A stretch of 64,000 nt of DNA from a virus (IMGVR_UViG_3300042363_001351:32001-96000), one strand, 5' to 3'; counted from the stretch's first letter, positions 1 through 64,000 are shown. Notes: generated by a model from the sequence alone, not told the origin. Numbers and translations: made by a program.

Positions 1-397
1 CATTACCGTTGGCGTCTTGACCTAACGTCCAGCCGTCAAGAGTTATGCCCGCTCTTTTAGTAGGAGATAGCGTATTAGGTTTTATATTTAACCCTGAATT
101 ATAAAGAGTGTTAGTACCTTCCACCGTTAATCTATTGCTTGGTAAGTTTGTACCTATACCTATAAAATTATCTACAATTAAATTGTTTGTAGCTGACAAT
201 ACTCCGCTAGAAGTCCATTTTAGAGGACAGCTTGATAATGCTCTAAACGGGATAGCGTTATTATAAAAGAAATTCTTAATAGGAGTCTTATATGTATAGT
301 AATTACCTCCAAGTTGCTGCACTACTGGTACTGTCTCATTACCAGTAACGCTGCCTGCTGCTAGATCTGTTATATTTTGAATTGGAATACTCGGCAT
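1..397 (-). CDS. Tail fibre-like protein, 5' part (runs off the window start)
   Basis: Hand translation from ATG 397 is open to base 1: MPSIPIQNITDLAAGSVTGNETVPVVQ...FIGIGTNLPSNRLTVEG. GIGT..P...L.V is a fibre-type repeat. TAAATA lies 6 nt upstream. Confidence 0.6.
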   Translation of the reverse strand, partial: MPSIPIQNITDLAAGSVTGNETVPVVQQLGGNYYTYKTPIKNFFYNNAIPFRALSSCPLKWTSSGVLSATNNLIVDNFIGIGTNLPSNRLTVEGTNTLYNSGLNIKPNTLSPTKRAGITLDGWTLGQDANGN

Positions 398-460
398 ATT
401 ATATATTTATGTCTGTAATTTTTTTTACTAGTAACTGTATCTGCAAATAAATATATTAAA

Positions 461-3400
461 GTGATAAATTTACAAGTATATAGCGTATCTGCAATTAATA
501 CTCTAAGCGCGAGTTATTATGATCCGTTCTATCAGTTTAAACAGTATAGAGAGGGATACGAGCAGGGCTTTTCGTTAAACAAAATAAACGCTCTTACTAA
601 CACTATAGATAATACTATTAACAATCACTCTATTCAGTTTTTAACTTCTAAAAAAAGCATAGGTGATATATTTAATGTAAATTTTAATGATCAGAAAGTA
701 AAAACCTTATCAACACAGTTAATTTTTAATACTTTTAGAGACCCTTCACAGCCAAAATATCTTTATATCTATAAAGATACAGTAGGTCAAAATCCAAACA
801 CTACTACATGTAGAGTTATCTTATCTACATTTACAGGATTTAAAAATAATACTTTCTTTGAACTAGAGATAATTGATGATGTGTTTTTAAGGTTAAAACA
901 TAACAACGGAAAATATGATTACTATTTAAATTATTTTCCAGGCCTTGATAGTCCCTTCTTTTTAAAATATTATTCCGATGTTAACACTTTAACGGCTGAA
1001 CGCAATGACATGTTTAGATATATTCTAGATACCGACGGGTACCTACAATTATTTAAAAATACCGTTTATGGTAATAAAATATTAACTCTATCCGGTACTA
1101 GCGATCCTAATGCGGGTAAATTGGTTTTTGCTGATGTACCAGAATCCTCTAACCTTTTAAGATCTCCAAACAATATAATACAAATTAACTATAGCGTTAA
1201 GGATCTTTCTCCAAAACAATACTCTTCCTGGGTCAGTTATGATGTAAATAAACAAAACGATTTAACTATTAACGAAGATAAGAGTATTTTTGATAGAAAA
1301 GATCAGTACTTACTACACGCTAATGTAAATGAGTCCCTTAATGACTTAAAGTTAAATTATGTTACGCTGAATAACATTAGATCGGAGAAAAATTATATAA
1401 AGAGAGGTACAAATATGATAGACTCGACTCCATATGTACCAGGAGTTGAGTTTAGAGATTACGTATCATTACAGACAGGTAATAGTCAGGAATTAGGTAC
1501 TGATAATATTGCTCTAACTTATGTTTGGTATGACAAAGATATATTAGTCAGGAATGGAACGGATACAGTTTTTACAGCTCCGTCATCTCTTTACCCTTAC
1601 GAGAAACTCAATATAAATGATACAAAGTTTGTCGAAAATGGTAGCTTAGCCGGATTAACTCCCAAACTAGCCGATAATATTTACCAGTTGAGAAAAAATA
1701 ACACTCTCTTTAACAATGGAAGATATTTAGTTACGTGGCTCTCCGGTGGTACAAATACACCAGGCTTGTGGGTAGATAGATACTACTACCCAGACTATGT
1801 ATCTAAACAGGAAGCTATGGGATCATTTCCAGTGTTTCAACCCTCTTTTAATGATCCAATAGATAGCTTAGTGTTTAATAACGAGTCAAGTGTTGCAGCA
1901 GCAGCCTTCTTTGATAAAAGAAGCGATTTATGTATTGAACCTAATAATGTCTATAAGTACTCAAGAGTAGGAGTAGATGACATTAACGAGTTCGTGACCT
2001 CGACTAGCCCTACTGCAAGCGGATTTACTAGCTATTACGATATTAATAATGTAGAGGTTGCTTATAATTCTAGTGAGATTTATTACGATGGTTCCAAATA
2101 CAATAAATTTAAAGTGTCAGAGCAGGTTAATAATAGCAACTCCTTTACAATGTCTTTTGATATTTACATTGACCCAGAAGCTAGTTATGGGTATCAAGTT
2201 ATAGGCAACATAACCAACAGAGGGTTTGGAGTTATAAATGATACAAAAATAACTCCCTTTATCTTTTCTTATGGAAACAGAATATTAAAGGTTTATAACA
2301 CAGATTTAATGTTACTACATACAACAGAATTTGATACAAAAATTCTTGACGTTATTAAAGGTGACGGGTTAGATGATTACTATGTCTCTTGCAACGGTGG
2401 TAATATATATAAAGTTAATACCCTCGGTGTAAAGATGAAAATGGAGAATGTTTCAAGCATTGTAGGTTATGTTAATTACTTCTACGACGGTGATTTCCTA
2501 TATTTTGCCCTAGGAGGAACTACTAATGATGTAGTAAAGGTAAATAAGAATACCTTAGAGGTTGTAGAAATATTAACATCAAAGAAATATCGAAGTTATG
2601 ATAAGTATGGATCTTATTCTTCTTATGATATTAAAAATAGCATAATAGTTTTTGATGATAATGTGTATCAACTACCAGGTAGAGAGGTGAAATATTATTC
2701 TCCTGATGTAGTTTATTATACTGTAAATGGTACTATTCTAGTAAGGCATGATATAAAAATAGATGACATTACGTTTATTGTACAGAGCTCAAGCAAAATC
2801 GTGGATTTTGCGGTAGATGATAGTTTCATATATATACTTCACGGCTCTAATGAGCTTTCTATTTATACAACATCATTAGAAAAAGTTCTTACACAAAATC
2901 TAAGCGCTGCAATAACAGATCTCAGCAAGGTAATAAGTATTGACCTAATTAAACAATATGCAGGGATTAGCTCTTTAAAGCCTAATAAAGATATAGTTAT
3001 TACATACTTAAACACTAAGAGCAAATTAGGAATATATGTAGGATCTTCCGGTACAGTAGACACCGATTTAGTAGGCGTTCTGGTTGACGAAAATAGTAAC
3101 TCTCGAGTAGCAAAAGGTTATGTTGCTACCAACTATAGCTATTTAAATCAAAAATATAAAGATAAAAATTTAAATTTTAACCTAACACTTACTAATTATC
3201 TATCAACAGAAGACATATTACAAAAAAATATATCTTTTGATTATACTACTTTAGATAGAGGCTATCACACATTTACATACAGGTTTGATTCCATTCAAGG
3301 AAACGTATCTTTATTTGTAGATGGAGCGCTTAACACAAACCTAAACATACAACCGGGTAAGTATGCAATCCAAAATCTATTAAATGATGATATATATGCT

Positions 3401-3799
3401 GGTACAGCAGGATTTTATAACAACACAGATCTCGCCTCTTACTTAAGGCAGCCTGGTTATTATTACTTAAGCAACACAAGGCTTAAAAACTTCTTTATAT
3501 ATGACAGGCCTCTTGACAATGATGAGATTTTAGCATTAAATATATACGATACTAAAATTAATGATCTGGTTCTCTCTATACCAGCAGGTCAAAGAAACAA
3601 TATAGAAGAGATAGAGAGATACTTCAAATATAAAGTAAAAGACAGCTCATCTAAAAAGATTAATATATATGTTAAAAATATGGGTATAGATAATATTGAT
3701 ATGAAAAATAATATTAAGAAATTAATTCTAGATGAAACCAAGGCCATACTACCTATAGGTGTAAATATTAATGATATACAATTTATCGACTTTAAATGA
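461..3799 (+). CDS. Large virion structural protein with LamG/ConA-like and beta-propeller-like segments
   Basis: 1112 aa, N/Y/S-rich; FTMSFDIY and YHTFTYRFDSIQGNVSLFVDG...IYDRPLDNDEI resemble LamG; TAAATA upstream; tail-gene context. Confidence 0.5.
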   Translation: MINLQVYSVSAINTLSASYYDPFYQFKQYREGYEQGFSLNKINALTNTIDNTINNHSIQFLTSKKSIGDIFNVNFNDQKVKTLSTQLIFNTFRDPSQPKYLYIYKDTVGQNPNTTTCRVILSTFTGFKNNTFFELEIIDDVFLRLKHNNGKYDYYLNYFPGLDSPFFLKYYSDVNTLTAERNDMFRYILDTDGYLQLFKNTVYGNKILTLSGTSDPNAGKLVFADVPESSNLLRSPNNIIQINYSVKDLSPKQYSSWVSYDVNKQNDLTINEDKSIFDRKDQYLLHANVNESLNDLKLNYVTLNNIRSEKNYIKRGTNMIDSTPYVPGVEFRDYVSLQTGNSQELGTDNIALTYVWYDKDILVRNGTDTVFTAPSSLYPYEKLNINDTKFVENGSLAGLTPKLADNIYQLRKNNTLFNNGRYLVTWLSGGTNTPGLWVDRYYYPDYVSKQEAMGSFPVFQPSFNDPIDSLVFNNESSVAAAAFFDKRSDLCIEPNNVYKYSRVGVDDINEFVTSTSPTASGFTSYYDINNVEVAYNSSEIYYDGSKYNKFKVSEQVNNSNSFTMSFDIYIDPEASYGYQVIGNITNRGFGVINDTKITPFIFSYGNRILKVYNTDLMLLHTTEFDTKILDVIKGDGLDDYYVSCNGGNIYKVNTLGVKMKMENVSSIVGYVNYFYDGDFLYFALGGTTNDVVKVNKNTLEVVEILTSKKYRSYDKYGSYSSYDIKNSIIVFDDNVYQLPGREVKYYSPDVVYYTVNGTILVRHDIKIDDITFIVQSSSKIVDFAVDDSFIYILHGSNELSIYTTSLEKVLTQNLSAAITDLSKVISIDLIKQYAGISSLKPNKDIVITYLNTKSKLGIYVGSSGTVDTDLVGVLVDENSNSRVAKGYVATNYSYLNQKYKDKNLNFNLTLTNYLSTEDILQKNISFDYTTLDRGYHTFTYRFDSIQGNVSLFVDGALNTNLNIQPGKYAIQNLLNDDIYAGTAGFYNNTDLASYLRQPGYYYLSNTRLKNFFIYDRPLDNDEILALNIYDTKINDLVLSIPAGQRNNIEEIERYFKYKVKDSSSKKINIYVKNMGIDNIDMKNNIKKLILDETKAILPIGVNINDIQFIDFK

Positions 3800-5808
3800 T
3801 TGACTATACAAATAAAAAAAGATTCTTCACTTCCGGAAACGATTTCTTTACGCTTTCCGGAAGTAGATATACAGGATATGTATTTTGTTTAAGCGGCGCT
3901 GCTTATATTGATAAGACCAATATACCACTACTACCTCAATCCACCTTCGAAAGTAATTTGTATATTTCTAGTTATCTTAAAAATAGAGATACAATTGAGA
4001 CGCTTACCCTACCTTATACGGATACTGATGTTCTATTTGACGCTAATGACTTTTTAACCAGGGAGTTATTTCTAGATAGGCTAGGAAAATTACACGATAA
4101 TAACACATTCGTTTATTCTAAGCTATTCATGGCTAATAATGATTTACCTGCTCTAGCAACTCCAGGTACAGAGATAGATAATTATTCTTATGCTTGTTTA
4201 ATTGATAGTAACAGCACTTCATTAAAGTGTGTTAGCGGTACTATTCAAAGTATACCTTTCGGTGGCAGTAATAAGACGGAGTTCAGAGAACTAGGCAACA
4301 TTAGACGATTTACCTCAAAGCTAAAAGACGACATACAGTCCGACTATACTATTTTTGCAATTACTAGCAGTGGCTTTACTACGCTATCTGGCAGTAGCAA
4401 AGAATGTAAGGTAATAGAACCCCATTCAACATATATCGAGAGTGTAGAAAATTCTTTAACGTTTGGGTCTCTATTTGATATTACCCTATCAAGAAACTTT
4501 ATCTTTATAACCGACGAGAAAAATAGCGTAATATATAAGTACGATATAGGTGGTTATTACAATGGAGATCTAGCACTAGCCAATAAAAGAAATCTTCTCG
4601 AAATATTAGGCGGTGATGGTCCGAAGGAGGCTAAAAACTTATTTAGAGCGCCTAAACATATCACTTCAAATGACGATATAATAGTCATTAACGATTCTGG
4701 AAATAGAGTTATAAAGATTTTTGATTTAGATTTTAACTTTATTACACGTATAGGTAGTATACCTCAATTTCGCGAACCTATTGCAGCTTTAAAAATTAAT
4801 GAATTTTTTAATACTCTTTACGTATTTACGAAATCTACCAATGTGTTAAATAGGTTAAGCCTATACATATTTGATTTGGATTGTTATAGATTAGTAGAAA
4901 CCTATAAAGATATAGATGTACCTCTTCAACCTACAGAAGTGGTTTTAAATATAGAATTTAGTAAAAATAGCAGTGATTATTATTATGTGTGTACTGATAG
5001 GCAAGTTTATAAATTATTTGTAAGTAAGCCCAATGTATTAATTGGTAGATATCAAGAGCTAAATCTTGATTACATAACCGGAACACAGGTCGTTAAGCCT
5101 ATTGATAATACAAATACTTCCACTTCAACAACTACACCATCTAATCAATGGTATGTAGTTAATAAATTTTTTAAAGATAGTACATGGAGTTGGGGAGCTA
5201 CCACGCCAGGAACCACTACAACTACTACGACTACTACAACCACTGTTACAACTGAAGAACGACCCAATATATCGGTATTCAATGATGTGTATAAAGGACT
5301 AGCTCTATTACCAACCTCTAATAATTATGACTCAGTTGTTTTTATTACAGATGGTAGAATATATTTCTTCAACGAACCTAATACATATAAACAGGTTATA
5401 AAAACAACAGAGTTATTTAAATTCGGAAAAGCTAATATGACTCTCTCTTCAGAAGAGTATATACAAGCATCTACTATAAATAAAGAAATTTATAAGGTTG
5501 CAAGAGATATATTATTAATAAAGAATAACTTATTGGGTAGATTTACAGGGGTATATGATGTGAGTAATATCTTTACTCTTACAGATTATAATTATAATGT
5601 TGACTTTAACGCCTTCTCACTTCTTCAGCCGGAAGATTACTATGTGCACGAGAATGAGAAGTCTATGGTCTCTGTATTAAATAGAGCATTTAAAAATATT
5701 CTCGATCTGCAACTAAAATTAATCGACTTAACGGCTATAGATAAATCTCTCACTGTTAAAAGGGAGCTGGTTATTGCTCCAAATGTCGGTACGTTGCAAA
5801 TTAGCTAA
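3796..5808 (+). CDS. Virion structural protein with NHL/beta-propeller-like repeats and a Thr-rich linker
   Basis: IFITDEKNSVIYKYD and FRAPKHI...IVINDSGNRVIKIFD are NHL-like; poly-Thr tract; ATGA overlap with the upstream gene. Confidence 0.5.
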   Translation: MIDYTNKKRFFTSGNDFFTLSGSRYTGYVFCLSGAAYIDKTNIPLLPQSTFESNLYISSYLKNRDTIETLTLPYTDTDVLFDANDFLTRELFLDRLGKLHDNNTFVYSKLFMANNDLPALATPGTEIDNYSYACLIDSNSTSLKCVSGTIQSIPFGGSNKTEFRELGNIRRFTSKLKDDIQSDYTIFAITSSGFTTLSGSSKECKVIEPHSTYIESVENSLTFGSLFDITLSRNFIFITDEKNSVIYKYDIGGYYNGDLALANKRNLLEILGGDGPKEAKNLFRAPKHITSNDDIIVINDSGNRVIKIFDLDFNFITRIGSIPQFREPIAALKINEFFNTLYVFTKSTNVLNRLSLYIFDLDCYRLVETYKDIDVPLQPTEVVLNIEFSKNSSDYYYVCTDRQVYKLFVSKPNVLIGRYQELNLDYITGTQVVKPIDNTNTSTSTTTPSNQWYVVNKFFKDSTWSWGATTPGTTTTTTTTTTTVTTEERPNISVFNDVYKGLALLPTSNNYDSVVFITDGRIYFFNEPNTYKQVIKTTELFKFGKANMTLSSEEYIQASTINKEIYKVARDILLIKNNLLGRFTGVYDVSNIFTLTDYNYNVDFNAFSLLQPEDYYVHENEKSMVSVLNRAFKNILDLQLKLIDLTAIDKSLTVKRELVIAPNVGTLQIS

Positions 5809-5812
5809 CTAC

Positions 5813-5820
5813 TATAAATA
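5813..5820 (+). promoter_or_regulatory. T4-type late promoter TATAAATA
   Basis: Exact T4 late consensus 7 nt before ATG 5828; gp55 is encoded in the window. Confidence 0.8.
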
Positions 5821-5827
5821 TATATAA

Positions 5828-6532
5828 ATGCCAGCGACGCCAGCTACAAATTTAGAAACAGTAAATATAAGTGATACTTATTATAGTTTATTGCATTCTG
5901 GTGGTGTGCCTATACCAGCAACAGGACAACCTCTAATAAGAGATGGTAGTGGAACGCCGACAGCTTTAAAATTAGGAGCTAATTGTAACGGTGCTACTAT
6001 TTGCGGCACTCTTTCTGCTACAACCTTAGCAGGCGGGAGTTTAAATCTAGATTCTAAAATAACTCCTACCCAACTTAACTTACTTGAATTAGTTAAGGCT
6101 CTATACCCTTTAAATGCAGTAATTTATACGACAGATAGCATAAACCCTGGTACTAGATCAGGCTGGGTTGGTACAACTTGGACGCAAATAGCACAAGGTA
6201 GGTTTATTGTAGGTGTAGGTACGGGTATTGATAGTAGAGGAGAATCTAAACCAATTACACCCGGTAATAACGCCGGTGAATATAATCACATTCTAACAGA
6301 AGCGGAAATGCCATCGCATACTCATAGCCTTATGGTCGGTACTGAGCAGTTCTATATTACAAACGACAAGAACGATAAAAATCCAACATCCCTTGGACGA
6401 TTTCGGAGCGATGGCCCCTCGGGTGACAAGGATGGTAGATATTGTTCTATCTTACCATCCGCAGGTGGTAGCTCTCCTCACAACAATGTACCTCCAGGGT
6501 TTGGCTTGTATGTATGGCAAAGAACAGCCTAA
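5828..6532 (+). CDS. Baseplate/tail protein with gp10-C-like domain
   Basis: YPLNAVIY..NPG..GTTWTQIAQGRFIVG..GEYNHILTEAEMPSHTH..PHNNVPP..YVWQRTA. Confidence 0.7.
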   Translation: MPATPATNLETVNISDTYYSLLHSGGVPIPATGQPLIRDGSGTPTALKLGANCNGATICGTLSATTLAGGSLNLDSKITPTQLNLLELVKALYPLNAVIYTTDSINPGTRSGWVGTTWTQIAQGRFIVGVGTGIDSRGESKPITPGNNAGEYNHILTEAEMPSHTHSLMVGTEQFYITNDKNDKNPTSLGRFRSDGPSGDKDGRYCSILPSAGGSSPHNNVPPGFGLYVWQRTA

Positions 6533-6554
6533 AATACTAAATATTTAAAATTAT

Positions 6555-7631
6555 ATGCCCGATATCACCATAGTAAAGCTTAAAATTAGAAGAGGTAGTG
6601 ACGCTCAGCGTAAATCCGTTGTTCTCGAGCAGGGGGAATTGGGATATACTACTGATACAGGTAGGGTGTTTATAGGTAATGGTGTTAAGTTCGGTGGAAA
6701 TATAGTGGGTAACATAATTCACAATCCAACATCAATTGCTAATAATAGAGTCAATCAAGCCAATGCTGTGCAGGGTGATATTATATATGATAATTCACTT
6801 TTATGGCAGCTTACAGGAACCGATATAACATCACCAGTAAGTTGGAGTAATATAAGCACGAGATGTGATAATTCTCTAGTTACTTACAATGGAAGCAACA
6901 GGCTTACCTTGGTTAATAATAGTATTGGTCCGGCTATATTAAACAATACTATTGTAAACTCTCAAGGCGCTCTAAACTTTAATAATAGTACCGGTCTTTC
7001 TGCAAATGTTGATGGTACTTATGTTACTATAACATCAAATAGGCTTACGATTAATCCTATAGATGAGAGTAAAATTAAATCTACTGCTCTTAGTAGAGGA
7101 TTACAGGGTGGAGATGGAACAAAATTATCTCTAAAGGTAGATGATAGTATTTTTGGCTTTAATACGAATACTTTAACTATTACCGCTTTACCTAGTGATG
7201 TAGTTACAGTTGATTCGCTGAGCTCCACGTTTGTTGGTGCAGGACTACAGGTGCAAGGAGGTGGAATTTCAACTATAGTACAAAGCTACGATTCTAGTTC
7301 GTTTGATGTTGATATCAACACCTTAAGACTTAAGTCTATAATAACTCCTGCCACGACAACGTTTGAGAATATAACATATAATAGCTTTGGTCAAGTAACA
7401 GGCACTTCATCTACAATTGCTACTACTTTTTCAGGATTTAACTCTGGTACTAACGGATTATTTAATGGAAGATGGAATCAAACTACTTTTAGTAATCAGA
7501 CCTTATTAACTGCTATATCATCTAACCCCGCAGGAACATCTACAGCTAGAATAGCGCTTTCATCAGCTGGATTTATTGCAATCAACACTAAACTCGGAGA
7601 TCGATTTGCTATTCCGGTATTTAGGTATTAA
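6555..7631 (+). CDS. Tail fibre protein with Mtd-like N-terminal domain
   Basis: KLKIRRGSDAQR..LEQGELGYTTDTGRVFIGNG. Confidence 0.65.
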   Translation: MPDITIVKLKIRRGSDAQRKSVVLEQGELGYTTDTGRVFIGNGVKFGGNIVGNIIHNPTSIANNRVNQANAVQGDIIYDNSLLWQLTGTDITSPVSWSNISTRCDNSLVTYNGSNRLTLVNNSIGPAILNNTIVNSQGALNFNNSTGLSANVDGTYVTITSNRLTINPIDESKIKSTALSRGLQGGDGTKLSLKVDDSIFGFNTNTLTITALPSDVVTVDSLSSTFVGAGLQVQGGGISTIVQSYDSSSFDVDINTLRLKSIITPATTTFENITYNSFGQVTGTSSTIATTFSGFNSGTNGLFNGRWNQTTFSNQTLLTAISSNPAGTSTARIALSSAGFIAINTKLGDRFAIPVFRY

Positions 7632-7644
7632 ACACTATTAATAT

Positions 7645-9333
7645 ATGGCTAATAAAATAGAAATATTCGAAAATACACTTCTTAAACTACTAGTTAGAAG
7701 AGGTATGGATGCTGATAGACAAAAAATTGTTCTTTCAGAGGGTGAGTTGGGTTATACAACAGATACAAATAGGTTATATGTAGGTGATGGTCAGACAACA
7801 GGAGGTATATTAGTAGGTGGAAATAAATTTTTAGGATCTGTAGTTAATGTAACTACTTTAGCTGGAGCAGCTGTAAATGATATTGCTTATTCATCTAATA
7901 CAGATAAACTTTATTACTTTAAAGGAGGCGATTATACTGATATAAGTAACTGGGAGGTTGTGGGAGGTACGTACGAGCCTGGTAACAACACTATTACCAT
8001 AGGATCTACTAATGATATTACTGTTGGTACTATTTCTGCTACAAATATAACTCGTGATTTAGTATCGGATAATATAGTACTAAACACAACAAATAGAATA
8101 TCTCTATCTTCTAACATTCAAATTGATAGTATACGAGGTTTAAATAGCAGCTCTATAGAATTACCAGTTAATCTTAGAATAGGCGATATAAGTTATCAGT
8201 GGCCTAGCGGTGGCGTACCTAACAATAGCTATTTAAAATCTGATATATCAGGTAATCTTTCTTGGAATAATTACATTGACGTAGAGACCACCAATTTTGT
8301 ATATAATTCAGCAGGAATTATACCTGTTGGTTCTATAATGCCGTTTATTTCCTCAGCTAATGCCCCTACAGGGTGGTTATTGTGCAATGGTCAAAGTGTT
8401 TTAGGAACGGCTTATAGTGAGTTATCAGCAGTTATTGGAACTTCTTTTGGTGGTGACGGTACAAGTTTTAATGTACCGAATTTAATTAACAAGACCCTCT
8501 ACGGAGTAAATAATTTACCAGGGTCATCCACTCTCTATGGTGTCTCATCCGGTACTAATTCTTTATTAAGTGCGACAGGCGCTCTTTATATAATAAAAGC
8601 TAAACCTGACGGAGTTGCAAGAGTTAGCATGTCGGTGAGCAGTCCACTATGTGCATCAGTCAATGGTACACAGCAAGGTGGTAGCTTTAATCCACTATCA
8701 GGAATTGTAAGCATAGGCCTAACTACAACATCTCTTACAGCAGATACTACTATTTTAGGAGGATTTGTAGCTGATAGATACGGTAGAGTTTTAAGAACAG
8801 TGGATGATCCTTCACCGCCTCCGTTTGATCCAGGCCCTGGAACAAGACCAACATATAACGGTGGTATTTCACCTATAGCGTTTTTTAGAACACCAGCTTA
8901 TATTTTATACCAAGGTTATACAACTGCTTCAACTAGTTACAGATTTACTATGTCTGCATATCCTTTTATCACAGATAATACTGGTGTAAGAGTTGGCAGC
9001 GGAACTTTTTACAGTGTACCGCCTACTGCAAAAAATCTTATAGTTGATACTAGTATATACAAGCGTGGTCCTGATGCTGGTAATATAGAACGAATTCTTG
9101 CATCTGCTCCAAACATCTCACTTGTAGAGGATGTAAGCTTAAGAACATTAGGCAATAATGAGTTTCTTATTGGAGTTAACAGAGCAGACGGCGCTGGTGA
9201 TTCGGTTCAAAACTCCACACAGTGTATTATTCCTCTATCTGCTACTCCAACCGGCCATCTAGTAGCTGCTTTTAGAGCATCAGCATCAGTCAACGATGCT
9301 TATTGGATAAGAGTGGTAGGTTATACACTTTAA
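7645..9333 (+). CDS. Tail fibre protein with Mtd-like N-terminus and tail collar domain
   Basis: LLVRRG..LSEGELGYTTDTNRLYVGDG; PVGSIMPF..APTGWLLCNGQ..YSELSAVIG..FNVPNL. Confidence 0.75.
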   Translation: MANKIEIFENTLLKLLVRRGMDADRQKIVLSEGELGYTTDTNRLYVGDGQTTGGILVGGNKFLGSVVNVTTLAGAAVNDIAYSSNTDKLYYFKGGDYTDISNWEVVGGTYEPGNNTITIGSTNDITVGTISATNITRDLVSDNIVLNTTNRISLSSNIQIDSIRGLNSSSIELPVNLRIGDISYQWPSGGVPNNSYLKSDISGNLSWNNYIDVETTNFVYNSAGIIPVGSIMPFISSANAPTGWLLCNGQSVLGTAYSELSAVIGTSFGGDGTSFNVPNLINKTLYGVNNLPGSSTLYGVSSGTNSLLSATGALYIIKAKPDGVARVSMSVSSPLCASVNGTQQGGSFNPLSGIVSIGLTTTSLTADTTILGGFVADRYGRVLRTVDDPSPPPFDPGPGTRPTYNGGISPIAFFRTPAYILYQGYTTASTSYRFTMSAYPFITDNTGVRVGSGTFYSVPPTAKNLIVDTSIYKRGPDAGNIERILASAPNISLVEDVSLRTLGNNEFLIGVNRADGAGDSVQNSTQCIIPLSATPTGHLVAAFRASASVNDAYWIRVVGYTL

Positions 9334-9338
9334 TAATT

Positions 9339-9500
9339 ATGAATGAAGTAATAGTTGAAGGTCTAGAACCGAACGACTTTGTAGTTCTTGAGAAAATTCT
9401 TAAAACATATAAGGTTTCTCTAGAAAGCGATGTGTCGTTTGACGATATATTAAATCTACACAATAAGGTACGACAGGTAATAGATTATCTAGAGGAATAA
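9339..9500 (+). CDS. Small hypothetical protein (start probably ATG 9339)
   Basis: Fills the gap between co-oriented genes. Confidence 0.45.
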   Translation: MNEVIVEGLEPNDFVVLEKILKTYKVSLESDVSFDDILNLHNKVRQVIDYLEE

Positions 9501-9509
9501 ATATTGTAT

Positions 9510-9722
9510 GTGGGTAGCATACGAGAATATACACTAGGTGAAGAGTTTTCAGACTTTGTATTAGTAGATGAAAAGCGTAATAGTGTCATTATTAATATAG
9601 AAACAGAATATTTTAAAACCGTGTTTAAAGAATATAAACGATTAGGTTTTAAGCTAATACATGTTACGAGATTTAGTGATGAAGAGAAAGGTATGACTTG
9701 TGTCTTTGTAAAGGAGCCATAA
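9510..9722 (+). CDS. Small hypothetical protein (start probably GTG 9510)
   Basis: TAAATA at 9498-9503 lies 6 nt before an in-frame GTG. Confidence 0.5.
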   Translation: MGSIREYTLGEEFSDFVLVDEKRNSVIINIETEYFKTVFKEYKRLGFKLIHVTRFSDEEKGMTCVFVKEP

Positions 9723-9736
9723 GATAAATATATAAT

Positions 9737-10585
9737 ATGCAGTATCCGGTATTGAATAGTGACTCTAAGGCTATAAACCTAGCTTCAAAGGACAGCTATT
9801 CCTGTCTATATGATTTGGTATGGTCCTTTGATTACGCTATAAGTGGCAATCCTAGTACTGAAGCAGGATTCACTGTATTCTTAACAACGTCAAGCTCTAA
9901 ACTATCCGGAGGTAGTGCTGGCATAGACTTAGGCTACTCTGGAGTGCAGTCTTTTGGATTACCATATAGCGTAAAACCAGGTGTTTCTGGTGCTGCAATA
10001 GGTATCGGATTCGATACTACAGGGTTGTTTGCTGCTTCTGCTACATCAGGGGCTTTTGTACGAGATGGCATTGATTATAGAAAGGTAAAGAAAAACTCAA
10101 TTTCTATAAGAGGTAAGGCTCCTGACTTCAGTTACAATAATTACTCTTACAATGTAGCTATTTCTTCTCTTAATTCTACTTTTTCAATAGTAGAGAGCGC
10201 AGTTAACTTTAAAACTGTAAGAGTGAGATTAGGTAATGTAGGGCGTACAATATATATCGACTATAGAAATAACCCTAAAGAGCAATTTCAGCGTATACTA
10301 GAAAAAGATGTAAGTTTAGGTTTACCTATAACAGCTTTCTTACATGCAGGCGTTTCTTTTGTAACTCCTATTTCATCTAGTCAGTCAAAAGCTATTGGAA
10401 ATATATTTATAAGAAATTTTCATGTAGAAGGATCCACGAAACCTAACCTTAATAAATCGGTTATTTCTGATCCTACTACTATACCATCCTATACAGGTAC
10501 TATGGAGTACGCTAAGGGTATTGTTACGCTTGTAAACTACGATCAGATACGCACCATGAATGGATCGGATATGTTTCCGTTTTAA
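9737..10585 (+). CDS. L-type lectin/ConA-like virion protein
   Basis: WSFDY..EAGFTVFL..G..LGY..AIGIGFDT..HAGVSF pattern of the legume-lectin fold; TAAATA upstream. Confidence 0.5.
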   Translation: MQYPVLNSDSKAINLASKDSYSCLYDLVWSFDYAISGNPSTEAGFTVFLTTSSSKLSGGSAGIDLGYSGVQSFGLPYSVKPGVSGAAIGIGFDTTGLFAASATSGAFVRDGIDYRKVKKNSISIRGKAPDFSYNNYSYNVAISSLNSTFSIVESAVNFKTVRVRLGNVGRTIYIDYRNNPKEQFQRILEKDVSLGLPITAFLHAGVSFVTPISSSQSKAIGNIFIRNFHVEGSTKPNLNKSVISDPTTIPSYTGTMEYAKGIVTLVNYDQIRTMNGSDMFPF

Positions 10586-10599
10586 ATAAATAATATTAT

Positions 10600-11382
10600 A
10601 TGCCTACCAACTTTAACGACTTTACACAAGGTACTACTCTATCTGAAACAGATCAGATAGTAGGGTTTACAAATACTAACGCTGGAGGCGAGCGTAAGTG
10701 GTTACTGGGAAATTTAAGAAACTCATTAATAACTGGTGCAGCAACAACAATAGATACTGAGAACTTAGCAGCAAATAAAGCGCTAGTATCGGACGCTAGT
10801 GGTAAAGTTGGCGCTTCATCTGTTACTTCTACAGAGATCGGATATCTAGGAGGTGTTACCACAAACGTACAACAAAGTCTAGTTCCAGCAGGAGCTGTTA
10901 TGTCTTTCGCTATGTCAGCAGCGCCAACTGGATGGCTTGAATGTAACGGCCAAGCAGTTAATCGTTCAGGTCCTAGTGGTTATCCAGCTTTATTTGCTGC
11001 AATTGGTACTACTTACGGTGTAGGTGATAATAGCACAACATTTAACTTACCAGATTTAAGAGGTGAGTTTATAAGAGGTTGGGATAATAGTAGAGGTGTA
11101 GACACGGGTCGCACGTTCGGTTCGAGTCAAAAAGGTACTATTACTATAGTTGATCCAAGTAATACTTCTAATAACGTAGCAGGAATTTATGCACAGTCAG
11201 ATTATAATACAACTACCTTTGCACCAATTGCTGGGTATGATATAATTAATATTGCAAATTATGCAGGGGTGTATCGATCTAGTATTGTGGGTATGGGAGC
11301 TGGGGCACTTGAGACAAATGGTTTCGGTCAAGGTGCAACAAGACCTCGCAACATCGCGATGTTTTATTGCATTAAATTCTAA
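10600..11382 (+). CDS. Tail collar domain / short tail fibre protein
   Basis: PAGAVMSFA..APTGWLECNGQ..YPALFAAIGTTYG..FNLPDLRGEFIRGWD..RPRNIAMFYCIKF. Confidence 0.85.
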   Translation: MPTNFNDFTQGTTLSETDQIVGFTNTNAGGERKWLLGNLRNSLITGAATTIDTENLAANKALVSDASGKVGASSVTSTEIGYLGGVTTNVQQSLVPAGAVMSFAMSAAPTGWLECNGQAVNRSGPSGYPALFAAIGTTYGVGDNSTTFNLPDLRGEFIRGWDNSRGVDTGRTFGSSQKGTITIVDPSNTSNNVAGIYAQSDYNTTTFAPIAGYDIINIANYAGVYRSSIVGMGAGALETNGFGQGATRPRNIAMFYCIKF

Positions 11383-11495
11383 TTTAATTAGTAACGTATA
11401 ATCTACTAAATAGGAGAGATAACGGATTGGCGAATAAATATAAAAAGCCAAATGAATCTGATTCTCTCACTATTAAAAAGTAAATTATACGAAAG

Positions 11496-11969
11496 ATGCT
11501 GATTAGACCATTAGATGAGAATAATTTATTACCTTCAGTAACTGATGAGCCAGAAATATATCAGTTGCAGGAGCCTTATGTATCTCTCCCACCGAAAATA
11601 AACAATTTTTTTCCTATTAGATTACAGGGAGAGGATTCTTCCTTTATAAATATAACCCTAGTCGGGGGAGGTGTTGCAGGGGTTAATAATATAGGTACTA
11701 TTAACTGTGAAAATATAGCCGTTTTAGACGATTTGTGCAATTTCGGATATAAAGTAAAAATACAAGAAACAGGCGAAACTCTAAGTAGAATAAGTCGCAC
11801 TACGTTTACTAATGAGGTCAGCTCGTTAGTTCTTAGCTTGGTAAGTTATGATTTAGGATGGCAGCTGACAACAGCAGACCCATACAATATCTATTATAAC
11901 AATAGACTTACACCTATAGGTTTATTTACAGGTACACAAAATTTAAGCGTAATATATACAAATGAGTGA
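11496..11969 (+). CDS. Hypothetical protein, probably structural
   Basis: 157 aa ORF in the tail cluster, overlapping the start of the next gene. Confidence 0.5.
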   Translation: MLIRPLDENNLLPSVTDEPEIYQLQEPYVSLPPKINNFFPIRLQGEDSSFINITLVGGGVAGVNNIGTINCENIAVLDDLCNFGYKVKIQETGETLSRISRTTFTNEVSSLVLSLVSYDLGWQLTTADPYNIYYNNRLTPIGLFTGTQNLSVIYTNE

Positions 11970-14949
11970 GATTAATTATAATATAGGATTATGCGGAGAG
12001 TTTAGATTGACTGTTCTAGATAATAAAACAGTTATTAGCGATACAGGATGGTGTAAGAATACTATATTATCTGGTGGTCTAGCGTACCTCGCTGATAACT
12101 CTCTTCTTCAAAGCTTAAATTATATTGAATTTGGTACCGACGGATCTAATGTAGGAGATTATACACTAGCAGGAGTAATGTCACCCTGTTTAAATACAGA
12201 GTTAGCTAATATCTCGAGTAACAATATTCAATATTACCCCGTTAATAAAAGCACGCAGGTATATTACTCTACTTACAGTTCGTCTTATGTAACAGCGAGA
12301 GATGAAGTAATAAGTGAGTTCTGCATTAAAACAATAGATAAGACTGGGTTCTCTAGAGCAGTTTTACCTATACCTGTTACAGTAAGCGTAGGTCAAAATG
12401 TAAATTTCGAATATAGAGTATCAGTCGATTATAACAACGAGAACATCTCTAATGTAGAGTTTGTGACATATGATGGTAGTAGCTTCTTTATTCCGGTAAC
12501 CTCCAAGGTATTTAACTTACCTAACTTTGATAATGATTTAAATAAAGCTGGAAGATTAATAGATGATTATCCAATGGTATTGTTGCAAAACAATGAGGAT
12601 CTACCTTCGTTCGGTGATACGTATCCAGCTACTGAGATATATGCTATCAACAACTCACAACAACAATCAACGTTTGCTCCATCTATCGTATATAGTGATA
12701 TTGATTATAATTCAAGAAGTTATTCTGTAATTACAGAATATATGAATTTATCAGCTCCGCCAAACTCAGGGATATTTGAAAACATCAATACAGCATTACT
12801 TAAGTATAAAAATGATGGTGTTATACTTTCTAGATTTCAATATCCACTAGCTCTATATAGCACAAGCCTATATTACAATCCATCAGTCATTAATAGCAGC
12901 AATCTTATCTCTCTATACTATAAGTACACTTGGAGCGAAACCCTTACATCAACGTTTCAGACTCCAACTACATTTACCCTGTCTGCGCCTCAATTAATAC
13001 CTTGCAATATTAACCTATTTGTTGATTTATTTCCTAATAGCTTTTTAACTATTCACAGTAATAATTTAACCGCTCCTAATGCACCAGGTAATACCTCAAT
13101 AATTAGAGTATCTTTACTAAGCTCATATTTATATAATATAAATATTGACTATTTTTCTCCGGATATAGATTCATCTGCTTATCAGTACGGACCTTCACCA
13201 TACAAGATTATCGTTTTCGATAATAATAACGACCCTATATCTAATACCGGATATGTCTTCCCGGATGTATCAAAATCTTGGTCATATAATACTGCACCTT
13301 TCGACTCTCTTAATTATTACAATGATAAATTAAGAAGGTTGTCGAACGAGACTATAAGTGGATCTATCTCCGGTACAACTCTATTAACTAATATATCAGT
13401 AGGTAGTGACAGGAGCTATATAGACGTATTAGTGAATTCACCCTTTGTAGGAACTTCTTGGACTATAGTCTTAGATACTATGGTTAGAGAGTCAACACCT
13501 CTACCACTTCCAGAAGAGATTACACTAATAGATACTATAAGTGGCATAGCTATAATAGAAGATGGTACATTTGAATCTATAATAACAAACTGCAACCAGG
13601 TATTTAGTTCAGGTGGTCAGGGAGTACAAATTATACCTATTGAGTTTGGTACCTATACCGGCTGGTTTGGTATATCGTATAATGCATATACTGTACCTGA
13701 TAAGTTTGATATTTCATGGAACGGTAATATGTATACATCAAAATATGTAGGAGAGGATGGATATAATAACGAGTTAATAGAAGCAGGAGTACCACTATCA
13801 AGTATTAATACTGCTAGCCCTGGCAACGGAACAGGCACTCTGTATATTTACAAACCACTACCGACTCCTTCGCAAGGTGTAGTAACTGTAACTGGGCCTC
13901 TAGCAGGAACAGCATGGCAGGTAGGAGCTATCTGTCCAGGTACAAGTGACCCTACAAGTACGCTTAATCTTAAGACACCGCAATATGATTTCGGCCCAGG
14001 AATACCTCTAAGTGCTGGACCTGTTATAACAGACATATTAGGTATATGGGCAAGAGAAGGATGGGTGAATGATAAGCCTTATTATACTAACTATAATGCT
14101 AATGGAAGCTTAATATGGTCAGTATCGTCCTGGAAAATAACCATAGGCAACAATATCGTATTCATCTCTGAAGAAGATACGGAAGATATAACCACTATTA
14201 GTCTATGGGAAAATGAAGGTAATCCTTACACTATTAATATAGATGGATTGCAGCTTATTACAACTACCATGCTTATCGATAATATAGCGAATATAGATAA
14301 CGGTACGTTAAGCCCTGTAGCTGGTATACTGACTGTCACAGGTGGTATTATAAGCATAGGAAGCTTTAATGATGGTGCGTTAATTTCTAAAGGTTTAACA
14401 GTAATAACAAACAGCACTATCGATAATATAGGCAATATAGCAGATGGGTCTTTTGCATCGAGCGTGATATCAACTACCGGAACAATAAATGGTAACATAG
14501 CGATTATTGAAAATGGAGCTATGGATTCGCCTGATAAAATATTCTTAACGTCTTTTATTAATTATATTTCACAAGCCGATGACGGTTCATTGGAGTCTGA
14601 CGTTCTTATAACTCTTGAAAACGTAATAAGTTATATTTCTACTATTGATAATGGTTCATTAGGATCTACCAGCATACAGCTCATAACAGATCTAATTACA
14701 AACTTAGCTACTATAGATGATAGTAGTTTAATATCTAACCGTCTAATGAGTATCATTAACAGCTCTATTATTAATATTGGTAATATAGGTGACGGTAGTT
14801 TAATATCTAACCGTCTAATGAGTATCATTAATAGCTCTATTATTAATATAGGTACTATAGATGATAGTAGTTTAATATCTAACCGTCTAATGAGTATTAT
14901 CGATATTATTAATTACATTACAAGTTTAGATGATGGCACCTTTGGGTAA
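11962..14949 (+). CDS. Large structural protein with C-terminal ~24-aa repeats
   Basis: 995 aa; many I.NI..IDDGSL repeats; tail context. Confidence 0.55.
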   Translation: MSEINYNIGLCGEFRLTVLDNKTVISDTGWCKNTILSGGLAYLADNSLLQSLNYIEFGTDGSNVGDYTLAGVMSPCLNTELANISSNNIQYYPVNKSTQVYYSTYSSSYVTARDEVISEFCIKTIDKTGFSRAVLPIPVTVSVGQNVNFEYRVSVDYNNENISNVEFVTYDGSSFFIPVTSKVFNLPNFDNDLNKAGRLIDDYPMVLLQNNEDLPSFGDTYPATEIYAINNSQQQSTFAPSIVYSDIDYNSRSYSVITEYMNLSAPPNSGIFENINTALLKYKNDGVILSRFQYPLALYSTSLYYNPSVINSSNLISLYYKYTWSETLTSTFQTPTTFTLSAPQLIPCNINLFVDLFPNSFLTIHSNNLTAPNAPGNTSIIRVSLLSSYLYNINIDYFSPDIDSSAYQYGPSPYKIIVFDNNNDPISNTGYVFPDVSKSWSYNTAPFDSLNYYNDKLRRLSNETISGSISGTTLLTNISVGSDRSYIDVLVNSPFVGTSWTIVLDTMVRESTPLPLPEEITLIDTISGIAIIEDGTFESIITNCNQVFSSGGQGVQIIPIEFGTYTGWFGISYNAYTVPDKFDISWNGNMYTSKYVGEDGYNNELIEAGVPLSSINTASPGNGTGTLYIYKPLPTPSQGVVTVTGPLAGTAWQVGAICPGTSDPTSTLNLKTPQYDFGPGIPLSAGPVITDILGIWAREGWVNDKPYYTNYNANGSLIWSVSSWKITIGNNIVFISEEDTEDITTISLWENEGNPYTINIDGLQLITTTMLIDNIANIDNGTLSPVAGILTVTGGIISIGSFNDGALISKGLTVITNSTIDNIGNIADGSFASSVISTTGTINGNIAIIENGAMDSPDKIFLTSFINYISQADDGSLESDVLITLENVISYISTIDNGSLGSTSIQLITDLITNLATIDDSSLISNRLMSIINSSIINIGNIGDGSLISNRLMSIINSSIINIGTIDDSSLISNRLMSIIDIINYITSLDDGTFG
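14711..14900 (+). repeat. 72-bp tandem repeat, about 2.6 near-identical copies (24 aa unit)
   Basis: atatctaaccgtctaatgagtat starts at 14731, 14803 and 14875. Confidence 0.95.
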
Positions 14950-14998
14950 TATTTTTTATAAAGTTGAGTTATTTTAATAAAAGACAATAAATATAAAC

Positions 14999-15826
14999 AT
15001 GAATATTAATTTATCAACGATAAATGGAATCTTAAGCGGGAATATAAACCTTGCTTCTGCTACCGTAAAATCGCTTTTAACTCTTGAAGACAACTCCCCG
15101 GTTAAGAATTACCTCTCTGACTTTGCGAGCGGTACGATCAACTATATAAGTCAACCATTTATTACAGCTGTTAGCGCTAGTGGTGGTACTTATGGCTCTA
15201 CTAAAGGCGCTTATTTATCAGCTAACTCTTGCTTATTTACAAATATAACCTCTGACTATACTAGTCAGACTGTTTATCTATATAATTTCATTGACACTGG
15301 AGATCCTGCAACCAGTAATATTATATCTTGGCAAAACTTTTACAGTCCTACAATTATTGGAGCTACCACATTTAAAATAAACGATGATAAGCTATTTAAT
15401 TTAGTAGATGGAAGCTATTCCTACAAGACACTTTATAGAGATTTCCGCTTAAATCTCATTAACAACAACATCGGCAATTTACAAAATTTAAACATAGGCT
15501 GCGCTCTATTATCCTCATCCTACACACCTGATGTTCAACATGCATCCTTCGGTACTATATCTTCACATATTATTTCACAAGTAACAGTACCAGGAACTTA
15601 TGTTATTGATGGTGGTTTAAAATCTACACAAAACTATATTGAGTTTCCTGCAGGTACTGGTGTTATTAGTTCTGTAGTATTCTATGTTAGTAGTACAACT
15701 CCCGAAAACATTAAATTAATGGGGTACTATAATACAAGTAGCACTCTTTCACCTGCTACACTTACAGCTACAGGAAACGCATTATATGTCAAGCTATATC
15801 AAAATACTATTTTTGACTTAGCGTAA
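14999..15826 (+). CDS. Hypothetical virion protein
   Basis: S/T/N-rich, 275 aa; TAAATA upstream. Confidence 0.5.
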   Translation: MNINLSTINGILSGNINLASATVKSLLTLEDNSPVKNYLSDFASGTINYISQPFITAVSASGGTYGSTKGAYLSANSCLFTNITSDYTSQTVYLYNFIDTGDPATSNIISWQNFYSPTIIGATTFKINDDKLFNLVDGSYSYKTLYRDFRLNLINNNIGNLQNLNIGCALLSSSYTPDVQHASFGTISSHIISQVTVPGTYVIDGGLKSTQNYIEFPAGTGVISSVVFYVSSTTPENIKLMGYYNTSSTLSPATLTATGNALYVKLYQNTIFDLA

Positions 15827-15829
15827 CAA

Positions 15830-16072
15830 TTAAATTCTACCAAGTACTGCCTCAACGGTGAGATCATGCTTCATTGAGTGAAATCTCTCTTCTATGTATT
15901 TTTGAAACGCTAGAGGCTTGACCCAATCGTCTGTCTCCATACTTTCACCGAGCTCTTCATACTTTTTTGATACTTGCTCGATACCCTCTATGAGACAAGC
16001 CCATCTAGTAAGCTCATCAATACCCATCTCTTTTACTTGTCCGTTTTTTAGTTCAAATTTGAATTTGTTCAT
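15830..16072 (-). CDS. Hypothetical protein
   Basis: 80 aa; ATGA coupling to the upstream gene. Confidence 0.6.
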   Translation of the reverse strand: MNKFKFELKNGQVKEMGIDELTRWACLIEGIEQVSKKYEELGESMETDDWVKPLAFQKYIEERFHSMKHDLTVEAVLGRI

Positions 16073-16482
16073 GCCTTATTATCCGAAAGTTCCTTTTCCT
16101 TTAATTGATTAAAGACATTGGCAATGTTTAACGGTTCAGTGAGGAGAACAGTCTCGTAATTGAGTTCAACTTTAAATTGACTGCCGCACTTTTCACACAA
16201 AAACGAATTTTCAGTATTATAAAATACTGGAGCAGTAAATGTATTTTTACCGCAGGGACAGGAAATAGGTATGGTCTGTAAGTTTATTATTTCTTCACTA
16301 AGATTTGTCTCTTGTTCTTTTGATTCGTTTTTCTTGAGAGATAAAAAATAAAATCCTAAAAATTGTGCAATTACTGCACCAACAAATCCCTGCCAAAAAC
16401 CTATAACATCTTTCAATACAAACCCTATTCCAGAGCTAATTAATAAAGTAATACCTAACGAGAATGTTAATAACCTAAGCAT
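16069..16482 (-). CDS. Membrane protein with two TM helices and a Zn-ribbon-like motif
   Basis: Two hydrophobic N-terminal segments; CPCG...CEKCG. Confidence 0.6.
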   Translation of the reverse strand: MLRLLTFSLGITLLISSGIGFVLKDVIGFWQGFVGAVIAQFLGFYFLSLKKNESKEQETNLSEEIINLQTIPISCPCGKNTFTAPVFYNTENSFLCEKCGSQFKVELNYETVLLTEPLNIANVFNQLKEKELSDNKA

Positions 16483-16495
16483 ACTTTATTTTATA

Positions 16496-16825
16496 TTACA
16501 AATAAAGTTTATCAATACAATTAGATAAATCCATAGTTATTTTTTGCCCTATTTCGTCAATAATTTTTAACGAATCCTTAATAGCTTGCTTATTTCTTTT
16601 TGGCTCCTTTTCAGTTAAATTTAAACTTTTTTTAATTTCAAGTAACGATATATACATATCGCTTAAGTGCTCTTTTAGACTTTCGCTAGTAAAGGGAAGA
16701 GTTTTAGATGCTTTTTGATCTTGTTCCTCTTTTTGATGTACTTTGAATTGATTAGATATATCCATATTTAAATTAGGAGCAGCGTTAGATGCGTGGGTGG
16801 AGTATGGATTTGTTGTACTATTCAT
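16496..16825 (-). CDS. Hypothetical late protein
   Basis: TAAATA 6 nt upstream of ATG. Confidence 0.6.
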   Translation of the reverse strand: MNSTTNPYSTHASNAAPNLNMDISNQFKVHQKEEQDQKASKTLPFTSESLKEHLSDMYISLLEIKKSLNLTEKEPKRNKQAIKDSLKIIDEIGQKITMDLSNCIDKLYL

Positions 16826-16858
16826 TGTAAATATTTATGCAATTGAATAAATAATTGT

Positions 16859-17284
16859 ATGAGTAAGTTTGAAAATAGATTCTTTAAAGTGTTAAATGAA
16901 CAAGATGAAGATAGAGCGGCAATGCTCTCTACATTAGATAGAGATACAAATCCGGAAGATTTTGACACAGAGACTAATACACCTACCGATATTAACGATC
17001 CAAATTCAGCAGTATCCAGAGCTTTATCAGAAAGAGAAGCAGCTATGGTTTCGCAGGTTCGCGAATGGGTTACAAGTATGGAGGAGTTTCTAGAGAACTT
17101 AAACGGTACAGAAAATTCTATTCAAACTGCACTAGCTAATGCTGAAGCAGATACACTATTAGATAAAATGAAGCAATCTGAGCAAAGAAAAATTGCGAGA
17201 GTTGCAACAGAACTAGCAGCTCTAGCTGAATCCTTTAAAGGCTTCTTAGCGCAGTCAAATAACTCGTCTTTAAAATACGTCTAA
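16859..17284 (+). CDS. Hypothetical late protein, candidate head internal/core protein
   Basis: TAAATA upstream; N-terminus MSKFENRFFKVLNE; acidic, helical. Confidence 0.55.
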   Translation: MSKFENRFFKVLNEQDEDRAAMLSTLDRDTNPEDFDTETNTPTDINDPNSAVSRALSEREAAMVSQVREWVTSMEEFLENLNGTENSIQTALANAEADTLLDKMKQSEQRKIARVATELAALAESFKGFLAQSNNSSLKYV

Positions 17285-18324
17285 CGTTTATTTTTAATAT
17301 TTGCAAGTCTAATAATACCTTCGAGATTCTCGAAGGTATTTTTTTCTATAAATTCATGCCCCACTTCATTAATCTTACATGCAATGCATATATCATTAAA
17401 GTCTTTAAACTTTCTACCAAATTTCTCAGGCCATATAAAAACCTTTTCGCCATTCTTGAGTAATATTTCGCTCTTATTTAAAGAAGCGTCATCTATCCAT
17501 TGACTATCAAGTACCCATATTTTATCATACCACCTCAAAACTGTGTCTATTTGTTGTTGTTGTCTTTTAGTAAATGTAGCACTACCTCTATCAGTAATAC
17601 CGGCGACCGCTACACTATTTTTAGTAAAGAAAGCATTTAAAGGTCCCTCAAATATAAAGACACTCTTATAGCTTTCACTTATTCTATCTATATTAAATAG
17701 TGTTTTTTCAGCTCCTATCCTGGAGATATATTTTGGTCTTGATTTGTTATCACTTTGAACTACTGTTCTTGATTGATAAAACTCAATATCTTTATTTTCA
17801 TTTATAAAAGGGATTATTAATCTATTTTTATGCACTCTATCAACAAGCGATACATATAGCGAATCAGGTCTATTAACAGCCGTATTAAGTCTTCTAGATT
17901 CAATTAATTTAATACAAGCATTTACTATAGAATTAGTCTTATAAAACTCCACTTGAGTGAGATCACTTAAATTAATGGAGTCTTTCGGAAGGGTTTCAGT
18001 TTTAATTTTAACTATTTCCTGCTCAGAAACCTCTATAACATCCTGTTCGTCTACATACTGCTTAATTTCATCTATAATTTCTGCATCAGTCTTTCCTGAT
18101 ACTTCCTTTACCCACTTTATGGGTTTACTAGACCATCCGCAGTTATGACAGAAAATATTATCATTTTTGGGTATATAATAACATCTACGCTTTTTACCTA
18201 AAGAGCCACCCTCTCTACATATGCAACAACCTCCCTGATATGTATTATTAAATTTATTGAATCTGGGTTGATATATATATTGAAAGAACTTACTAACTGT
18301 ATACTCTTCAGGAATATTAATCAT
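17281..18324 (-). CDS. DNA primase (T4 gp61-like)
   Basis: Zn finger CCIC..CHNC; RLIIPF; Toprim-like FIFEGPLNA..WVLD..KDFND. Confidence 0.9.
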   Translation of the reverse strand: MINIPEEYTVSKFFQYIYQPRFNKFNNTYQGGCCICREGGSLGKKRRCYYIPKNDNIFCHNCGWSSKPIKWVKEVSGKTDAEIIDEIKQYVDEQDVIEVSEQEIVKIKTETLPKDSINLSDLTQVEFYKTNSIVNACIKLIESRRLNTAVNRPDSLYVSLVDRVHKNRLIIPFINENKDIEFYQSRTVVQSDNKSRPKYISRIGAEKTLFNIDRISESYKSVFIFEGPLNAFFTKNSVAVAGITDRGSATFTKRQQQQIDTVLRWYDKIWVLDSQWIDDASLNKSEILLKNGEKVFIWPEKFGRKFKDFNDICIACKINEVGHEFIEKNTFENLEGIIRLANIKNKR

Positions 18325-19193
18325 GTAAAAAGAGATTGTAGTTTATTTCTCAAGAAAAACAACGAATACCACGACTCCTTCTTTTTTAAAATTGCGTTAA
18401 AATTACGCATATTACACTCATCAATAAATGCTGACCAATTAGCTTCAACGGGAGTATCTAATTGTTCTTGATAATACTTACATTCATCATCCATAGTCAT
18501 AACTTTACCTAAGTTAAATAAACTAAAGTTCCTATCATAGATAGCCATTTGCTCCTCGTTTAAAAGAATCTCACCGTCAATCCATTTTTTAATTTTTGCT
18601 TTACCAAATTTTTCAATACCTGGTACGTTATCTGATTTATCACCCGTACAGCACTTAGCAGTCATCCAGTCACCTACATTAGGCCAGCCCGTCTCTTCTT
18701 CGAAATTTACTACTGTATATTCCTTTTTACGGATAGGGTCGTAAAGTGTAGTATCTTGCTGCACGAGCTGCAGAAAGTCTCTATCAACAGATACAATTAC
18801 TTTCTGACCTTGAGATTTATTACAGATATAAGAAATAATATCGTCTGCTTCAAGCTCTCTAGGAAAAATAGATGGAATTCCAAGATGACGAAGTATCAGC
18901 TTGATAGCATTATTGTTTTGATGCGGTGTAATATCAGAGGATCTATTACCTTTATACTCACTAAATTGTGTCTTTCGCTCGTTTACTTGGTAGTCCGGTT
19001 TCTCATCCCAGACGAAAATAGTATTATCAGAGTTAAATTTTGTAACGTATGAAAATACAGCGTTTAAAGTAAAATAAATGTGAAAGTTACTAACTTGATC
19101 GGGCGTATCGGTATTAGTGCGCTTCGATTGACTCTTCGCCGTCCAGAACGTTCGATGTATGAGGTTGTTCCCGTCTATTAATAGTTTTTTCAT
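18321..19193 (-). CDS. rnh: RNase H / 5'-3' exonuclease (T4 Rnh-like)
   Basis: LLIDGNN, YKGNR, LEADDII, SVDRDFLQL, GDKSDNVPGI. Confidence 0.9.
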   Translation of the reverse strand: MKKLLIDGNNLIHRTFWTAKSQSKRTNTDTPDQVSNFHIYFTLNAVFSYVTKFNSDNTIFVWDEKPDYQVNERKTQFSEYKGNRSSDITPHQNNNAIKLILRHLGIPSIFPRELEADDIISYICNKSQGQKVIVSVDRDFLQLVQQDTTLYDPIRKKEYTVVNFEEETGWPNVGDWMTAKCCTGDKSDNVPGIEKFGKAKIKKWIDGEILLNEEQMAIYDRNFSLFNLGKVMTMDDECKYYQEQLDTPVEANWSAFIDECNMRNFNAILKKKESWYSLFFLRNKLQSLFT

Positions 19194-19437
19194 TTTTTGC
19201 GTATTGGGCTGTGGATGTCTTTAAAACGTAACTTGGAGCTCGCTCTACATATCTGAGTATATTATTGTTCCTTCCATGATCAAATATAATTTTAGGAACA
19301 ACCCTATTTACCATTTTAGGAATAGATAAAAAACAATAATCAACCGCTTCACTTTTAATATATATTAACATCTCACCAGCGTAAGTACCGGTATGAACTG
19401 CATATATATCTCCTAGAGTTAGTTTTTTACTGGCCAT
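19114..19437 (-). CDS. Hypothetical protein
   Basis: 107 aa ORF in the operon; 3' end overlaps rnh. Confidence 0.5.
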   Translation of the reverse strand: MASKKLTLGDIYAVHTGTYAGEMLIYIKSEAVDYCFLSIPKMVNRVVPKIIFDHGRNNNILRYVERAPSYVLKTSTAQYAKNEKTINRREQPHTSNVLDGEESIEAH

Positions 19438-19714
19438 TTTCGTACATTAAATACGATATATATTTTATTGCAAGAGAAGAGAGAGCATCTTTTTCCATTG
19501 GAGTTTTAGCATGCTTTAAAATAATAGGCTTACCGTTAAGATCATAACCTATGACTACAAAATTTGTAAGAAACTCTTTTAATGTTGAAGCAAGAGCGTT
19601 TTCTAATTGTATTTTTTTATTATATTTTTTCTTCCCCTCGTAATTATTTTTAAGCGCATCCTTAATAAGATCTTTTATATCCTCTTCAGAGAACATATTA
19701 TCATCAGAGCTCAT
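19427..19714 (-). CDS. Hypothetical protein (start probably ATG 19714)
   Basis: TAAATA 5 nt upstream of ATG 19714. Confidence 0.55.
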   Translation of the reverse strand: MSSDDNMFSEEDIKDLIKDALKNNYEGKKKYNKKIQLENALASTLKEFLTNFVVIGYDLNGKPIILKHAKTPMEKDALSSLAIKYISYLMYENGQ

Positions 19715-20042
19715 AATTATATTTAGTACCACTATCTATTTGTGGAATACCTCTTTCAATAAGAGTTGTAACTACTACTTCAATAGAGGTAGTTTTAAGA
19801 GAAAAGTTTTTTGGGAATAATCTTCCACCATCGCTAAATTCAAACATTTTCTCACTCTTAAAATCTCTGTTTTCATAACATGTAACAAAAACTGAAGTAT
19901 TACCTGGATCGATCATTACGGTCCATTTACGTGGATCAGACTGAGCATAATTATTACAAATCTTCCATACATTAAATCCGCTATCTTTAAGACGCTTTAC
20001 AAAGTACGAAAGAGTGGTAATTTTATTTTTATTAATATTCAT
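19704..20042 (-). CDS. Hypothetical protein
   Basis: 112 aa; coupled to the clamp gene. Confidence 0.6.
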   Translation of the reverse strand: MNINKNKITTLSYFVKRLKDSGFNVWKICNNYAQSDPRKWTVMIDPGNTSVFVTCYENRDFKSEKMFEFSDGGRLFPKNFSLKTTSIEVVVTTLIERGIPQIDSGTKYNYEL

Positions 20043-20773
20043 TGTGTGAGAGATGTTATAATATATTTTAATTTAATACTATTATTTAAGATATCAATAA
20101 CGGTTACACCGTATTCTGTGTTAATACCGAAATTTATATCTTCATTAATAAAAGACAATAATTTAATATTATCAAAGTTTAGAGGTAGAGGAGATAGTTC
20201 AAAATTCACCTCTCCTAGATCAATAGCAAAAACATCAGTATTATGTCTTGCTCTATCTGTTAATTCACCCTTTAACCTACCACTTTCGGTATAGAGATAT
20301 AGCTTGTTAGTCTCTGACGCAAAAGTACTACCTTTAATAATTGAGTTAATTGTATCTTTCTTAAGAGTAAACTTAACGTTGTAGTTAAAGCTTTTAATCT
20401 TATCTATATTGATAGACGGCTTAGTTAAAAAGCCATCTTCATAAAGATGATATTTAAACTTTAGTGATTTACCTTTATATTCTATATTGTTAGAGTTAAC
20501 AAACAGGCTAACGTCCTTTGTATCAATCGAATCTACAACTCTAGTAAGTTTCTTAATATCAGGAATATTAATACTACCATTATAGTTTACGTCTATATTT
20601 GACAGTTCGCTATATAATATAAGAGTATTATCTGCTGAAGATATTAGTGAGGATATTAAACCAAGATCTTGATTTGCGTTTAATATAGTCGACTCGTTTA
20701 TTTTCGAGATCGCCTCTAGGTACTTGATGCAGTCAATCCGATTTGGAAGCTTTAGTTCTCTTTGGTTTGCCAT
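20039..20773 (-). CDS. Sliding clamp (gp45-like)
   Basis: 244 aa; AISKINES..INIPDIKKL..KFKYHL pattern; replication context. Confidence 0.65.
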   Translation of the reverse strand: MANQRELKLPNRIDCIKYLEAISKINESTILNANQDLGLISSLISSADNTLILYSELSNIDVNYNGSINIPDIKKLTRVVDSIDTKDVSLFVNSNNIEYKGKSLKFKYHLYEDGFLTKPSINIDKIKSFNYNVKFTLKKDTINSIIKGSTFASETNKLYLYTESGRLKGELTDRARHNTDVFAIDLGEVNFELSPLPLNFDNIKLLSFINEDINFGINTEYGVTVIDILNNSIKLKYIITSLTQ

Positions 20774-21161
20774 TCTGTTTTTCTAGTATATCACCTATTC
20801 TAGCTAAGTTCAAGTTAATTTCTTTTAGAATATCAACTATATCATTATTATGAGGTGCTGGTTTAAATTCCTCTACTGGTGTTACATGTGATTGTTCCAC
20901 TACAGCAGGTTCCTGAATGGGTTGAACAGGCTCTATAACAGGCTGTATAGGAGGTTCAATATATTGCTGTGGTGGAGCTTGTTGCATCTCAGCCTGTACA
21001 GGAATACGCAAAGCCTGTTCAAACTGATGCTGTATGTTAGGACTTACCGGTTTAACAAATTGCGAGCTACCCACAATCATCTGATCGGTTTGTTTAGCTT
21101 GCGCGTGTACAGTTCCGAAAAACTGTACTAACGCGCGCTGTTCATCTGGAGTCATGTTCAT
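20733..21161 (-). CDS. Hypothetical P/Q-rich protein
   Basis: 142 aa between gp32 and the clamp. Confidence 0.6.
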   Translation of the reverse strand: MNMTPDEQRALVQFFGTVHAQAKQTDQMIVGSSQFVKPVSPNIQHQFEQALRIPVQAEMQQAPPQQYIEPPIQPVIEPVQPIQEPAVVEQSHVTPVEEFKPAPHNNDIVDILKEINLNLARIGDILEKQNGKPKRTKASKSD

Positions 21162-22002
21162 AGATCCTTAAGAAGCTCGTCAATATCATCATCAATAGAA
21201 CTCTCTACCTGTACAGAATCAGTCTGTTTTGTAAAGGTTGGAATTGGTGCACTATCGTAAGAGTCATGCTTCACTTCCGTTTAGATTTAGTATTCTTGAC
21301 ATAGAAGTGCTCATCAAGCATCTGCTTCAATTCGTCATAAGACTTAAGAGTATAGACTTTAGCAAGATCGAAGACACTATCGTAAATCTTCTTTTGTTCA
21401 TCATCGCTAAGATTCAACTTACCAGCAGAGGTAAAGCGTGAAGAGACATAGGTAGGATATTCGCCTTGATTCTCACACTTAATTTTAAAATTAACTCCAT
21501 TAGCTCCAAGATCAAAAATTCGTGGACCGAACTCTTCAGCATCCTCACCTTCAATAGCCTCCATAATAATTTTATGAACTTGTTTACCGTAACGAAGCAT
21601 CTTAACCTTGCCGTTATTATCAGGATTGGTTGGATCGTCAATTACATATACATTAACGAGATACTTCTCGAGTCGCTTAATAGCTTTAACCTTCTCCTTT
21701 TCATCTTCAGTACCTGTACGAAGAATGCGGAATCTCTCCTCAGCGATTGGATCTCTTTCACCGAAGGTCATAGGAGATAGAGACTGAACGTACTGTCCTG
21801 TCGCGAAGGATACCCATCCATGGTTGAAGTAGTGGAAGAATGTATTCTTAGGATCTTTTGCAAATGGTAGCAATCTCACAGTGTAGGTATTACCAGGAGT
21901 AGTTTTTAGGATTTCAGTATAAGTTGCAGTATTGTTTTCGCTATCGTTTTTTGATAGTGCATCTTTAATGGATTGAAACATTGACGTGTTAAATGTACTC
22001 AT
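21158..22002 (-). CDS. ssDNA-binding protein (gp32-like); frameshift near 21280, true end probably 21158
   Basis: VRLLP..HGW..NVYVIDDPTNPDNNGKVKMLRYGK..FDL..G.NFKIK..YPTYVSSRF; the acidic tail ..DDDIDELLKDL lies in the -1 frame. Confidence 0.9.
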
Positions 22003-22025
22003 AATTTTATTGTTTGTTATATGTT

Positions 22026-22691
22026 CTATTTTAGGCTCGTTATTTTACTTTTCAACAATTGTTTTTCGATTATTGAAAACGCTTCTCTTATTACATTTTT
22101 CAACCGAGTTGATCGTTGAAAATTAACTCTAGTCTCATTTAGTAAATTTTGAAAGTTTGACACAAAAAAATCTAATAATTCTGCTTCTACCTGTCTAATG
22201 GTTTTGTCGCATTGCAGGCCGTGAATTATATAGAAGTTAATTTTATGCTCTCTTAAGTGCTGAACTACTATAGGTGTTGTACCGTTAATATTTGTCTTAT
22301 ATTCTTGAAGAGTTAGATTATTTTCTCTACAATATCTATATATAAACGAACAGCACTCTTTACATCTATTAATGGTATTCTCACTATCTGGATCTTGCGT
22401 TTCCCTTTTCTTTTGATATAAGGAATAACACTTTAAAGCTTTCGATGTGAGATAGTAATGTAAATCAAAGTAATTTTCCGTTCCGTAATAATCATAAGGA
22501 GCTGTAAAGAAGTCTATCTGCCTTATATTATTGTTTTTCTCAAAAAAGATGCTTAGTTTTTTAAGTGTGGTGTAGGATTGATCATCGAGAGAGCTAAAGT
22601 CTTGTCTTAGTTTAAACGGCTTGTTTTTTATTGTTCTGCCTGCGATAAGGTATGAGTTATAAATAGCTTTCTCTTTTTCTGTTAAAGGCAT
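22026..22691 (-). CDS. Putative helicase loader (gp59-like)
   Basis: Basic 221 aa protein immediately upstream of gp32, as in T4; call rests on synteny and size. Confidence 0.45.
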   Translation of the reverse strand: MPLTEKEKAIYNSYLIAGRTIKNKPFKLRQDFSSLDDQSYTTLKKLSIFFEKNNNIRQIDFFTAPYDYYGTENYFDLHYYLTSKALKCYSLYQKKRETQDPDSENTINRCKECCSFIYRYCRENNLTLQEYKTNINGTTPIVVQHLREHKINFYIIHGLQCDKTIRQVEAELLDFFVSNFQNLLNETRVNFQRSTRLKNVIREAFSIIEKQLLKSKITSLK

Positions 22692-22978
22692 CTTCGTTTA
22701 TTACTATTAATATATTTCGTTATATATTTGCTTTTAGTTATGGTAGGATCATACTCTAAAAATATTTTAACTATTTCATAGTTAGAATCAACTCCTAAAA
22801 GATCTTTTAATATAACGCGCAGTTTTTCATCTTGTAAAATTAAAATAAAAACATTCTGCAATGATAGTTTCTTACCCTTTAGTAGTGTACAGAAAGAGCA
22901 AAAAGATAATAGTATATGCTCACTTTCTCTATCTATTATATCTTGCGACGGATTAATTGTAGTGGTTTTTATGAACAT
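22682..22978 (-). CDS. Hypothetical protein at the syntenic position of T4 gp33
   Basis: 98 aa; no recognisable motif. Confidence 0.45.
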   Translation of the reverse strand: MFIKTTTINPSQDIIDRESEHILLSFCSFCTLLKGKKLSLQNVFILILQDEKLRVILKDLLGVDSNYEIVKIFLEYDPTITKSKYITKYINSNKRRCL

Positions 22979-23412
22979 TTGATGAATTTCTTTGTTAGGT
23001 TAATAAAACTATCTGTTAGCTTTCCTGCTGCAAGAACATCTGTCGATTCATCGCACTCCCCGTCGCTTAAAATTTGTGCAAGCTTGCATAGATCAATTTT
23101 ACATGTTATATTATTTTTCTTAAAAATAATTCTTCGCTCTGTTAGTATTACAATTATTGCGATATCAGCGCCGTAATTGTTAATCATCCTCGAATGAAGT
23201 TCTTCATAAAATCCTTCCGCGAAACAGCTTACTACCTTATATTCTTTTATAGTACCGGCAAAGAAATTAGTATTATCAATTACATCTTTATATTTAGAAA
23301 TATAAAGTTTTATTTCATTGAGCTCTTCAACACTAAAATCACGCTTACCAGAACGGTAATCTTTAATATTAGACTTTAATTTATTATTCGTATAATAATC
23401 AAAAATTTTCAC
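22969..23412 (-). CDS. Stand-alone degenerate DHHA1-like domain protein
   Basis: ADIAIIV..RIIFKK..IDLCKLAQILSDG..AAGKL resembles DHHA1, but GGGH is absent. Confidence 0.4.
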   Translation of the reverse strand: MKIFDYYTNNKLKSNIKDYRSGKRDFSVEELNEIKLYISKYKDVIDNTNFFAGTIKEYKVVSCFAEGFYEELHSRMINNYGADIAIIVILTERRIIFKKNNITCKIDLCKLAQILSDGECDESTDVLAAGKLTDSFINLTKKFIKCS

Positions 23413-23442
23413 TGCATCTATTTATTAGTGAAGGGAACTTTA

Positions 23443-24759
23443 TCAACCTGATAATAATTGTAACGTATTGAACGTTTCATCCTCACTGCTAATAGAATCT
23501 CCCTCAGCCTGTGTAATAGTGAGAGTTGAATAATCAATTCTCATAGGCTGTGTATGGCCTCTTGGACCATATCTATTCTTCATCATACCCAATCTAATGA
23601 TACCTAAATCTCTGTCTTCTTCGTTTTGAAAGATTGAAACAATTACATCTGCTGTAGCGGCTAGACCAACTGATTCTGAGATTGTTGCAAGGTCGGGATT
23701 GTCTGTATTAAATCCTGAACGATTTAATTGAGTTGCAGAAATTATAGGACAATTAAAAATATAAGACATTGCTCTAACCTGCTCTGTTACATTTTTTATT
23801 CTTTCATAAGAGTTGGTACCAACAGACGAGTGCAACAAGTTAAGATAGTCGAGAACTATAGCGTGAATTGGTACGCCAGTATCTGTAAGCTTTTTAACAA
23901 AAGCCTTAAGCTGATTGGGTGTAATGGTTGAAGGTGGAAACTCCTTAATAAAGATTCTACCTTTATCCGCTTCTTTTTGATCTTTAATTGCCTGTCTAAG
24001 AGAATGTGTGTTAGTAGCAAGATCTTTAAGAGGTATCTTACTTACGTTAGTACATATACGGCGCGCGTATAGCAGCTCTGACATCTCTAAGGTAATTAAC
24101 AAAACGTTCTTACCCTGATTAGCTATATTGGCAGCAATATTACCGAGAAAGATAGACTTACCAATATTTGTCTCACCGGCAAATACATACAATGATCTAC
24201 CATTTTCAAGAAAGCCTCCATTTAAGGCATCATCCAACCACTCCCACTTGCTTGGAATAGCTTTTTGTACGTTACAAAGATCATCAATAAGAACTTCAAT
24301 GTTATTATACAAATCAAATCCTGTATCTGTAACAAGATTAATATTACACGACTTCTCAATCTTATCTAAAATCTGTGATGTATCGATATTACCCTTAGAT
24401 ATATCACCGGCTACATCTAGCATCGTATTGTATACGGCCTTCTCTTTAAGAAATTGCTCTGTATTATCATAGAGTTCGTCTTTGTCGATATTTTTATCAA
24501 TATCTTTTAACGACTCTACGAGATTTTTAAAAGACGTCCTTAGGTCATCCGTAGTTAGGTATGATTTTACCTCAGTAAGTGTTGGGAGCTTGCTACGCTT
24601 CTCATAAAACTCTGAAATAATACTAAAGACACTAGCAATATTTTTATCTTTAAAATATTTAGGCTTAACATAGTCAGCAATAGATGCAAGATATGTAGAA
24701 TCAAAAAGTGCTTTATAGCAAAGCACTTTTTCAAAATAATCATTATCTAGTTTACTCAC
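23443..24759 (-). CDS. Replicative helicase (gp41/DnaB-like); start probably GTG near 24759
   Basis: AGETNIGKS, ITLEMSE, IKEFPP, LDYLNL, SATQLNRSG, SES, MKNRYG. Confidence 0.95.
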   Translation of the reverse strand: MSKLDNDYFEKVLCYKALFDSTYLASIADYVKPKYFKDKNIASVFSIISEFYEKRSKLPTLTEVKSYLTTDDLRTSFKNLVESLKDIDKNIDKDELYDNTEQFLKEKAVYNTMLDVAGDISKGNIDTSQILDKIEKSCNINLVTDTGFDLYNNIEVLIDDLCNVQKAIPSKWEWLDDALNGGFLENGRSLYVFAGETNIGKSIFLGNIAANIANQGKNVLLITLEMSELLYARRICTNVSKIPLKDLATNTHSLRQAIKDQKEADKGRIFIKEFPPSTITPNQLKAFVKKLTDTGVPIHAIVLDYLNLLHSSVGTNSYERIKNVTEQVRAMSYIFNCPIISATQLNRSGFNTDNPDLATISESVGLAATADVIVSIFQNEEDRDLGIIRLGMMKNRYGPRGHTQPMRIDYSTLTITQAEGDSISSEDETFNTLQLLSG

Positions 24760-24766
24760 AATTGTA

Positions 24767-25423
24767 TTATAACTTACCTTTCCATTTTTCAAGGAACCAC
24801 CTTTGACCCTCATTAAACTCCTCTGTAAACTCTTTCAATCCTGGAGAAGCATGAGTGATCATAATATCTGAAACGCCTAGTTTTAAACCTTCTTTATGGC
24901 ATGAAAGACTGTAATCTAAATCATAAAAGTGAAATCCTGCAGGATTGGTTTCGTCGAATCTTACCTTTGTAAAAGCTGTTTTATTAATACAAAGAAAAAC
25001 TCCATCTAGTAGCAAGACCCTTTTAGGATAAGAGCCGAAAAACGTCATAGATTTATTTTTTTCATCTCCATGTGCTACTGCCCCATGGAGCTTACCAGAA
25101 CCGAATCCTCCCCCCATAATGTGCCATAGTGCAGGTTCCTGTAATTTACATTCCGTACTACCTGCAACTCCAATTACATCAAAAGATTCCATAATAGAAG
25201 GTAATCTATACGCTAGATCTGATTCTATAATTACATCGTCATGACACAGGACGATAGCGTCAAAATTCTCCTCAATAGCAAAATCAATAGCCTTGTTATA
25301 TACCTTAGGTAGAGATTCAGTGTTATTTTCCTTAAAAATAAAGCTATTATAAGCAGAGTGATTTTTATTTAGTAGGGTGTTCTTCCTACTACCTTTAGTT
25401 GCAGAAAAATAAAATATATTCAT
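24767..25423 (-). CDS. GT-A (GT2-like) glycosyltransferase; start probably ATG 25423
   Basis: YNKAI..LCHDDV..IGVAG..LLDGVFL..FDE..FHFYDLDYSL. Confidence 0.8.
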   Translation of the reverse strand: MNIFYFSATKGSRKNTLLNKNHSAYNSFIFKENNTESLPKVYNKAIDFAIEENFDAIVLCHDDVIIESDLAYRLPSIMESFDVIGVAGSTECKLQEPALWHIMGGGFGSGKLHGAVAHGDEKNKSMTFFGSYPKRVLLLDGVFLCINKTAFTKVRFDETNPAGFHFYDLDYSLSCHKEGLKLGVSDIMITHASPGLKEFTEEFNEGQRWFLEKWKGKL

Positions 25424-26085
25424 AAAAATAAAAATGGTGATTTTGTTTCGAAATGATTTACTACCTCCCAAGATTTGTAGTCCTTAAGCATTAAAATCGT
25501 ACCCTCTGGAACCAGTTTAAATCCCTCACCTCCTAAGGTTGAAAAGTCGCCGTTATCGTTATAATGCAAGATGGAGCCCTGTCTTGCAATATAAACATCA
25601 TTAGAGTCAGTATCAATCATACATAACGCAAAAGTACCTTCAAGTAAGCTTAACACTCTTTTAATTGTTTCGTGAGCAGGGCACTCGCCACTACACTCCT
25701 CTGTAAAGTGCTGTAGTAAATTTGGAATAACAGCTGTATCAACAGGATTAACATCCCAATCGATATGTTTAGCTCTTATTTCTTTATAATTTGTTAATAC
25801 TCCGTTATGAACTACGGACCAGGATAGAGATTCGAAAGGATGCGAGGTATCATAAGACCAGGTTCGTTTCGCAGACGTAGGTGCTTGAACGTGTCCAATA
25901 AAATAATTGTTTATATCGTCCAATTGAACATGATCAAAGTCAATAGTACCCTTCTTTTTAAGAACCATTTGATCACCACCACTATTAAGACCTATCAACC
26001 CTGATGCAAAGTTACCTCTAGGTAGATTTGCTTGATATAGTACCTCAAACTTAGACGAATTATTAGCTCCAACTATAGCACACAT
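25420..26085 (-). CDS. Class II (Ntn) glutamine amidotransferase domain protein
   Basis: N-terminal MCAIVG (Cys nucleophile), GHVQAPT, SHPF, HNGVLTN, VDT, EGTFA. Confidence 0.8.
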   Translation of the reverse strand: MCAIVGANNSSKFEVLYQANLPRGNFASGLIGLNSGGDQMVLKKKGTIDFDHVQLDDINNYFIGHVQAPTSAKRTWSYDTSHPFESLSWSVVHNGVLTNYKEIRAKHIDWDVNPVDTAVIPNLLQHFTEECSGECPAHETIKRVLSLLEGTFALCMIDTDSNDVYIARQGSILHYNDNGDFSTLGGEGFKLVPEGTILMLKDYKSWEVVNHFETKSPFLFL

Positions 26086-26408
26086 TACTTTACAAGATAT
26101 TCTCGCTTATCTTTTGGAATTCTCCAGAAAAAATCAATTTTTCCCGTAAGAATGTTTTTAGCAAGTGAAAAATCTGGGTATTCTATACCATCTTCCATAA
26201 GATACCATGATTTTCTCTCCTTTTTAATCTTCTCAATACCTAGATTCTTAAGAGTCTTACTACCCAAGCCTTTAATCTTAAATAAATCGTTGTTAGATCT
26301 GAAAGGTCTATTAGCTATAATACGTTCAGCTGCTTTTTTACCTATTCCAGGAAGCTTGCAGATGCTATTAAATGACATTTCGTTAAAATCTCGCCAATTT
26401 AAGTTCAT
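26085..26408 (-). CDS. Helix-hairpin-helix (ComEA-like) DNA-binding protein
   Basis: LPGIGKKAAERII..RPF..DL.KIKGLGSKTL. Confidence 0.8.
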   Translation of the reverse strand: MNLNWRDFNEMSFNSICKLPGIGKKAAERIIANRPFRSNNDLFKIKGLGSKTLKNLGIEKIKKERKSWYLMEDGIEYPDFSLAKNILTGKIDFFWRIPKDKREYLVK

Positions 26409-26412
26409 ATTG

Positions 26413-26420
26413 TATAAATA
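26413..26420 (+). promoter_or_regulatory. T4-type late promoter TATAAATA
   Basis: Exact consensus 6 nt before ATG 26427. Confidence 0.8.
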
Positions 26421-26426
26421 TAGTAT

Positions 26427-27911
26427 ATGAGTTCCTTTACAAAGCTACTATCTAGACTCACTTCTTTAAATGAAGCAAAAACTTCACCAATGGAGAAAAT
26501 AATGCCCGGGTTTCAATCACAGGCTCGTGCTCTTGCTAAATCAAGAGGTGCGTCGTCTGGTACGAGAGAGGGTCGCCTAGCTATGTTGGGTATTTTGTTT
26601 GATTTGGATATAATCGACGATTCAATAGTTAGAATGTTTAAAAATGACCCTTCAGTAAGTAGAATGGTGGAGTATTTTGAAGCTAACGGTATTGCTTCGA
26701 AGATCAAAGCAAAGCGTGATGAAATTCAAGCTCACATTAAAGATCAACTAGAAAATAAAGTAAGTTTCACTACAGGTAATAGAACTGATTCGGCTCAACA
26801 GCGATATGAAGTCAATAAGCTTAATGATGAACTTAAAGCGGCGAAGAAGGTAGCAAGATTAGAGCGTAAAAAAGAAACAGCAGGAGCAATGTCATCTATG
26901 AGTCAAACAGTAGATATGTATGATGATCTTATTGGATCTCTTGAATCTTCTTATAGTAGCGAGTATATGTTGGAAATAGTTGCAGATAGAGATAGTGATC
27001 TAAACGATATAACACAAATTGTAAAATATTTATCAAAGTTCGTAAATGCTGAAGATATAGAGGTTGAAGGAAGAAGCGTTGATGTAGTATTTGGTGCTTC
27101 TAGCAAGCTTGGTAAGATAATATCTAAAATGGGTATAGAGAAAATCGAAAGACAGATAGCTGATGATCTTAAGCCATATGGCGGGGCTGGTGTTATAATA
27201 CACGAACCAGATATTGATAAGAAAGACATGATTGGTAATATCAAGCCAGCTTCAATAGAGGATGAAGAATACTCTAGCGAGGAAGAAGATCAATTAGAAG
27301 GTAATGATTATGAAGAATTAGCTCAAGATTATAGTTCTGGTATAAATCCTGAAGTATTAAAAGCGCAAAAACAAGCTCTTCGCTCTATCTCCGAGTCTAC
27401 CGAAGTAACAGGTACCGCTGCTTACATAAACGAAAGTTTTGGTAAAACCCTAGCAGGGGTAGCGACTGCTGGAGCTATTGGTCTTGGTGGTTTAGGAGTA
27501 ATGAAAGGTGTTAATAAAGCAACAGAATATATACAAAAAGCTTTTCCTAGCGATAAACAGCAATTTTTATCCAAAATTACTGATGAGGCAGATCGTAAGA
27601 AGATAATCGACGGACTACAGGCTCTTAGAGATGCTGGTACTGACGCTCAACTATCAGGAAAATCTGATACAGTTGTGCGTATGAGACATAAATTTAGCGA
27701 AGTTGAAAGAGAAATGCGTAAAAAATACGATATACCTAACAACATTTACTTAAGTGAAAGTCAAGAGCCTACCACATCAACCTATCTTACTGAACAAGTA
27801 AAGAGTGATAGTGTTAGAAGATCACAACCTCAACAAAATTTATTATTTAAAGATAAGTACAAACCTAAAACCTCTTGGCAATTAGAAGAGCTTAGAAAAT
27901 ACGGATTATAA
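26427..27911 (+). CDS. Late protein, candidate head internal/ejection protein
   Basis: TATAAATA upstream; several (I/L)xE sites; Gly/Ala hydrophobic segment. Confidence 0.5.
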   Translation: MSSFTKLLSRLTSLNEAKTSPMEKIMPGFQSQARALAKSRGASSGTREGRLAMLGILFDLDIIDDSIVRMFKNDPSVSRMVEYFEANGIASKIKAKRDEIQAHIKDQLENKVSFTTGNRTDSAQQRYEVNKLNDELKAAKKVARLERKKETAGAMSSMSQTVDMYDDLIGSLESSYSSEYMLEIVADRDSDLNDITQIVKYLSKFVNAEDIEVEGRSVDVVFGASSKLGKIISKMGIEKIERQIADDLKPYGGAGVIIHEPDIDKKDMIGNIKPASIEDEEYSSEEEDQLEGNDYEELAQDYSSGINPEVLKAQKQALRSISESTEVTGTAAYINESFGKTLAGVATAGAIGLGGLGVMKGVNKATEYIQKAFPSDKQQFLSKITDEADRKKIIDGLQALRDAGTDAQLSGKSDTVVRMRHKFSEVEREMRKKYDIPNNIYLSESQEPTTSTYLTEQVKSDSVRRSQPQQNLLFKDKYKPKTSWQLEELRKYGL

Positions 27912-28634
27912 TTCTTTACAATTATTCTGTTCATATATCCCATCAAGCTTATCCTGTTGAAGATACTTGATGGGATCTCTATACCCAGCACTAATAAATC
28001 CTTGAACGCGCATGCTACTTGAAGGTGTAGTTGCATCAGCAAGACCATCCTCACGATTACTATAGCATGTCCATGTGTTCTCGAACTGTACACCTAATTT
28101 CACACCTTCCTGTACTATTTCTGCTTTCGACAAGGAGAGCAATGGAGCTTCAATGAGGATCCTATGTTGTCTGTTAAGAGCTGTTAGCTGATTTATACTA
28201 TCAACAAACTCTTGGCTTCCATCCCAGTAACCAGCTAGTGAGTCTACTTGCGCAGCACCGTACCAAACCGAGTCTGCACCGAGACTTTCCGCGTAAGCGC
28301 AGCAAATTGTAATAAACATTTGATTACGAAACGGAACATATGAAACAGGTTGTGCATCACCAGCAATTTTACTTATATCAGGATTATCTATATCTAAGTT
28401 AGTAAGTGAAGACGTAGGAGAAATATCCTTAAGGTATCTTACATCCAATACCTTATTTGTAAATTTAACATTAGGAAATTTCTCTTCAAGATCCCATTTC
28501 TGAAGCGGTACACACTGCATTTCGCGACGATGCCTCTGACCGTAATCAAAAGTAACGGTATGAATTTCTTCATAACCTCTCTCTGCTGCCATAAAAAGAA
28601 GTACAGAACTATCCATACCTCCAGAAAACGCTAA
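27906..28634 (-). CDS. queC: 7-cyano-7-deazaguanine synthase QueC, atypical C-terminus (ORF track start 28655)
   Basis: SGGMDS, FDYGQRH, YVPFRN, APL...KAEIV, TWTCY. Confidence 0.85.
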   Translation of the reverse strand, partial: LAFSGGMDSSVLLFMAAERGYEEIHTVTFDYGQRHRREMQCVPLQKWDLEEKFPNVKFTNKVLDVRYLKDISPTSSLTNLDIDNPDISKIAGDAQPVSYVPFRNQMFITICCAYAESLGADSVWYGAAQVDSLAGYWDGSQEFVDSINQLTALNRQHRILIEAPLLSLSKAEIVQEGVKLGVQFENTWTCYSNREDGLADATTPSSSMRVQGFISAGYRDPIKYLQQDKLDGIYEQNNCKEL

Positions 28635-28644
28635 TACAAGTTTT

Positions 28645-29739
28645 TTATGCTTCATCGTTTATTTCTTCTGGTGTTTCTTCTTCAAGGTTACTATATGACC
28701 ATTCTTTCTTGATTCTCTCTTCTAGTTTAGGTAGGATGGTTTCTTCCCAAAGCTTACTATCTTTCCGCCACGATTTGTAATACCCTAATTTAGTGCCGTC
28801 TTCAAGAGCATATGTCGATCCGTTCTGAATAACTACTCCAAGACCGACCGCAAGATCAAGCATGCCGTAATACCTGTCCAATCCGTTAGCAAAGGATAAG
28901 TACATCTCACCTTCAAGATACTGTTTAATAAACCTGTTTTTACGTGTAAGAGCTCTAATAATAATTCCTGCATAAGATTTTTGACCTACGGCGAGTTCAC
29001 CGTCTGTTGTTTTACCATCATCCGACTTCATAGGCTTGCGTGCAAGCTGTACTGTAACTGATGGAAGATAGACGCACGCCTTACCACCCGGCATATGTTT
29101 CTCAATTGACGGAAACATTGCTGCGGGATCATCGTAAACATGATTAGTACAAAGAATAGTAGTCTGAGTAACAGCACCGAGGTTAGTACAAGTCTGCATT
29201 AGCGATTTCATAGCACGAGCTTTTGTACCCATATCTGCAGAAGTACTATCTTTACCCATTCGAGCTAGCTCAAGTTCTGATTGAAGATTACCTAAAGAGT
29301 CGATCGCAACAATAAACTTACCCTCAAGTTTCTTTTCTTTAACAGATGTAAGAAATTTAAAGAGAGCGTTACGTGTTTGTTCGATACTGATACACGGTAC
29401 ATACTTTACCTTACTAATATCTAGACCTAGTCGTTGGGCTCCTTCAGGATCAATAGCATTTTCAGTATCAAAAATTACTGGTATAAGACCTTCTTGTTGA
29501 GCCTTAGCGAGAATCTTTTGTACAAATAATGATTTACCTGTCATAGATTCACCAGCGAGCATAGTAACTCGACCCTTAGGAATACCACCATGAATAGAAC
29601 CAGAAATGATAGCATTAAGAACATAGCTACCTGTATCAACCCAACCACCGACACGGCTTAATGTACTATCACTTAGATAAGTAGCAAAAGGATTTACATC
29701 ATCGATCTCATTTAAAGCGCTTAAAATATCTTTATCCAT
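28645..29739 (-). CDS. uvsX: UvsX/RecA-like recombinase; start probably ATG 29739
   Basis: DTGSYVLNAIISGS..GGIP.GRVT.LAGESMTGKS, FDTE, IDSLG, NHVY, PGGKA. Confidence 0.95.
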   Translation of the reverse strand: MDKDILSALNEIDDVNPFATYLSDSTLSRVGGWVDTGSYVLNAIISGSIHGGIPKGRVTMLAGESMTGKSLFVQKILAKAQQEGLIPVIFDTENAIDPEGAQRLGLDISKVKYVPCISIEQTRNALFKFLTSVKEKKLEGKFIVAIDSLGNLQSELELARMGKDSTSADMGTKARAMKSLMQTCTNLGAVTQTTILCTNHVYDDPAAMFPSIEKHMPGGKACVYLPSVTVQLARKPMKSDDGKTTDGELAVGQKSYAGIIIRALTRKNRFIKQYLEGEMYLSFANGLDRYYGMLDLAVGLGVVIQNGSTYALEDGTKLGYYKSWRKDSKLWEETILPKLEERIKKEWSYSNLEEETPEEINDEA

Positions 29740-29764
29740 AAAAAAATTATATACTATATTTTTA

Positions 29765-29980
29765 TTAATCAAGAGTTTGATCTTCAACTATAACGTGTTG
29801 AGCTAAATCTTTACTAATAGCAACCTTAGCTCCACACAACATACAAATTATATTTTTACCACCCTGTAGCTTTGTAACGTTGAGCTTTTCGCAAAAACCT
29901 AAATCTCTTAAATTATTACAACCACCACTTAAAGAGGTAATAATTACACGATCGTTATTTTTAACATCGTTAAGATTCAT
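29765..29980 (-). CDS. feoA: FeoA-domain protein
   Basis: 71 aa; L.D..R.II..L..LRDLGF..V.KL...I...GAKVAISKDLAQHVIV matches the FeoA SH3-like pattern. Confidence 0.75.
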   Translation of the reverse strand: MNLNDVKNNDRVIITSLSGGCNNLRDLGFCEKLNVTKLQGGKNIICMLCGAKVAISKDLAQHVIVEDQTLD

Positions 29981-30023
29981 AAAAAAATACCTCTCGTATT
30001 ATACTAAGAAAATACGAGAGGTA
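29981..30023 (-). terminator. Intrinsic terminator-like hairpin with U-tract abutting the feoA start codon
   Basis: Perfect 13-bp inverted repeat 29988-30000/30011-30023, 10-nt loop, then 7 T on the minus strand. Confidence 0.75.
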
Positions 30024-30048
30024 AGTTGGAATTAAATTTATTTAAATA

Positions 30049-30393
30049 TTAATCTTCAAACAACCGGATTACTTCTGGCTCACCTTGTGGTGGTTGAGGT
30101 GGGGGAGTGTTAATATTGTTATATTGAGCAATAATTTTAGTATCCAGCTCAACTTCTGAAAGTACAATATGTGATTTATTAAAAGTCCAGTTATTCTTAT
30201 CACGAGATTCGGTGCTCAAGAACTCCATAAAAATATACGGAAAGGACTGAACCTGAAGCTGACCGTTTTGAGGGTTAGGCTGAACATGAATAATAACTGG
30301 GTTATTCAAGGTAATAGTTTTATCATCTTGACTAACCTCAGTACCGATAACCGTTCTACCGATGTGATCTACAATTGTTTTAATTTTACTCAT
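30049..30393 (-). CDS. Hypothetical protein, possibly Sm-like fold
   Basis: G.TVIG..ITLNNPVII..; beta-rich; downstream of the polymerase gene. Confidence 0.55.
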   Translation of the reverse strand: MSKIKTIVDHIGRTVIGTEVSQDDKTITLNNPVIIHVQPNPQNGQLQVQSFPYIFMEFLSTESRDKNNWTFNKSHIVLSEVELDTKIIAQYNNINTPPPQPPQGEPEVIRLFED

Positions 30394-30407
30394 ATAGTTA
30401 TATTAAT

Positions 30408-30650
30408 TTAGTTTTTGTTTTTTTCAACTTTTTTATCTAATACCTGATTAATTTCGTCACGCCATACTAAGAGAGCTCGTCTCATTTGCTCAATACCAGG
30501 GTGATTGTTAGCTCCAGTACCATTATCAAGACCCATCATAATGTCTGAGACGATCTTTAAAACAGAATTAATTCCTGAAACCTTACCTCTAAAATAAGCA
30601 GGGTGAGCTTTAGGCGTATCATCAAGTGCGGGTCTATCTAAGTATTCCAT
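30408..30650 (-). CDS. Hypothetical protein
   Basis: 80 aa with TATAAT upstream. Confidence 0.6.
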   Translation of the reverse strand: MEYLDRPALDDTPKAHPAYFRGKVSGINSVLKIVSDIMMGLDNGTGANNHPGIEQMRRALLVWRDEINQVLDKKVEKNKN

Positions 30651-30679
30651 ATGTTTAATTATAAGATATTATTTTTAAA

Positions 30680-33247
30680 TCAACTAAAAAGATCGAACAG
30701 TTCTGTTTGTACATTATCTGTAGGTTTTCTAATTTGCCATTTTACATTATCGTAAAATCTCTCAATAGAATTGTAAAGAATCTTTTCGAACATCTTTTCA
30801 TAATCAACTTTAAAAATATCATCATACTCTACCGGTCTATTGTATTTAAAACCTACAACATCAATACCATACTTGTTAGGTTGAAGTGTGTAATAGAATC
30901 TGATCTTATCTCCAGATGAAATTTCTTCGTATTTTTTATCTATGCTTAGTCTCTTATTAATAAAGTTATGAAGATAAGCAGCCTTAACATGAACAGGTGT
31001 TCCTTTCGCTATATTAAACTCCCTACACTTAGTAGCATATTTTTCATAACCCTTCACACCCATAACAAATGCAATATCTTCGATAGGTAGAGTCTTAAAC
31101 ACTTCATATGTTTCCTTCAATATATTATTAGTTTGATGATGAGACTGTGTGAGAAGCATTGTCTCTATTATCTTCTTTGCGTAAGGCTTGACTGCGTTAG
31201 GCATAGAGGTTCTAACAACTTCCACACCAGTATATTTAAATTTATCTACTTTAATGCCCTCATCGTCAAGTATGTGCATTACATATCGCTTTTTCTGTAA
31301 GAACAGACCAACATCCGCTATACATTCACGCTTGAAGACGAACCTACTATCTTTTGTTAATAGAGTTTTTTCAGCCCATGATGTAATATTATTGTTGAGA
31401 TAATCTTCAACGTCTTGAACGACGTTATAAAACTCAGGATTAATATCGGTACCTTTTTTAATAGGTACACGATCCTCTATACAATCTAAAGAGAAGTAGC
31501 ATGAATCTGTATCAGAATACACCCAGCTCTCTTCAAGAGTATTTTTATCTGTAATATTGAATTTGGTGGTAAGATAGTCCTGAAGAAATTTACCGGCTTG
31601 TTTAATAATAGCTTGACCTGTTAGAGTCACCGACGAAGCAATATCGTCGTCCCCGATGGGCGCTTGTTTGTTGCCCATGTATCCGTATGCAGAGTTAATA
31701 AGAATTTTAATAACCATTTGTTTAGTGTTAAGTCTCTCTACTTCATACTTTAATGAAGTATACTCCTCATCACTAGATTTAAGCTTTGCAAGCTGCTGCT
31801 TCGTTTCAAATAAGTCCTTCTTAATTTTTACTCGCTCATTGTAATAATAATCAAGAAACTCAGGTATAATACCTTTCTTCTTCTGAGTAAAAAGAAAACC
31901 TGCTTTTGTTAGGGAGCATTCTTCTGACTTAATAAATGTACTGAATTTATCCGGAGCTAACTCTATACATCTCCCTGAAACGTGATAGATGTTAATATTA
32001 CCATTACTGTTTTTCTCTATTCTACCTATTTTCGTTTCAGGAGATAAATTTAAGGAGATCATAACGTTTGGATATAGAGAGTTAGCATCAAACGACACGA
32101 CGTTATTTTTAAAGCCGCTTTTAGGCTCAGCCACATACGCTCCTGGATTTTTACCAGCTCCCTGATTTCTAATAAAGGTAGATAGTACCTCTTTACGCTT
32201 TCTCGCTCGAATGGTTAGTGCCCCGTTAATCACTGATATAGTTCCCATCGCTCCTTCGAGTGTTGTTAGACCTACATAAGCTAACATTCGTAATAATACC
32301 ACATACTGGAGCTTGTCTTCTAGGCGAACAAGAAGATTAACGTCTTGAATGTTATAGTCTACAAAGGTAGTCCAGTCTGTATCCGCTAGAGTAGATAGGT
32401 TCATGTCACCGTAGTCAACCTTTCTCTCACCTAGTTCTATCTCACCAATTGCATCAAGCTTGTATGACTCTCTCAGCTTAAGGCAGAACCTTCTATAGAT
32501 ATCGAGATAGTCAATACACGATATACCTTCAATATAATATCGTTTTTGTTGCCTACCGAATTTACCCATAACTTCACGATGGTAAATATTACCTGTGGGT
32601 GATAAGCGATTTACATACTCTTGTCCAAGAATTCTCTCACATCTGTTAATAATATAGGGAATATCGAAGAACTCTGAGTTCCACCCACTTAACACATCTG
32701 GATAATCACTTTCAATATATTCAATAAACTTAATAAAAAGGTCTCTCTCATTTCTACAGTGAGTATATTTTACTTGTTTGTTATTTCCTGTGTAAGGCTT
32801 TAAACCAAAAGTGTGAAACTTTTTACTAAAGTTATCGTAACATGTTATTACATTGACAGTATGCTGCGGATCATCTACATCGGGAAATGAATCAACAGAA
32901 TATGTCTCAATATCTATAAATGTTATTTTAAGATCATTCTTAGTAAATTCTGGCTTTTCATTTTCCGTCCAAAATGTATCAAGCAGATATTGCTGCACTA
33001 CTGGTAAGTTTTCATAAACTCGCTTAATACCAGAGTCTTGAATAAATTTATTACGTTCGTAACTGTTATTGAAAACTTTCTTTTTGGCCTTTGTACCAAA
33101 AATTGTTTTTTTATCACCATTGTTATCTTCAATATAAAGATACGGCGAGACTGATACATCGTAAAGAACGCGCTTACCTTCTGTATCCCAAGTAAATAGC
33201 CGAACTGACTGAGTTCGGCTACTATACACACAGTTTCTATAAGACAT
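30680..33247 (-). CDS. Family B DNA polymerase (gp43-like), uninterrupted
   Basis: DIET, GWNSEFFDIPY, YNIQD, SFDANSLYP, KILINSAYG, YSDTDS, KKRY. Confidence 0.97.
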   Translation of the reverse strand: MSYRNCVYSSRTQSVRLFTWDTEGKRVLYDVSVSPYLYIEDNNGDKKTIFGTKAKKKVFNNSYERNKFIQDSGIKRVYENLPVVQQYLLDTFWTENEKPEFTKNDLKITFIDIETYSVDSFPDVDDPQHTVNVITCYDNFSKKFHTFGLKPYTGNNKQVKYTHCRNERDLFIKFIEYIESDYPDVLSGWNSEFFDIPYIINRCERILGQEYVNRLSPTGNIYHREVMGKFGRQQKRYYIEGISCIDYLDIYRRFCLKLRESYKLDAIGEIELGERKVDYGDMNLSTLADTDWTTFVDYNIQDVNLLVRLEDKLQYVVLLRMLAYVGLTTLEGAMGTISVINGALTIRARKRKEVLSTFIRNQGAGKNPGAYVAEPKSGFKNNVVSFDANSLYPNVMISLNLSPETKIGRIEKNSNGNINIYHVSGRCIELAPDKFSTFIKSEECSLTKAGFLFTQKKKGIIPEFLDYYYNERVKIKKDLFETKQQLAKLKSSDEEYTSLKYEVERLNTKQMVIKILINSAYGYMGNKQAPIGDDDIASSVTLTGQAIIKQAGKFLQDYLTTKFNITDKNTLEESWVYSDTDSCYFSLDCIEDRVPIKKGTDINPEFYNVVQDVEDYLNNNITSWAEKTLLTKDSRFVFKRECIADVGLFLQKKRYVMHILDDEGIKVDKFKYTGVEVVRTSMPNAVKPYAKKIIETMLLTQSHHQTNNILKETYEVFKTLPIEDIAFVMGVKGYEKYATKCREFNIAKGTPVHVKAAYLHNFINKRLSIDKKYEEISSGDKIRFYYTLQPNKYGIDVVGFKYNRPVEYDDIFKVDYEKMFEKILYNSIERFYDNVKWQIRKPTDNVQTELFDLFS

Positions 33248-33255
33248 ATAAAGCT

Positions 33256-33283
33256 ATTATAGCTTTACATATTATTAATTCAA
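33256..33283 (-). promoter_or_regulatory. Sigma70-like promoter of the DNA polymerase gene
   Basis: TTGAAT-N16-TATAAT-N8-ATG. Confidence 0.65.
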
Positions 33284-34494
33284 CTATTCCATCTCTTGAG
33301 ATATTTTCTCTCCGAAGAACCATAAGGAGTATTAAGAGCTTCAAGGTGGCATCCTATATTTTCTGGCAACTCTAAAAATCTTTGAGATCCTATGTGTCTA
33401 AACATCTCAACATTACTATAATATTTTGGCTTATTTTTGAGCACCGCTTCAAGCTTTTGTTCCAAGTCATCACCGGTCTTAAACTTAAGAAACTCTGGAG
33501 CATTTTTATAGGTCTCCATGTCCTGGACCAAGCAGGGTAATCCCATAACGCACGATTCAATAAATTTAATATCAGACTTAGATCTGTTAAAGCTATTATC
33601 TAATAGAGGAGCTATCATAACCTGAGCGTTCAAATTAGCTATAAATCTTGGATAGTCTGCTAATGTCTGCCAGGGATGGAATTCTATTTTACGCTGTTGA
33701 ACATATTTTAGTAGAGGTGGTGGAAATGCTCCTACAAATACCCACTGATATTTATCAATAGTCTTTTCTACTAATTTTAATACATGTGAAAAATCATCTA
33801 CACCTCCGTTTTTATTTTCAACATCATAATGAGCACCTGAGCCTGTATATAACACACGAGGTTTTTTCTTATTTTTATCATAGGTGTCGTAAATACGCCT
33901 TTTATCATATACGTGGCCCATCCAAGAGTACGGTACAAAGTTAGGAATTACAGTTATTTCTTTTTTACCGGTGCGTTCTTGATATAGCTTCTTCATGTAA
34001 TCACAGGTAACTGTAACCTCGTCACACATATTGATAATCTCAATACAGTTATTGCGAATTTCATCATTATCAAAAGCGAATTTAAATTTATTATAGTCAG
34101 GAATATCCTCTCTGAATACAACGTCGTCAACTTCGTAAATTAACTTAAATTGATGATCTTGCTGTACTTGTTTAAGGTATTTAATAAATTCTTTTTGATC
34201 AGTAGAGGCTTGCCTCTGTACCTTAACTGATTTTACTCCTGTATACCATCTTGGATCAAACACCATGGCGGTAAGAGACGTAGAACAACCTACTCCGGTT
34301 TCGTTTATATGTTTTTCAGGCCATAGAATTCTCCAAAAACCACAGCCAGAATAATCTGCAAGATAATTAACATAGCGTGGCAATGAAAGCTCTCTAGGCT
34401 GCTCCGGAGCTACTATTTTCTGCGGTGAAGCTTGTACACCGAAGGGATTTACGAAAGGAACGGCAAAAGGATTAGCAAAAGGCTGCGCAAACAT
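33280..34494 (-). CDS. GT-B-like glycosyltransferase; start probably ATG 34494
   Basis: SGCGFWRILWP, YEVDD, VIPNFVP, IAPL.DNSFNRSKSDIKFIE; TAAATA 8 nt upstream. Confidence 0.75.
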   Translation of the reverse strand: MFAQPFANPFAVPFVNPFGVQASPQKIVAPEQPRELSLPRYVNYLADYSGCGFWRILWPEKHINETGVGCSTSLTAMVFDPRWYTGVKSVKVQRQASTDQKEFIKYLKQVQQDHQFKLIYEVDDVVFREDIPDYNKFKFAFDNDEIRNNCIEIINMCDEVTVTCDYMKKLYQERTGKKEITVIPNFVPYSWMGHVYDKRRIYDTYDKNKKKPRVLYTGSGAHYDVENKNGGVDDFSHVLKLVEKTIDKYQWVFVGAFPPPLLKYVQQRKIEFHPWQTLADYPRFIANLNAQVMIAPLLDNSFNRSKSDIKFIESCVMGLPCLVQDMETYKNAPEFLKFKTGDDLEQKLEAVLKNKPKYYSNVEMFRHIGSQRFLELPENIGCHLEALNTPYGSSERKYLKRWNS

Positions 34495-34510
34495 ATGTGT
34501 TATATTTACA

Positions 34511-36328
34511 TTAGTAATCCAAATAGTCAATACGCCTCGTTATACCATTTTGCTTTTCTAGGAAAATAACATCTCCAGTAACCGCTTTAACGGACTCCTT
34601 TCTGTGCGATATAACAATAGAACATTCATCTAAGGTACTAACCCTTTCCTTGAGTATCTCAGTAATTAAGTCAATGCCCTTCTCATCAAAAGACGAATCA
34701 AATAATTCATCGTATATCGCTATATTGTAACTCACACCTCCTTGCATTCTTCTAATATCAGAAAATGCGAATAAACAAGCAAGATCTATAGATTTACGCT
34801 CTGCACCTGAGAAATTAAAATAAGAGCATATTTTATTTTTATCATTAACAATCTGCTCTTCAAAATATTCATCAAATACGCATACAGAATTTGAATCTAA
34901 CTTTTTAAGATAGTAATACAACTTACTATTGAGAAGTTCTAGAAGTTTGTTTACTATATAAGATTTAACACCCTCTTCACTGATAACAAACTTTACTATA
35001 TCTAGAGTGCTTAGCTGTTTAGATATAGTTGAAACTATATCATTTACTTGATTAAGTCTGCTTTGTGTCTCATCAATTAAATCATCAAACTCTGTCTTAC
35101 TTTCATTTAGAGTTTCTATATCTTGTATAAGCTCATCTTGCCACTTTGTCAACTGAGTGATACGATTTGTAATATTTTCGTTATATTGAATCTTTAAGCT
35201 AGTCTCATTTATTAATTTGTTTTTTTCCTGAATAGCTTTTTTAATTTTTAATTTTTGACTCTCTACTTCTTGTATCTTTACGCTAATTTCTTCTACTTCT
35301 TTTGCTATAAGAATCATTTCATCTTTAAGCAATAGCTTTTCTTTATGAATATTCTCTTTATCGTGTTCTTGAATTGGTCTCAAACAAACTGGACAACTAT
35401 CACTATCTGTTCCAATCTTCTTATAAATTTCTTTCTTGTGTATAATAGTAGCTTTTTTATTAGAAGTGTCTCCTACTAATAAATTTTTTAAATCATCATT
35501 TTCGATAAGTTTATCCTCTAGTTTATCTATTGTGAGTTGAATATCATCAATGTTTTGAATATCTGAACTCTCTTGTAGCTCTTTATTTAGCTTTTCTAGT
35601 TCAAGAGCGTTAGAGGATTGTCTTTCCAAATATAACTTACGCTTGTCTTCCTTTCTTTCAATTAATTTTTGCTTTTGATTATTATAATTTTGAAGTGTTT
35701 TATTAATTTCATCTAACTTTGCATAATTAATATCATATTCTCTTTTAATATCATTATATTCCTGTCTCAGTGTCGAAATCATCTTACTAAAGACCTCCAT
35801 TCCGAAGATATCTTCAATAAACTTACGTTTCTCGACTTTATTTTTTGCCATAAACGGAATAGTATTATTAACCGTCATGATAACACAGTTTTGAAAAATA
35901 GCAGGTGACGCACTCAGAACATCACATATGTATTTGGTGGTATTAGCTATGCTGTCGCGTGTTTTATCTACTCCGTCTTTATAAACACTTACTTTAGTAG
36001 GTGTAAGTGTACGTACAATATGAAATTTATTTTTACCTTTAGGTGAATCTATATTAAATTCTAATTCTACTTGTGTTTTTCCACCTGTTATATTATTTGT
36101 AATAAGATCTTTTTTAATTTCTCTTAAAGTCTCGCCAAAAATAGCAAAGTATATAGCATCAGCCACAGTAGATTTACCTACTGCGTTCTGTCTATCGGGT
36201 TTATCTTTATTATTACCTGTTATAAGGTGTAATCCCTTTCGAAAATCAACCGAAACAACCTCATTACCAACCGATAGAAAGTTTTGAATTGTTATTTTAG
36301 TAAATGTTACCTTTTTCATACAGTACAC
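34511..36328 (-). CDS. Recombination ATPase (gp46/Rad50-like)
   Basis: NFLSVGN, NAVGKST, CPVC hook, FSGAE, DELFDSSFD, ISH. Confidence 0.95.
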   Translation of the reverse strand: MYCMKKVTFTKITIQNFLSVGNEVVSVDFRKGLHLITGNNKDKPDRQNAVGKSTVADAIYFAIFGETLREIKKDLITNNITGGKTQVELEFNIDSPKGKNKFHIVRTLTPTKVSVYKDGVDKTRDSIANTTKYICDVLSASPAIFQNCVIMTVNNTIPFMAKNKVEKRKFIEDIFGMEVFSKMISTLRQEYNDIKREYDINYAKLDEINKTLQNYNNQKQKLIERKEDKRKLYLERQSSNALELEKLNKELQESSDIQNIDDIQLTIDKLEDKLIENDDLKNLLVGDTSNKKATIIHKKEIYKKIGTDSDSCPVCLRPIQEHDKENIHKEKLLLKDEMILIAKEVEEISVKIQEVESQKLKIKKAIQEKNKLINETSLKIQYNENITNRITQLTKWQDELIQDIETLNESKTEFDDLIDETQSRLNQVNDIVSTISKQLSTLDIVKFVISEEGVKSYIVNKLLELLNSKLYYYLKKLDSNSVCVFDEYFEEQIVNDKNKICSYFNFSGAERKSIDLACLFAFSDIRRMQGGVSYNIAIYDELFDSSFDEKGIDLITEILKERVSTLDECSIVISHRKESVKAVTGDVIFLEKQNGITRRIDYLDY

Positions 36329-37386
36329 TTATTATAAAGATCTAGCGTATAGTTAAGTATATCATTTTTATCTTCTATGTCAAGAAGATTTATAAATTCC
36401 TCAATAGCGCACGTAATATCAATTCCAGATAGATCTTTATCATTGTTATCATTACTAATTTTATTATAACTCAAATCATATTCTATTTGTAGAGCTTCAG
36501 GCTTTAGTAAATTTAACTTTGATGTAAGAATAGCTAAATCTTCTTGCGATATATTTCTGTCTACTTTAAATTTAACTATATTATTGAGAAATAATGTTTT
36601 TATTTCCGATGTAATAGTTGTAGCCTCTACAAGATCACTCAAATTAATTTTCTTATAGTGAGGTGATATAGTATTTTCAATAAACTCATATTCTTGCGTA
36701 TCAATATCAAGTATGTGATAGCCTTTAGTATTATCACAATCGCCGAAATCCATTTGAAACGGATTACCTACATACAAAATGGTGCCTGAGCCGTATTTTT
36801 TTTCATGTCTAAAGTGAAAGTGACCTGAAATAATTAAAGAACTCTTACTTAATAACTCCTTAACACTTAGACCGTCTTCACAATCCTTATATGAATTCAT
36901 CTTGAACGTTTCAATTTCAAAATGACCAAAAATAATATCACTTTTTTCTATTTGTTTAGTAGAGGTACCCCACGGACACAATGTTATTGTTTTATCAAAT
37001 ACACTTAATGTAGTAACCTTATCTATTACTGAGATATTCCTACTATTTTTAAAGAGAGAAAGAGAGTTAACATCAGTTCTATGTTTATAGTATATGTCAT
37101 GATTACCAACTAAAGCAATAACATTAAAGTCTTCAAAAATTTTTAATATATCTGCAGATACTTGAAGTGTATTAACTGATATCTCACTTCTATTATGATA
37201 CCAGTCGCCACAGAATATAATATCCTTTATATTCTGTTTTTTGAGCTCTCTGCAAAGCCAGTTAGCCCAATTCAAAGCAATTTCATGCCATTGAGTGCTA
37301 TTAGTATGTACACCTAAGTGTAGGTCAGATATAATAGCAACTCTAGGCTTATTAATCTTGATCATAGAAGTCGTCATCACCATCAC
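36316..37386 (-). CDS. Recombination nuclease (gp47/Mre11-like)
   Basis: SDLHLG, GDWYH, GNHD, GHFE, SGHFH, YVGNP. Confidence 0.95.
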   Translation of the reverse strand: MMVMTTSMIKINKPRVAIISDLHLGVHTNSTQWHEIALNWANWLCRELKKQNIKDIIFCGDWYHNRSEISVNTLQVSADILKIFEDFNVIALVGNHDIYYKHRTDVNSLSLFKNSRNISVIDKVTTLSVFDKTITLCPWGTSTKQIEKSDIIFGHFEIETFKMNSYKDCEDGLSVKELLSKSSLIISGHFHFRHEKKYGSGTILYVGNPFQMDFGDCDNTKGYHILDIDTQEYEFIENTISPHYKKINLSDLVEATTITSEIKTLFLNNIVKFKVDRNISQEDLAILTSKLNLLKPEALQIEYDLSYNKISNDNNDKDLSGIDITCAIEEFINLLDIEDKNDILNYTLDLYNKCTV

Positions 37387-37789
37387 CTACAGGTTTAACA
37401 TAAACGAGATTGTTACATGTTTTAGGATCATTCATAATATCCTCATATACTTTCTCTCTATAGTTTTTTTCTGCTTCATGATGCCTTTTTTCCTTTTTAA
37501 TACGATTAACGAACGCATTAAATGCAATCGTTGTAAAATATGAGAAAGGGTTTGACTCAGCAGCAAATTTATATTTTTTACCCTTAAGTGCTGAGTACAT
37601 TTTAATAAGAGAGTCTCCTATCATGTCGTCTTTGTAAGTATAATTAATAAACGAGCTATTATAGCTTAGACCATAAGCAATTTTTTTAATATTCTCAGCA
37701 AGGTCATCAGTCAAAATATCAGATTCATAGTACTTACGTAAAGATTCTTTAAATTCGACAGGATTTACGTAGTAATTTTCTTTAGACAT
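37352..37789 (-). CDS. Late-transcription sigma factor (gp55-like)
   Basis: YYVNPVEF, F.NYTYKDDMIGD, NPFSYFTTIAFNAFVNRIKKEK. Confidence 0.92.
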   Translation of the reverse strand: MSKENYYVNPVEFKESLRKYYESDILTDDLAENIKKIAYGLSYNSSFINYTYKDDMIGDSLIKMYSALKGKKYKFAAESNPFSYFTTIAFNAFVNRIKKEKRHHEAEKNYREKVYEDIMNDPKTCNNLVYVKPVGDGDDDFYDQD

Positions 37790-37795
37790 AACTAA

Positions 37796-37823
37796 ATTAT
37801 ATACTAATGTTAATTTATATCAA
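37796..37823 (-). promoter_or_regulatory. Sigma70-like promoter of gp55
   Basis: TTGATA-N16-TATAAT-N6-ATG. Confidence 0.65.
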
Positions 37824-39261
37824 TATCTTTTTCGGTATATAGTATTTTTTCCGCATTATAAATTTGTTTTCTTTTTTCTGAATGCTTCATACCATAATTT
37901 AAACTATCACACAGGTCAATAATGAGGAGCTTTTTTTTATTTTTATGTAATCTCAATCCTCTACCTATCGACTGTACAGTTCTAATAAAAGATTTACCTC
38001 CAGATACGAATAAAATATTATGAAGGTTTTTAATATTAACACCGGTAGAGAATATAGCACTTATTGCAATGCAAATTATATCATCACTACTCTCCATGAG
38101 TTTTTTTATTTTTTCCCGCTCTTCAATTTCCACATCCCCTCTAATAAAGAAGACTCTCTTACTGGAGCATGTGTTTTTTATTACTTCAAACAAGTTTTCA
38201 CCGTGTATAATATGATTAACAAGAATTAATGTATTATTAGTAAGCTTATTGCTTAATTGACCTATAAATTTGTTGCGTTTTTCGTGTGTATATATGAAAC
38301 TAAGCTCATTTCTATACTCGCTGTCTGTAGTATTTGGAATAATAGGAGATACATAATTAAGATTAATTATTTTAACCTCTACATTTGTAAGATAACTCTC
38401 TAGACGAAGGTCGTGACTGTTTTTTTCATATAGAACTGGTCCAAGCTTACCTATAATAAACCATCTAGCTAGTTTATCCTCAGGTAGTGTACCTGTAAAT
38501 CCGTATCTATTACTTGTTTTAATATTAGATATAATTTTACTAATCTCATTTGATGATTTTACCTTATGACACTCATCAACTACTAGCAAATCTACATATT
38601 TAACCCATTCGTTATCTTTGAACTGCGAAAGAAGTATCTGAATGTTGCATATAATGACGTTACTCGTGAAGTCTGGCTTGTTATTACCAGTCCATTTTGT
38701 TACTTTAAATGTAGTACCGCTAGCTATAAACTCATCATACGTTTGTTGTACTAGTCCTAAATCCGGTACTATCATTATACACTTAAAAGTAGTAGCGTTG
38801 GGCGAATTTCTATAATAATTTTCAATTAGAGCAGCAGTAGTTAGCGTTTTACCGGCTCCTGTACCTAAAACACACGTACCCCAACCGTTTTTTATAGCCT
38901 TTTCTATTACCTCTTCTTGATAGTCTCTTAATTTAAGTGAAAAATCTTTAAAAATTGGATTGGATGATCCGCAGTTAAGCGCTTCTTTAAATTTTTCAGT
39001 TAAAGTTATGTTATCTGTTATTTGATTGGATATTAAGTACTTTTTTATCTCCCAAAATAGACCTAAATCACAAAGGCCTGTAGGAGTAATAGCATATTTT
39101 CGTGTTGGTAATTTAATTCTTCTTGAACTAAATCTTTTTTGTACAAAAACAGCATTTTTATCTTCTACACTAAAATGCTCTCGAAGATTTTCATAAATAT
39201 CTCTATTATCACACTTAATTATTAACTTACGATTTGTTTTAGTGTAATCAAAAGTAATCAT
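37810..39261 (-). CDS. uvsW: SF2 helicase UvsW
   Basis: LRDYQ, TGAGKT, DECH, GFTGT, FSTGVNIKNLH, QSIGRGLR. Confidence 0.95.
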   Translation of the reverse strand: MITFDYTKTNRKLIIKCDNRDIYENLREHFSVEDKNAVFVQKRFSSRRIKLPTRKYAITPTGLCDLGLFWEIKKYLISNQITDNITLTEKFKEALNCGSSNPIFKDFSLKLRDYQEEVIEKAIKNGWGTCVLGTGAGKTLTTAALIENYYRNSPNATTFKCIMIVPDLGLVQQTYDEFIASGTTFKVTKWTGNNKPDFTSNVIICNIQILLSQFKDNEWVKYVDLLVVDECHKVKSSNEISKIISNIKTSNRYGFTGTLPEDKLARWFIIGKLGPVLYEKNSHDLRLESYLTNVEVKIINLNYVSPIIPNTTDSEYRNELSFIYTHEKRNKFIGQLSNKLTNNTLILVNHIIHGENLFEVIKNTCSSKRVFFIRGDVEIEEREKIKKLMESSDDIICIAISAIFSTGVNIKNLHNILFVSGGKSFIRTVQSIGRGLRLHKNKKKLLIIDLCDSLNYGMKHSEKRKQIYNAEKILYTEKDIDIN

Positions 39262-39653
39262 AACTGCTCAAGCTTTTGTATTTCAATAATATTTTTAATA
39301 TCATACCCCATACCTGACATAATTTTTTCAACTTTTTCGAGATACTCTACAATAAATTCATACTCTTTTATAGAATCAGCAATAGATGTTAACTCTTCTG
39401 TAGCTTCTGCAGCTATTTCTGCTGTCTGTTGAGTTAGTTTAACTGGAGCTTCAGCTATAATTTTTGTTACAAGTACTTTTTTAAGGTTTTTCTTTTTTTT
39501 ATGTAAAGATTGTAGAGTTATTTTTGCATCAATTAATCTAGCCGCCCAAAAATGCTTACGTGAAGGTAACTTAAGTTGTATTTCTTTAATATTAAAATCA
39601 GTAATTAAAAGATCACCATTAATTTCTTCTTTATATCTTTTTAGCAATTCCAC
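39258..39653 (-). CDS. uvsY: Recombination mediator UvsY-like
   Basis: 131 aa helical protein; ..EYLEKVEK..GYDIKNIIE; adjacent to uvsW. Confidence 0.75.
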   Translation of the reverse strand: MELLKRYKEEINGDLLITDFNIKEIQLKLPSRKHFWAARLIDAKITLQSLHKKKKNLKKVLVTKIIAEAPVKLTQQTAEIAAEATEELTSIADSIKEYEFIVEYLEKVEKIMSGMGYDIKNIIEIQKLEQL

Positions 39654-39659
39654 AGAATT

Positions 39660-39688
39660 ATTATAAATACTTTAGTAAGTGAAATCAA
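39660..39688. promoter_or_regulatory. Overlapping divergent promoters: sigma70-like for uvsY (-) and late TATAAATA (+)
   Basis: Minus strand: TTGATT(39688-83)-N17-TATAAT(39665-60)-N6-GTG. Plus strand: TATAAATA 39662-39669. Confidence 0.8.
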
Positions 39689-39897
39689 CTGTAACATTTA
39701 AACAATTTTTCTACGAGAATATGACGTCATCGGGAGCTCTAGGTGGATCGAGCGGGGGATTCTCACCAGATAGTATATCTGGTTCAGATTTTTATGCTCC
39801 CGGCGATGCAAGAATAGCGAAAGGCGGTGCTGTTTATACAAGAGCAGGTAAGCTAAATCGTAAAAAGCGCAAAAAAAGAAATAAATCTAAAAAATAA
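39679..39897 (+). CDS. Small late protein with basic tail, candidate internal head protein
   Basis: MKSTVTFKQFFYE; C-terminal RKKRKKRNKSKK; TATAAATA upstream. Confidence 0.55.
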   Translation: MKSTVTFKQFFYENMTSSGALGGSSGGFSPDSISGSDFYAPGDARIAKGGAVYTRAGKLNRKKRKKRNKSKK

Positions 39898-40307
39898 TGG
39901 ATTTAGGTCACTGGAATACTAGTCTTATACTTGAAGAAGGTAATATACCTTATGGTTTTATATACAAAATAACCTGTTTACCTACAGGTAAAAAATATAT
40001 TGGTAAGAAACAATGTAAGTCAATACTAAAGAGAAGGCCTTTAAAGGGTAAGAAGAACAAAAGACATGAAATAATTGAGACGGATTGGAAGAACTACACT
40101 TCTTCTTCGAGAGAGCTTAATGAAGATATTTCTAAATACGGTAAGGATAGCTTTTTATTTGAAATTATTGAACTTTGCGACTCTAAATTTGCACTAGCTT
40201 ACAGAGAGGCTAAAATACAATTCGACGAGGAGGTTTTGTTACGAAATGACTATTATAACGGAATCATTAATCTCAGAGTATCAAAGCCAAAAATCCATAT
40301 GTCTTAA
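39897..40307 (+). CDS. Stand-alone GIY-YIG endonuclease
   Basis: GFIYKIT..KKYIGKK..E..YYN. Confidence 0.8.
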   Translation: MDLGHWNTSLILEEGNIPYGFIYKITCLPTGKKYIGKKQCKSILKRRPLKGKKNKRHEIIETDWKNYTSSSRELNEDISKYGKDSFLFEIIELCDSKFALAYREAKIQFDEEVLLRNDYYNGIINLRVSKPKIHMS

Positions 40308-40665
40308 CGATATTCTTCGTAAATCGTATGCTAAATCACTTAGCGATGCTATTAATTTAGATGTTCCTTTTGACGTTAATAATTTAGATATTAAAAAACT
40401 TATAAAACATAATCTTATAATAGATATATGTGAGTTTAAAAAACTTCCGTCAAAAGATTCCTACTTTTATATTAGTAGAGATGAATTTAATGAGGAGTTT
40501 GTAGTAATTTTAGATGAGGTTTTTTCAAAGATGGAACTTTATAAATACGAAAAAAGCAAAAATTTCTTTCAGAATTTTCGTAAATATTTAAAATTAAACG
40601 GTTTGAGTTATATATTAAACGTTTATCTAAAGCAAGTTGGTAACAAATTAGCTTTATTTAGATAA
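40246..40665 (+). CDS. Hypothetical protein (start uncertain)
   Basis: Fills the gap in the + strand cluster. Confidence 0.4.
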   Translation: MTIITESLISEYQSQKSICLNDILRKSYAKSLSDAINLDVPFDVNNLDIKKLIKHNLIIDICEFKKLPSKDSYFYISRDEFNEEFVVILDEVFSKMELYKYEKSKNFFQNFRKYLKLNGLSYILNVYLKQVGNKLALFR

Positions 40666-40673
40666 ATATACTT

Positions 40674-41042
40674 ATGAGTAAATTTCTTAAAATAGTAGGT
40701 GAAAATCTAGCGAGTATAGATAATCCTCAAGCAATCTTCTATCTTAAGCTTGTAGATGATAAAGGAAACGATATTGGCTATGAACCAATACAGTTAAGAG
40801 GCACTACTTACGCAGAAGATGTATTTTTAAAAATAAAAAATGCTATCAGTGAGGGTTCAGATATAAACTCTACTCCAGAAGAGGATAACGAAATTTATGC
40901 TGGTGCAGAGGCTTTAAGTGATATGGGTGATAGGGATACGACAGCAAGACTTAAAAGACTTAAAGATACTGCAAGAATAAAAAGACCTATAATTAATGCC
41001 ACAATTACAAAACTAGCAGACAGTTTATCGAAAGTACAATAA
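40674..41042 (+). CDS. Late hypothetical protein
   Basis: TAAATA 5 nt upstream; MSKFLKIVGE. Confidence 0.6.
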   Translation: MSKFLKIVGENLASIDNPQAIFYLKLVDDKGNDIGYEPIQLRGTTYAEDVFLKIKNAISEGSDINSTPEEDNEIYAGAEALSDMGDRDTTARLKRLKDTARIKRPIINATITKLADSLSKVQ

Positions 41043-41722
41043 TGTCCAAAACTCTAAAAATAATATCAAAGTACTATAAGGTGTTAGGAGAGCAAGCTCC
41101 TGATGAGCAGCTAGGAGGAGGTGAGGCTTCGCCAGTACCTGCTGAGGCGCAACAGACTGGCAGCCTACTAAGTGAAAACGAAAAGTATGTGATAAAAATA
41201 CTCACTAATGCTTTTATCTTTAATCCTAATTTATTCGATAAGTCAAAACAAAAATATATCTATAGTAAGATTGATCAAATAAAAGGAATGGTGAACGTAC
41301 CGGTCTCGAAAACAGTGGATGAGATTAAAAAAATTATAGCTATAGACAGAAGCTTGAGAGTTGAGTCTAAGACGCTTTCGCTATTAGATAGTTATATGAT
41401 TTTAATTGAGCAACCTGCTGACGCTACAGAACCGCAAGGTGGCTCTCAGCCAGCTCAAAAAAATATTGTTAATCAATCAACGGAGGGTGAGTTGAATGGT
41501 GAAGGTAATAATTTAAATTTAGCTGAAATTTTTCCACTCTATAAAGAATTAATACTCAAGGCTCTTAAGCACGCTCCCACTGAAGAAGAGTTAATGATAA
41601 TAAAGCCGGTCGTGAATGAATTTGCTGATTCTGACCCAGAAAAAATAGTAGAAGCTATTCAAAATATTCTAAGTCAATCTTTAGAAGATAAAGAAGTAGA
41701 AGACAACTTGAGCAATGCCTAA
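41042..41722 (+). CDS. Late hypothetical protein with an internal two-fold repeat
   Basis: SKTL.I...Y.VL.EQ occurs twice (N-terminus and ESKTLSLLDSYMILIEQ). Confidence 0.6.
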   Translation: MSKTLKIISKYYKVLGEQAPDEQLGGGEASPVPAEAQQTGSLLSENEKYVIKILTNAFIFNPNLFDKSKQKYIYSKIDQIKGMVNVPVSKTVDEIKKIIAIDRSLRVESKTLSLLDSYMILIEQPADATEPQGGSQPAQKNIVNQSTEGELNGEGNNLNLAEIFPLYKELILKALKHAPTEEELMIIKPVVNEFADSDPEKIVEAIQNILSQSLEDKEVEDNLSNA

Positions 41723-42971
41723 TTGGAATCTAGAAAAAATCTATTCAGAAAGGGTGAAGGATGTAGGCCACATCTCTCAACCTAGACATATTGTTACAGA
41801 GTTTACTTCTAAGAGCCAGGTTAAAAAAGCTATTGTAAATAATAACCCCTCATTAAAGGTAGGTACAGATAAAAAGGGAGCAATAAGATTGCAGCCTAAG
41901 GTTAAGGTTGATGATAAAGAGAAATTTACTCAGGATTTTCTTAATACTCTAGATGATATAAATCTTATAGTAGTAGATGTAATACCTCCAGGAGCTCCTG
42001 ATTCACCCTCTAGTGCTTTTAACTCCTATAAGGTAAAGGACTCTGCTAGTAATGAGTTTGTTATTACATTAGGTGGAGGTTCGTTCGGTAACGCCGGGAT
42101 GAATTATGAAAGAGAAATATTAAAGGCTGCTGAAGCTTATTTTAATAAGCCTGAGGAGGTAGAAAAACCTAAATTTATAGAAAAAATAGAAGACTATTTA
42201 AATGTAAAATTTACAGATTTAGATAAAGGTAAATCGTTTGAAAGAAAGGTTAAGAGACCTCTTACAGATGAGGGTCCGAGTGATAAGGGAGATGAGATAT
42301 CTGATATAACATTTATAGATGAAGATAAAAATAAGTATTACATCTCGATAAAAAACATAGGAGGTAAAACAGTTTCAAACGCTGGCGCTAAGGGCATGTT
42401 TAAGCTTTCTGGAGATGAAGTAGAGTTTACAAACCAAGAGCGTAATAAAATTGGAGGTAAACTATTAAGTGCAGCAAATGCTAACATAGATAAAATTATA
42501 CGCGGTCTTGAAGATTATATAAAGGAGACACCTTCGCAGCCCGATCAAGATAAAAATATAGATACTACAGACGAGTCAGATATTGAAGCATTGCAGAAAT
42601 TTTTAGGTTCTGCATTTGATTACGGGTATATTTACGTTAAGCAAAAAAACAAAAGAGATGATTTAGAAATAGCAGATCTCACCACAAAAGAAGATCTTTA
42701 CGATTTTGTTGGTGATATTAAAAAAGTAGAAGTAAAATACCCTTATTATCTTAATTCAATTAGATCGCGAAAACACGCATCTATTATTTTGACTACTGAC
42801 AAAGGTGTCTATAGTTTTGATATTAGAAATGCAGCTGGAGATGTTATACCTAATCAAATTAACCTTGTGAGAGGTGGTAGTAATAAAGATATTAAGCTTA
42901 ATAAAGCTAATATATCTAAGATTGGTACGGGTAACTCAGAAATAGAAAATATATTATCACAATATGATTAA
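41715..42971 (+). CDS. Putative PD-(D/E)xK restriction-endonuclease-like protein
   Basis: GNAGMNYE...ISDITF..YYISIK arrangement of putative catalytic residues. Confidence 0.45.
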   Translation: MPNWNLEKIYSERVKDVGHISQPRHIVTEFTSKSQVKKAIVNNNPSLKVGTDKKGAIRLQPKVKVDDKEKFTQDFLNTLDDINLIVVDVIPPGAPDSPSSAFNSYKVKDSASNEFVITLGGGSFGNAGMNYEREILKAAEAYFNKPEEVEKPKFIEKIEDYLNVKFTDLDKGKSFERKVKRPLTDEGPSDKGDEISDITFIDEDKNKYYISIKNIGGKTVSNAGAKGMFKLSGDEVEFTNQERNKIGGKLLSAANANIDKIIRGLEDYIKETPSQPDQDKNIDTTDESDIEALQKFLGSAFDYGYIYVKQKNKRDDLEIADLTTKEDLYDFVGDIKKVEVKYPYYLNSIRSRKHASIILTTDKGVYSFDIRNAAGDVIPNQINLVRGGSNKDIKLNKANISKIGTGNSEIENILSQYD

Positions 42972-44658
42972 TTTTAGACAGTATTTCAATTTATTAATTG
43001 AGGGGGGTAATGTTTTTAAACAAAACCCAACTCAACGTATAAACCTAACCGATATTAAACCTACTATTGACTTTCTGTCTAATATAGTGGGTTCTGATTT
43101 GATGAAAAATCTTTTAGGTAGTACTGGTAAGAGAGAGACGTCAGGTGATTTAGATATAGCCATAAACGAAACTAAAATGTCAAAAGTAAAGCTATACGAC
43201 GTTCTTGCTAGCTGGTGTATGGAGAGAAATTTAAATCCTAAGGATTATATTGCTAGATCTGGTATAAGTGTGCATTTTAGAACGCCAATATATAATAAAG
43301 ATGGTGAATACGTACAAACAGATTTTATGTTTGTACCAGATATAAACTTTGCAAAGTTTGCTCTATCTAATGATGAGCCTTTCCCATTGAAGGGAGCTTA
43401 CAGAAGTATTGTGATGGCTAACTTAGCTAAAAATTTAAACTTAAGATGGAGTGGTCTAAATGGAATTACAGATAGACAGACAGGCAACACTATAGAAAAT
43501 AAAGACACTGATAGAGTGGCTCAAATTCTATTAGGAGATTCTAATGCTCGTACTAGAAATTTATTCAATATAAATTCTATAATAAAGTTTTTGCTTAAAA
43601 AGTATAAAGATATTAACATAGTTATGTCTCTCCTAGATGAAGCTAGACAAACAATAAAAAGAGACGGAGTTGATATATTTAGCGAAAGTGGTGTCATTAA
43701 AGAAAGTACTAATATAACCGGACAAAGAGTAGGAGTACAGCATTTATATTCTGAATACAAGCCAGAACAGTATTCAATGGATTTTGAAAATTTTACAAAA
43801 CTTCTCGATGCATTAGAGGAAACTAACGGTATTATTCAACCAGGCAACTCTAGTATAACGGAGAAAGCTGATGGATTATCGGTTAAGTTTGGCGTAACAC
43901 CTAAAGATAAGTTCTTTTTACAGGGAAGTTATTCCGGTCCGGTTACAGATGGCAGCTTTGAAAATAAGATAAGACACGAGCCAACAAAGAGAGCGTTCGA
44001 AGATAATTTTAGTAAAATTAAAAAACTTGTCTTTAAAACACTCTTACGTTACAAGAAGGATTTAAAGCTAGACGGACTTAGAGTCCAGGCAGAATGGCTA
44101 TACTCGCCTTTTGCATTAACACGTGAAGATGCGCCGGGTATTGTCTATTTTGTAGCTACCAACTATCAAAAGGATAAACTAGGAGTTTGGTCTACCTTTC
44201 CTCTTATTAATGTAACTGATTATAATGGGCGCGAGCTATCAGCAGAGTTAATTCAAGATATTACAAAGAGCTTGGTTGATTTATCTAATGATAATGTAAA
44301 GTTTATACCTCTTGATATTGACGTCTTCGATCCAATAAATCTTAAGTATGAGACCGACAGCGCAATTCAAGAAATAAAAACTTTTGAATCTCAAAATCCA
44401 AACTACGAAGAAGTACTTTTTAATACTTCAAGGAAGCGTGACGATCAATTGGCTAAGAAGGCCATGAGATCTCATTTAGTAAAAATACTTTTACCATATC
44501 AACGTAGAATGCATACAAAAATACTTCGCAAGCTAGGAAAGCTAGCTGGTAAACTAGGAGACTATGAAGGACTTGTAGTAAAAATATTACAACCGGATGA
44601 AGTTTTTACCTTTAAGGTAATATCACCAACATTTCACAAAAACAAAGGACGTATATGA
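42964..44658 (+). CDS. Fusion of a Pol-beta-type nucleotidyltransferase and a ligase-like (KxDG) domain
   Basis: LLGSTGK..SGDLDIAI..VQTDFM in the N-half; TEKADG..QAEWLY..YEGLVVK..FKV in the C-half. Confidence 0.6.
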   Translation: MINFRQYFNLLIEGGNVFKQNPTQRINLTDIKPTIDFLSNIVGSDLMKNLLGSTGKRETSGDLDIAINETKMSKVKLYDVLASWCMERNLNPKDYIARSGISVHFRTPIYNKDGEYVQTDFMFVPDINFAKFALSNDEPFPLKGAYRSIVMANLAKNLNLRWSGLNGITDRQTGNTIENKDTDRVAQILLGDSNARTRNLFNINSIIKFLLKKYKDINIVMSLLDEARQTIKRDGVDIFSESGVIKESTNITGQRVGVQHLYSEYKPEQYSMDFENFTKLLDALEETNGIIQPGNSSITEKADGLSVKFGVTPKDKFFLQGSYSGPVTDGSFENKIRHEPTKRAFEDNFSKIKKLVFKTLLRYKKDLKLDGLRVQAEWLYSPFALTREDAPGIVYFVATNYQKDKLGVWSTFPLINVTDYNGRELSAELIQDITKSLVDLSNDNVKFIPLDIDVFDPINLKYETDSAIQEIKTFESQNPNYEEVLFNTSRKRDDQLAKKAMRSHLVKILLPYQRRMHTKILRKLGKLAGKLGDYEGLVVKILQPDEVFTFKVISPTFHKNKGRI

Positions 44659-45188
44659 TAAGCTTTAAATTATTCTTCGAACAAAATAAAGAGACTGTGG
44701 CTATTTTCCCTGGAGGATTTAAACCACCTACAAGAGGTCACTTTGAAGCATTAGAGCAGTTATTAAAAATATCTAACAAAGGTGTAATTTTTATTGGTAA
44801 AAGTCCTCGTGATGGTATAGACCAAGAAATGGCGTATCAAATTTGGAGCATATACGCTCCATACTTAACCAAACCAGTAGAAATATATAAGAGCCCGGTT
44901 ACTCCTTTAAATTCTACGTATGACTACGCTTTAAATAATCAAAATTTAAATATAATAGTTGGTGCAGGTCCTGAAGATAGTAGTAGATATAACTCCTTCC
45001 GCAAAAATCCTGAAAAATATCCAAATGTACAAATATTAGATATACCTTTAAGTGGTGAGGGAGTTAGAGGTACACAGACAAGAGAAAAAATTATGAGCAA
45101 AGATCCAGCCTCTTTAGATTTTTTTATTCCGGAAATTATAAATCAAACAGATAGAGAAAGAATTAAGAAGATACTAGGTATAGCATAA
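44655..45188 (+). CDS. HIGH-family cytidylyl/adenylyltransferase-like protein
   Basis: FPGGFKPPTRGH..VRGTQTRE. Confidence 0.75.
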   Translation: MISFKLFFEQNKETVAIFPGGFKPPTRGHFEALEQLLKISNKGVIFIGKSPRDGIDQEMAYQIWSIYAPYLTKPVEIYKSPVTPLNSTYDYALNNQNLNIIVGAGPEDSSRYNSFRKNPEKYPNVQILDIPLSGEGVRGTQTREKIMSKDPASLDFFIPEIINQTDRERIKKILGIA

Positions 45189-45196
45189 ATAATAAT

Positions 45197-45682
45197 ATGT
45201 CAAAAAGAGAAGATTTTAAAATGTTAGCAGAGGCTTATGGTAGTGTAGGTGGGTTACCTCTTACACCTTCAAACATGCTCGGTGGTAAGCCTGTAATGAT
45301 AACAATGGATTTACCTGGAGCAGAAGTAGATCATGAAAGTCATGAATCGCATGAAGAGGAACATGTGGAGCGTGAGGGTGAGAGTGATCCGAGTGAGATA
45401 GAAATGGCGTCAGCAGAACTTCATAAACTTGCAGAATATGCTCCCAAGTTAAAAGAAATGGTACAACAAATGTCTGGTCTTGAGGGGTGGATTGCTTCTA
45501 AAATTACTAAAGCATCTGATTATATATCCTCCGTATATCACTGGTTAGAGTTTCAACAGCACGAAGGCGGTGAGAGCTGCAGTCATGAAGAAGAAGACAT
45601 GTATAATAAAGGTCATGGAGACGCAGAATGTCCTTACGCAAAAGAGGGCTGTACTTGTGGAGGATGTCCAGATTGTAACTAA
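45197..45682 (+). CDS. Late acidic His/Cys-rich protein
   Basis: TAAATA upstream; LEGWIASKITKASDYISSVYHWLE; C-terminal CPYAKEGCTCGGCPDCN. Confidence 0.6.
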   Translation: MSKREDFKMLAEAYGSVGGLPLTPSNMLGGKPVMITMDLPGAEVDHESHESHEEEHVEREGESDPSEIEMASAELHKLAEYAPKLKEMVQQMSGLEGWIASKITKASDYISSVYHWLEFQQHEGGESCSHEEEDMYNKGHGDAECPYAKEGCTCGGCPDCN

Positions 45683-46122
45683 TGAAAAGCTTTAAGAAAT
45701 TTTTCGAGGCTACAGTTATAGGTCTAATTGAAAAAATAGAACTAGCTGGAATCGGTTCTCTTGAAGCTAAAATAGATTCCGGTAATGGAGCCTATAACGT
45801 TTTACACGGAGAGAATATTACAAAGCAGGGTAATAAGGTTACCTTTACAACTATAGGTGGTAAGAGAATCATAAAAGACGTTCACGATACTATTAATATT
45901 AATGTAGGAGCTGGTCACGTTGAAGAAAGGCCTGTTGTTTCATTTAGAATGAAGTTTGCAGGAACAGAGTTTGATAATATTCCGTTTAGTATCGGAGATA
46001 GATCACAGAACGAGTATAAAGTCCTTATAGGTAAAGATTTTATTAAGCAGCTCGATGCGCTAATTGATGTAAATTCGAATCACATTGCTGATGATAAGAT
46101 TGAGGTTGACTATACCAATTAG
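45682..46122 (+). CDS. Retropepsin-like protease (RimK-associated 'ATP-dependent Zn protease' family)
   Basis: IGLIE..EAKIDSG..LH..EERPVV..FSIGDRS..Y.VLIGKDF. Confidence 0.8.
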   Translation: MKSFKKFFEATVIGLIEKIELAGIGSLEAKIDSGNGAYNVLHGENITKQGNKVTFTTIGGKRIIKDVHDTININVGAGHVEERPVVSFRMKFAGTEFDNIPFSIGDRSQNEYKVLIGKDFIKQLDALIDVNSNHIADDKIEVDYTN

Positions 46123-46642
46123 GAGGTTCTCTTTTTGTCCATAGAGCAAAATCTTTATCATATAAAATATAATTTCTATATTGATCAACAGCTGTGAGAT
46201 CATCGAAATTAGGAATTACTTTACGACAGATACAATCTGCACCAATCGCAATAGCATAAGGAGTTGGAGCAGTTTTTACAATAGTTGTATTGTGTAAATT
46301 TCTACTACACCATACAATGAATTCCTTTGTGAAATGCTCTACTGAGCTAGGCCACCTAAACATTCTTTCTTCAAATTGCTCTAGAGTGTGGTTTACTAAC
46401 CACATAAAGTTATCTTTTGATTCTCGAGCCCAGATGGAACATTGATGCTTCGCATAACCTTTACCGGATTTGCGCGGTTTACCAGTTTTAGTTCTAGGTG
46501 TAGATGGATGATTTAAGATCTCTTGCGGAAAAGCATGAGCTAACATAATAGCTCCCTCAATTTGCATTTTAGATCTAACGTGTTTATCACAAAGATCCCG
46601 TGCTGCTAACACGGGATCTTCATTAGTAATAAAAATATTCAT
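46043..46642 (-). CDS. Pyrimidine-dimer DNA glycosylase (DenV-like family)
   Basis: MNIF..DPVLAARDLCDKHV.KM.IE.A.ML..H.CSIWARES..N..W. Confidence 0.8.
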   Translation of the reverse strand: MNIFITNEDPVLAARDLCDKHVRSKMQIEGAIMLAHAFPQEILNHPSTPRTKTGKPRKSGKGYAKHQCSIWARESKDNFMWLVNHTLEQFEERMFRWPSSVEHFTKEFIVWCSRNLHNTTIVKTAPTPYAIAIGADCICRKVIPNFDDLTAVDQYRNYILYDKDFALWTKREPPNWYSQPQSYHQQCDSNLHQLAHRAA

Positions 46643-46662
46643 ACCGTAGTATGACTAAGTTC

Positions 46663-47331
46663 CTATTTAGAGGCCATATCAATAAACTTATAAAACTCAG
46701 TTCGAGTCTTTTCATCCTCCATAAAATCACCTGTAAGTTTAGAAGTAATCATATAACAACCTTCATGCTTAACACCGCGATGACATGCGCAAGTATGTTG
46801 AGCTTTAATAACCACAGCAATACCGCGATTTTTTTCACATACCTGATCAATAGCTTCAGCAATTTGCTTAGTAAGACCTTCCTGAATTTGAGGTCTACGA
46901 GCGTAAAATTCTACAATACGATTGAGCTTGCTGAGACCTATCACCTTACCATCGAGAGAGGGAATATAAGCAACATGCGCAACTCCTGTGAAGGCAAGGT
47001 GATGGTGAGAACAGAGCGATTTAACAGGAATATTACACTGAGCAATTACACCATCATAACCGTCAGTAGGAAAAGCGGTTACCGACGGTGGGCTATTATA
47101 ACATCCTGAAGCAATGTCATTTACAAAAGCCTTTGCCACACGCATAGGAGTATTAGAGGAATTAGGATCGTTTCTCCAATCAAAGCCAAGCGCGTCTAGA
47201 TACTTTTCATAAGCCTTAGCAGCTCTTTTTATAATAGATTGCTTTTCTCTATCTGTACGCGGAGCATTTCCATTAGCGTTAGGAAGCTTAACTTCTTCTC
47301 CTGTTACATCATGTTCATCTAATTCATCCAT
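46663..47331 (-). CDS. folE: GTP cyclohydrolase I; start probably ATG 47331
   Basis: [39 protein letters not shown]. Confidence 0.95.
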
Positions 47332-47337
47332 AAGAAA

Positions 47338-47375
47338 ATTATAATATAAGGATAAAGCTAAATCAACCATAAATA
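47338..47375. promoter_or_regulatory. Back-to-back sigma70-like folE promoter (-) and late promoter (+)
   Basis: Minus strand: TTGATT(47366-61)-N17-TATAAT(47343-38) just before ATG 47331. Plus strand: TAAATA 47370-75. Confidence 0.8.
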
Positions 47376-47382
47376 TATACAT

Positions 47383-48279
47383 ATGAGTAAAATAACTCAA
47401 AAAGAATTACTTCAGGAGGGGTTTTTAGATACTATTAGACAAGCAGCTGGTAAGATTACAAAACCGCTTGCGAGAGTAACTGCAGGAGCCTTAGGTGGTG
47501 TTGGTAAGGCTGCTTTGCAGGTAGGTAAAGACATAGTGACAGGTAATACTGGAGCAACTTTATCAAATGTAGCGAGACAAGGCGTAAGCGGTGCAGTAAA
47601 TGCATATAAATCAGAACGCGATAAGCAGATTATTGCTTCACCGGAGAGATTTGTAGAAAATGAATTAAAGACAAAGTGGAATAATACCTTCAATCCCAAC
47701 TCAATAAAAATTACATCTTCTCAAAAAGAAGAAATAGGTAGAACAAGCGTTGCTAGACATTCGGAAGAAACACCAAGGACGTTTGTATATTTTGAGGCTT
47801 CAAAATACAATAAAACCACTGGAAATTCAACACAGCAAATCGGAGGAGTAACTCAATTAAAGGGCGTTGCAACGGTAATTAAGGGTAGTGATGGTAAGTT
47901 TAATATAATTGAAATTAAGGATGAAGATGGTAATACTATAAATCAAGGTGCACAACAAACTATACCTAATTTAAATGATTTAATGAATAAGTTAAACTTT
48001 AACATTAATAACTCAACCGCCGGTAAATGGGCTGTAGCTCTAAAGAGATCTTTCCGAAATGCATTGCCAGATCCTAGAAAAGATATAGATAAACTAATAC
48101 CCGCAGCAGTAAATAATGATAATTATGTACTTACATCAGCTGATGTTACCATCTTACGTCAATACCTTAAAGATGAAATGTTAATCTCTGAAAAAAATAC
48201 TCAAAAAGATTTACTAGTACAGTTGAAATTGCTAAATGACTCATATAAAAGTATTAATAATATTTTCTATATCAAGTAG
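47383..48279 (+). CDS. Late protein, candidate internal/ejection protein
   Basis: TAAATA upstream; [12 protein letters not shown] followed by a Gly/Ala amphipathic segment. Confidence 0.55.
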
Positions 48280-49035
48280 AGATAGTACTTTGCAGTAGTT
48301 ACCATGTTTTTCAGTTAAAAGTTTAATTTTATCTTCACTAGATATAATAACTATTTGTTTGTCAGGATAAGATCGATGAAGTAGTGATATCTTAACATCA
48401 AAATCTTGCTGCCATTTAGGGTAAGCATACCCCGTAACCTCTACTAGCTTATCATTTATAACAAAATCAACAATCTTTACCTTATTATTTAGCAGCTTAA
48501 AGTGATGCTCGTAAGTGTAATTTACATTATTATCTTCCAAAATTTCGCTAAATTTTACTTCATACGAACTTCTAAATTTTTTGCCATTTTTATTTAAGAG
48601 TGTGCAGCCAATATATTTATCTCTTGTAAAGTTAGGATTAAGGCTACCCTTTCTAAAGCCACAGGCCGGGTTAGAAGTGCCGTAAATTTCTAAATAGGTT
48701 AAACCTTTTGTTTTCTTAGGTTTACCTTTAATGCTTTGTGATCGTACTATTGACGATTTAATAGATCTTGTCTTTTTCTCCCGTTCAATTAGTTCCTGTG
48801 GTAGGTTATTTATAATATAATTTTTAATTGTCGAACTGCTTATATTTAGCTTTTCACGAATTTCATGGCAATCCAAACCCTCTCTTATTAAGTTAGTTAT
48901 TAAATTTAGAACTTTAACCTCACCTCCATTGCTTATTATCCAGGAAGATACTCTTTTACCATCAATTACATAATACGAAGCATAGTTTTTACCCTTTTTG
49001 GTAATTAAACCAGATCTCATTGAAGTTTTATTCAT
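48241..49035 (-). CDS. Putative free-standing homing endonuclease (HTH plus PD-(D/E)xK domain)
   Basis: HTH-like EIREKLNISSSTIKNY; KGSLNPNF; FRSSYE..YTYE..VDF..LVEVTG; TAAATA upstream. Confidence 0.6.
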   Translation of the reverse strand: MNKTSMRSGLITKKGKNYASYYVIDGKRVSSWIISNGGEVKVLNLITNLIREGLDCHEIREKLNISSSTIKNYIINNLPQELIEREKKTRSIKSSIVRSQSIKGKPKKTKGLTYLEIYGTSNPACGFRKGSLNPNFTRDKYIGCTLLNKNGKKFRSSYEVKFSEILEDNNVNYTYEHHFKLLNNKVKIVDFVINDKLVEVTGYAYPKWQQDFDVKISLLHRSYPDKQIVIISSEDKIKLLTEKHGNYCKVLSLLDIENIINTFI

Positions 49036-49092
49036 GATGAATATTTATTCAATGATGTTGATTTTATAAAGTTTCACATTATATATAAAAAT

Positions 49093-49728
49093 ATGAATTA
49101 TAAATCCACAAAAGTACTTAATCTTGGATCTTGTGCATTTAGGCAGCCAAATGCCGCCTTTAACAGACAGGATGCCGGTAACAACTCACAAAGGTGTAGT
49201 AAGTTGCACGGTTATCGTTTAAAAGCTAAGTTTTGGTTTGGATGCACGCACCTAGATGATAAAAATTGGGTTCAAGATTTTGGTGGATTCAGACCAATTA
49301 AAGAACTTTTCGCATATCAGTTCGATCACACTACATGCTTATCATACGACGATCCACTATTACCTCTGTTTGAAGAACTTGACAAACAAGGTGGCCTTGA
49401 TCTTAGAATTATGCCAGAGGGAACTGGTATAGAAAAAATTGCTAAATTCTGCTGTGAAAAAATGCAAGAATTTGTTAATAACCAGAGTAATGGTAGGGTG
49501 TGGGTAGATAAGGTAGAGGTTTTTGAACATGAGGAAAACTCTGCAATCTTTACCCCTCTGTATGACGTGCTTTGCTCTCCGCAAGAACCTAAACAAGATG
49601 AAGTTGCATCATTAGCCTCTGAACCAATTACTGAAACAGCACCGGCTATTAATACTAATGCCGCACCTGTAGGTAATCATGTATCTCAAGGTATGGGCAA
49701 TCCGTTTGCTGGTACTAGCTGGGGCTGA
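49093..49728 (+). CDS. queD: 6-carboxy-5,6,7,8-tetrahydropterin synthase QueD
   Basis: CSKLHGY, DFGG, FDHT, G.E..A, V.V.EHEENSA. Confidence 0.9.
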   Translation: MNYKSTKVLNLGSCAFRQPNAAFNRQDAGNNSQRCSKLHGYRLKAKFWFGCTHLDDKNWVQDFGGFRPIKELFAYQFDHTTCLSYDDPLLPLFEELDKQGGLDLRIMPEGTGIEKIAKFCCEKMQEFVNNQSNGRVWVDKVEVFEHEENSAIFTPLYDVLCSPQEPKQDEVASLASEPITETAPAINTNAAPVGNHVSQGMGNPFAGTSWG

Positions 49729-50478
49729 TTAATGTTTTGCCTCTAAAACATCAACAATAAATCGTAAAATTTTACTTCTTACGATTTCTGTTTCACCAAA
49801 TTTAAATGCGTAGATTTCATTATCTACGCATTTTTCATTGTTAAAGCGTTTAAATATCTCTTCGTATCCCGAAGCTTTACCAATGTCAGATTGCTTTAAA
49901 TCTCCACAAACAATATATTTTGTATTTTTACCAAAGCGGGTTAATATTGTAACAAGCTCACCCTTGGTTAAGTTCTGTGCTTCATCTACTATTACAACAC
50001 TATCGTTGAATGTAAGTCCTCTAACAAAGTTAACAGGCACTGCATGTATAATGTTACTAGACTGTAGTAACCCGCATGTACTATCATCGGTAACCTCTCT
50101 AACCTTTTCAATTAAAGGCATTGCGTAAGGTAAGAATTTATCATCTACCTCACCTGGAAGTGCACCAATAGATCTTGACGCAGACTCAATAACAGATCTA
50201 ATGTAGGTAATACCTCGCGTCTTTTGATCTTTTATAAGCTCCAACCCAGCAAGTACGGCAATATATGACTTTGCACTACCCGCTGGTCCATCAACAAAGA
50301 CCATATTAGTCTCTTCACGCTTTATGCATTCATAAAACGCTTTGTGGTTGGTATTGAAGTAGAAGGGCTTTTTAATTTTAAAATTAAAAAGCCAGTTTTT
50401 TTGGATAGAATCTTCGATATCTACTAATTCATCCAAACCTGCATTTTTACGCTTACGCGTAGGGGACTTGTGAGTCAT
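49729..50478 (-). CDS. phoH: PhoH-family protein
   Basis: GPAGSAKS, LPG, RGLTF, DEAQN, LTRFG, GD..QSD, IVRS. Confidence 0.93.
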   Translation of the reverse strand: MTHKSPTRKRKNAGLDELVDIEDSIQKNWLFNFKIKKPFYFNTNHKAFYECIKREETNMVFVDGPAGSAKSYIAVLAGLELIKDQKTRGITYIRSVIESASRSIGALPGEVDDKFLPYAMPLIEKVREVTDDSTCGLLQSSNIIHAVPVNFVRGLTFNDSVVIVDEAQNLTKGELVTILTRFGKNTKYIVCGDLKQSDIGKASGYEEIFKRFNNEKCVDNEIYAFKFGETEIVRSKILRFIVDVLEAKH

Positions 50479-50539
50479 GCACTAGTATTTATTCAAAAAC
50501 ACTTGATTCTATTAGGAACTATATCATAATATTATATAT

Positions 50540-51301
50540 ATGAGTACGGATTATAATACAGAGACTATCTTTTTAAGTGATGATCTTGTCTTTTACACAC
50601 TAGAAGGGGAAGGTGAGTATATCGGTCAACCTTCTGTCTTTATGAGGATGTCCATGTGTAATTTGAGTTGTTCCGGGTTTGCGTCAAAAGATTCTCCTAA
50701 TGGTTGTGATTCGTTTATTTCTTGGTCAGTAAAGAATAAGAAGTCATTTAATGAAATCTTCGAACTCATGGAGACCGGTAATCACGTCACTCACTTGCGT
50801 GAGGGTGCTATTTGGAAGCTAACTGGTGGTGAGCCTATGATTCAGCAGAAACAATTGCTTAAATTTGTTGAGGCGTTTAGAGATCGATATAATTTTACAC
50901 CTCGGATCGATTTCGAGACTAATGCTACTTTAATGCCTGATGAGCGTTGGGTTACAGAATTTAATGCTACTTTTACTACCTCACCTAAACTTACCACTAA
51001 CGGCGATCCAGAGGAAAAGACCTATAAGCCAGAAGTACTGAAATGGCATAAAGATCATAACTCTGGATTCAAATTTGTAATTAGCAGATCAGAAGACATT
51101 GAAGAAATCTGGCGTAAATATGTAAACGATAAGGAAAATATTAACGTACCACTTAGTCGTGTATGGTTTATGCCATGTTGCGGGTCACGCGAAGAGCATA
51201 TTGAGAAAGCTCCAGCTGTTGCAGAATACGCTAAAGCAATGCATGTTAATTTTAGTCCTAGACTGCATCTTTTGTTGTGGAATTTAGCTCTCCGAGTATA
51301 A
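50540..51301 (+). CDS. queE: 7-carboxy-7-deazaguanine synthase QueE (radical SAM)
   Basis: FYTLEGEG..G.PSVF.R..CNLSC...CDS, LTGGEP, ETN, SPK, KFV, PRLH. Confidence 0.9.
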   Translation: MSTDYNTETIFLSDDLVFYTLEGEGEYIGQPSVFMRMSMCNLSCSGFASKDSPNGCDSFISWSVKNKKSFNEIFELMETGNHVTHLREGAIWKLTGGEPMIQQKQLLKFVEAFRDRYNFTPRIDFETNATLMPDERWVTEFNATFTTSPKLTTNGDPEEKTYKPEVLKWHKDHNSGFKFVISRSEDIEEIWRKYVNDKENINVPLSRVWFMPCCGSREEHIEKAPAVAEYAKAMHVNFSPRLHLLLWNLALRV

Positions 51302-51306
51302 TTGTT

Positions 51307-51939
51307 ATGAGAAATGTTAATCTTCCTAAATCTCGAGTTTATATCCGTAAAGACGCTTTTGGTGGTAGTGTAGAAGAATTTGAGCCAGCATGGCTGGTAT
51401 CTGTTAGAGCATTAAGAAATCGCCCTTTCGTATTTCAGGTATGGGTAGATGCTTATGCGGCATGCTATGATAAAATACCACCTCAATGTGTATACTGGCG
51501 CGAGCCTGAAACGTATCATAACGCTTTACCTCTACATAAAATTCAAATGTGGGAATGTTTAAGTGGATCTGTAGAGCTCTGGCAAAAATTACAACTAGTT
51601 GATGTACCTATGCTTGTTAATCTTGGTAAAGGAGCTCAGCCGATGACAGGTCACTACTGGTTTACTCTTGACTTTCTTCCTGAGAATAATTCTTTAGGAA
51701 TGCTAGATGTAGGAGATGTCGAGCTGTTAGAAGAACATAAAGAGGGTAATGTAATTAAATTAGAGAATGGACAAATAGCTATTTACCCAAATAATAGACT
51801 CAAATGGTTACCTATATCACTAACACCGCAAAGTGCTATAAGCGAGATTCCTAATTGGGAGGTAGCAACAAATGAAAAATGGGATGACTGGTGGGATGAT
51901 TCGAATGAAATTCTTGGTGATGCTAAGTGGGCATATTAA
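51307..51939 (+). CDS. Hypothetical protein; start probably ATG 51307
   Basis: Well-formed ORF, ..YWFTLD..EHK..LENGQIAIYPNNRL.W; function unknown. Confidence 0.6.
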   Translation: MRNVNLPKSRVYIRKDAFGGSVEEFEPAWLVSVRALRNRPFVFQVWVDAYAACYDKIPPQCVYWREPETYHNALPLHKIQMWECLSGSVELWQKLQLVDVPMLVNLGKGAQPMTGHYWFTLDFLPENNSLGMLDVGDVELLEEHKEGNVIKLENGQIAIYPNNRLKWLPISLTPQSAISEIPNWEVATNEKWDDWWDDSNEILGDAKWAY

Positions 51940-51956
51940 CTTTTTTTAGTTATATA

Positions 51957-52559
51957 ATGAAAGCCTATAAGACTCTTGTATTAAATAAGTATTATTTTCC
52001 TGTTGCTGTTGAAGGAGTGCAGAAAACATTTGGAAATATATTTTCCGGTGCGGTAATACCTCTCGATATAACATACGAAGAGGGAGATGATGCTAGTGTA
52101 AATCTAGAGAATGTAGAGTACTTTACTACGGTCCCTGGGGTTAAAGATTGGCTATTGTTACCTATAAGGCCTTATGATGATTATCTGCACACAGCGCGAG
52201 GACCTGTAAGAATTCCTCAGGTAGTAATCTGCACAAACTTCGATAGAGTTATTTTTAATCGCGTACAGTTTCCTACTAAACATAATATCTATAAAAGAGA
52301 TAATTACACTTGCGTATATACAGGTAAAAAATTAACTAAAGAAGAACTTAGTGTTGACCATGTAGTACCTAAAAGTAAGGGTGGTAAAGATACGTGGGAG
52401 AATCTTGTAACGTGTGACAGACTTCTAAACTCTAAAAAAAGTAACAAGTATTTGAGTGAGGTAGGTCTTAAGTTAAGATATAGACCATATAAACCAAATA
52501 ATGGACTTACTTTCGATATTTACAAAGATGAATGGTCTTCTTTCTTGAAAAATTGCTAA
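51957..52559 (+). CDS. HNH endonuclease (McrA-like); start probably ATG 51957
   Basis: LVLN..RDNYTC.Y.G..SVDHVVPKSKGG..WENLV.C...N..K. Confidence 0.88.
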   Translation: MKAYKTLVLNKYYFPVAVEGVQKTFGNIFSGAVIPLDITYEEGDDASVNLENVEYFTTVPGVKDWLLLPIRPYDDYLHTARGPVRIPQVVICTNFDRVIFNRVQFPTKHNIYKRDNYTCVYTGKKLTKEELSVDHVVPKSKGGKDTWENLVTCDRLLNSKKSNKYLSEVGLKLRYRPYKPNNGLTFDIYKDEWSSFLKNC

Positions 52560-52577
52560 TAGCGCATATATAACAAT

Positions 52578-53309
52578 ATGCGCATAGCTTTCTCAGGTAC
52601 AGCAAATACAGGCAAAACAACTCTTATTAACAATTTCTTAGCTGTTTGGTCCCAGTATACAACTCCAGAAAAAACCTATAGGGATCTTATTAAGGAAAAA
52701 AACTTAACACATTCCTCATCTACTACAACCGATACGCAGTGGGACATTCTTAATTTTATGATTGATCAGCTTCAGTCATATGATAAAAATTCTAAGGTGG
52801 TATATGATAGATGCCCGTTGGATAATTTAGCTTATACGCTATGGGCTCACGATAAAGGAATTGAAGGATTTGATAAGAAATATGTTGATAAGTGCATTAC
52901 CTTAACAAAGGAATCCATGAGACATTTAGATATTATCTTTTTATTAGAGTATGACGGTTCAATTAAAGTAGAGGATGATGGATTAAGAGATGCAAATGTA
53001 GAATATATAAAAGAAATAGATAACATCTTTAAAGCGTTATTTGCTCAATACGAACAAAACTATGATGCTGATATATTTTTCCCTAAGGATGACTCTCCTG
53101 GTATAATTGTATTACCTACTAATCCACAAAGACGTATTGATATTATTTCAGAATATATTAATACCGATGGCGAACTCTACGGAGACGAACACTCCTTATT
53201 CAACCCAGAGAAGCTGGATGAGCTCGAAACTCTTGTTAGACAGCAAAAAGCTGCCCTAGAACAAGAAGAGAAGGAGAAAGAGCTGTTTAAGAAGTTTGGG
53301 TTAACTTAA
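52578..53309 (+). CDS. P-loop nucleotide-kinase-like protein (AAA_28/dNMP kinase type)
   Basis: IAFSGTANTGKTT..YDRCPLDNLAY..DDGLR. Confidence 0.7.
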   Translation: MRIAFSGTANTGKTTLINNFLAVWSQYTTPEKTYRDLIKEKNLTHSSSTTTDTQWDILNFMIDQLQSYDKNSKVVYDRCPLDNLAYTLWAHDKGIEGFDKKYVDKCITLTKESMRHLDIIFLLEYDGSIKVEDDGLRDANVEYIKEIDNIFKALFAQYEQNYDADIFFPKDDSPGIIVLPTNPQRRIDIISEYINTDGELYGDEHSLFNPEKLDELETLVRQQKAALEQEEKEKELFKKFGLT

Positions 53310-54487
53310 ATGTTCTGGATTACTCCTGTAGTTCCGTAAGAGTGTCTATTACCACCCCAGGTCCAATACCTTACGTTTTGACCTGCATAAGTCATACTCA
53401 CTAACTGTATGAAGCTGTAACCAGGTAATATTCTAAAATTTGCATTTTGTGACATTGCTGATCCAGCAACTGCTTCATATATAGGCACTCCTGGAGAATT
53501 GATAAGCATTTGGCTCACAGTTGGAGTTTCGAGATTGAGAGAGTAACCGAAATAATAAGCATATGATCCAACTATGGGTGATACATAATGTATGCTATTT
53601 AAGTTTATAATTACAGGCTCTCTTGCAATAAAACTCACTTTATTGTTAGGCGTTCCTCCGAATCTCTCAAATGGTCCGTCATTGACTCCATTTTGACCTA
53701 ATGTTGTTGTAGTCCATCCTTGATCTACACCTCTATTATCTAAAATAGAAAACGAGACTGGCTCTCTATTATACATGTTCCAAACAAAAAGTTTTGGATG
53801 TGTTCCACTAATACCTACAGCAGCAGTAGTACCAAAACTGTATTCGGATTGACCTGCAATAGTTGTTCTAATACTACCTATTAGTCGTCTACTTCTATCT
53901 GTAGGGTGAAGCGCTATACCATCTATATAATTCGTCTCTGCCGTAGAAATAAAATTATTAGGTCCGACATTTTGATTAGACCACGGTCTCGAAGTAATTT
54001 CAAACGCTCCGCCTTTTATACCTAGATATATATCATAACATGTATCCGCTATACTACAAATATTAACTAACGAAGTTCCTATAACAGTATTATAGGTATA
54101 CGCCTTCCATGCAGATAACGCTGTGTCGTAGAGTGTAACTGTATCTCCTTTAAATGGATGAACGTACAAAGTACCAGCATTTAAACCAGTAAGACTTGCA
54201 GTCGGTGTAGGGTTAGTTGGATTTAGCGACATCCTAACGTTCATTATACTAGGGAGAGCTGCGTTAGATACTATCTTAAGTTCAGCGCTTAAAATACTTA
54301 TATCTGTCGCGTAAGTGCTAAGAACTCCTGCAAATGTTGTTTGCTCAATAGGAAGTATAACATCCTTATAATCAATAATATTTGTACCTTGTGGATTCTC
54401 TACGATTAAGAAATCACCACTTGTTACATTGAATACTTGTGGTAATTCTTTTATATTCGTATATGTCTTGGTATCGCAGTTGGCCAT
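53306..54487 (-). CDS. Late virion fibre/spike-like protein, outside the tail cluster
   Basis: TAAATA upstream; NIKELP..GDFLIV N-terminal anchor-like motif; beta-rich. Confidence 0.5.
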   Translation of the reverse strand: MANCDTKTYTNIKELPQVFNVTSGDFLIVENPQGTNIIDYKDVILPIEQTTFAGVLSTYATDISILSAELKIVSNAALPSIMNVRMSLNPTNPTPTASLTGLNAGTLYVHPFKGDTVTLYDTALSAWKAYTYNTVIGTSLVNICSIADTCYDIYLGIKGGAFEITSRPWSNQNVGPNNFISTAETNYIDGIALHPTDRSRRLIGSIRTTIAGQSEYSFGTTAAVGISGTHPKLFVWNMYNREPVSFSILDNRGVDQGWTTTTLGQNGVNDGPFERFGGTPNNKVSFIAREPVIINLNSIHYVSPIVGSYAYYFGYSLNLETPTVSQMLINSPGVPIYEAVAGSAMSQNANFRILPGYSFIQLVSMTYAGQNVRYWTWGGNRHSYGTTGVIQNI

Positions 54488-54539
54488 ATTTATATTTATT
54501 AGAGTTGATTTTTTTCCTATGTGTAGATAATTAAATTAG

Positions 54540-55385
54540 ATGGTTGAAAGGAAAGAAAAGATAGGCGTTGGTATTATTACTTGTAACAGACCTGATTATT
54601 TAATTGGTCTTTTAAATTCTTTAGTTCAATGCGAAGATATTATTGATGAACTAGTTATAATCAATGATGGTAACCCTGTTAAAGATTTCAAATCTCCTCT
54701 TAAAAACTATAATTGGTTGGATAATCCTGAAAATATAGGGGTAGGTAAATCGAAAAATAAAGCTATGCAACATCTCTTAGATAAAGAATGTGATTTTATC
54801 TTTATTATAGAAGATGATATGATTATATTAGACCCTACTATATTTACCAAATATATAGAAGCATACAAGTTAAGTGGTATACATCACTTTAACTACGGGC
54901 CAGGTTCACCATTTAATCGTAAACAGGATATTCAATTTGATTTACATAATAGACATCTACTCAAGCAAGACACGGAACCTAATCCAAAAATGGTATTGGA
55001 TTATAAAACAGTAAAGGTTTCCTTGTTTGAGCATACTGTAGCGATGTTTTCTTTCTTTACTAAGGAGGTACTCGAGAAAGTTGGTCTTATAGATGAAAGG
55101 TTTTATAATGCTTGGGAGCATGTTGATCATACATATCGCATTATAAAAGCTGGATATCATCCGCCATTTTGGTGGTTTGCAGATTTATATGACAGTCATA
55201 AGTATCTTACAGAAGCTCCCGGAGCTATAGATAACTCTTCCATTGCCAATAAAACAGAACAATGGGAAAAAAATGTTTATGGTGGGAGAGAAATATATAA
55301 GCAGAAACATGGTCACTATCCTAATCAGCCACCTTATACCTCGAAGGATGAGGTTATTAAAACAATCAAACATTTAAAAAAATAA
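54540..55385 (+). CDS. GT2 glycosyltransferase
   Basis: GIITCNR, INDG, N.GVGKSKN, EDD, VGLIDERF..WEHVD. Confidence 0.88.
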   Translation: MVERKEKIGVGIITCNRPDYLIGLLNSLVQCEDIIDELVIINDGNPVKDFKSPLKNYNWLDNPENIGVGKSKNKAMQHLLDKECDFIFIIEDDMIILDPTIFTKYIEAYKLSGIHHFNYGPGSPFNRKQDIQFDLHNRHLLKQDTEPNPKMVLDYKTVKVSLFEHTVAMFSFFTKEVLEKVGLIDERFYNAWEHVDHTYRIIKAGYHPPFWWFADLYDSHKYLTEAPGAIDNSSIANKTEQWEKNVYGGREIYKQKHGHYPNQPPYTSKDEVIKTIKHLKK

Positions 55386-55972
55386 TGATATTATCTAAAA
55401 ACGAACTAGACAGTCAAAATATTGAAGAATTTGAAGATCTCTTACAAGAATATAAAAAGATATCTCCAAAATATTTTATGGAGATTGGATCGATGTACGG
55501 CTGGTCTTTGCAGCATTTTATTCATTATGGTGAATATGAATCTACTGCTGTAGTAGTTGACTTGCCGGTTAGACATTTCGTAGGACCGGGAGACTGGAGA
55601 GTAGAAAAACAGGAATATAATTATAAAAATGAATGGCCTAAATGGGCCAAGGAAAGGAAATGTAAGTTGTTTTTAATTCCAGATAGTTCGCTTAAGCAGA
55701 CTACTCTGCAGAAAGTACGAGACATTTTAGGTAATAATAAGCTTGACTTTCTTTTTATAGATGGAGATCATAGGTATGAAGCTATTAAGTCTGATTATGA
55801 AATGTATTCACCTCTTGTAAAGAAAGGTGGTGTAGTGGGATTTCATGATATAGGCGAAAAGGAAGAAGGTGGCGGTCGTCGGTTTTGGCTAGAAATAAAA
55901 GATAAGTTTCAGCACAGAGAAATCTTAAAAGATAAAAATAAAGAAAAAGGCATAGGTTTATTATATGTTTAA
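55385..55972 (+). CDS. Class I SAM methyltransferase (Methyltransf_24-like)
   Basis: EIGSMYGWS, DFLFIDGDHRYE..DY..GGVVGFHD. Confidence 0.85.
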   Translation: MILSKNELDSQNIEEFEDLLQEYKKISPKYFMEIGSMYGWSLQHFIHYGEYESTAVVVDLPVRHFVGPGDWRVEKQEYNYKNEWPKWAKERKCKLFLIPDSSLKQTTLQKVRDILGNNKLDFLFIDGDHRYEAIKSDYEMYSPLVKKGGVVGFHDIGEKEEGGGRRFWLEIKDKFQHREILKDKNKEKGIGLLYV

Positions 55973-56786
55973 AATTGCCGTCGGTACAAATTTATTTGGT
56001 TCATGCCCTAGACAAGATCTAGGGATACAGAGTTTACTTAAGTGTAAAAAAATACTGGGTGATCAAATTGATCTTTTTAATGTACAATTTGCTAACGGTA
56101 AGGACTTAACAGAGCATAGCGAAATAAAGACATTAAAATGTTTAACAAAAACCTCTAAAGAAGTATGTAATGGTGAGAGAGAGCTTCCAATAGTTCGTGA
56201 AATATTCGATAAATTAGCTGATCTAGGGTATGATTATTTTTGCTTTGTTAATTCTGATATAATTGTTACCCCTAATTTTTTTAAAGAAATTCTAAAAGAA
56301 AATCATGAAGCTTATATTGCTTCGCGTTTAGCTATCGAAGGAGATATACAGGATTTAAATTTTACTATTTCTATAAACGAATCAAAAGGTAAGGTAAGAA
56401 ATAGCCATTATCAAGTTTCTGGTTTCGACGCTTTTACTATAAAAACTGATTGGTGGAAGGAAAATAGACTTATTTTCCCTGAGTACGTATTTGCTGTAGT
56501 ATATTGGGACACGCATTATGCTACATTATTGCTAAAAAATGCAGATACATATATGCAAAATAAAAAACCAACATTATTTCACATAATACACGAAGATAAG
56601 TCCTCGTCACAGTGTGAAGAGTTCTTTTATAATCAGGATACTTTTTCGAAAAAGTATACAGAGGATTTTAATCTATGGCACAGATTTTTATTTGAAGTTC
56701 TTCTAAGAAGAGGTATTAATAATAACTATGTGTATCCTTTTCCTGATGAGATAGAAAAACAATATCAATATTTTAAATCAAACTAA
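55965..56786 (+). CDS. Putative glycosyltransferase
   Basis: FVNSDI, GFDAF, WD..H..H; glycan-cluster context. Confidence 0.6.
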   Translation: MFKIAVGTNLFGSCPRQDLGIQSLLKCKKILGDQIDLFNVQFANGKDLTEHSEIKTLKCLTKTSKEVCNGERELPIVREIFDKLADLGYDYFCFVNSDIIVTPNFFKEILKENHEAYIASRLAIEGDIQDLNFTISINESKGKVRNSHYQVSGFDAFTIKTDWWKENRLIFPEYVFAVVYWDTHYATLLLKNADTYMQNKKPTLFHIIHEDKSSSQCEEFFYNQDTFSKKYTEDFNLWHRFLFEVLLRRGINNNYVYPFPDEIEKQYQYFKSN

Positions 56787-57664
56787 TGATAGTACAGATT
56801 ACAATTACTAAAAACGAGTGCTTTTTATTAAAGGAAATGTTGCCTATATGGAGCAAGTATGCTGATGGATTTTTATTTTATAATGATGATTCGACAGATG
56901 ATACTCTTGAGTTTCTCGAACAAAATAAAGAAAAATACAATATCCTCTCTATTATAAACAGACGGGAAGATAACTCAAAACATCTCAAGATGGAATCCAA
57001 TATGAGGCAGCAGCTTTATGATGAAGCTTTAAAATATACAGATAAAATTATTTGTATGGATTCAGATGAATATCTTGAAAGTGATTTAACTAAGGAAAAC
57101 TTAGAAAATATACTAGATCAAGCTACTGACTGTACCTTTTATCTTCAATGGGTTCAATATGCTAGTAAGGATACCGTTAGGGTTGATGGTAGTTGGAAGT
57201 GGACTCCTACGGATAGAATAGGTAAATACAATCAAAGAGCTCTCTACCCTACAAGTCAATCACATTCACTTCATTTACCTCAAACAACAAACGCACAAAT
57301 ATTTCCTCCTGATGTAATGTATATAGCTCACTTACAGTGGCTAGATAAAAGATGGGTCGGAGTAAAGCAATATTATTGGAAGGTATGGGACTATATAAAT
57401 AGACTTATTCACAATGTTAAGACTATCGGCTCTGAGGGGTACGATCATTCTGTAAATAATTTTGAATGGGAGTATGCTTACGCGCCAAAGGAACTAAGAG
57501 TTAGAGAAGATATTTATAAAGTACAAGATATGAAAAAGAATGATAAATTACTTCTTATTCAAGAATATACACAAAAATATGATATACCTAATTTAGGAGA
57601 TTGGGGCATGGGCATTTACGACTATATTACTAAAAAAAATAACACCGAATCGAAAGATAGATAA
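56786..57664 (+). CDS. GT2-like glycosyltransferase
   Basis: KNE, DDSTDDT, DSDE. Confidence 0.75.
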   Translation: MIVQITITKNECFLLKEMLPIWSKYADGFLFYNDDSTDDTLEFLEQNKEKYNILSIINRREDNSKHLKMESNMRQQLYDEALKYTDKIICMDSDEYLESDLTKENLENILDQATDCTFYLQWVQYASKDTVRVDGSWKWTPTDRIGKYNQRALYPTSQSHSLHLPQTTNAQIFPPDVMYIAHLQWLDKRWVGVKQYYWKVWDYINRLIHNVKTIGSEGYDHSVNNFEWEYAYAPKELRVREDIYKVQDMKKNDKLLLIQEYTQKYDIPNLGDWGMGIYDYITKKNNTESKDR

Positions 57665-57666
57665 TT

Positions 57667-58518
57667 ATGTATTTTTGTACAGCAGCCGATAGCGGCCATT
57701 ATCCTGTTTTATTAAACATGATAGGCTCTTTGTTCAAACACAATGCTCAAAGTATTGAAGGTATAGCTGTGTTTGACTTAGGTCTAACAGCTAGCGAGAT
57801 TAACGAAATTAAAAAAATAGACAAAGTTCAAGTTGTCGAAGTTGAGAAAATTCACCCTCTTATTATAACACCGCTTCATTCAGACAATAGTAGATGGGTG
57901 AAAGGTCTTTTTTCATGGAAAGCTGTAGCTATAAAACAAGCCTTGGAAATGTTTCCTTATGTACTGTATTTAGATGCAGGTACAACTATACTCAAACCCC
58001 TCGATCCGCTTTTTAAACATATACTACAGAATGATTATTTTATTACTGACTGCGGACACTCTATCAAATGGATGACTACTAAATATATTATTAATAAATT
58101 TAGACTAAACACATCACAAACAGATTGGATTTTAAGGGATAGTGTATTAGGTATTGATGCAGGGTTTATTGGTTTAACGCAAAAAATGTATAATCAATTT
58201 ATTTTACCGCTTTACGAGCTATCCAAAGAAATTCAAAATTTCGTTGATGATGGTACCTGTCCTGAAGGTTGGGGTACAGCAAGACACGATCAAACCCTAT
58301 TCAGTATACTAGCTAGGCAGTTAGATTTAACTGTACTAAACCATGATAGAGAAATTGAGGAATGCATTTTAACTTACAGTGATTATAAGACACCTTTTCA
58401 TATAACCCACGCAGCTCACAAAGTACGTGAAGATACTTGTATATATAGATCGAGAAGAAATATAGATATGAATATGTTAAATCATCATATTAGTTTTTTA
58501 AGAAAATCTTCTAATTAG
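57667..58518 (+). CDS. Putative glycosyltransferase (DUF1647-like)
   Basis: TAAD..H, FDLGL, WK, LYLDAG, RHDQ. Confidence 0.65.
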   Translation: MYFCTAADSGHYPVLLNMIGSLFKHNAQSIEGIAVFDLGLTASEINEIKKIDKVQVVEVEKIHPLIITPLHSDNSRWVKGLFSWKAVAIKQALEMFPYVLYLDAGTTILKPLDPLFKHILQNDYFITDCGHSIKWMTTKYIINKFRLNTSQTDWILRDSVLGIDAGFIGLTQKMYNQFILPLYELSKEIQNFVDDGTCPEGWGTARHDQTLFSILARQLDLTVLNHDREIEECILTYSDYKTPFHITHAAHKVREDTCIYRSRRNIDMNMLNHHISFLRKSSN

Positions 58519-58521
58519 TCT

Positions 58522-59328
58522 ATGAAAATAGCATTATGCTTAGCGGGTCAAATAAGAACCTTAGACGCGAAAATAGTAATACAAAGTCTTAAGACTTTTT
58601 TTCTACAAAACTACGACTGTGATGTCTATATTAGTACTTGGGACAATCGAGGGGTATCATATTGTCACGGTAATGTGAGTGAGGCTGAACGAATTAAATC
58701 TAATAATTTAATAACTGCAGACGTAATCCGAGACATAATTCCAGGTAGTCTTGTAGAAGTAGAAAATTTGAATCAATGGATAGAAAATCTCACACCGGAA
58801 TATAGATGGTACTACGAAAACTGTCATGTACATCATAAGGGATTTCTACCACAGCTCTATAAAAAGCATAGAGCTTATGAAATGATTAGAGATAGATCAG
58901 AGGTAAATTATGATTATATCATAATAACAAGACCTGATATATTTTATTGGGAGAATTTAAACATAGAAAAATATTTAAAAGAAAAAAACACTATATTTAA
59001 TTTTAATCTCGAAGGTAGTATGTGCTACCATCCAAGCAGAATATACGATATCTTCTACATGGGCGATAGGGAAAGTGTTGAAGGTATATCTGAGACATAT
59101 AACAATATTAAGTACTTACTAGACGATCCGTTCGGTAGCGGGTTGGATACATTTGATGCTTGTAAGATGTTATATTTGTTTGCTAGAAAATATAAAAACT
59201 TGAACGTTCAAACAGTTAGTTCAATTCCAGGAGCTATATTTAGAGGTGATACTGAAACAGAAATGCATTACTATTCTAAACTAACAGGGTTTGACGTTGA
59301 TACTCTTAAAAAACAAATTAATATTTAA
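58522..59328 (+). CDS. Glycan-cluster protein, possible glycosyltransferase
   Basis: MKIALCLAGQIRT..DVYISTW..YDYIIITRPD. Confidence 0.55.
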   Translation: MKIALCLAGQIRTLDAKIVIQSLKTFFLQNYDCDVYISTWDNRGVSYCHGNVSEAERIKSNNLITADVIRDIIPGSLVEVENLNQWIENLTPEYRWYYENCHVHHKGFLPQLYKKHRAYEMIRDRSEVNYDYIIITRPDIFYWENLNIEKYLKEKNTIFNFNLEGSMCYHPSRIYDIFYMGDRESVEGISETYNNIKYLLDDPFGSGLDTFDACKMLYLFARKYKNLNVQTVSSIPGAIFRGDTETEMHYYSKLTGFDVDTLKKQINI

Positions 59329-59329
59329 A

Positions 59330-61192
59330 ATGAAAATTATAATACCTCTCAACGGTAAGGGAGCTAGATTTAGTGAAAAGGGATATACTGATAGTAAGCC
59401 GTTTATAAATATAAACGGTACTAGTATTTTGTGTAACGTAGTTAAGTCTCTTAATATTGATAAAGAAGAGTTAATTATACTAGCAAGAAAAGAATATACA
59501 AAAAATAATTTAGATTTTTATCTTTATAAAAACTTTCCTAAGATTAAAAGTAAAGTAGTATATCTAGAAAAGGATACCATTGGCCCAGCTGATACTCTTC
59601 TTACAGGCCTTAAAAGCCTTTATAACGGTACTCTAGTAGATGAACCCTTCTTAGCTATAGACAGTGATACTATTTACAATGATGAAATTATATCTAAGCT
59701 AAAAGATATAAACTCACCTTGTATTTTTTATTCTGAAACTACAGAAGAAGCACCTCTTTATTCGTATATTAAAATTGATGAAAACAATAACGTAGTTGAT
59801 ATAGCGGAAAAAATAAAAATCTCTAATCTCGCTAACACTGGAGCATACTTTTTTAATTCTTCTAAGAGGTTTTTTGAAATAGCTGAGAGTCTTTTAGAGG
59901 TTAATAAAGATAATAGAGAAATCTATACCTCGCTAGTTTATAAAAAGATGATAGATGATGGCGCTCCTGTAAAGAGTATCTTTGTAAATAGTTTTAATGC
60001 GGTAGGTACTCCTTTGCAGTTGCAGAACTACAGTATGAACAATAAATCAAAACCTAAAAGATTTGTATTTGACTTAGATAACACTCTTGTAACTCACCCT
60101 AGAGTTTCTGGTGATTATAGTACGGTAGAGCCTATAACGGAAAATATAAATTTCTTAAAACATTTAAAGGATGCAGGTAATTATATTATTATATATACCG
60201 CTAGAAGAATGAAAACGCATAGTGGCAATGTTGCAAAAGTAGTAGCAGATATAGGCGATATAACTATACAAACACTCAAAAAATATGACATACAATATGA
60301 TGAGTTGCAGTTTGGTAAACCTTATGCAGATTTTTATATTGACGATTTAAGTATTAATCCGTTAAAGGAGGATTTACAGCAGTGCACTGGTTTCTACTAT
60401 CCTAAAAAAGTAGAGTCGAGACCTTTTAATACTGTCGAAATAATCGGCGACATAGTTACTAAAAGAGGTAATATATCGGGTGAGATTTATTGGTATAAGA
60501 ACTGCCCGTACTATATTATAGATAAGTATTTCCCAAAAATTTATAGTTTGAGCGACAGCTTCATACAGATGGAGAGAGTAGAGGGAGCCTCGTTTTCACA
60601 CCTTTATACAAGCGGACTAGTAACTGAGACTATCTTATCTAAGATATTAACAGCACTAGATGATATTCATAAATTCAACGAACCTCGTAAAGGTGTCTAT
60701 ATTAATAATTATAAAGAAAAAATATTAAAAAGATTTGAAGAAAACAAACAATTATATGCTTCTCTAAATGGTTCAAATGCGGTACTATCTGATTTAATAG
60801 AAGCTTTCGATAATTATAAAATAGAAGATGGTAGTATTATTCATGGAGACCCGGTCTTTTCTAATATATTTTTAACTACCAGTAATGATATAAAATTCAT
60901 AGATGTAAGAGGTAGTAATGGATGCGAATTAACAATATATGGCGATCCTCTTTATGACTATGCAAAAATCTATCAGTCAATATTAGGGTATGATTTTATA
61001 TTACTTGGTAAGGAGATAGATTTGCAGATAGTTGAAGAGATGAGAAGAATCTTTATTGATCTTATTACAAAGAAAAATATAGACATTGATATAGTTTCGC
61101 ATATAACAAAAAGTCATATTTTTAGTCTACTTCCTCTTCATACTGACGAAGTAAAGATTAAAAAATATTTCGATCTAATAAAAACAATTTAA
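59330..61192 (+). CDS. Three-domain protein: sugar-nucleotidyltransferase, HAD phosphatase and APH/choline-kinase-like domain
   Basis: IIP..GKGARF..KP; FDLDNTL..YTARRM..GKPYADFYIDD; HGDPVFSNI..FIDVRG. Confidence 0.85.
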   Translation: MKIIIPLNGKGARFSEKGYTDSKPFININGTSILCNVVKSLNIDKEELIILARKEYTKNNLDFYLYKNFPKIKSKVVYLEKDTIGPADTLLTGLKSLYNGTLVDEPFLAIDSDTIYNDEIISKLKDINSPCIFYSETTEEAPLYSYIKIDENNNVVDIAEKIKISNLANTGAYFFNSSKRFFEIAESLLEVNKDNREIYTSLVYKKMIDDGAPVKSIFVNSFNAVGTPLQLQNYSMNNKSKPKRFVFDLDNTLVTHPRVSGDYSTVEPITENINFLKHLKDAGNYIIIYTARRMKTHSGNVAKVVADIGDITIQTLKKYDIQYDELQFGKPYADFYIDDLSINPLKEDLQQCTGFYYPKKVESRPFNTVEIIGDIVTKRGNISGEIYWYKNCPYYIIDKYFPKIYSLSDSFIQMERVEGASFSHLYTSGLVTETILSKILTALDDIHKFNEPRKGVYINNYKEKILKRFEENKQLYASLNGSNAVLSDLIEAFDNYKIEDGSIIHGDPVFSNIFLTTSNDIKFIDVRGSNGCELTIYGDPLYDYAKIYQSILGYDFILLGKEIDLQIVEEMRRIFIDLITKKNIDIDIVSHITKSHIFSLLPLHTDEVKIKKYFDLIKTI

Positions 61193-61196
61193 GCGA

Positions 61197-61224
61197 TTGA
61201 TACTTATAGGAACTGCTATATACT
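61197..61224 (+). promoter_or_regulatory. Sigma70-like promoter of rfbH
   Basis: TTGATA-N16-TATACT-N6-ATG. Confidence 0.6.
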
Positions 61225-61230
61225 TTCTTT

Positions 61231-62559
61231 ATGACGAATAAAAAAGAAGCTATCTTACAGCTCGTTAAAGAATTTGTAGCAGAAAACGCCGAGCAAAAAA
61301 AATGGGTTGCTGGTAAAGACTGGGTACAGTACGCAGGACCGTTTTTTGACGAAAATGAGTATGTAGCTTCTATCGAGACGTTGCTTAATGGATGGTTGGT
61401 CTTAGGCCGTTGCGGTATTAATTTTGAAAATAAATTTCCTAAATTGCTCGATAAGCAATATGGCATTCTGACAAATAGCGGCAGCAGTTCTAATCTAATT
61501 ATGATGTCCGCTCTAACTTCAAAAAGGCTCTATAATCTCAAGAAAGGTACAAAGGTCATAACACCGATTGCTGGATTCCCTACTACTATCAACCCTATTT
61601 TTCAATTAGGATTTGAGCCTCTGTTTGTTGATATAGATTTAGACACATTAAATCTAAATCTAGACCAGGTCGAGCAAAAGGCTAAAGAAGGAGCTAGAGT
61701 TATTACTTTTGCTCACGTTCTAGGAAATCCTCCTAATATGGACGATCTGATGCAAATCGTTAAAAAATATGATCTTATTTTATTAGAAGATTGTTGTGAT
61801 GCACTAGGATCGACATATAGAGACAAGCCTTTAGGAAGCTTCGGAGAATTTGCAAGCTGTTCATTTTACCCTGCGCATCATATTACTATGGGTGAAGGTG
61901 GTTTCGTAGCATGTAATACGCATCAACAGGAGATTGTAGCAAGAAGCTTTAGAGAATGGGGAAGAGGATGTTATTGTGTAGGTATGAAGGCTGGATTGCT
62001 TAAAAACGGATCCTGTGGAAATCGTTTTAGTAATTGGCTTCCGTCTCTACCAGATGAAATTTTTGACCACAAATATGTTTATGATGAGATAGGCTATAAC
62101 TTAAAACCTATTGAAATTCAAGCCGCAATGGGTCTTGAACAAATTAAAAAATTGCCTCAAATTACCGAGAGACGTAAGCATAACCACTTTAAATTAGTTA
62201 CTATATTCAAGCAATTCGAAGAATATTTTATTATTCCTAAAGCTACTGAAAACAGTGATCCTAGCTGGTTTGCGTTCGCCTTAACAATAAAAGACAGAGC
62301 GCCCTTTAAAAGAAAAGACATAGTTGATTTTTTTGAATCGAATAAAATTCAAACTAGACCCTATTTTGCTGGTAATATTATGCTACAACCCGCTTATGAA
62401 GGTCTTATGGATAAGAATGAGGTAATTAATAATTATCCTAATGCTAGAAAGGTTACTACAGATACATTCTTTCTAGGAACCAGTCCTGTAATAACTGATG
62501 AGCAGCTTGACTATATAGAAAACGTGCTTAAATCTTTTATACAGTCACGCGTATTATAA
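61231..62559 (+). CDS. rfbH: NDP-4-keto-6-deoxyglucose 3-dehydrase (RfbH/DdhC-like)
   Basis: NSGSSSN, FPTT, EDCCDALG, SFYPAHHITMGEGG, WGR.C.C, DHKY, TRPYFAGN. Confidence 0.9.
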   Translation: MTNKKEAILQLVKEFVAENAEQKKWVAGKDWVQYAGPFFDENEYVASIETLLNGWLVLGRCGINFENKFPKLLDKQYGILTNSGSSSNLIMMSALTSKRLYNLKKGTKVITPIAGFPTTINPIFQLGFEPLFVDIDLDTLNLNLDQVEQKAKEGARVITFAHVLGNPPNMDDLMQIVKKYDLILLEDCCDALGSTYRDKPLGSFGEFASCSFYPAHHITMGEGGFVACNTHQQEIVARSFREWGRGCYCVGMKAGLLKNGSCGNRFSNWLPSLPDEIFDHKYVYDEIGYNLKPIEIQAAMGLEQIKKLPQITERRKHNHFKLVTIFKQFEEYFIIPKATENSDPSWFAFALTIKDRAPFKRKDIVDFFESNKIQTRPYFAGNIMLQPAYEGLMDKNEVINNYPNARKVTTDTFFLGTSPVITDEQLDYIENVLKSFIQSRVL

Positions 62560-62580
62560 AAATACTCGTGTAGTTTTTAT

Positions 62581-63534
62581 ATGAAAAAAATTGTATATAT
62601 TACAGGGTGTTTAGGTTTTATAGGTTCTTATATAACGAGAGCGTGTCTTAATCGTGGATGGTATGTAAAGGGTGTTGATAAAATCACTTACGCAGCAAAT
62701 AAGAGTATACTCAACGAGTTTAATAATTATAATAATTTTTCATTTGTAAATAGAGATATAAATGAGCTTAAGTTTTTATACGACTGCGATTATGTAATTA
62801 ATACAGCAGCAGAGACTCACGTTGGTAATTCTATCGTTAATAGTGATGAATTTGTACACTCTAATATTAACGGGGTACATAATCTTCTAGAGCTTATTAA
62901 AAACCATCGAGGTGAAAATTCTTCAAAGCCTATTTTCTTACACTTCAGCACCGATGAAGTGTATGGAGACATTGAGCAGGGTCTCCATACCGAGCAAGAT
63001 TTACTCAAGCCTAGTAATCCCTATTCAGCAACAAAAGCAGCTGCTGATATGCTTGTATTAGCTTGGGCTAGAACCTACAACCTACCTTATATTATAATTA
63101 GACCTACCAACAATTACGGTATAGGTCAATATGTTGAGAAACTTATTCCTAAATCGTGTAAATATCTCAACGTAGGTAAAAAAATACCTATTCACAACAG
63201 CGGAGAACCTATACGTAACTGGCTTCATGCAGAAGATACTGCTAATGCAGTTATTACAATAATTGAATCTAACTCTGTAAATGAGGTATATAATATTTGC
63301 GGAGGCTTTGAACAAAGCAATCTCGAAACGGTAGTAAAATTAATAAAGGCATACGGTATCGACAAAAACAAAGTTAACAATTATATAGACTGGTCTTGTA
63401 ATAGACCTGGTCAAGATGTTAGATATGCTTTAGACGACTCGAAGCTTAGATCTCTAGGGTGGGAGCCTAAAAAAGAATTTGACGTTGAAATTAAGGCAAT
63501 TACAGACTATTATAAAGATAGGTTTATATGGTAA
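62581..63534 (+). CDS. rfbB: dTDP-glucose 4,6-dehydratase-like SDR
   Basis: TGCLGFIGS, DKITYA, AAETHV, STDEVYG, PSNPYSATKA, EKLIP, RPGQDVRY. Confidence 0.9.
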   Translation: MKKIVYITGCLGFIGSYITRACLNRGWYVKGVDKITYAANKSILNEFNNYNNFSFVNRDINELKFLYDCDYVINTAAETHVGNSIVNSDEFVHSNINGVHNLLELIKNHRGENSSKPIFLHFSTDEVYGDIEQGLHTEQDLLKPSNPYSATKAAADMLVLAWARTYNLPYIIIRPTNNYGIGQYVEKLIPKSCKYLNVGKKIPIHNSGEPIRNWLHAEDTANAVITIIESNSVNEVYNICGGFEQSNLETVVKLIKAYGIDKNKVNNYIDWSCNRPGQDVRYALDDSKLRSLGWEPKKEFDVEIKAITDYYKDRFIW

Positions 63535-63576
63535 GTAGTATAAATTTTTTGTATATAAAAAACTTTTAAAAATATT

Positions 63577-64000
63577 ATGAATGCAAGAGAAGGTAAATGT
63601 GTAAAGATTCTAACTGATCTTATTGAAAATGACGGCCTAGTAGGTATAAAAACTAGTTTTGAAGACGAAGGTGCGACGTTTAATGAGACTATTCGTTTAA
63701 AGGAAATTTGTAATCAATCTAAGACTAAGATTACACTTAAAATTGGCGGGCCTGAAGCAATACGCGATTTAAAAGACTCACTAATTATAGGTGTAAAGGG
63801 ATTAGTAGCACCAATGGTAGAGTCAGAATTTGGGTTAAAAAAATTCATTCAAGCTACTAAAATACATATTACTGAAAGTGTTCTATCATCATTGCAGTTA
63901 AATATAAACGTCGAAACAATTACATCAGTTCAAAATGTAGAAAAAATGCTTGAATCTGTAGAGTCGAAAGACCTATACGGAGTGACGGTTGGAAGAGTAG
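63577..64000 (+). CDS. HpcH/HpaI aldolase/citrate-lyase family protein, 5' part
   Basis: Hand translation: GIKTSFEDEG..KIGGPEA..APMVES..INVET..VTVGRV; open to the window end. Confidence 0.75.
   Translation, partial: MNAREGKCVKILTDLIENDGLVGIKTSFEDEGATFNETIRLKEICNQSKTKITLKIGGPEAIRDLKDSLIIGVKGLVAPMVESEFGLKKFIQATKIHITESVLSSLQLNINVETITSVQNVEKMLESVESKDLYGVTVGRV

Follow-up and report, generated by a model that had tools for sequence, protein, structure and literature searches.

What do two overlapping genes of a marine phage, the first of which fuses a nucleotidyltransferase to a ligase-like domain, contribute to infection? They lie in the window, the whole 64,000-nucleotide stretch of DNA analysed here, whose source is an uncultured, marine, T4-like phage with a gp21-type prohead protease and a gp55-like late sigma factor. 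In the reading to which we give about an even chance, gene 1 and gene 2 encode enzyme cargo that would be loaded into the capsid, trimmed by a protease and injected, and that would extend and seal broken nucleic acid.

Domain architecture of gene 1 and gene 2

Both genes belong to a tightly packed unit (40674–45188). The upstream ORF (41715–42971) shares 8 nt with the start of gene 1, and gene 1 overlaps gene 2 by the tetranucleotide ATGA (44655–44658). A sequence-only reading had described the ORFs, their motifs and this overlap, and all were recovered at the same positions. The components are as follows:

42964–44658, plus strand: gene 1, 564 residues, comprising a leader, a PolX-like domain, a linker and a ligase-like domain
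42964–43002, plus strand: gene 1 leader, residues 1–13, ending in L-I-E just before the GGN of the following domain
43003–43671, plus strand: PolX-like domain (palm and thumb), residues 14–236, assigned by structure match and Asp triad
43672–43734, plus strand: linker, residues 237–257, with a candidate site I-K-E/S whose E247 is encoded at 43702–43704
43735–44655, plus strand: ligase-type adenylyltransferase domain, residues 258–564, assigned by fold and motifs
44655–45188, plus strand: gene 2, a 177-residue (T/H)xGH nucleotidyltransferase
44655–44693, plus strand: gene 2 leader, 11–13 residues

The N-terminal half of gene 1 is, on its motifs and predicted fold, a Pol-beta-fold nucleotidyltransferase with a PolX-like palm and thumb. 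It carries a GS...SGDLD motif (residues 52–64, nt 43117–43155, including G52-S53) with the catalytic D62 and D64 (43147–43155), and a third aspartate, D120 (43321–43323), within the stretch 43312–43332. The D62/D64/D120 triad is kept in 147–148 of 150 diverse cluster representatives of the N-domain family, and the gene 1 motifs are invariant in a 22-sequence alignment reaching down to 41% identity, so that a chance origin of the motifs can be set aside. Model residues 19–204 align with Pol beta residues 139–335 (Z 9.7, 158 residues, rmsd 3.4, VIA-align); T. thermophilus PolX follows at Z 9.5 and ASFV Pol X at Z 8.1 (154 of 176 residues). This likeness is one of predicted fold, a Z of ∼9.5 standing only moderately above the tool's stated background. 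TUTases, Trf4 and CD-NTases match over 84–92 residues of the palm only (Z 6–7.5). The Pol-beta nucleotidyltransferase proposed for this half thus stands and can be narrowed to a PolX-like palm and thumb; because the thumb is PolX-like, polynucleotide gap filling is likelier than CCA-adding or CD-NTase chemistry.

Within family X a close parallel is ASFV Pol X, a palm-and-thumb core of the same kind (∼170–230 residues) with a GS...DxD...D metal site. Like ASFV Pol X, the N-half lacks the fingers and the 8-kDa lyase domain, being ∼236 residues long with a structural alignment that begins at the palm. ASFV Pol X is also paired with a ligase in fill-and-seal repair, a pairing proposed here for gene 1. 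Unlike family X enzymes, the N-half has a GS–DxD spacing shorter by one residue, an extra conserved GGN-x-FK motif at its N-terminus and extra C-terminal helices, and it forms part of a leader-bearing phage protein in which the polymerase is fused to a ligase. It also has no detectable sequence similarity to family X: the gene 1 protein matched nothing in Pfam, PHROG or PDB sequences, and neither the single sequence nor the profiles A1 and A4 drew a PolX match from PDB sequences.

Could the N-half instead be an AMPylase that modifies host proteins, a function predicted for minimal Pol-beta nucleotidyltransferases in polyvalent proteins? PMC5512222 does count Pol-beta-superfamily nucleotidyltransferases as protein-modifying domains of such proteins, but describes these as minimal four-strand, three-helix forms from Firmicute mobile elements. 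The PolX-like thumb of the N-half and its persistent coupling to a ligase speak against such a role, which we regard as very improbable.

The C-terminal half is, by its motifs and modelled fold, an ATP-ligase adenylyltransferase domain of the Rnl2/REL1/Rnl5 type, with a weak PF09414 match. It contains EKADG (residues 300–304, motif I, K301 at nt 43864–43866), QAEW (375–378, motif III, E377), EGLVV (535–539, motif IV, E535-G536) and FKV (550–552, motif V, K551), and alignments A1 and A3 show no variation at K301, E377, E535-G536 or K551. The succession of KxDG, the Glu of motif III, EG-h-V-h-K in motif IV and the Lys of motif V is shared with the Rnl2/REL1/Rnl5 group, as is the adenylyltransferase fold (Z 9.2–9.9). 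Model residues 256–563 score 9.9 against NgrRnl, 9.7 against REL1, 9.2 against T4 Rnl2 and 9.0 against T4 DNA ligase, a tie in which the fold does not separate RNA from DNA ligases. While the gene 1 protein itself does not match PF09414, 12 of 22 homologues do so below threshold (best E 2.8e-5), with alignments spanning the whole profile length, and a stand-alone C-half (P0079) reaches 28.8 bits against a gathering cut-off of 27. Motifs, fold and these matches together uphold the earlier assignment to the covalent, ligase-type nucleotidyltransferases. Unlike members of the Rnl2/REL1/Rnl5 group, the C-half has no Rnl2 C-terminal domain, NgrRnl N-domain or OB fold, the chain stopping 13 residues past motif V. 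It further differs in a ∼60-residue helical insert (approximately residues 461–524) between motifs IIIa and IV, in a single Lys in motif V, and in the sub-threshold Pfam standing of the gene 1 protein.

In 625-residue relatives that share 43% identity with gene 1 over the N-half, the C-half is instead DUF6267 (PF19782), an uncharacterised domain of which the literature searched makes no mention. DUF6267 has KxDG and EG motifs of its own and aligns weakly with the gene 1 C-half over motifs I and III, which is only suggestive of homology (hhalign E 0.04).

A ligase of this type invites the view that the locus is an RNA repair kit, injected or not, in which the nucleotidyltransferase rebuilds 3' ends, such as the tRNA acceptor, and the Rnl2-like ligase reseals tRNA or mRNA cut by the host's anticodon nucleases or by further RNase toxins. 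Fold comparison does place RNA ligases (REL1, NgrRnl, T4 Rnl2) nearest, and the sole Pfam match, PF09414, is likewise to RNA ligases, but T4 DNA ligase lies less than one Z unit away. The N-half, moreover, aligns with PolX over palm and thumb but with TUTases and Trf4 over the palm only, and the cluster showed neither a polynucleotide kinase nor a 2',3'-cyclic phosphodiesterase. We consider RNA repair rather unlikely.

Gene 2 is, by motif and modelled structure, a PPAT/NMNAT-like (T/H)xGH transferase with a Rossmann-like fold. Its motif PGGFKPPTRGH (P19–H29, nt 44709–44741), of the GxFxPx(T/H)xGH type, and a second motif of the SxTxxR type, G139/R143, are invariant in 22 homologues. A gene 2 profile matched PPAT among PDB sequences (E 7.7e-4) over residues 14–164, covering both motifs, and the AF2 model (pLDDT 86.5) returned PPAT as its top Foldseek match (E 1.5e-7). 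Against Pfam CTP_transf_like the score was 15.3, below the cut-off of 21. Motifs, profile match and fold all bear out the transferase class first read from the sequence. Over residues 12–177 the model scores Z 13.9 with NadM NMNAT, 13.7 with a NadD-like enzyme and 13.5 with PPAT, all within one Z unit. The invariant Lys of GGFKPP is not present in the aligned PPAT (4f3r) and NaMNAT (1kam) sequences, and to our knowledge it is absent more widely. HxGH transferases are not known to take part in break repair, which counts against a repair function for gene 2.

Recurrence and fusion of the three domains

In many phages the PolX-like, ligase-like and HxGH domains recur as a conserved functional triad. 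Gene 2 sits immediately downstream of gene 1 in 35 of 37 related loci, and the co-occurrence that the sequence-only reading had called for is further borne out by many single-chain fusions. Among the best 150 cluster representatives of the N-domain family, 56 contain a ligase-like domain and 25 a gene-2-like domain. One 735-residue protein unites PolX-like, Rnl2-like and HxGH domains, and the order of the three is permuted in single-chain fusions of other phages. The gene neighborhood recurs in both Flavobacterium phage immuto and cyanophage S-RIM8. In S-RIM8, a 'cytidylyltransferase' with a leader of the gene 1/gene 2 type adjoins a DUF6267-like gene; this cyanophage transferase is a gene 2 paralogue whose BLAST similarity is confined to the first 42 residues.

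Other partners of the PolX-like domain are more varied: the Thoeris inhibitor domain Tad3 (PF25185) in one relative, an NT5C nucleotidase or Amidoligase_2 in others. Relatives with chains of 800–1800 residues add nucleotidase, amidoligase, HExxH peptidase-like and Tad3 modules to the same domains. The HAD-type NT5C domains, which also adjoin the immuto gene, belong to the superfamily of the T4 PNK phosphatase and count in favor of RNA repair.

These partners and the fold of gene 2, tied with NMN and NaMN adenylyltransferases, also bear on a small-molecule counter-defence, in which the three nucleotidyltransferases would act on nucleotides and not on polymers, perhaps restoring NAD+ or a different adenylylated cofactor, perhaps synthesising or degrading the nucleotides of immune signalling. 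The fusions of the PolX-like domain to Tad3, NT5C nucleotidase and Amidoligase_2 fit such a role, and injected multi-domain effectors are a known theme among phages (PMC5512222). Fusion partners in polyvalent proteins may, however, differ in pathway; the cluster showed no NAD-pathway partner, Nampt and PRPP-synthetase-like proteins included, and the substrates known for ligase-type covalent nucleotidyltransferases and for PolX-type palm-thumb enzymes are polynucleotides. A small-molecule role appears improbable.

Leaders, candidate cleavage sites and probable late expression

If the products are cargo, they should carry packaging and processing signals and be expressed late. Three further features bear on this:

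37352–37789, minus strand: gp55-like late sigma factor, providing late-transcription context
40662–40668, plus strand: ATAAATA late-promoter-like element, 5 nt ahead of the ATG at 40674, heading the unit 40674–45188
45682–46122, plus strand: RimB-like retropepsin gene (PF05618, E 1e-7), with a leader of the gene 1/gene 2 type

ATAAATA occurs 5–7 nt before the ATG of 21 of the 122 ORFs of the genome (∼1.2 expected), those of the prohead protease and tail genes among them. On these sequence signals, gene 1 and gene 2 are most likely late genes.

The gene 1 leader is kept in all 73 full-length homologues. It recalls the 10-residue capsid-targeting sequence with which T4 IPII and IPIII open, taken here from the T4 genome sequence. 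Cleavage by gp21 follows L/I-x-E (motif definition in PMC9026906). The same record encodes a gp21-type prohead protease (Peptidase_S77, E 5.6e-31). L/I-x-E stands just before the GGN of the PolX-like domain in 117 of 122 family representatives; P3 before E/GGN is L or I in 96% of cases against a background of 15%, also at internal domain boundaries, while P2 is variable. At least 10 proteins of the family begin at M-GGN. Against the cleavage-site reading, P4 too is frequently hydrophobic, the conservation of E13 is broad, and the role of the hydrophobic-x-E-GGN stretch could be structural. The gene 2 leader also recalls the T4 sequence but, mostly ending in F-F-E and not L/I-x-E, is a poorer fit, with F at P3. 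Three adjacent ORFs match the N-terminal motif (post hoc enrichment test), among them that of the RimB-like retropepsin, whose leader is kept in relatives L002, L003 and L037 and whose product probably belongs with the other cargo proteins.

A second candidate site lies in the linker. The segment first read as a linker begins at 43672, as described, and ends at 43707 (residues 237–248) instead of 43710. Residues 241–257 are predicted to be disordered (pLDDT <50), and [LIV]-x-E-[SN] is found ∼8 residues ahead of the ligase core in nearly all scorable homologues. The gene is split precisely at the linker in the divergent relatives L037, L038 and L039, and it is also split there in P0079, and there the ligase half has a leader of its own; in a triple fusion, L-x-E stands at both junctions. 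The speculation that the linker is cut during head maturation gains from this conserved site, from the disorder, from the split forms and from the gp21-type protease; cleavage itself we infer.

Virion proteomics offers a further point of reference. Mass spectrometry of S-CREM2 virions detected an HxGH cytidylyltransferase (PMC10665884), a leader-bearing homologue of the S-RIM8 transferase, and the presence of this paralogue lends indirect support to packaging of gene 1 and gene 2. Against packaging, the ligase-like gene of S-CREM2 is not among the flagged virion proteins, and that of S-RIM8 has no obvious leader.

The S-CREM2 ligase result agrees with an unpackaged system that works late in the cytoplasm, filling gaps and sealing nicks so that phage DNA is matured after replication or recombination and ahead of packaging; the ligase would then perhaps be the phage's sole polynucleotide ligase, and the N-terminal motif would serve translation or folding and not direct proteins to the capsid. 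Replication and recombination genes (PolB, gp46/47-like, UvsW-like and UvsY) do adjoin gene 1 and gene 2, and a canonical ATP-dependent DNA ligase (PF01068) was not found in the 110-kb record or five partial relatives, although the records searched are 28–58% complete and a ligase may lie elsewhere. Such a system leaves unexplained a common leader on three unrelated enzyme families, the regrowth of that leader in split forms, and the 96% L/I at P3 before E/GGN, internal junctions included; it also leaves gene 2 without a role. We judge it unlikely.

Proposed mechanism and relation to known systems

Under the preferred cargo model, leader-bearing products would enter the prohead core and be cut back after L/I-x-E by the gp21-type protease. 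Gene 1 would be cut after E13 and again after linker E247, freeing polymerase and ligase, and the trimmed products would be injected along with the genome. In the host, breaks in nucleic acid would be filled and sealed, the likeliest substrate being incoming phage DNA and an alternative one toxin-cut RNA. The minimal family-X-like polymerase, with its intact three-Asp metal site, would add nucleotides to a 3'-OH, and the ligase domain would self-adenylylate on K301 and then seal the resulting nick, possibly via a short ribonucleotide patch as in bacterial LigD. The gene 2 adenylyltransferase would work with polymerase and ligase, and may supply or restore an adenylylated cofactor.

More tentatively, and with distinctly less confidence, these proteins may represent a large unstudied phage family, with no fewer than 1,200 clusters at the 50% identity level, that is cut at L/I-x-E by prohead proteases and freed in the capsid. 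Its injected polymerase-ligase-adenylyltransferase core might repair or chemically cap incoming DNA before phage gene expression, for example by ribonucleotide-patch sealing or by a nucleotide-cofactor end cap, and would in that case be a counter-measure against host nucleases that is loaded in advance.

LigD, which joins polymerase, ligase and phosphoesterase in one chain, is the model for ribonucleotide-patch sealing. Like gene 1, it fuses a polymerase to an ATP-dependent ligase, for break repair in LigD and, by proposal, here. Unlike gene 1, its polymerase is a primase-polymerase (AEP) and not of the Pol-beta fold, its ligase has an OB domain, and it is a cellular enzyme and not virion cargo.

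T4 IPI-III and Alt, the gp21-cut cargo of T4, share with the present genes a leader of ∼10–13 residues with a hydrophobic-x-E end, a gp21-type protease and, most likely, late expression. We know of no polymerase or ligase in T4 cargo, whereas the cargo here would consist of nucleic-acid enzymes, including one two-enzyme chain with an internal site.

Polyvalent proteins (Iyer et al. 2017, PMC5512222), which are predicted to be delivered with the DNA, form the third point of comparison. The combination of PolX-like, DUF6267/Rnl2-like and HxGH domains was not found in the ligase and nucleotidyltransferase passages of that paper. In the manner of the proteins described there, relatives of gene 1 string the triad domains together with extra modules, whereas the modules of this phage are separate leader-tagged genes.

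Domains of the two overlapping genes

The sequence-only reading proposed a nucleotidyltransferase-ligase fusion with a possibly cleavable linker, coupled to an adenylyltransferase-like gene; this interpretation is supported and sharpened by fold, conservation, linkage and linker evidence. Both ORFs are real and overlap at an ATGA:

42964-44658 (+), gene 1, 564 aa
44655-45188 (+), gene 2, 177 aa

The gene 1 motifs lie where they had been seen: GS...SGDLD in the N-half (residues 52-64, with residue 120 as the third Asp), the linker (237-248), and in the C-half the ligase motifs EKADG (300-304), QAEW (375-378), EGLVV (535-539) and FKV (550-552). Being invariant across 22 full-length homologues with identity down to 41%, the motifs are not due to chance. 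Gene 1 has 975 relatives in metagenomes. Pfam and PHROG scans returned no direct match, sequence and profile searches of the PDB (gene 1 protein and homologue alignments A1, A3 and A4) gave chance matches only (ribosomal protein L1, keratin, protease), and tblastn against isolated phages turned up nothing beyond weak N-half matches in two jumbo rhizobiophages. The alignment-based AlphaFold model (mean pLDDT 80) shows two domains with a disordered stretch (residues 241-257) between them.

Structural matches of the predicted gene 1 model
N-half, Pol beta residues 139-335: Z 9.7 (158 aa, rmsd 3.4)
N-half, T. thermophilus PolX: Z 9.5 (158 aa)
N-half, ASFV Pol X: Z 8.1 (154 of its 176 residues)
N-half, TUTases, Trf4 and CD-NTases: Z 6-7.5 (84-92 aa, palm only)
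C-half, Naegleria RNA ligase (NgrRnl): Z 9.9
C-half, T. brucei REL1: Z 9.7
C-half, T4 Rnl2: Z 9.2
C-half, T4 DNA ligase: Z 9.0

In this model, N-half residues 19-204 superpose on the palm and thumb of family-X polymerases, which supports a polymerase-X-like (PolX-like) assignment, at moderate Z and without a sequence signature. The three catalytic Asp residues are kept in 147-148 of 150 diverse cluster representatives of the domain. CCA-adding, CD-NTase and TUTase readings were set aside because those families match the palm only.

C-half residues 256-563 superpose on ligase adenylyltransferase domains, and RNA and DNA ligases are not separable by the predicted fold. Pfam RNA_ligase (PF09414) aligns over its full profile length in 12 of the 22 homologues, and a stand-alone C-half (P0079) exceeds the gathering score of that family. 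K301, E377, E535-G536 and K551 are invariant in the C-half alignments; after the C-half, the gene 1 chain has no OB domain or other accessory domain. In 625-aa relatives the C-half is DUF6267, which carries its own KxDG and EG motifs. Comparison of the gene 1 ligase half with DUF6267 by hhalign is weak (E 0.04, over motifs I and III), so that homology between their sequences is suggestive only.

The gene 2 profile matches PPAT over both signature motifs, and in structural comparison (model pLDDT 86.5) NMNAT, NaMNAT and PPAT are tied at Z 13.5-13.9. Gene 2 is a small (T/H)xGH transferase. Every structural alignment starts at model residue 12, making the first 11 residues an appendage.

Association of the three domains

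The expected co-occurrence is borne out: in 35 of 37 related loci gene 2 comes after gene 1, mostly with an identical overlap. Adjacency alone is weak evidence because these loci are syntenic relatives. A profile search with the N-half against a library of 1.8 billion proteins yielded 1,215 clusters at 50% identity. Among the best 150 cluster representatives, 68 are solo PolX-like domains, 56 also carry a ligase-like domain (of the gene 1 type or DUF6267) and 25 carry a gene-2-like HxGH domain, with all domain orders found in the fusions. One 735-aa protein combines PolX-like, Rnl2-like and HxGH domains, and Pfam shows PolX-like, DUF6267 and CTP_transf_like domains in another (P0280). The PolX-like, ligase-like and HxGH domains form one unit.

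Isolated phages show the association again. Flavobacterium phage immuto has a PolX-like gene starting directly at M-GGN, followed by a protein with a gene-2-like domain (E 1.4e-34); comparing this protein with the gene 1 ligase half by hhalign gave a negative result. In cyanophage S-RIM8, a gene for a DUF6267/ligase-like hypothetical protein with KWDG and EG motifs precedes and adjoins a 'cytidylyltransferase'.

L041 6230-9863 (NC_055915), immuto 907-aa protein annotated NadR: Pol-beta-like, gene-2-like HxGH and an HExxH module
L042 3872-4768, S-RIM8 298-aa DUF6267/ligase-like protein

T4-like cyanophages are not known to encode a DNA ligase, and the S-RIM8 protein could be a candidate for that enzyme.

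Large polyvalent-type proteins (P0238, 1002 aa; P0236; P0262) fuse the PolX-like domain to the Thoeris inhibitor domain Tad3 (PF25185), NT5C nucleotidase, Amidoligase_2 and DUF5661; the triad family is related to polyvalent proteins. Because of the Tad3 and nucleotidase fusions, small-molecule counter-defence survives as a reading of what the triad may do.

A further gene overlaps the start of gene 1:

41715-42971 (+), 418-aa gene, absent from about half of the related loci

It was rejected as an obligatory member of the module on account of that absence. For this gene, the nearest named clusters in the ESM Atlas are restriction endonucleases, as a lead only (scores 0.89-0.91), and its homologue in one related locus (L039 3055-4329) has a leader-like N-terminus.

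Source phage and probable late transcription

The viral record that contains the window is 110.6 kb long and 52% complete (CheckV). Besides a T4 gp21-type prohead protease (Peptidase_S77, E 5.6e-31) at C1:108853-109518 of the record, its genes include those for a family-B DNA polymerase, gp46/47-like nuclease subunits, a UvsW-like helicase, UvsY and a gp55-like late sigma factor. The source is accordingly a T4-like myovirus that is marine, AT-rich and uncultured. Of 122 ORFs, 21 carry the heptamer ATAAATA 5-7 nt upstream of the start codon, where about 1.2 would be expected. They include tail genes, the gene for the prohead protease and the next ORF; examples before an ATG are as follows.

40662, ATAAATA
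45186, ATAAATA
47369, ATAAATA

A copy 5 nt before 40674 heads a tightly packed unit (40674-45188) that contains both genes. This spacing implies that late transcripts are nearly leaderless. The full T4 octamer, TATAAATA, shows no enrichment across the window (16 seen vs 19 expected), and of the late-promoter signals only the positioned heptamer is informative.

The cluster is flanked by three genes that are consistent with a 7-deazaguanine pathway in the phage:

46663-47382 (-), GTP cyclohydrolase I
49093-49728 (+), PTPS/QueD-like gene
49729-50478 (-), PhoH

In a related locus (L038 4256-6991), a 911-aa terminase-like ORF has a His-Asn-Cys junction immediately ahead of a Walker-B-like LLVDEAD and is probably interrupted by an intein.

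Leaders, candidate cleavage sites and proposed function

The T4 internal proteins IPII and IPIII begin MKTYQEFIAE; for targeting to the capsid, the first 10 residues of IPIII are enough, and cleavage by gp21 falls after L/I-x-E (PMC9026906; PMC3012670). Genes 1 and 2 and a RimB-like gene start M-x-x-F-(K/R)-x-(F/Y)-(F/Y) with a Glu within a few residues, a pattern found in only 4 of 122 ORFs (0.3 expected, in a post hoc test).

45682-46122 (+), RimB-like retropepsin (PF05618, E 1e-7), conserved in syntenic loci

The gene 1 leader is kept in 73 of 73 homologues, ending hydrophobic-x-E directly before GGN. Across the domain family, Glu precedes GGN in 122 representatives, with Leu (87) or Ile (30) at P3 (96% vs 15% background) and a variable P2, and the P3 preference also holds for internal domains preceded by polar linkers. 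This motif may alternatively be a structural element, as P4 is also frequently hydrophobic; at least 10 proteins begin at M-GGN, indicating that the PolX-like domain can do without the residues ahead of GGN. In the linker, where Glu cleavage sites were suspected, [LIV]-x-E-[SN] occurs some 8 residues ahead of the ligase core in nearly all scorable homologues. For gene 1 the predicted cleavage points are E13, at the end of the leader (residues 1-13), and E247, in the linker. Gene 1 is split exactly at this linker site in three divergent relatives (L037, L038, L039) and in P0079, where the ligase ORF has its own leader ending x-E at the equivalent position, and a triple fusion (P0259) has L-x-E at both junctions. 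The gene 2 leader ends F-F-E, not L/I-x-E.

Mass spectrometry of purified T4-like cyanophage virions detected a cytidylyltransferase (PMC10665884). This protein starts with a leader of the same kind and is a homologue of the HxGH gene found in L039 in place of gene 2. The ligase-like gp87 of S-CREM2 carries no annotation as a virion protein.

We give roughly an even chance to a late-expressed, capsid-targeted, protease-processed and injected triad, in which the PolX-like, ligase and adenylyltransferase cargo would enter with the genome and extend and seal broken nucleic acid. The proposed mode of action resembles that of ASFV Pol X plus ligase and of LigD, and the proposed delivery that of T4 internal proteins. 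Alternatively, the triad may act in the cytoplasm in a replicative or pre-packaging role, a reading kept in play by the lack of a canonical DNA ligase or PF09414 in the record and its partial relatives, an absence that is itself uninformative because these genomes are 28-58% complete.

The capsid-delivered phage proteins known so far either act on host factors by inhibiting or modifying them (T4 IPI, Alt) or, like the N4 RNA polymerase, transcribe early genes. In the literature searched, the domain family, its DUF6267 partner and the apparent prohead-protease-cargo design are undescribed. A packaged polymerase and ligase, if true, would represent an injected function of a new class, entering-genome self-repair or host RNA repair, bearing on phage survival of nicking, restriction and RNase-based defences. 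Both DUF6267 and a domain family comprising at least 1,200 clusters now have probable activities assigned, and L/I-x-E before GGN offers a simple sequence rule predicting head cargo in uncultured T4-like phages.

One neighboring ORF may encode a core or internal head protein:

45197-45682 (+), 161-aa acidic, His-rich protein with Cys residues clustered at the C-terminus, a leader-like start and an ATAAATA of its own
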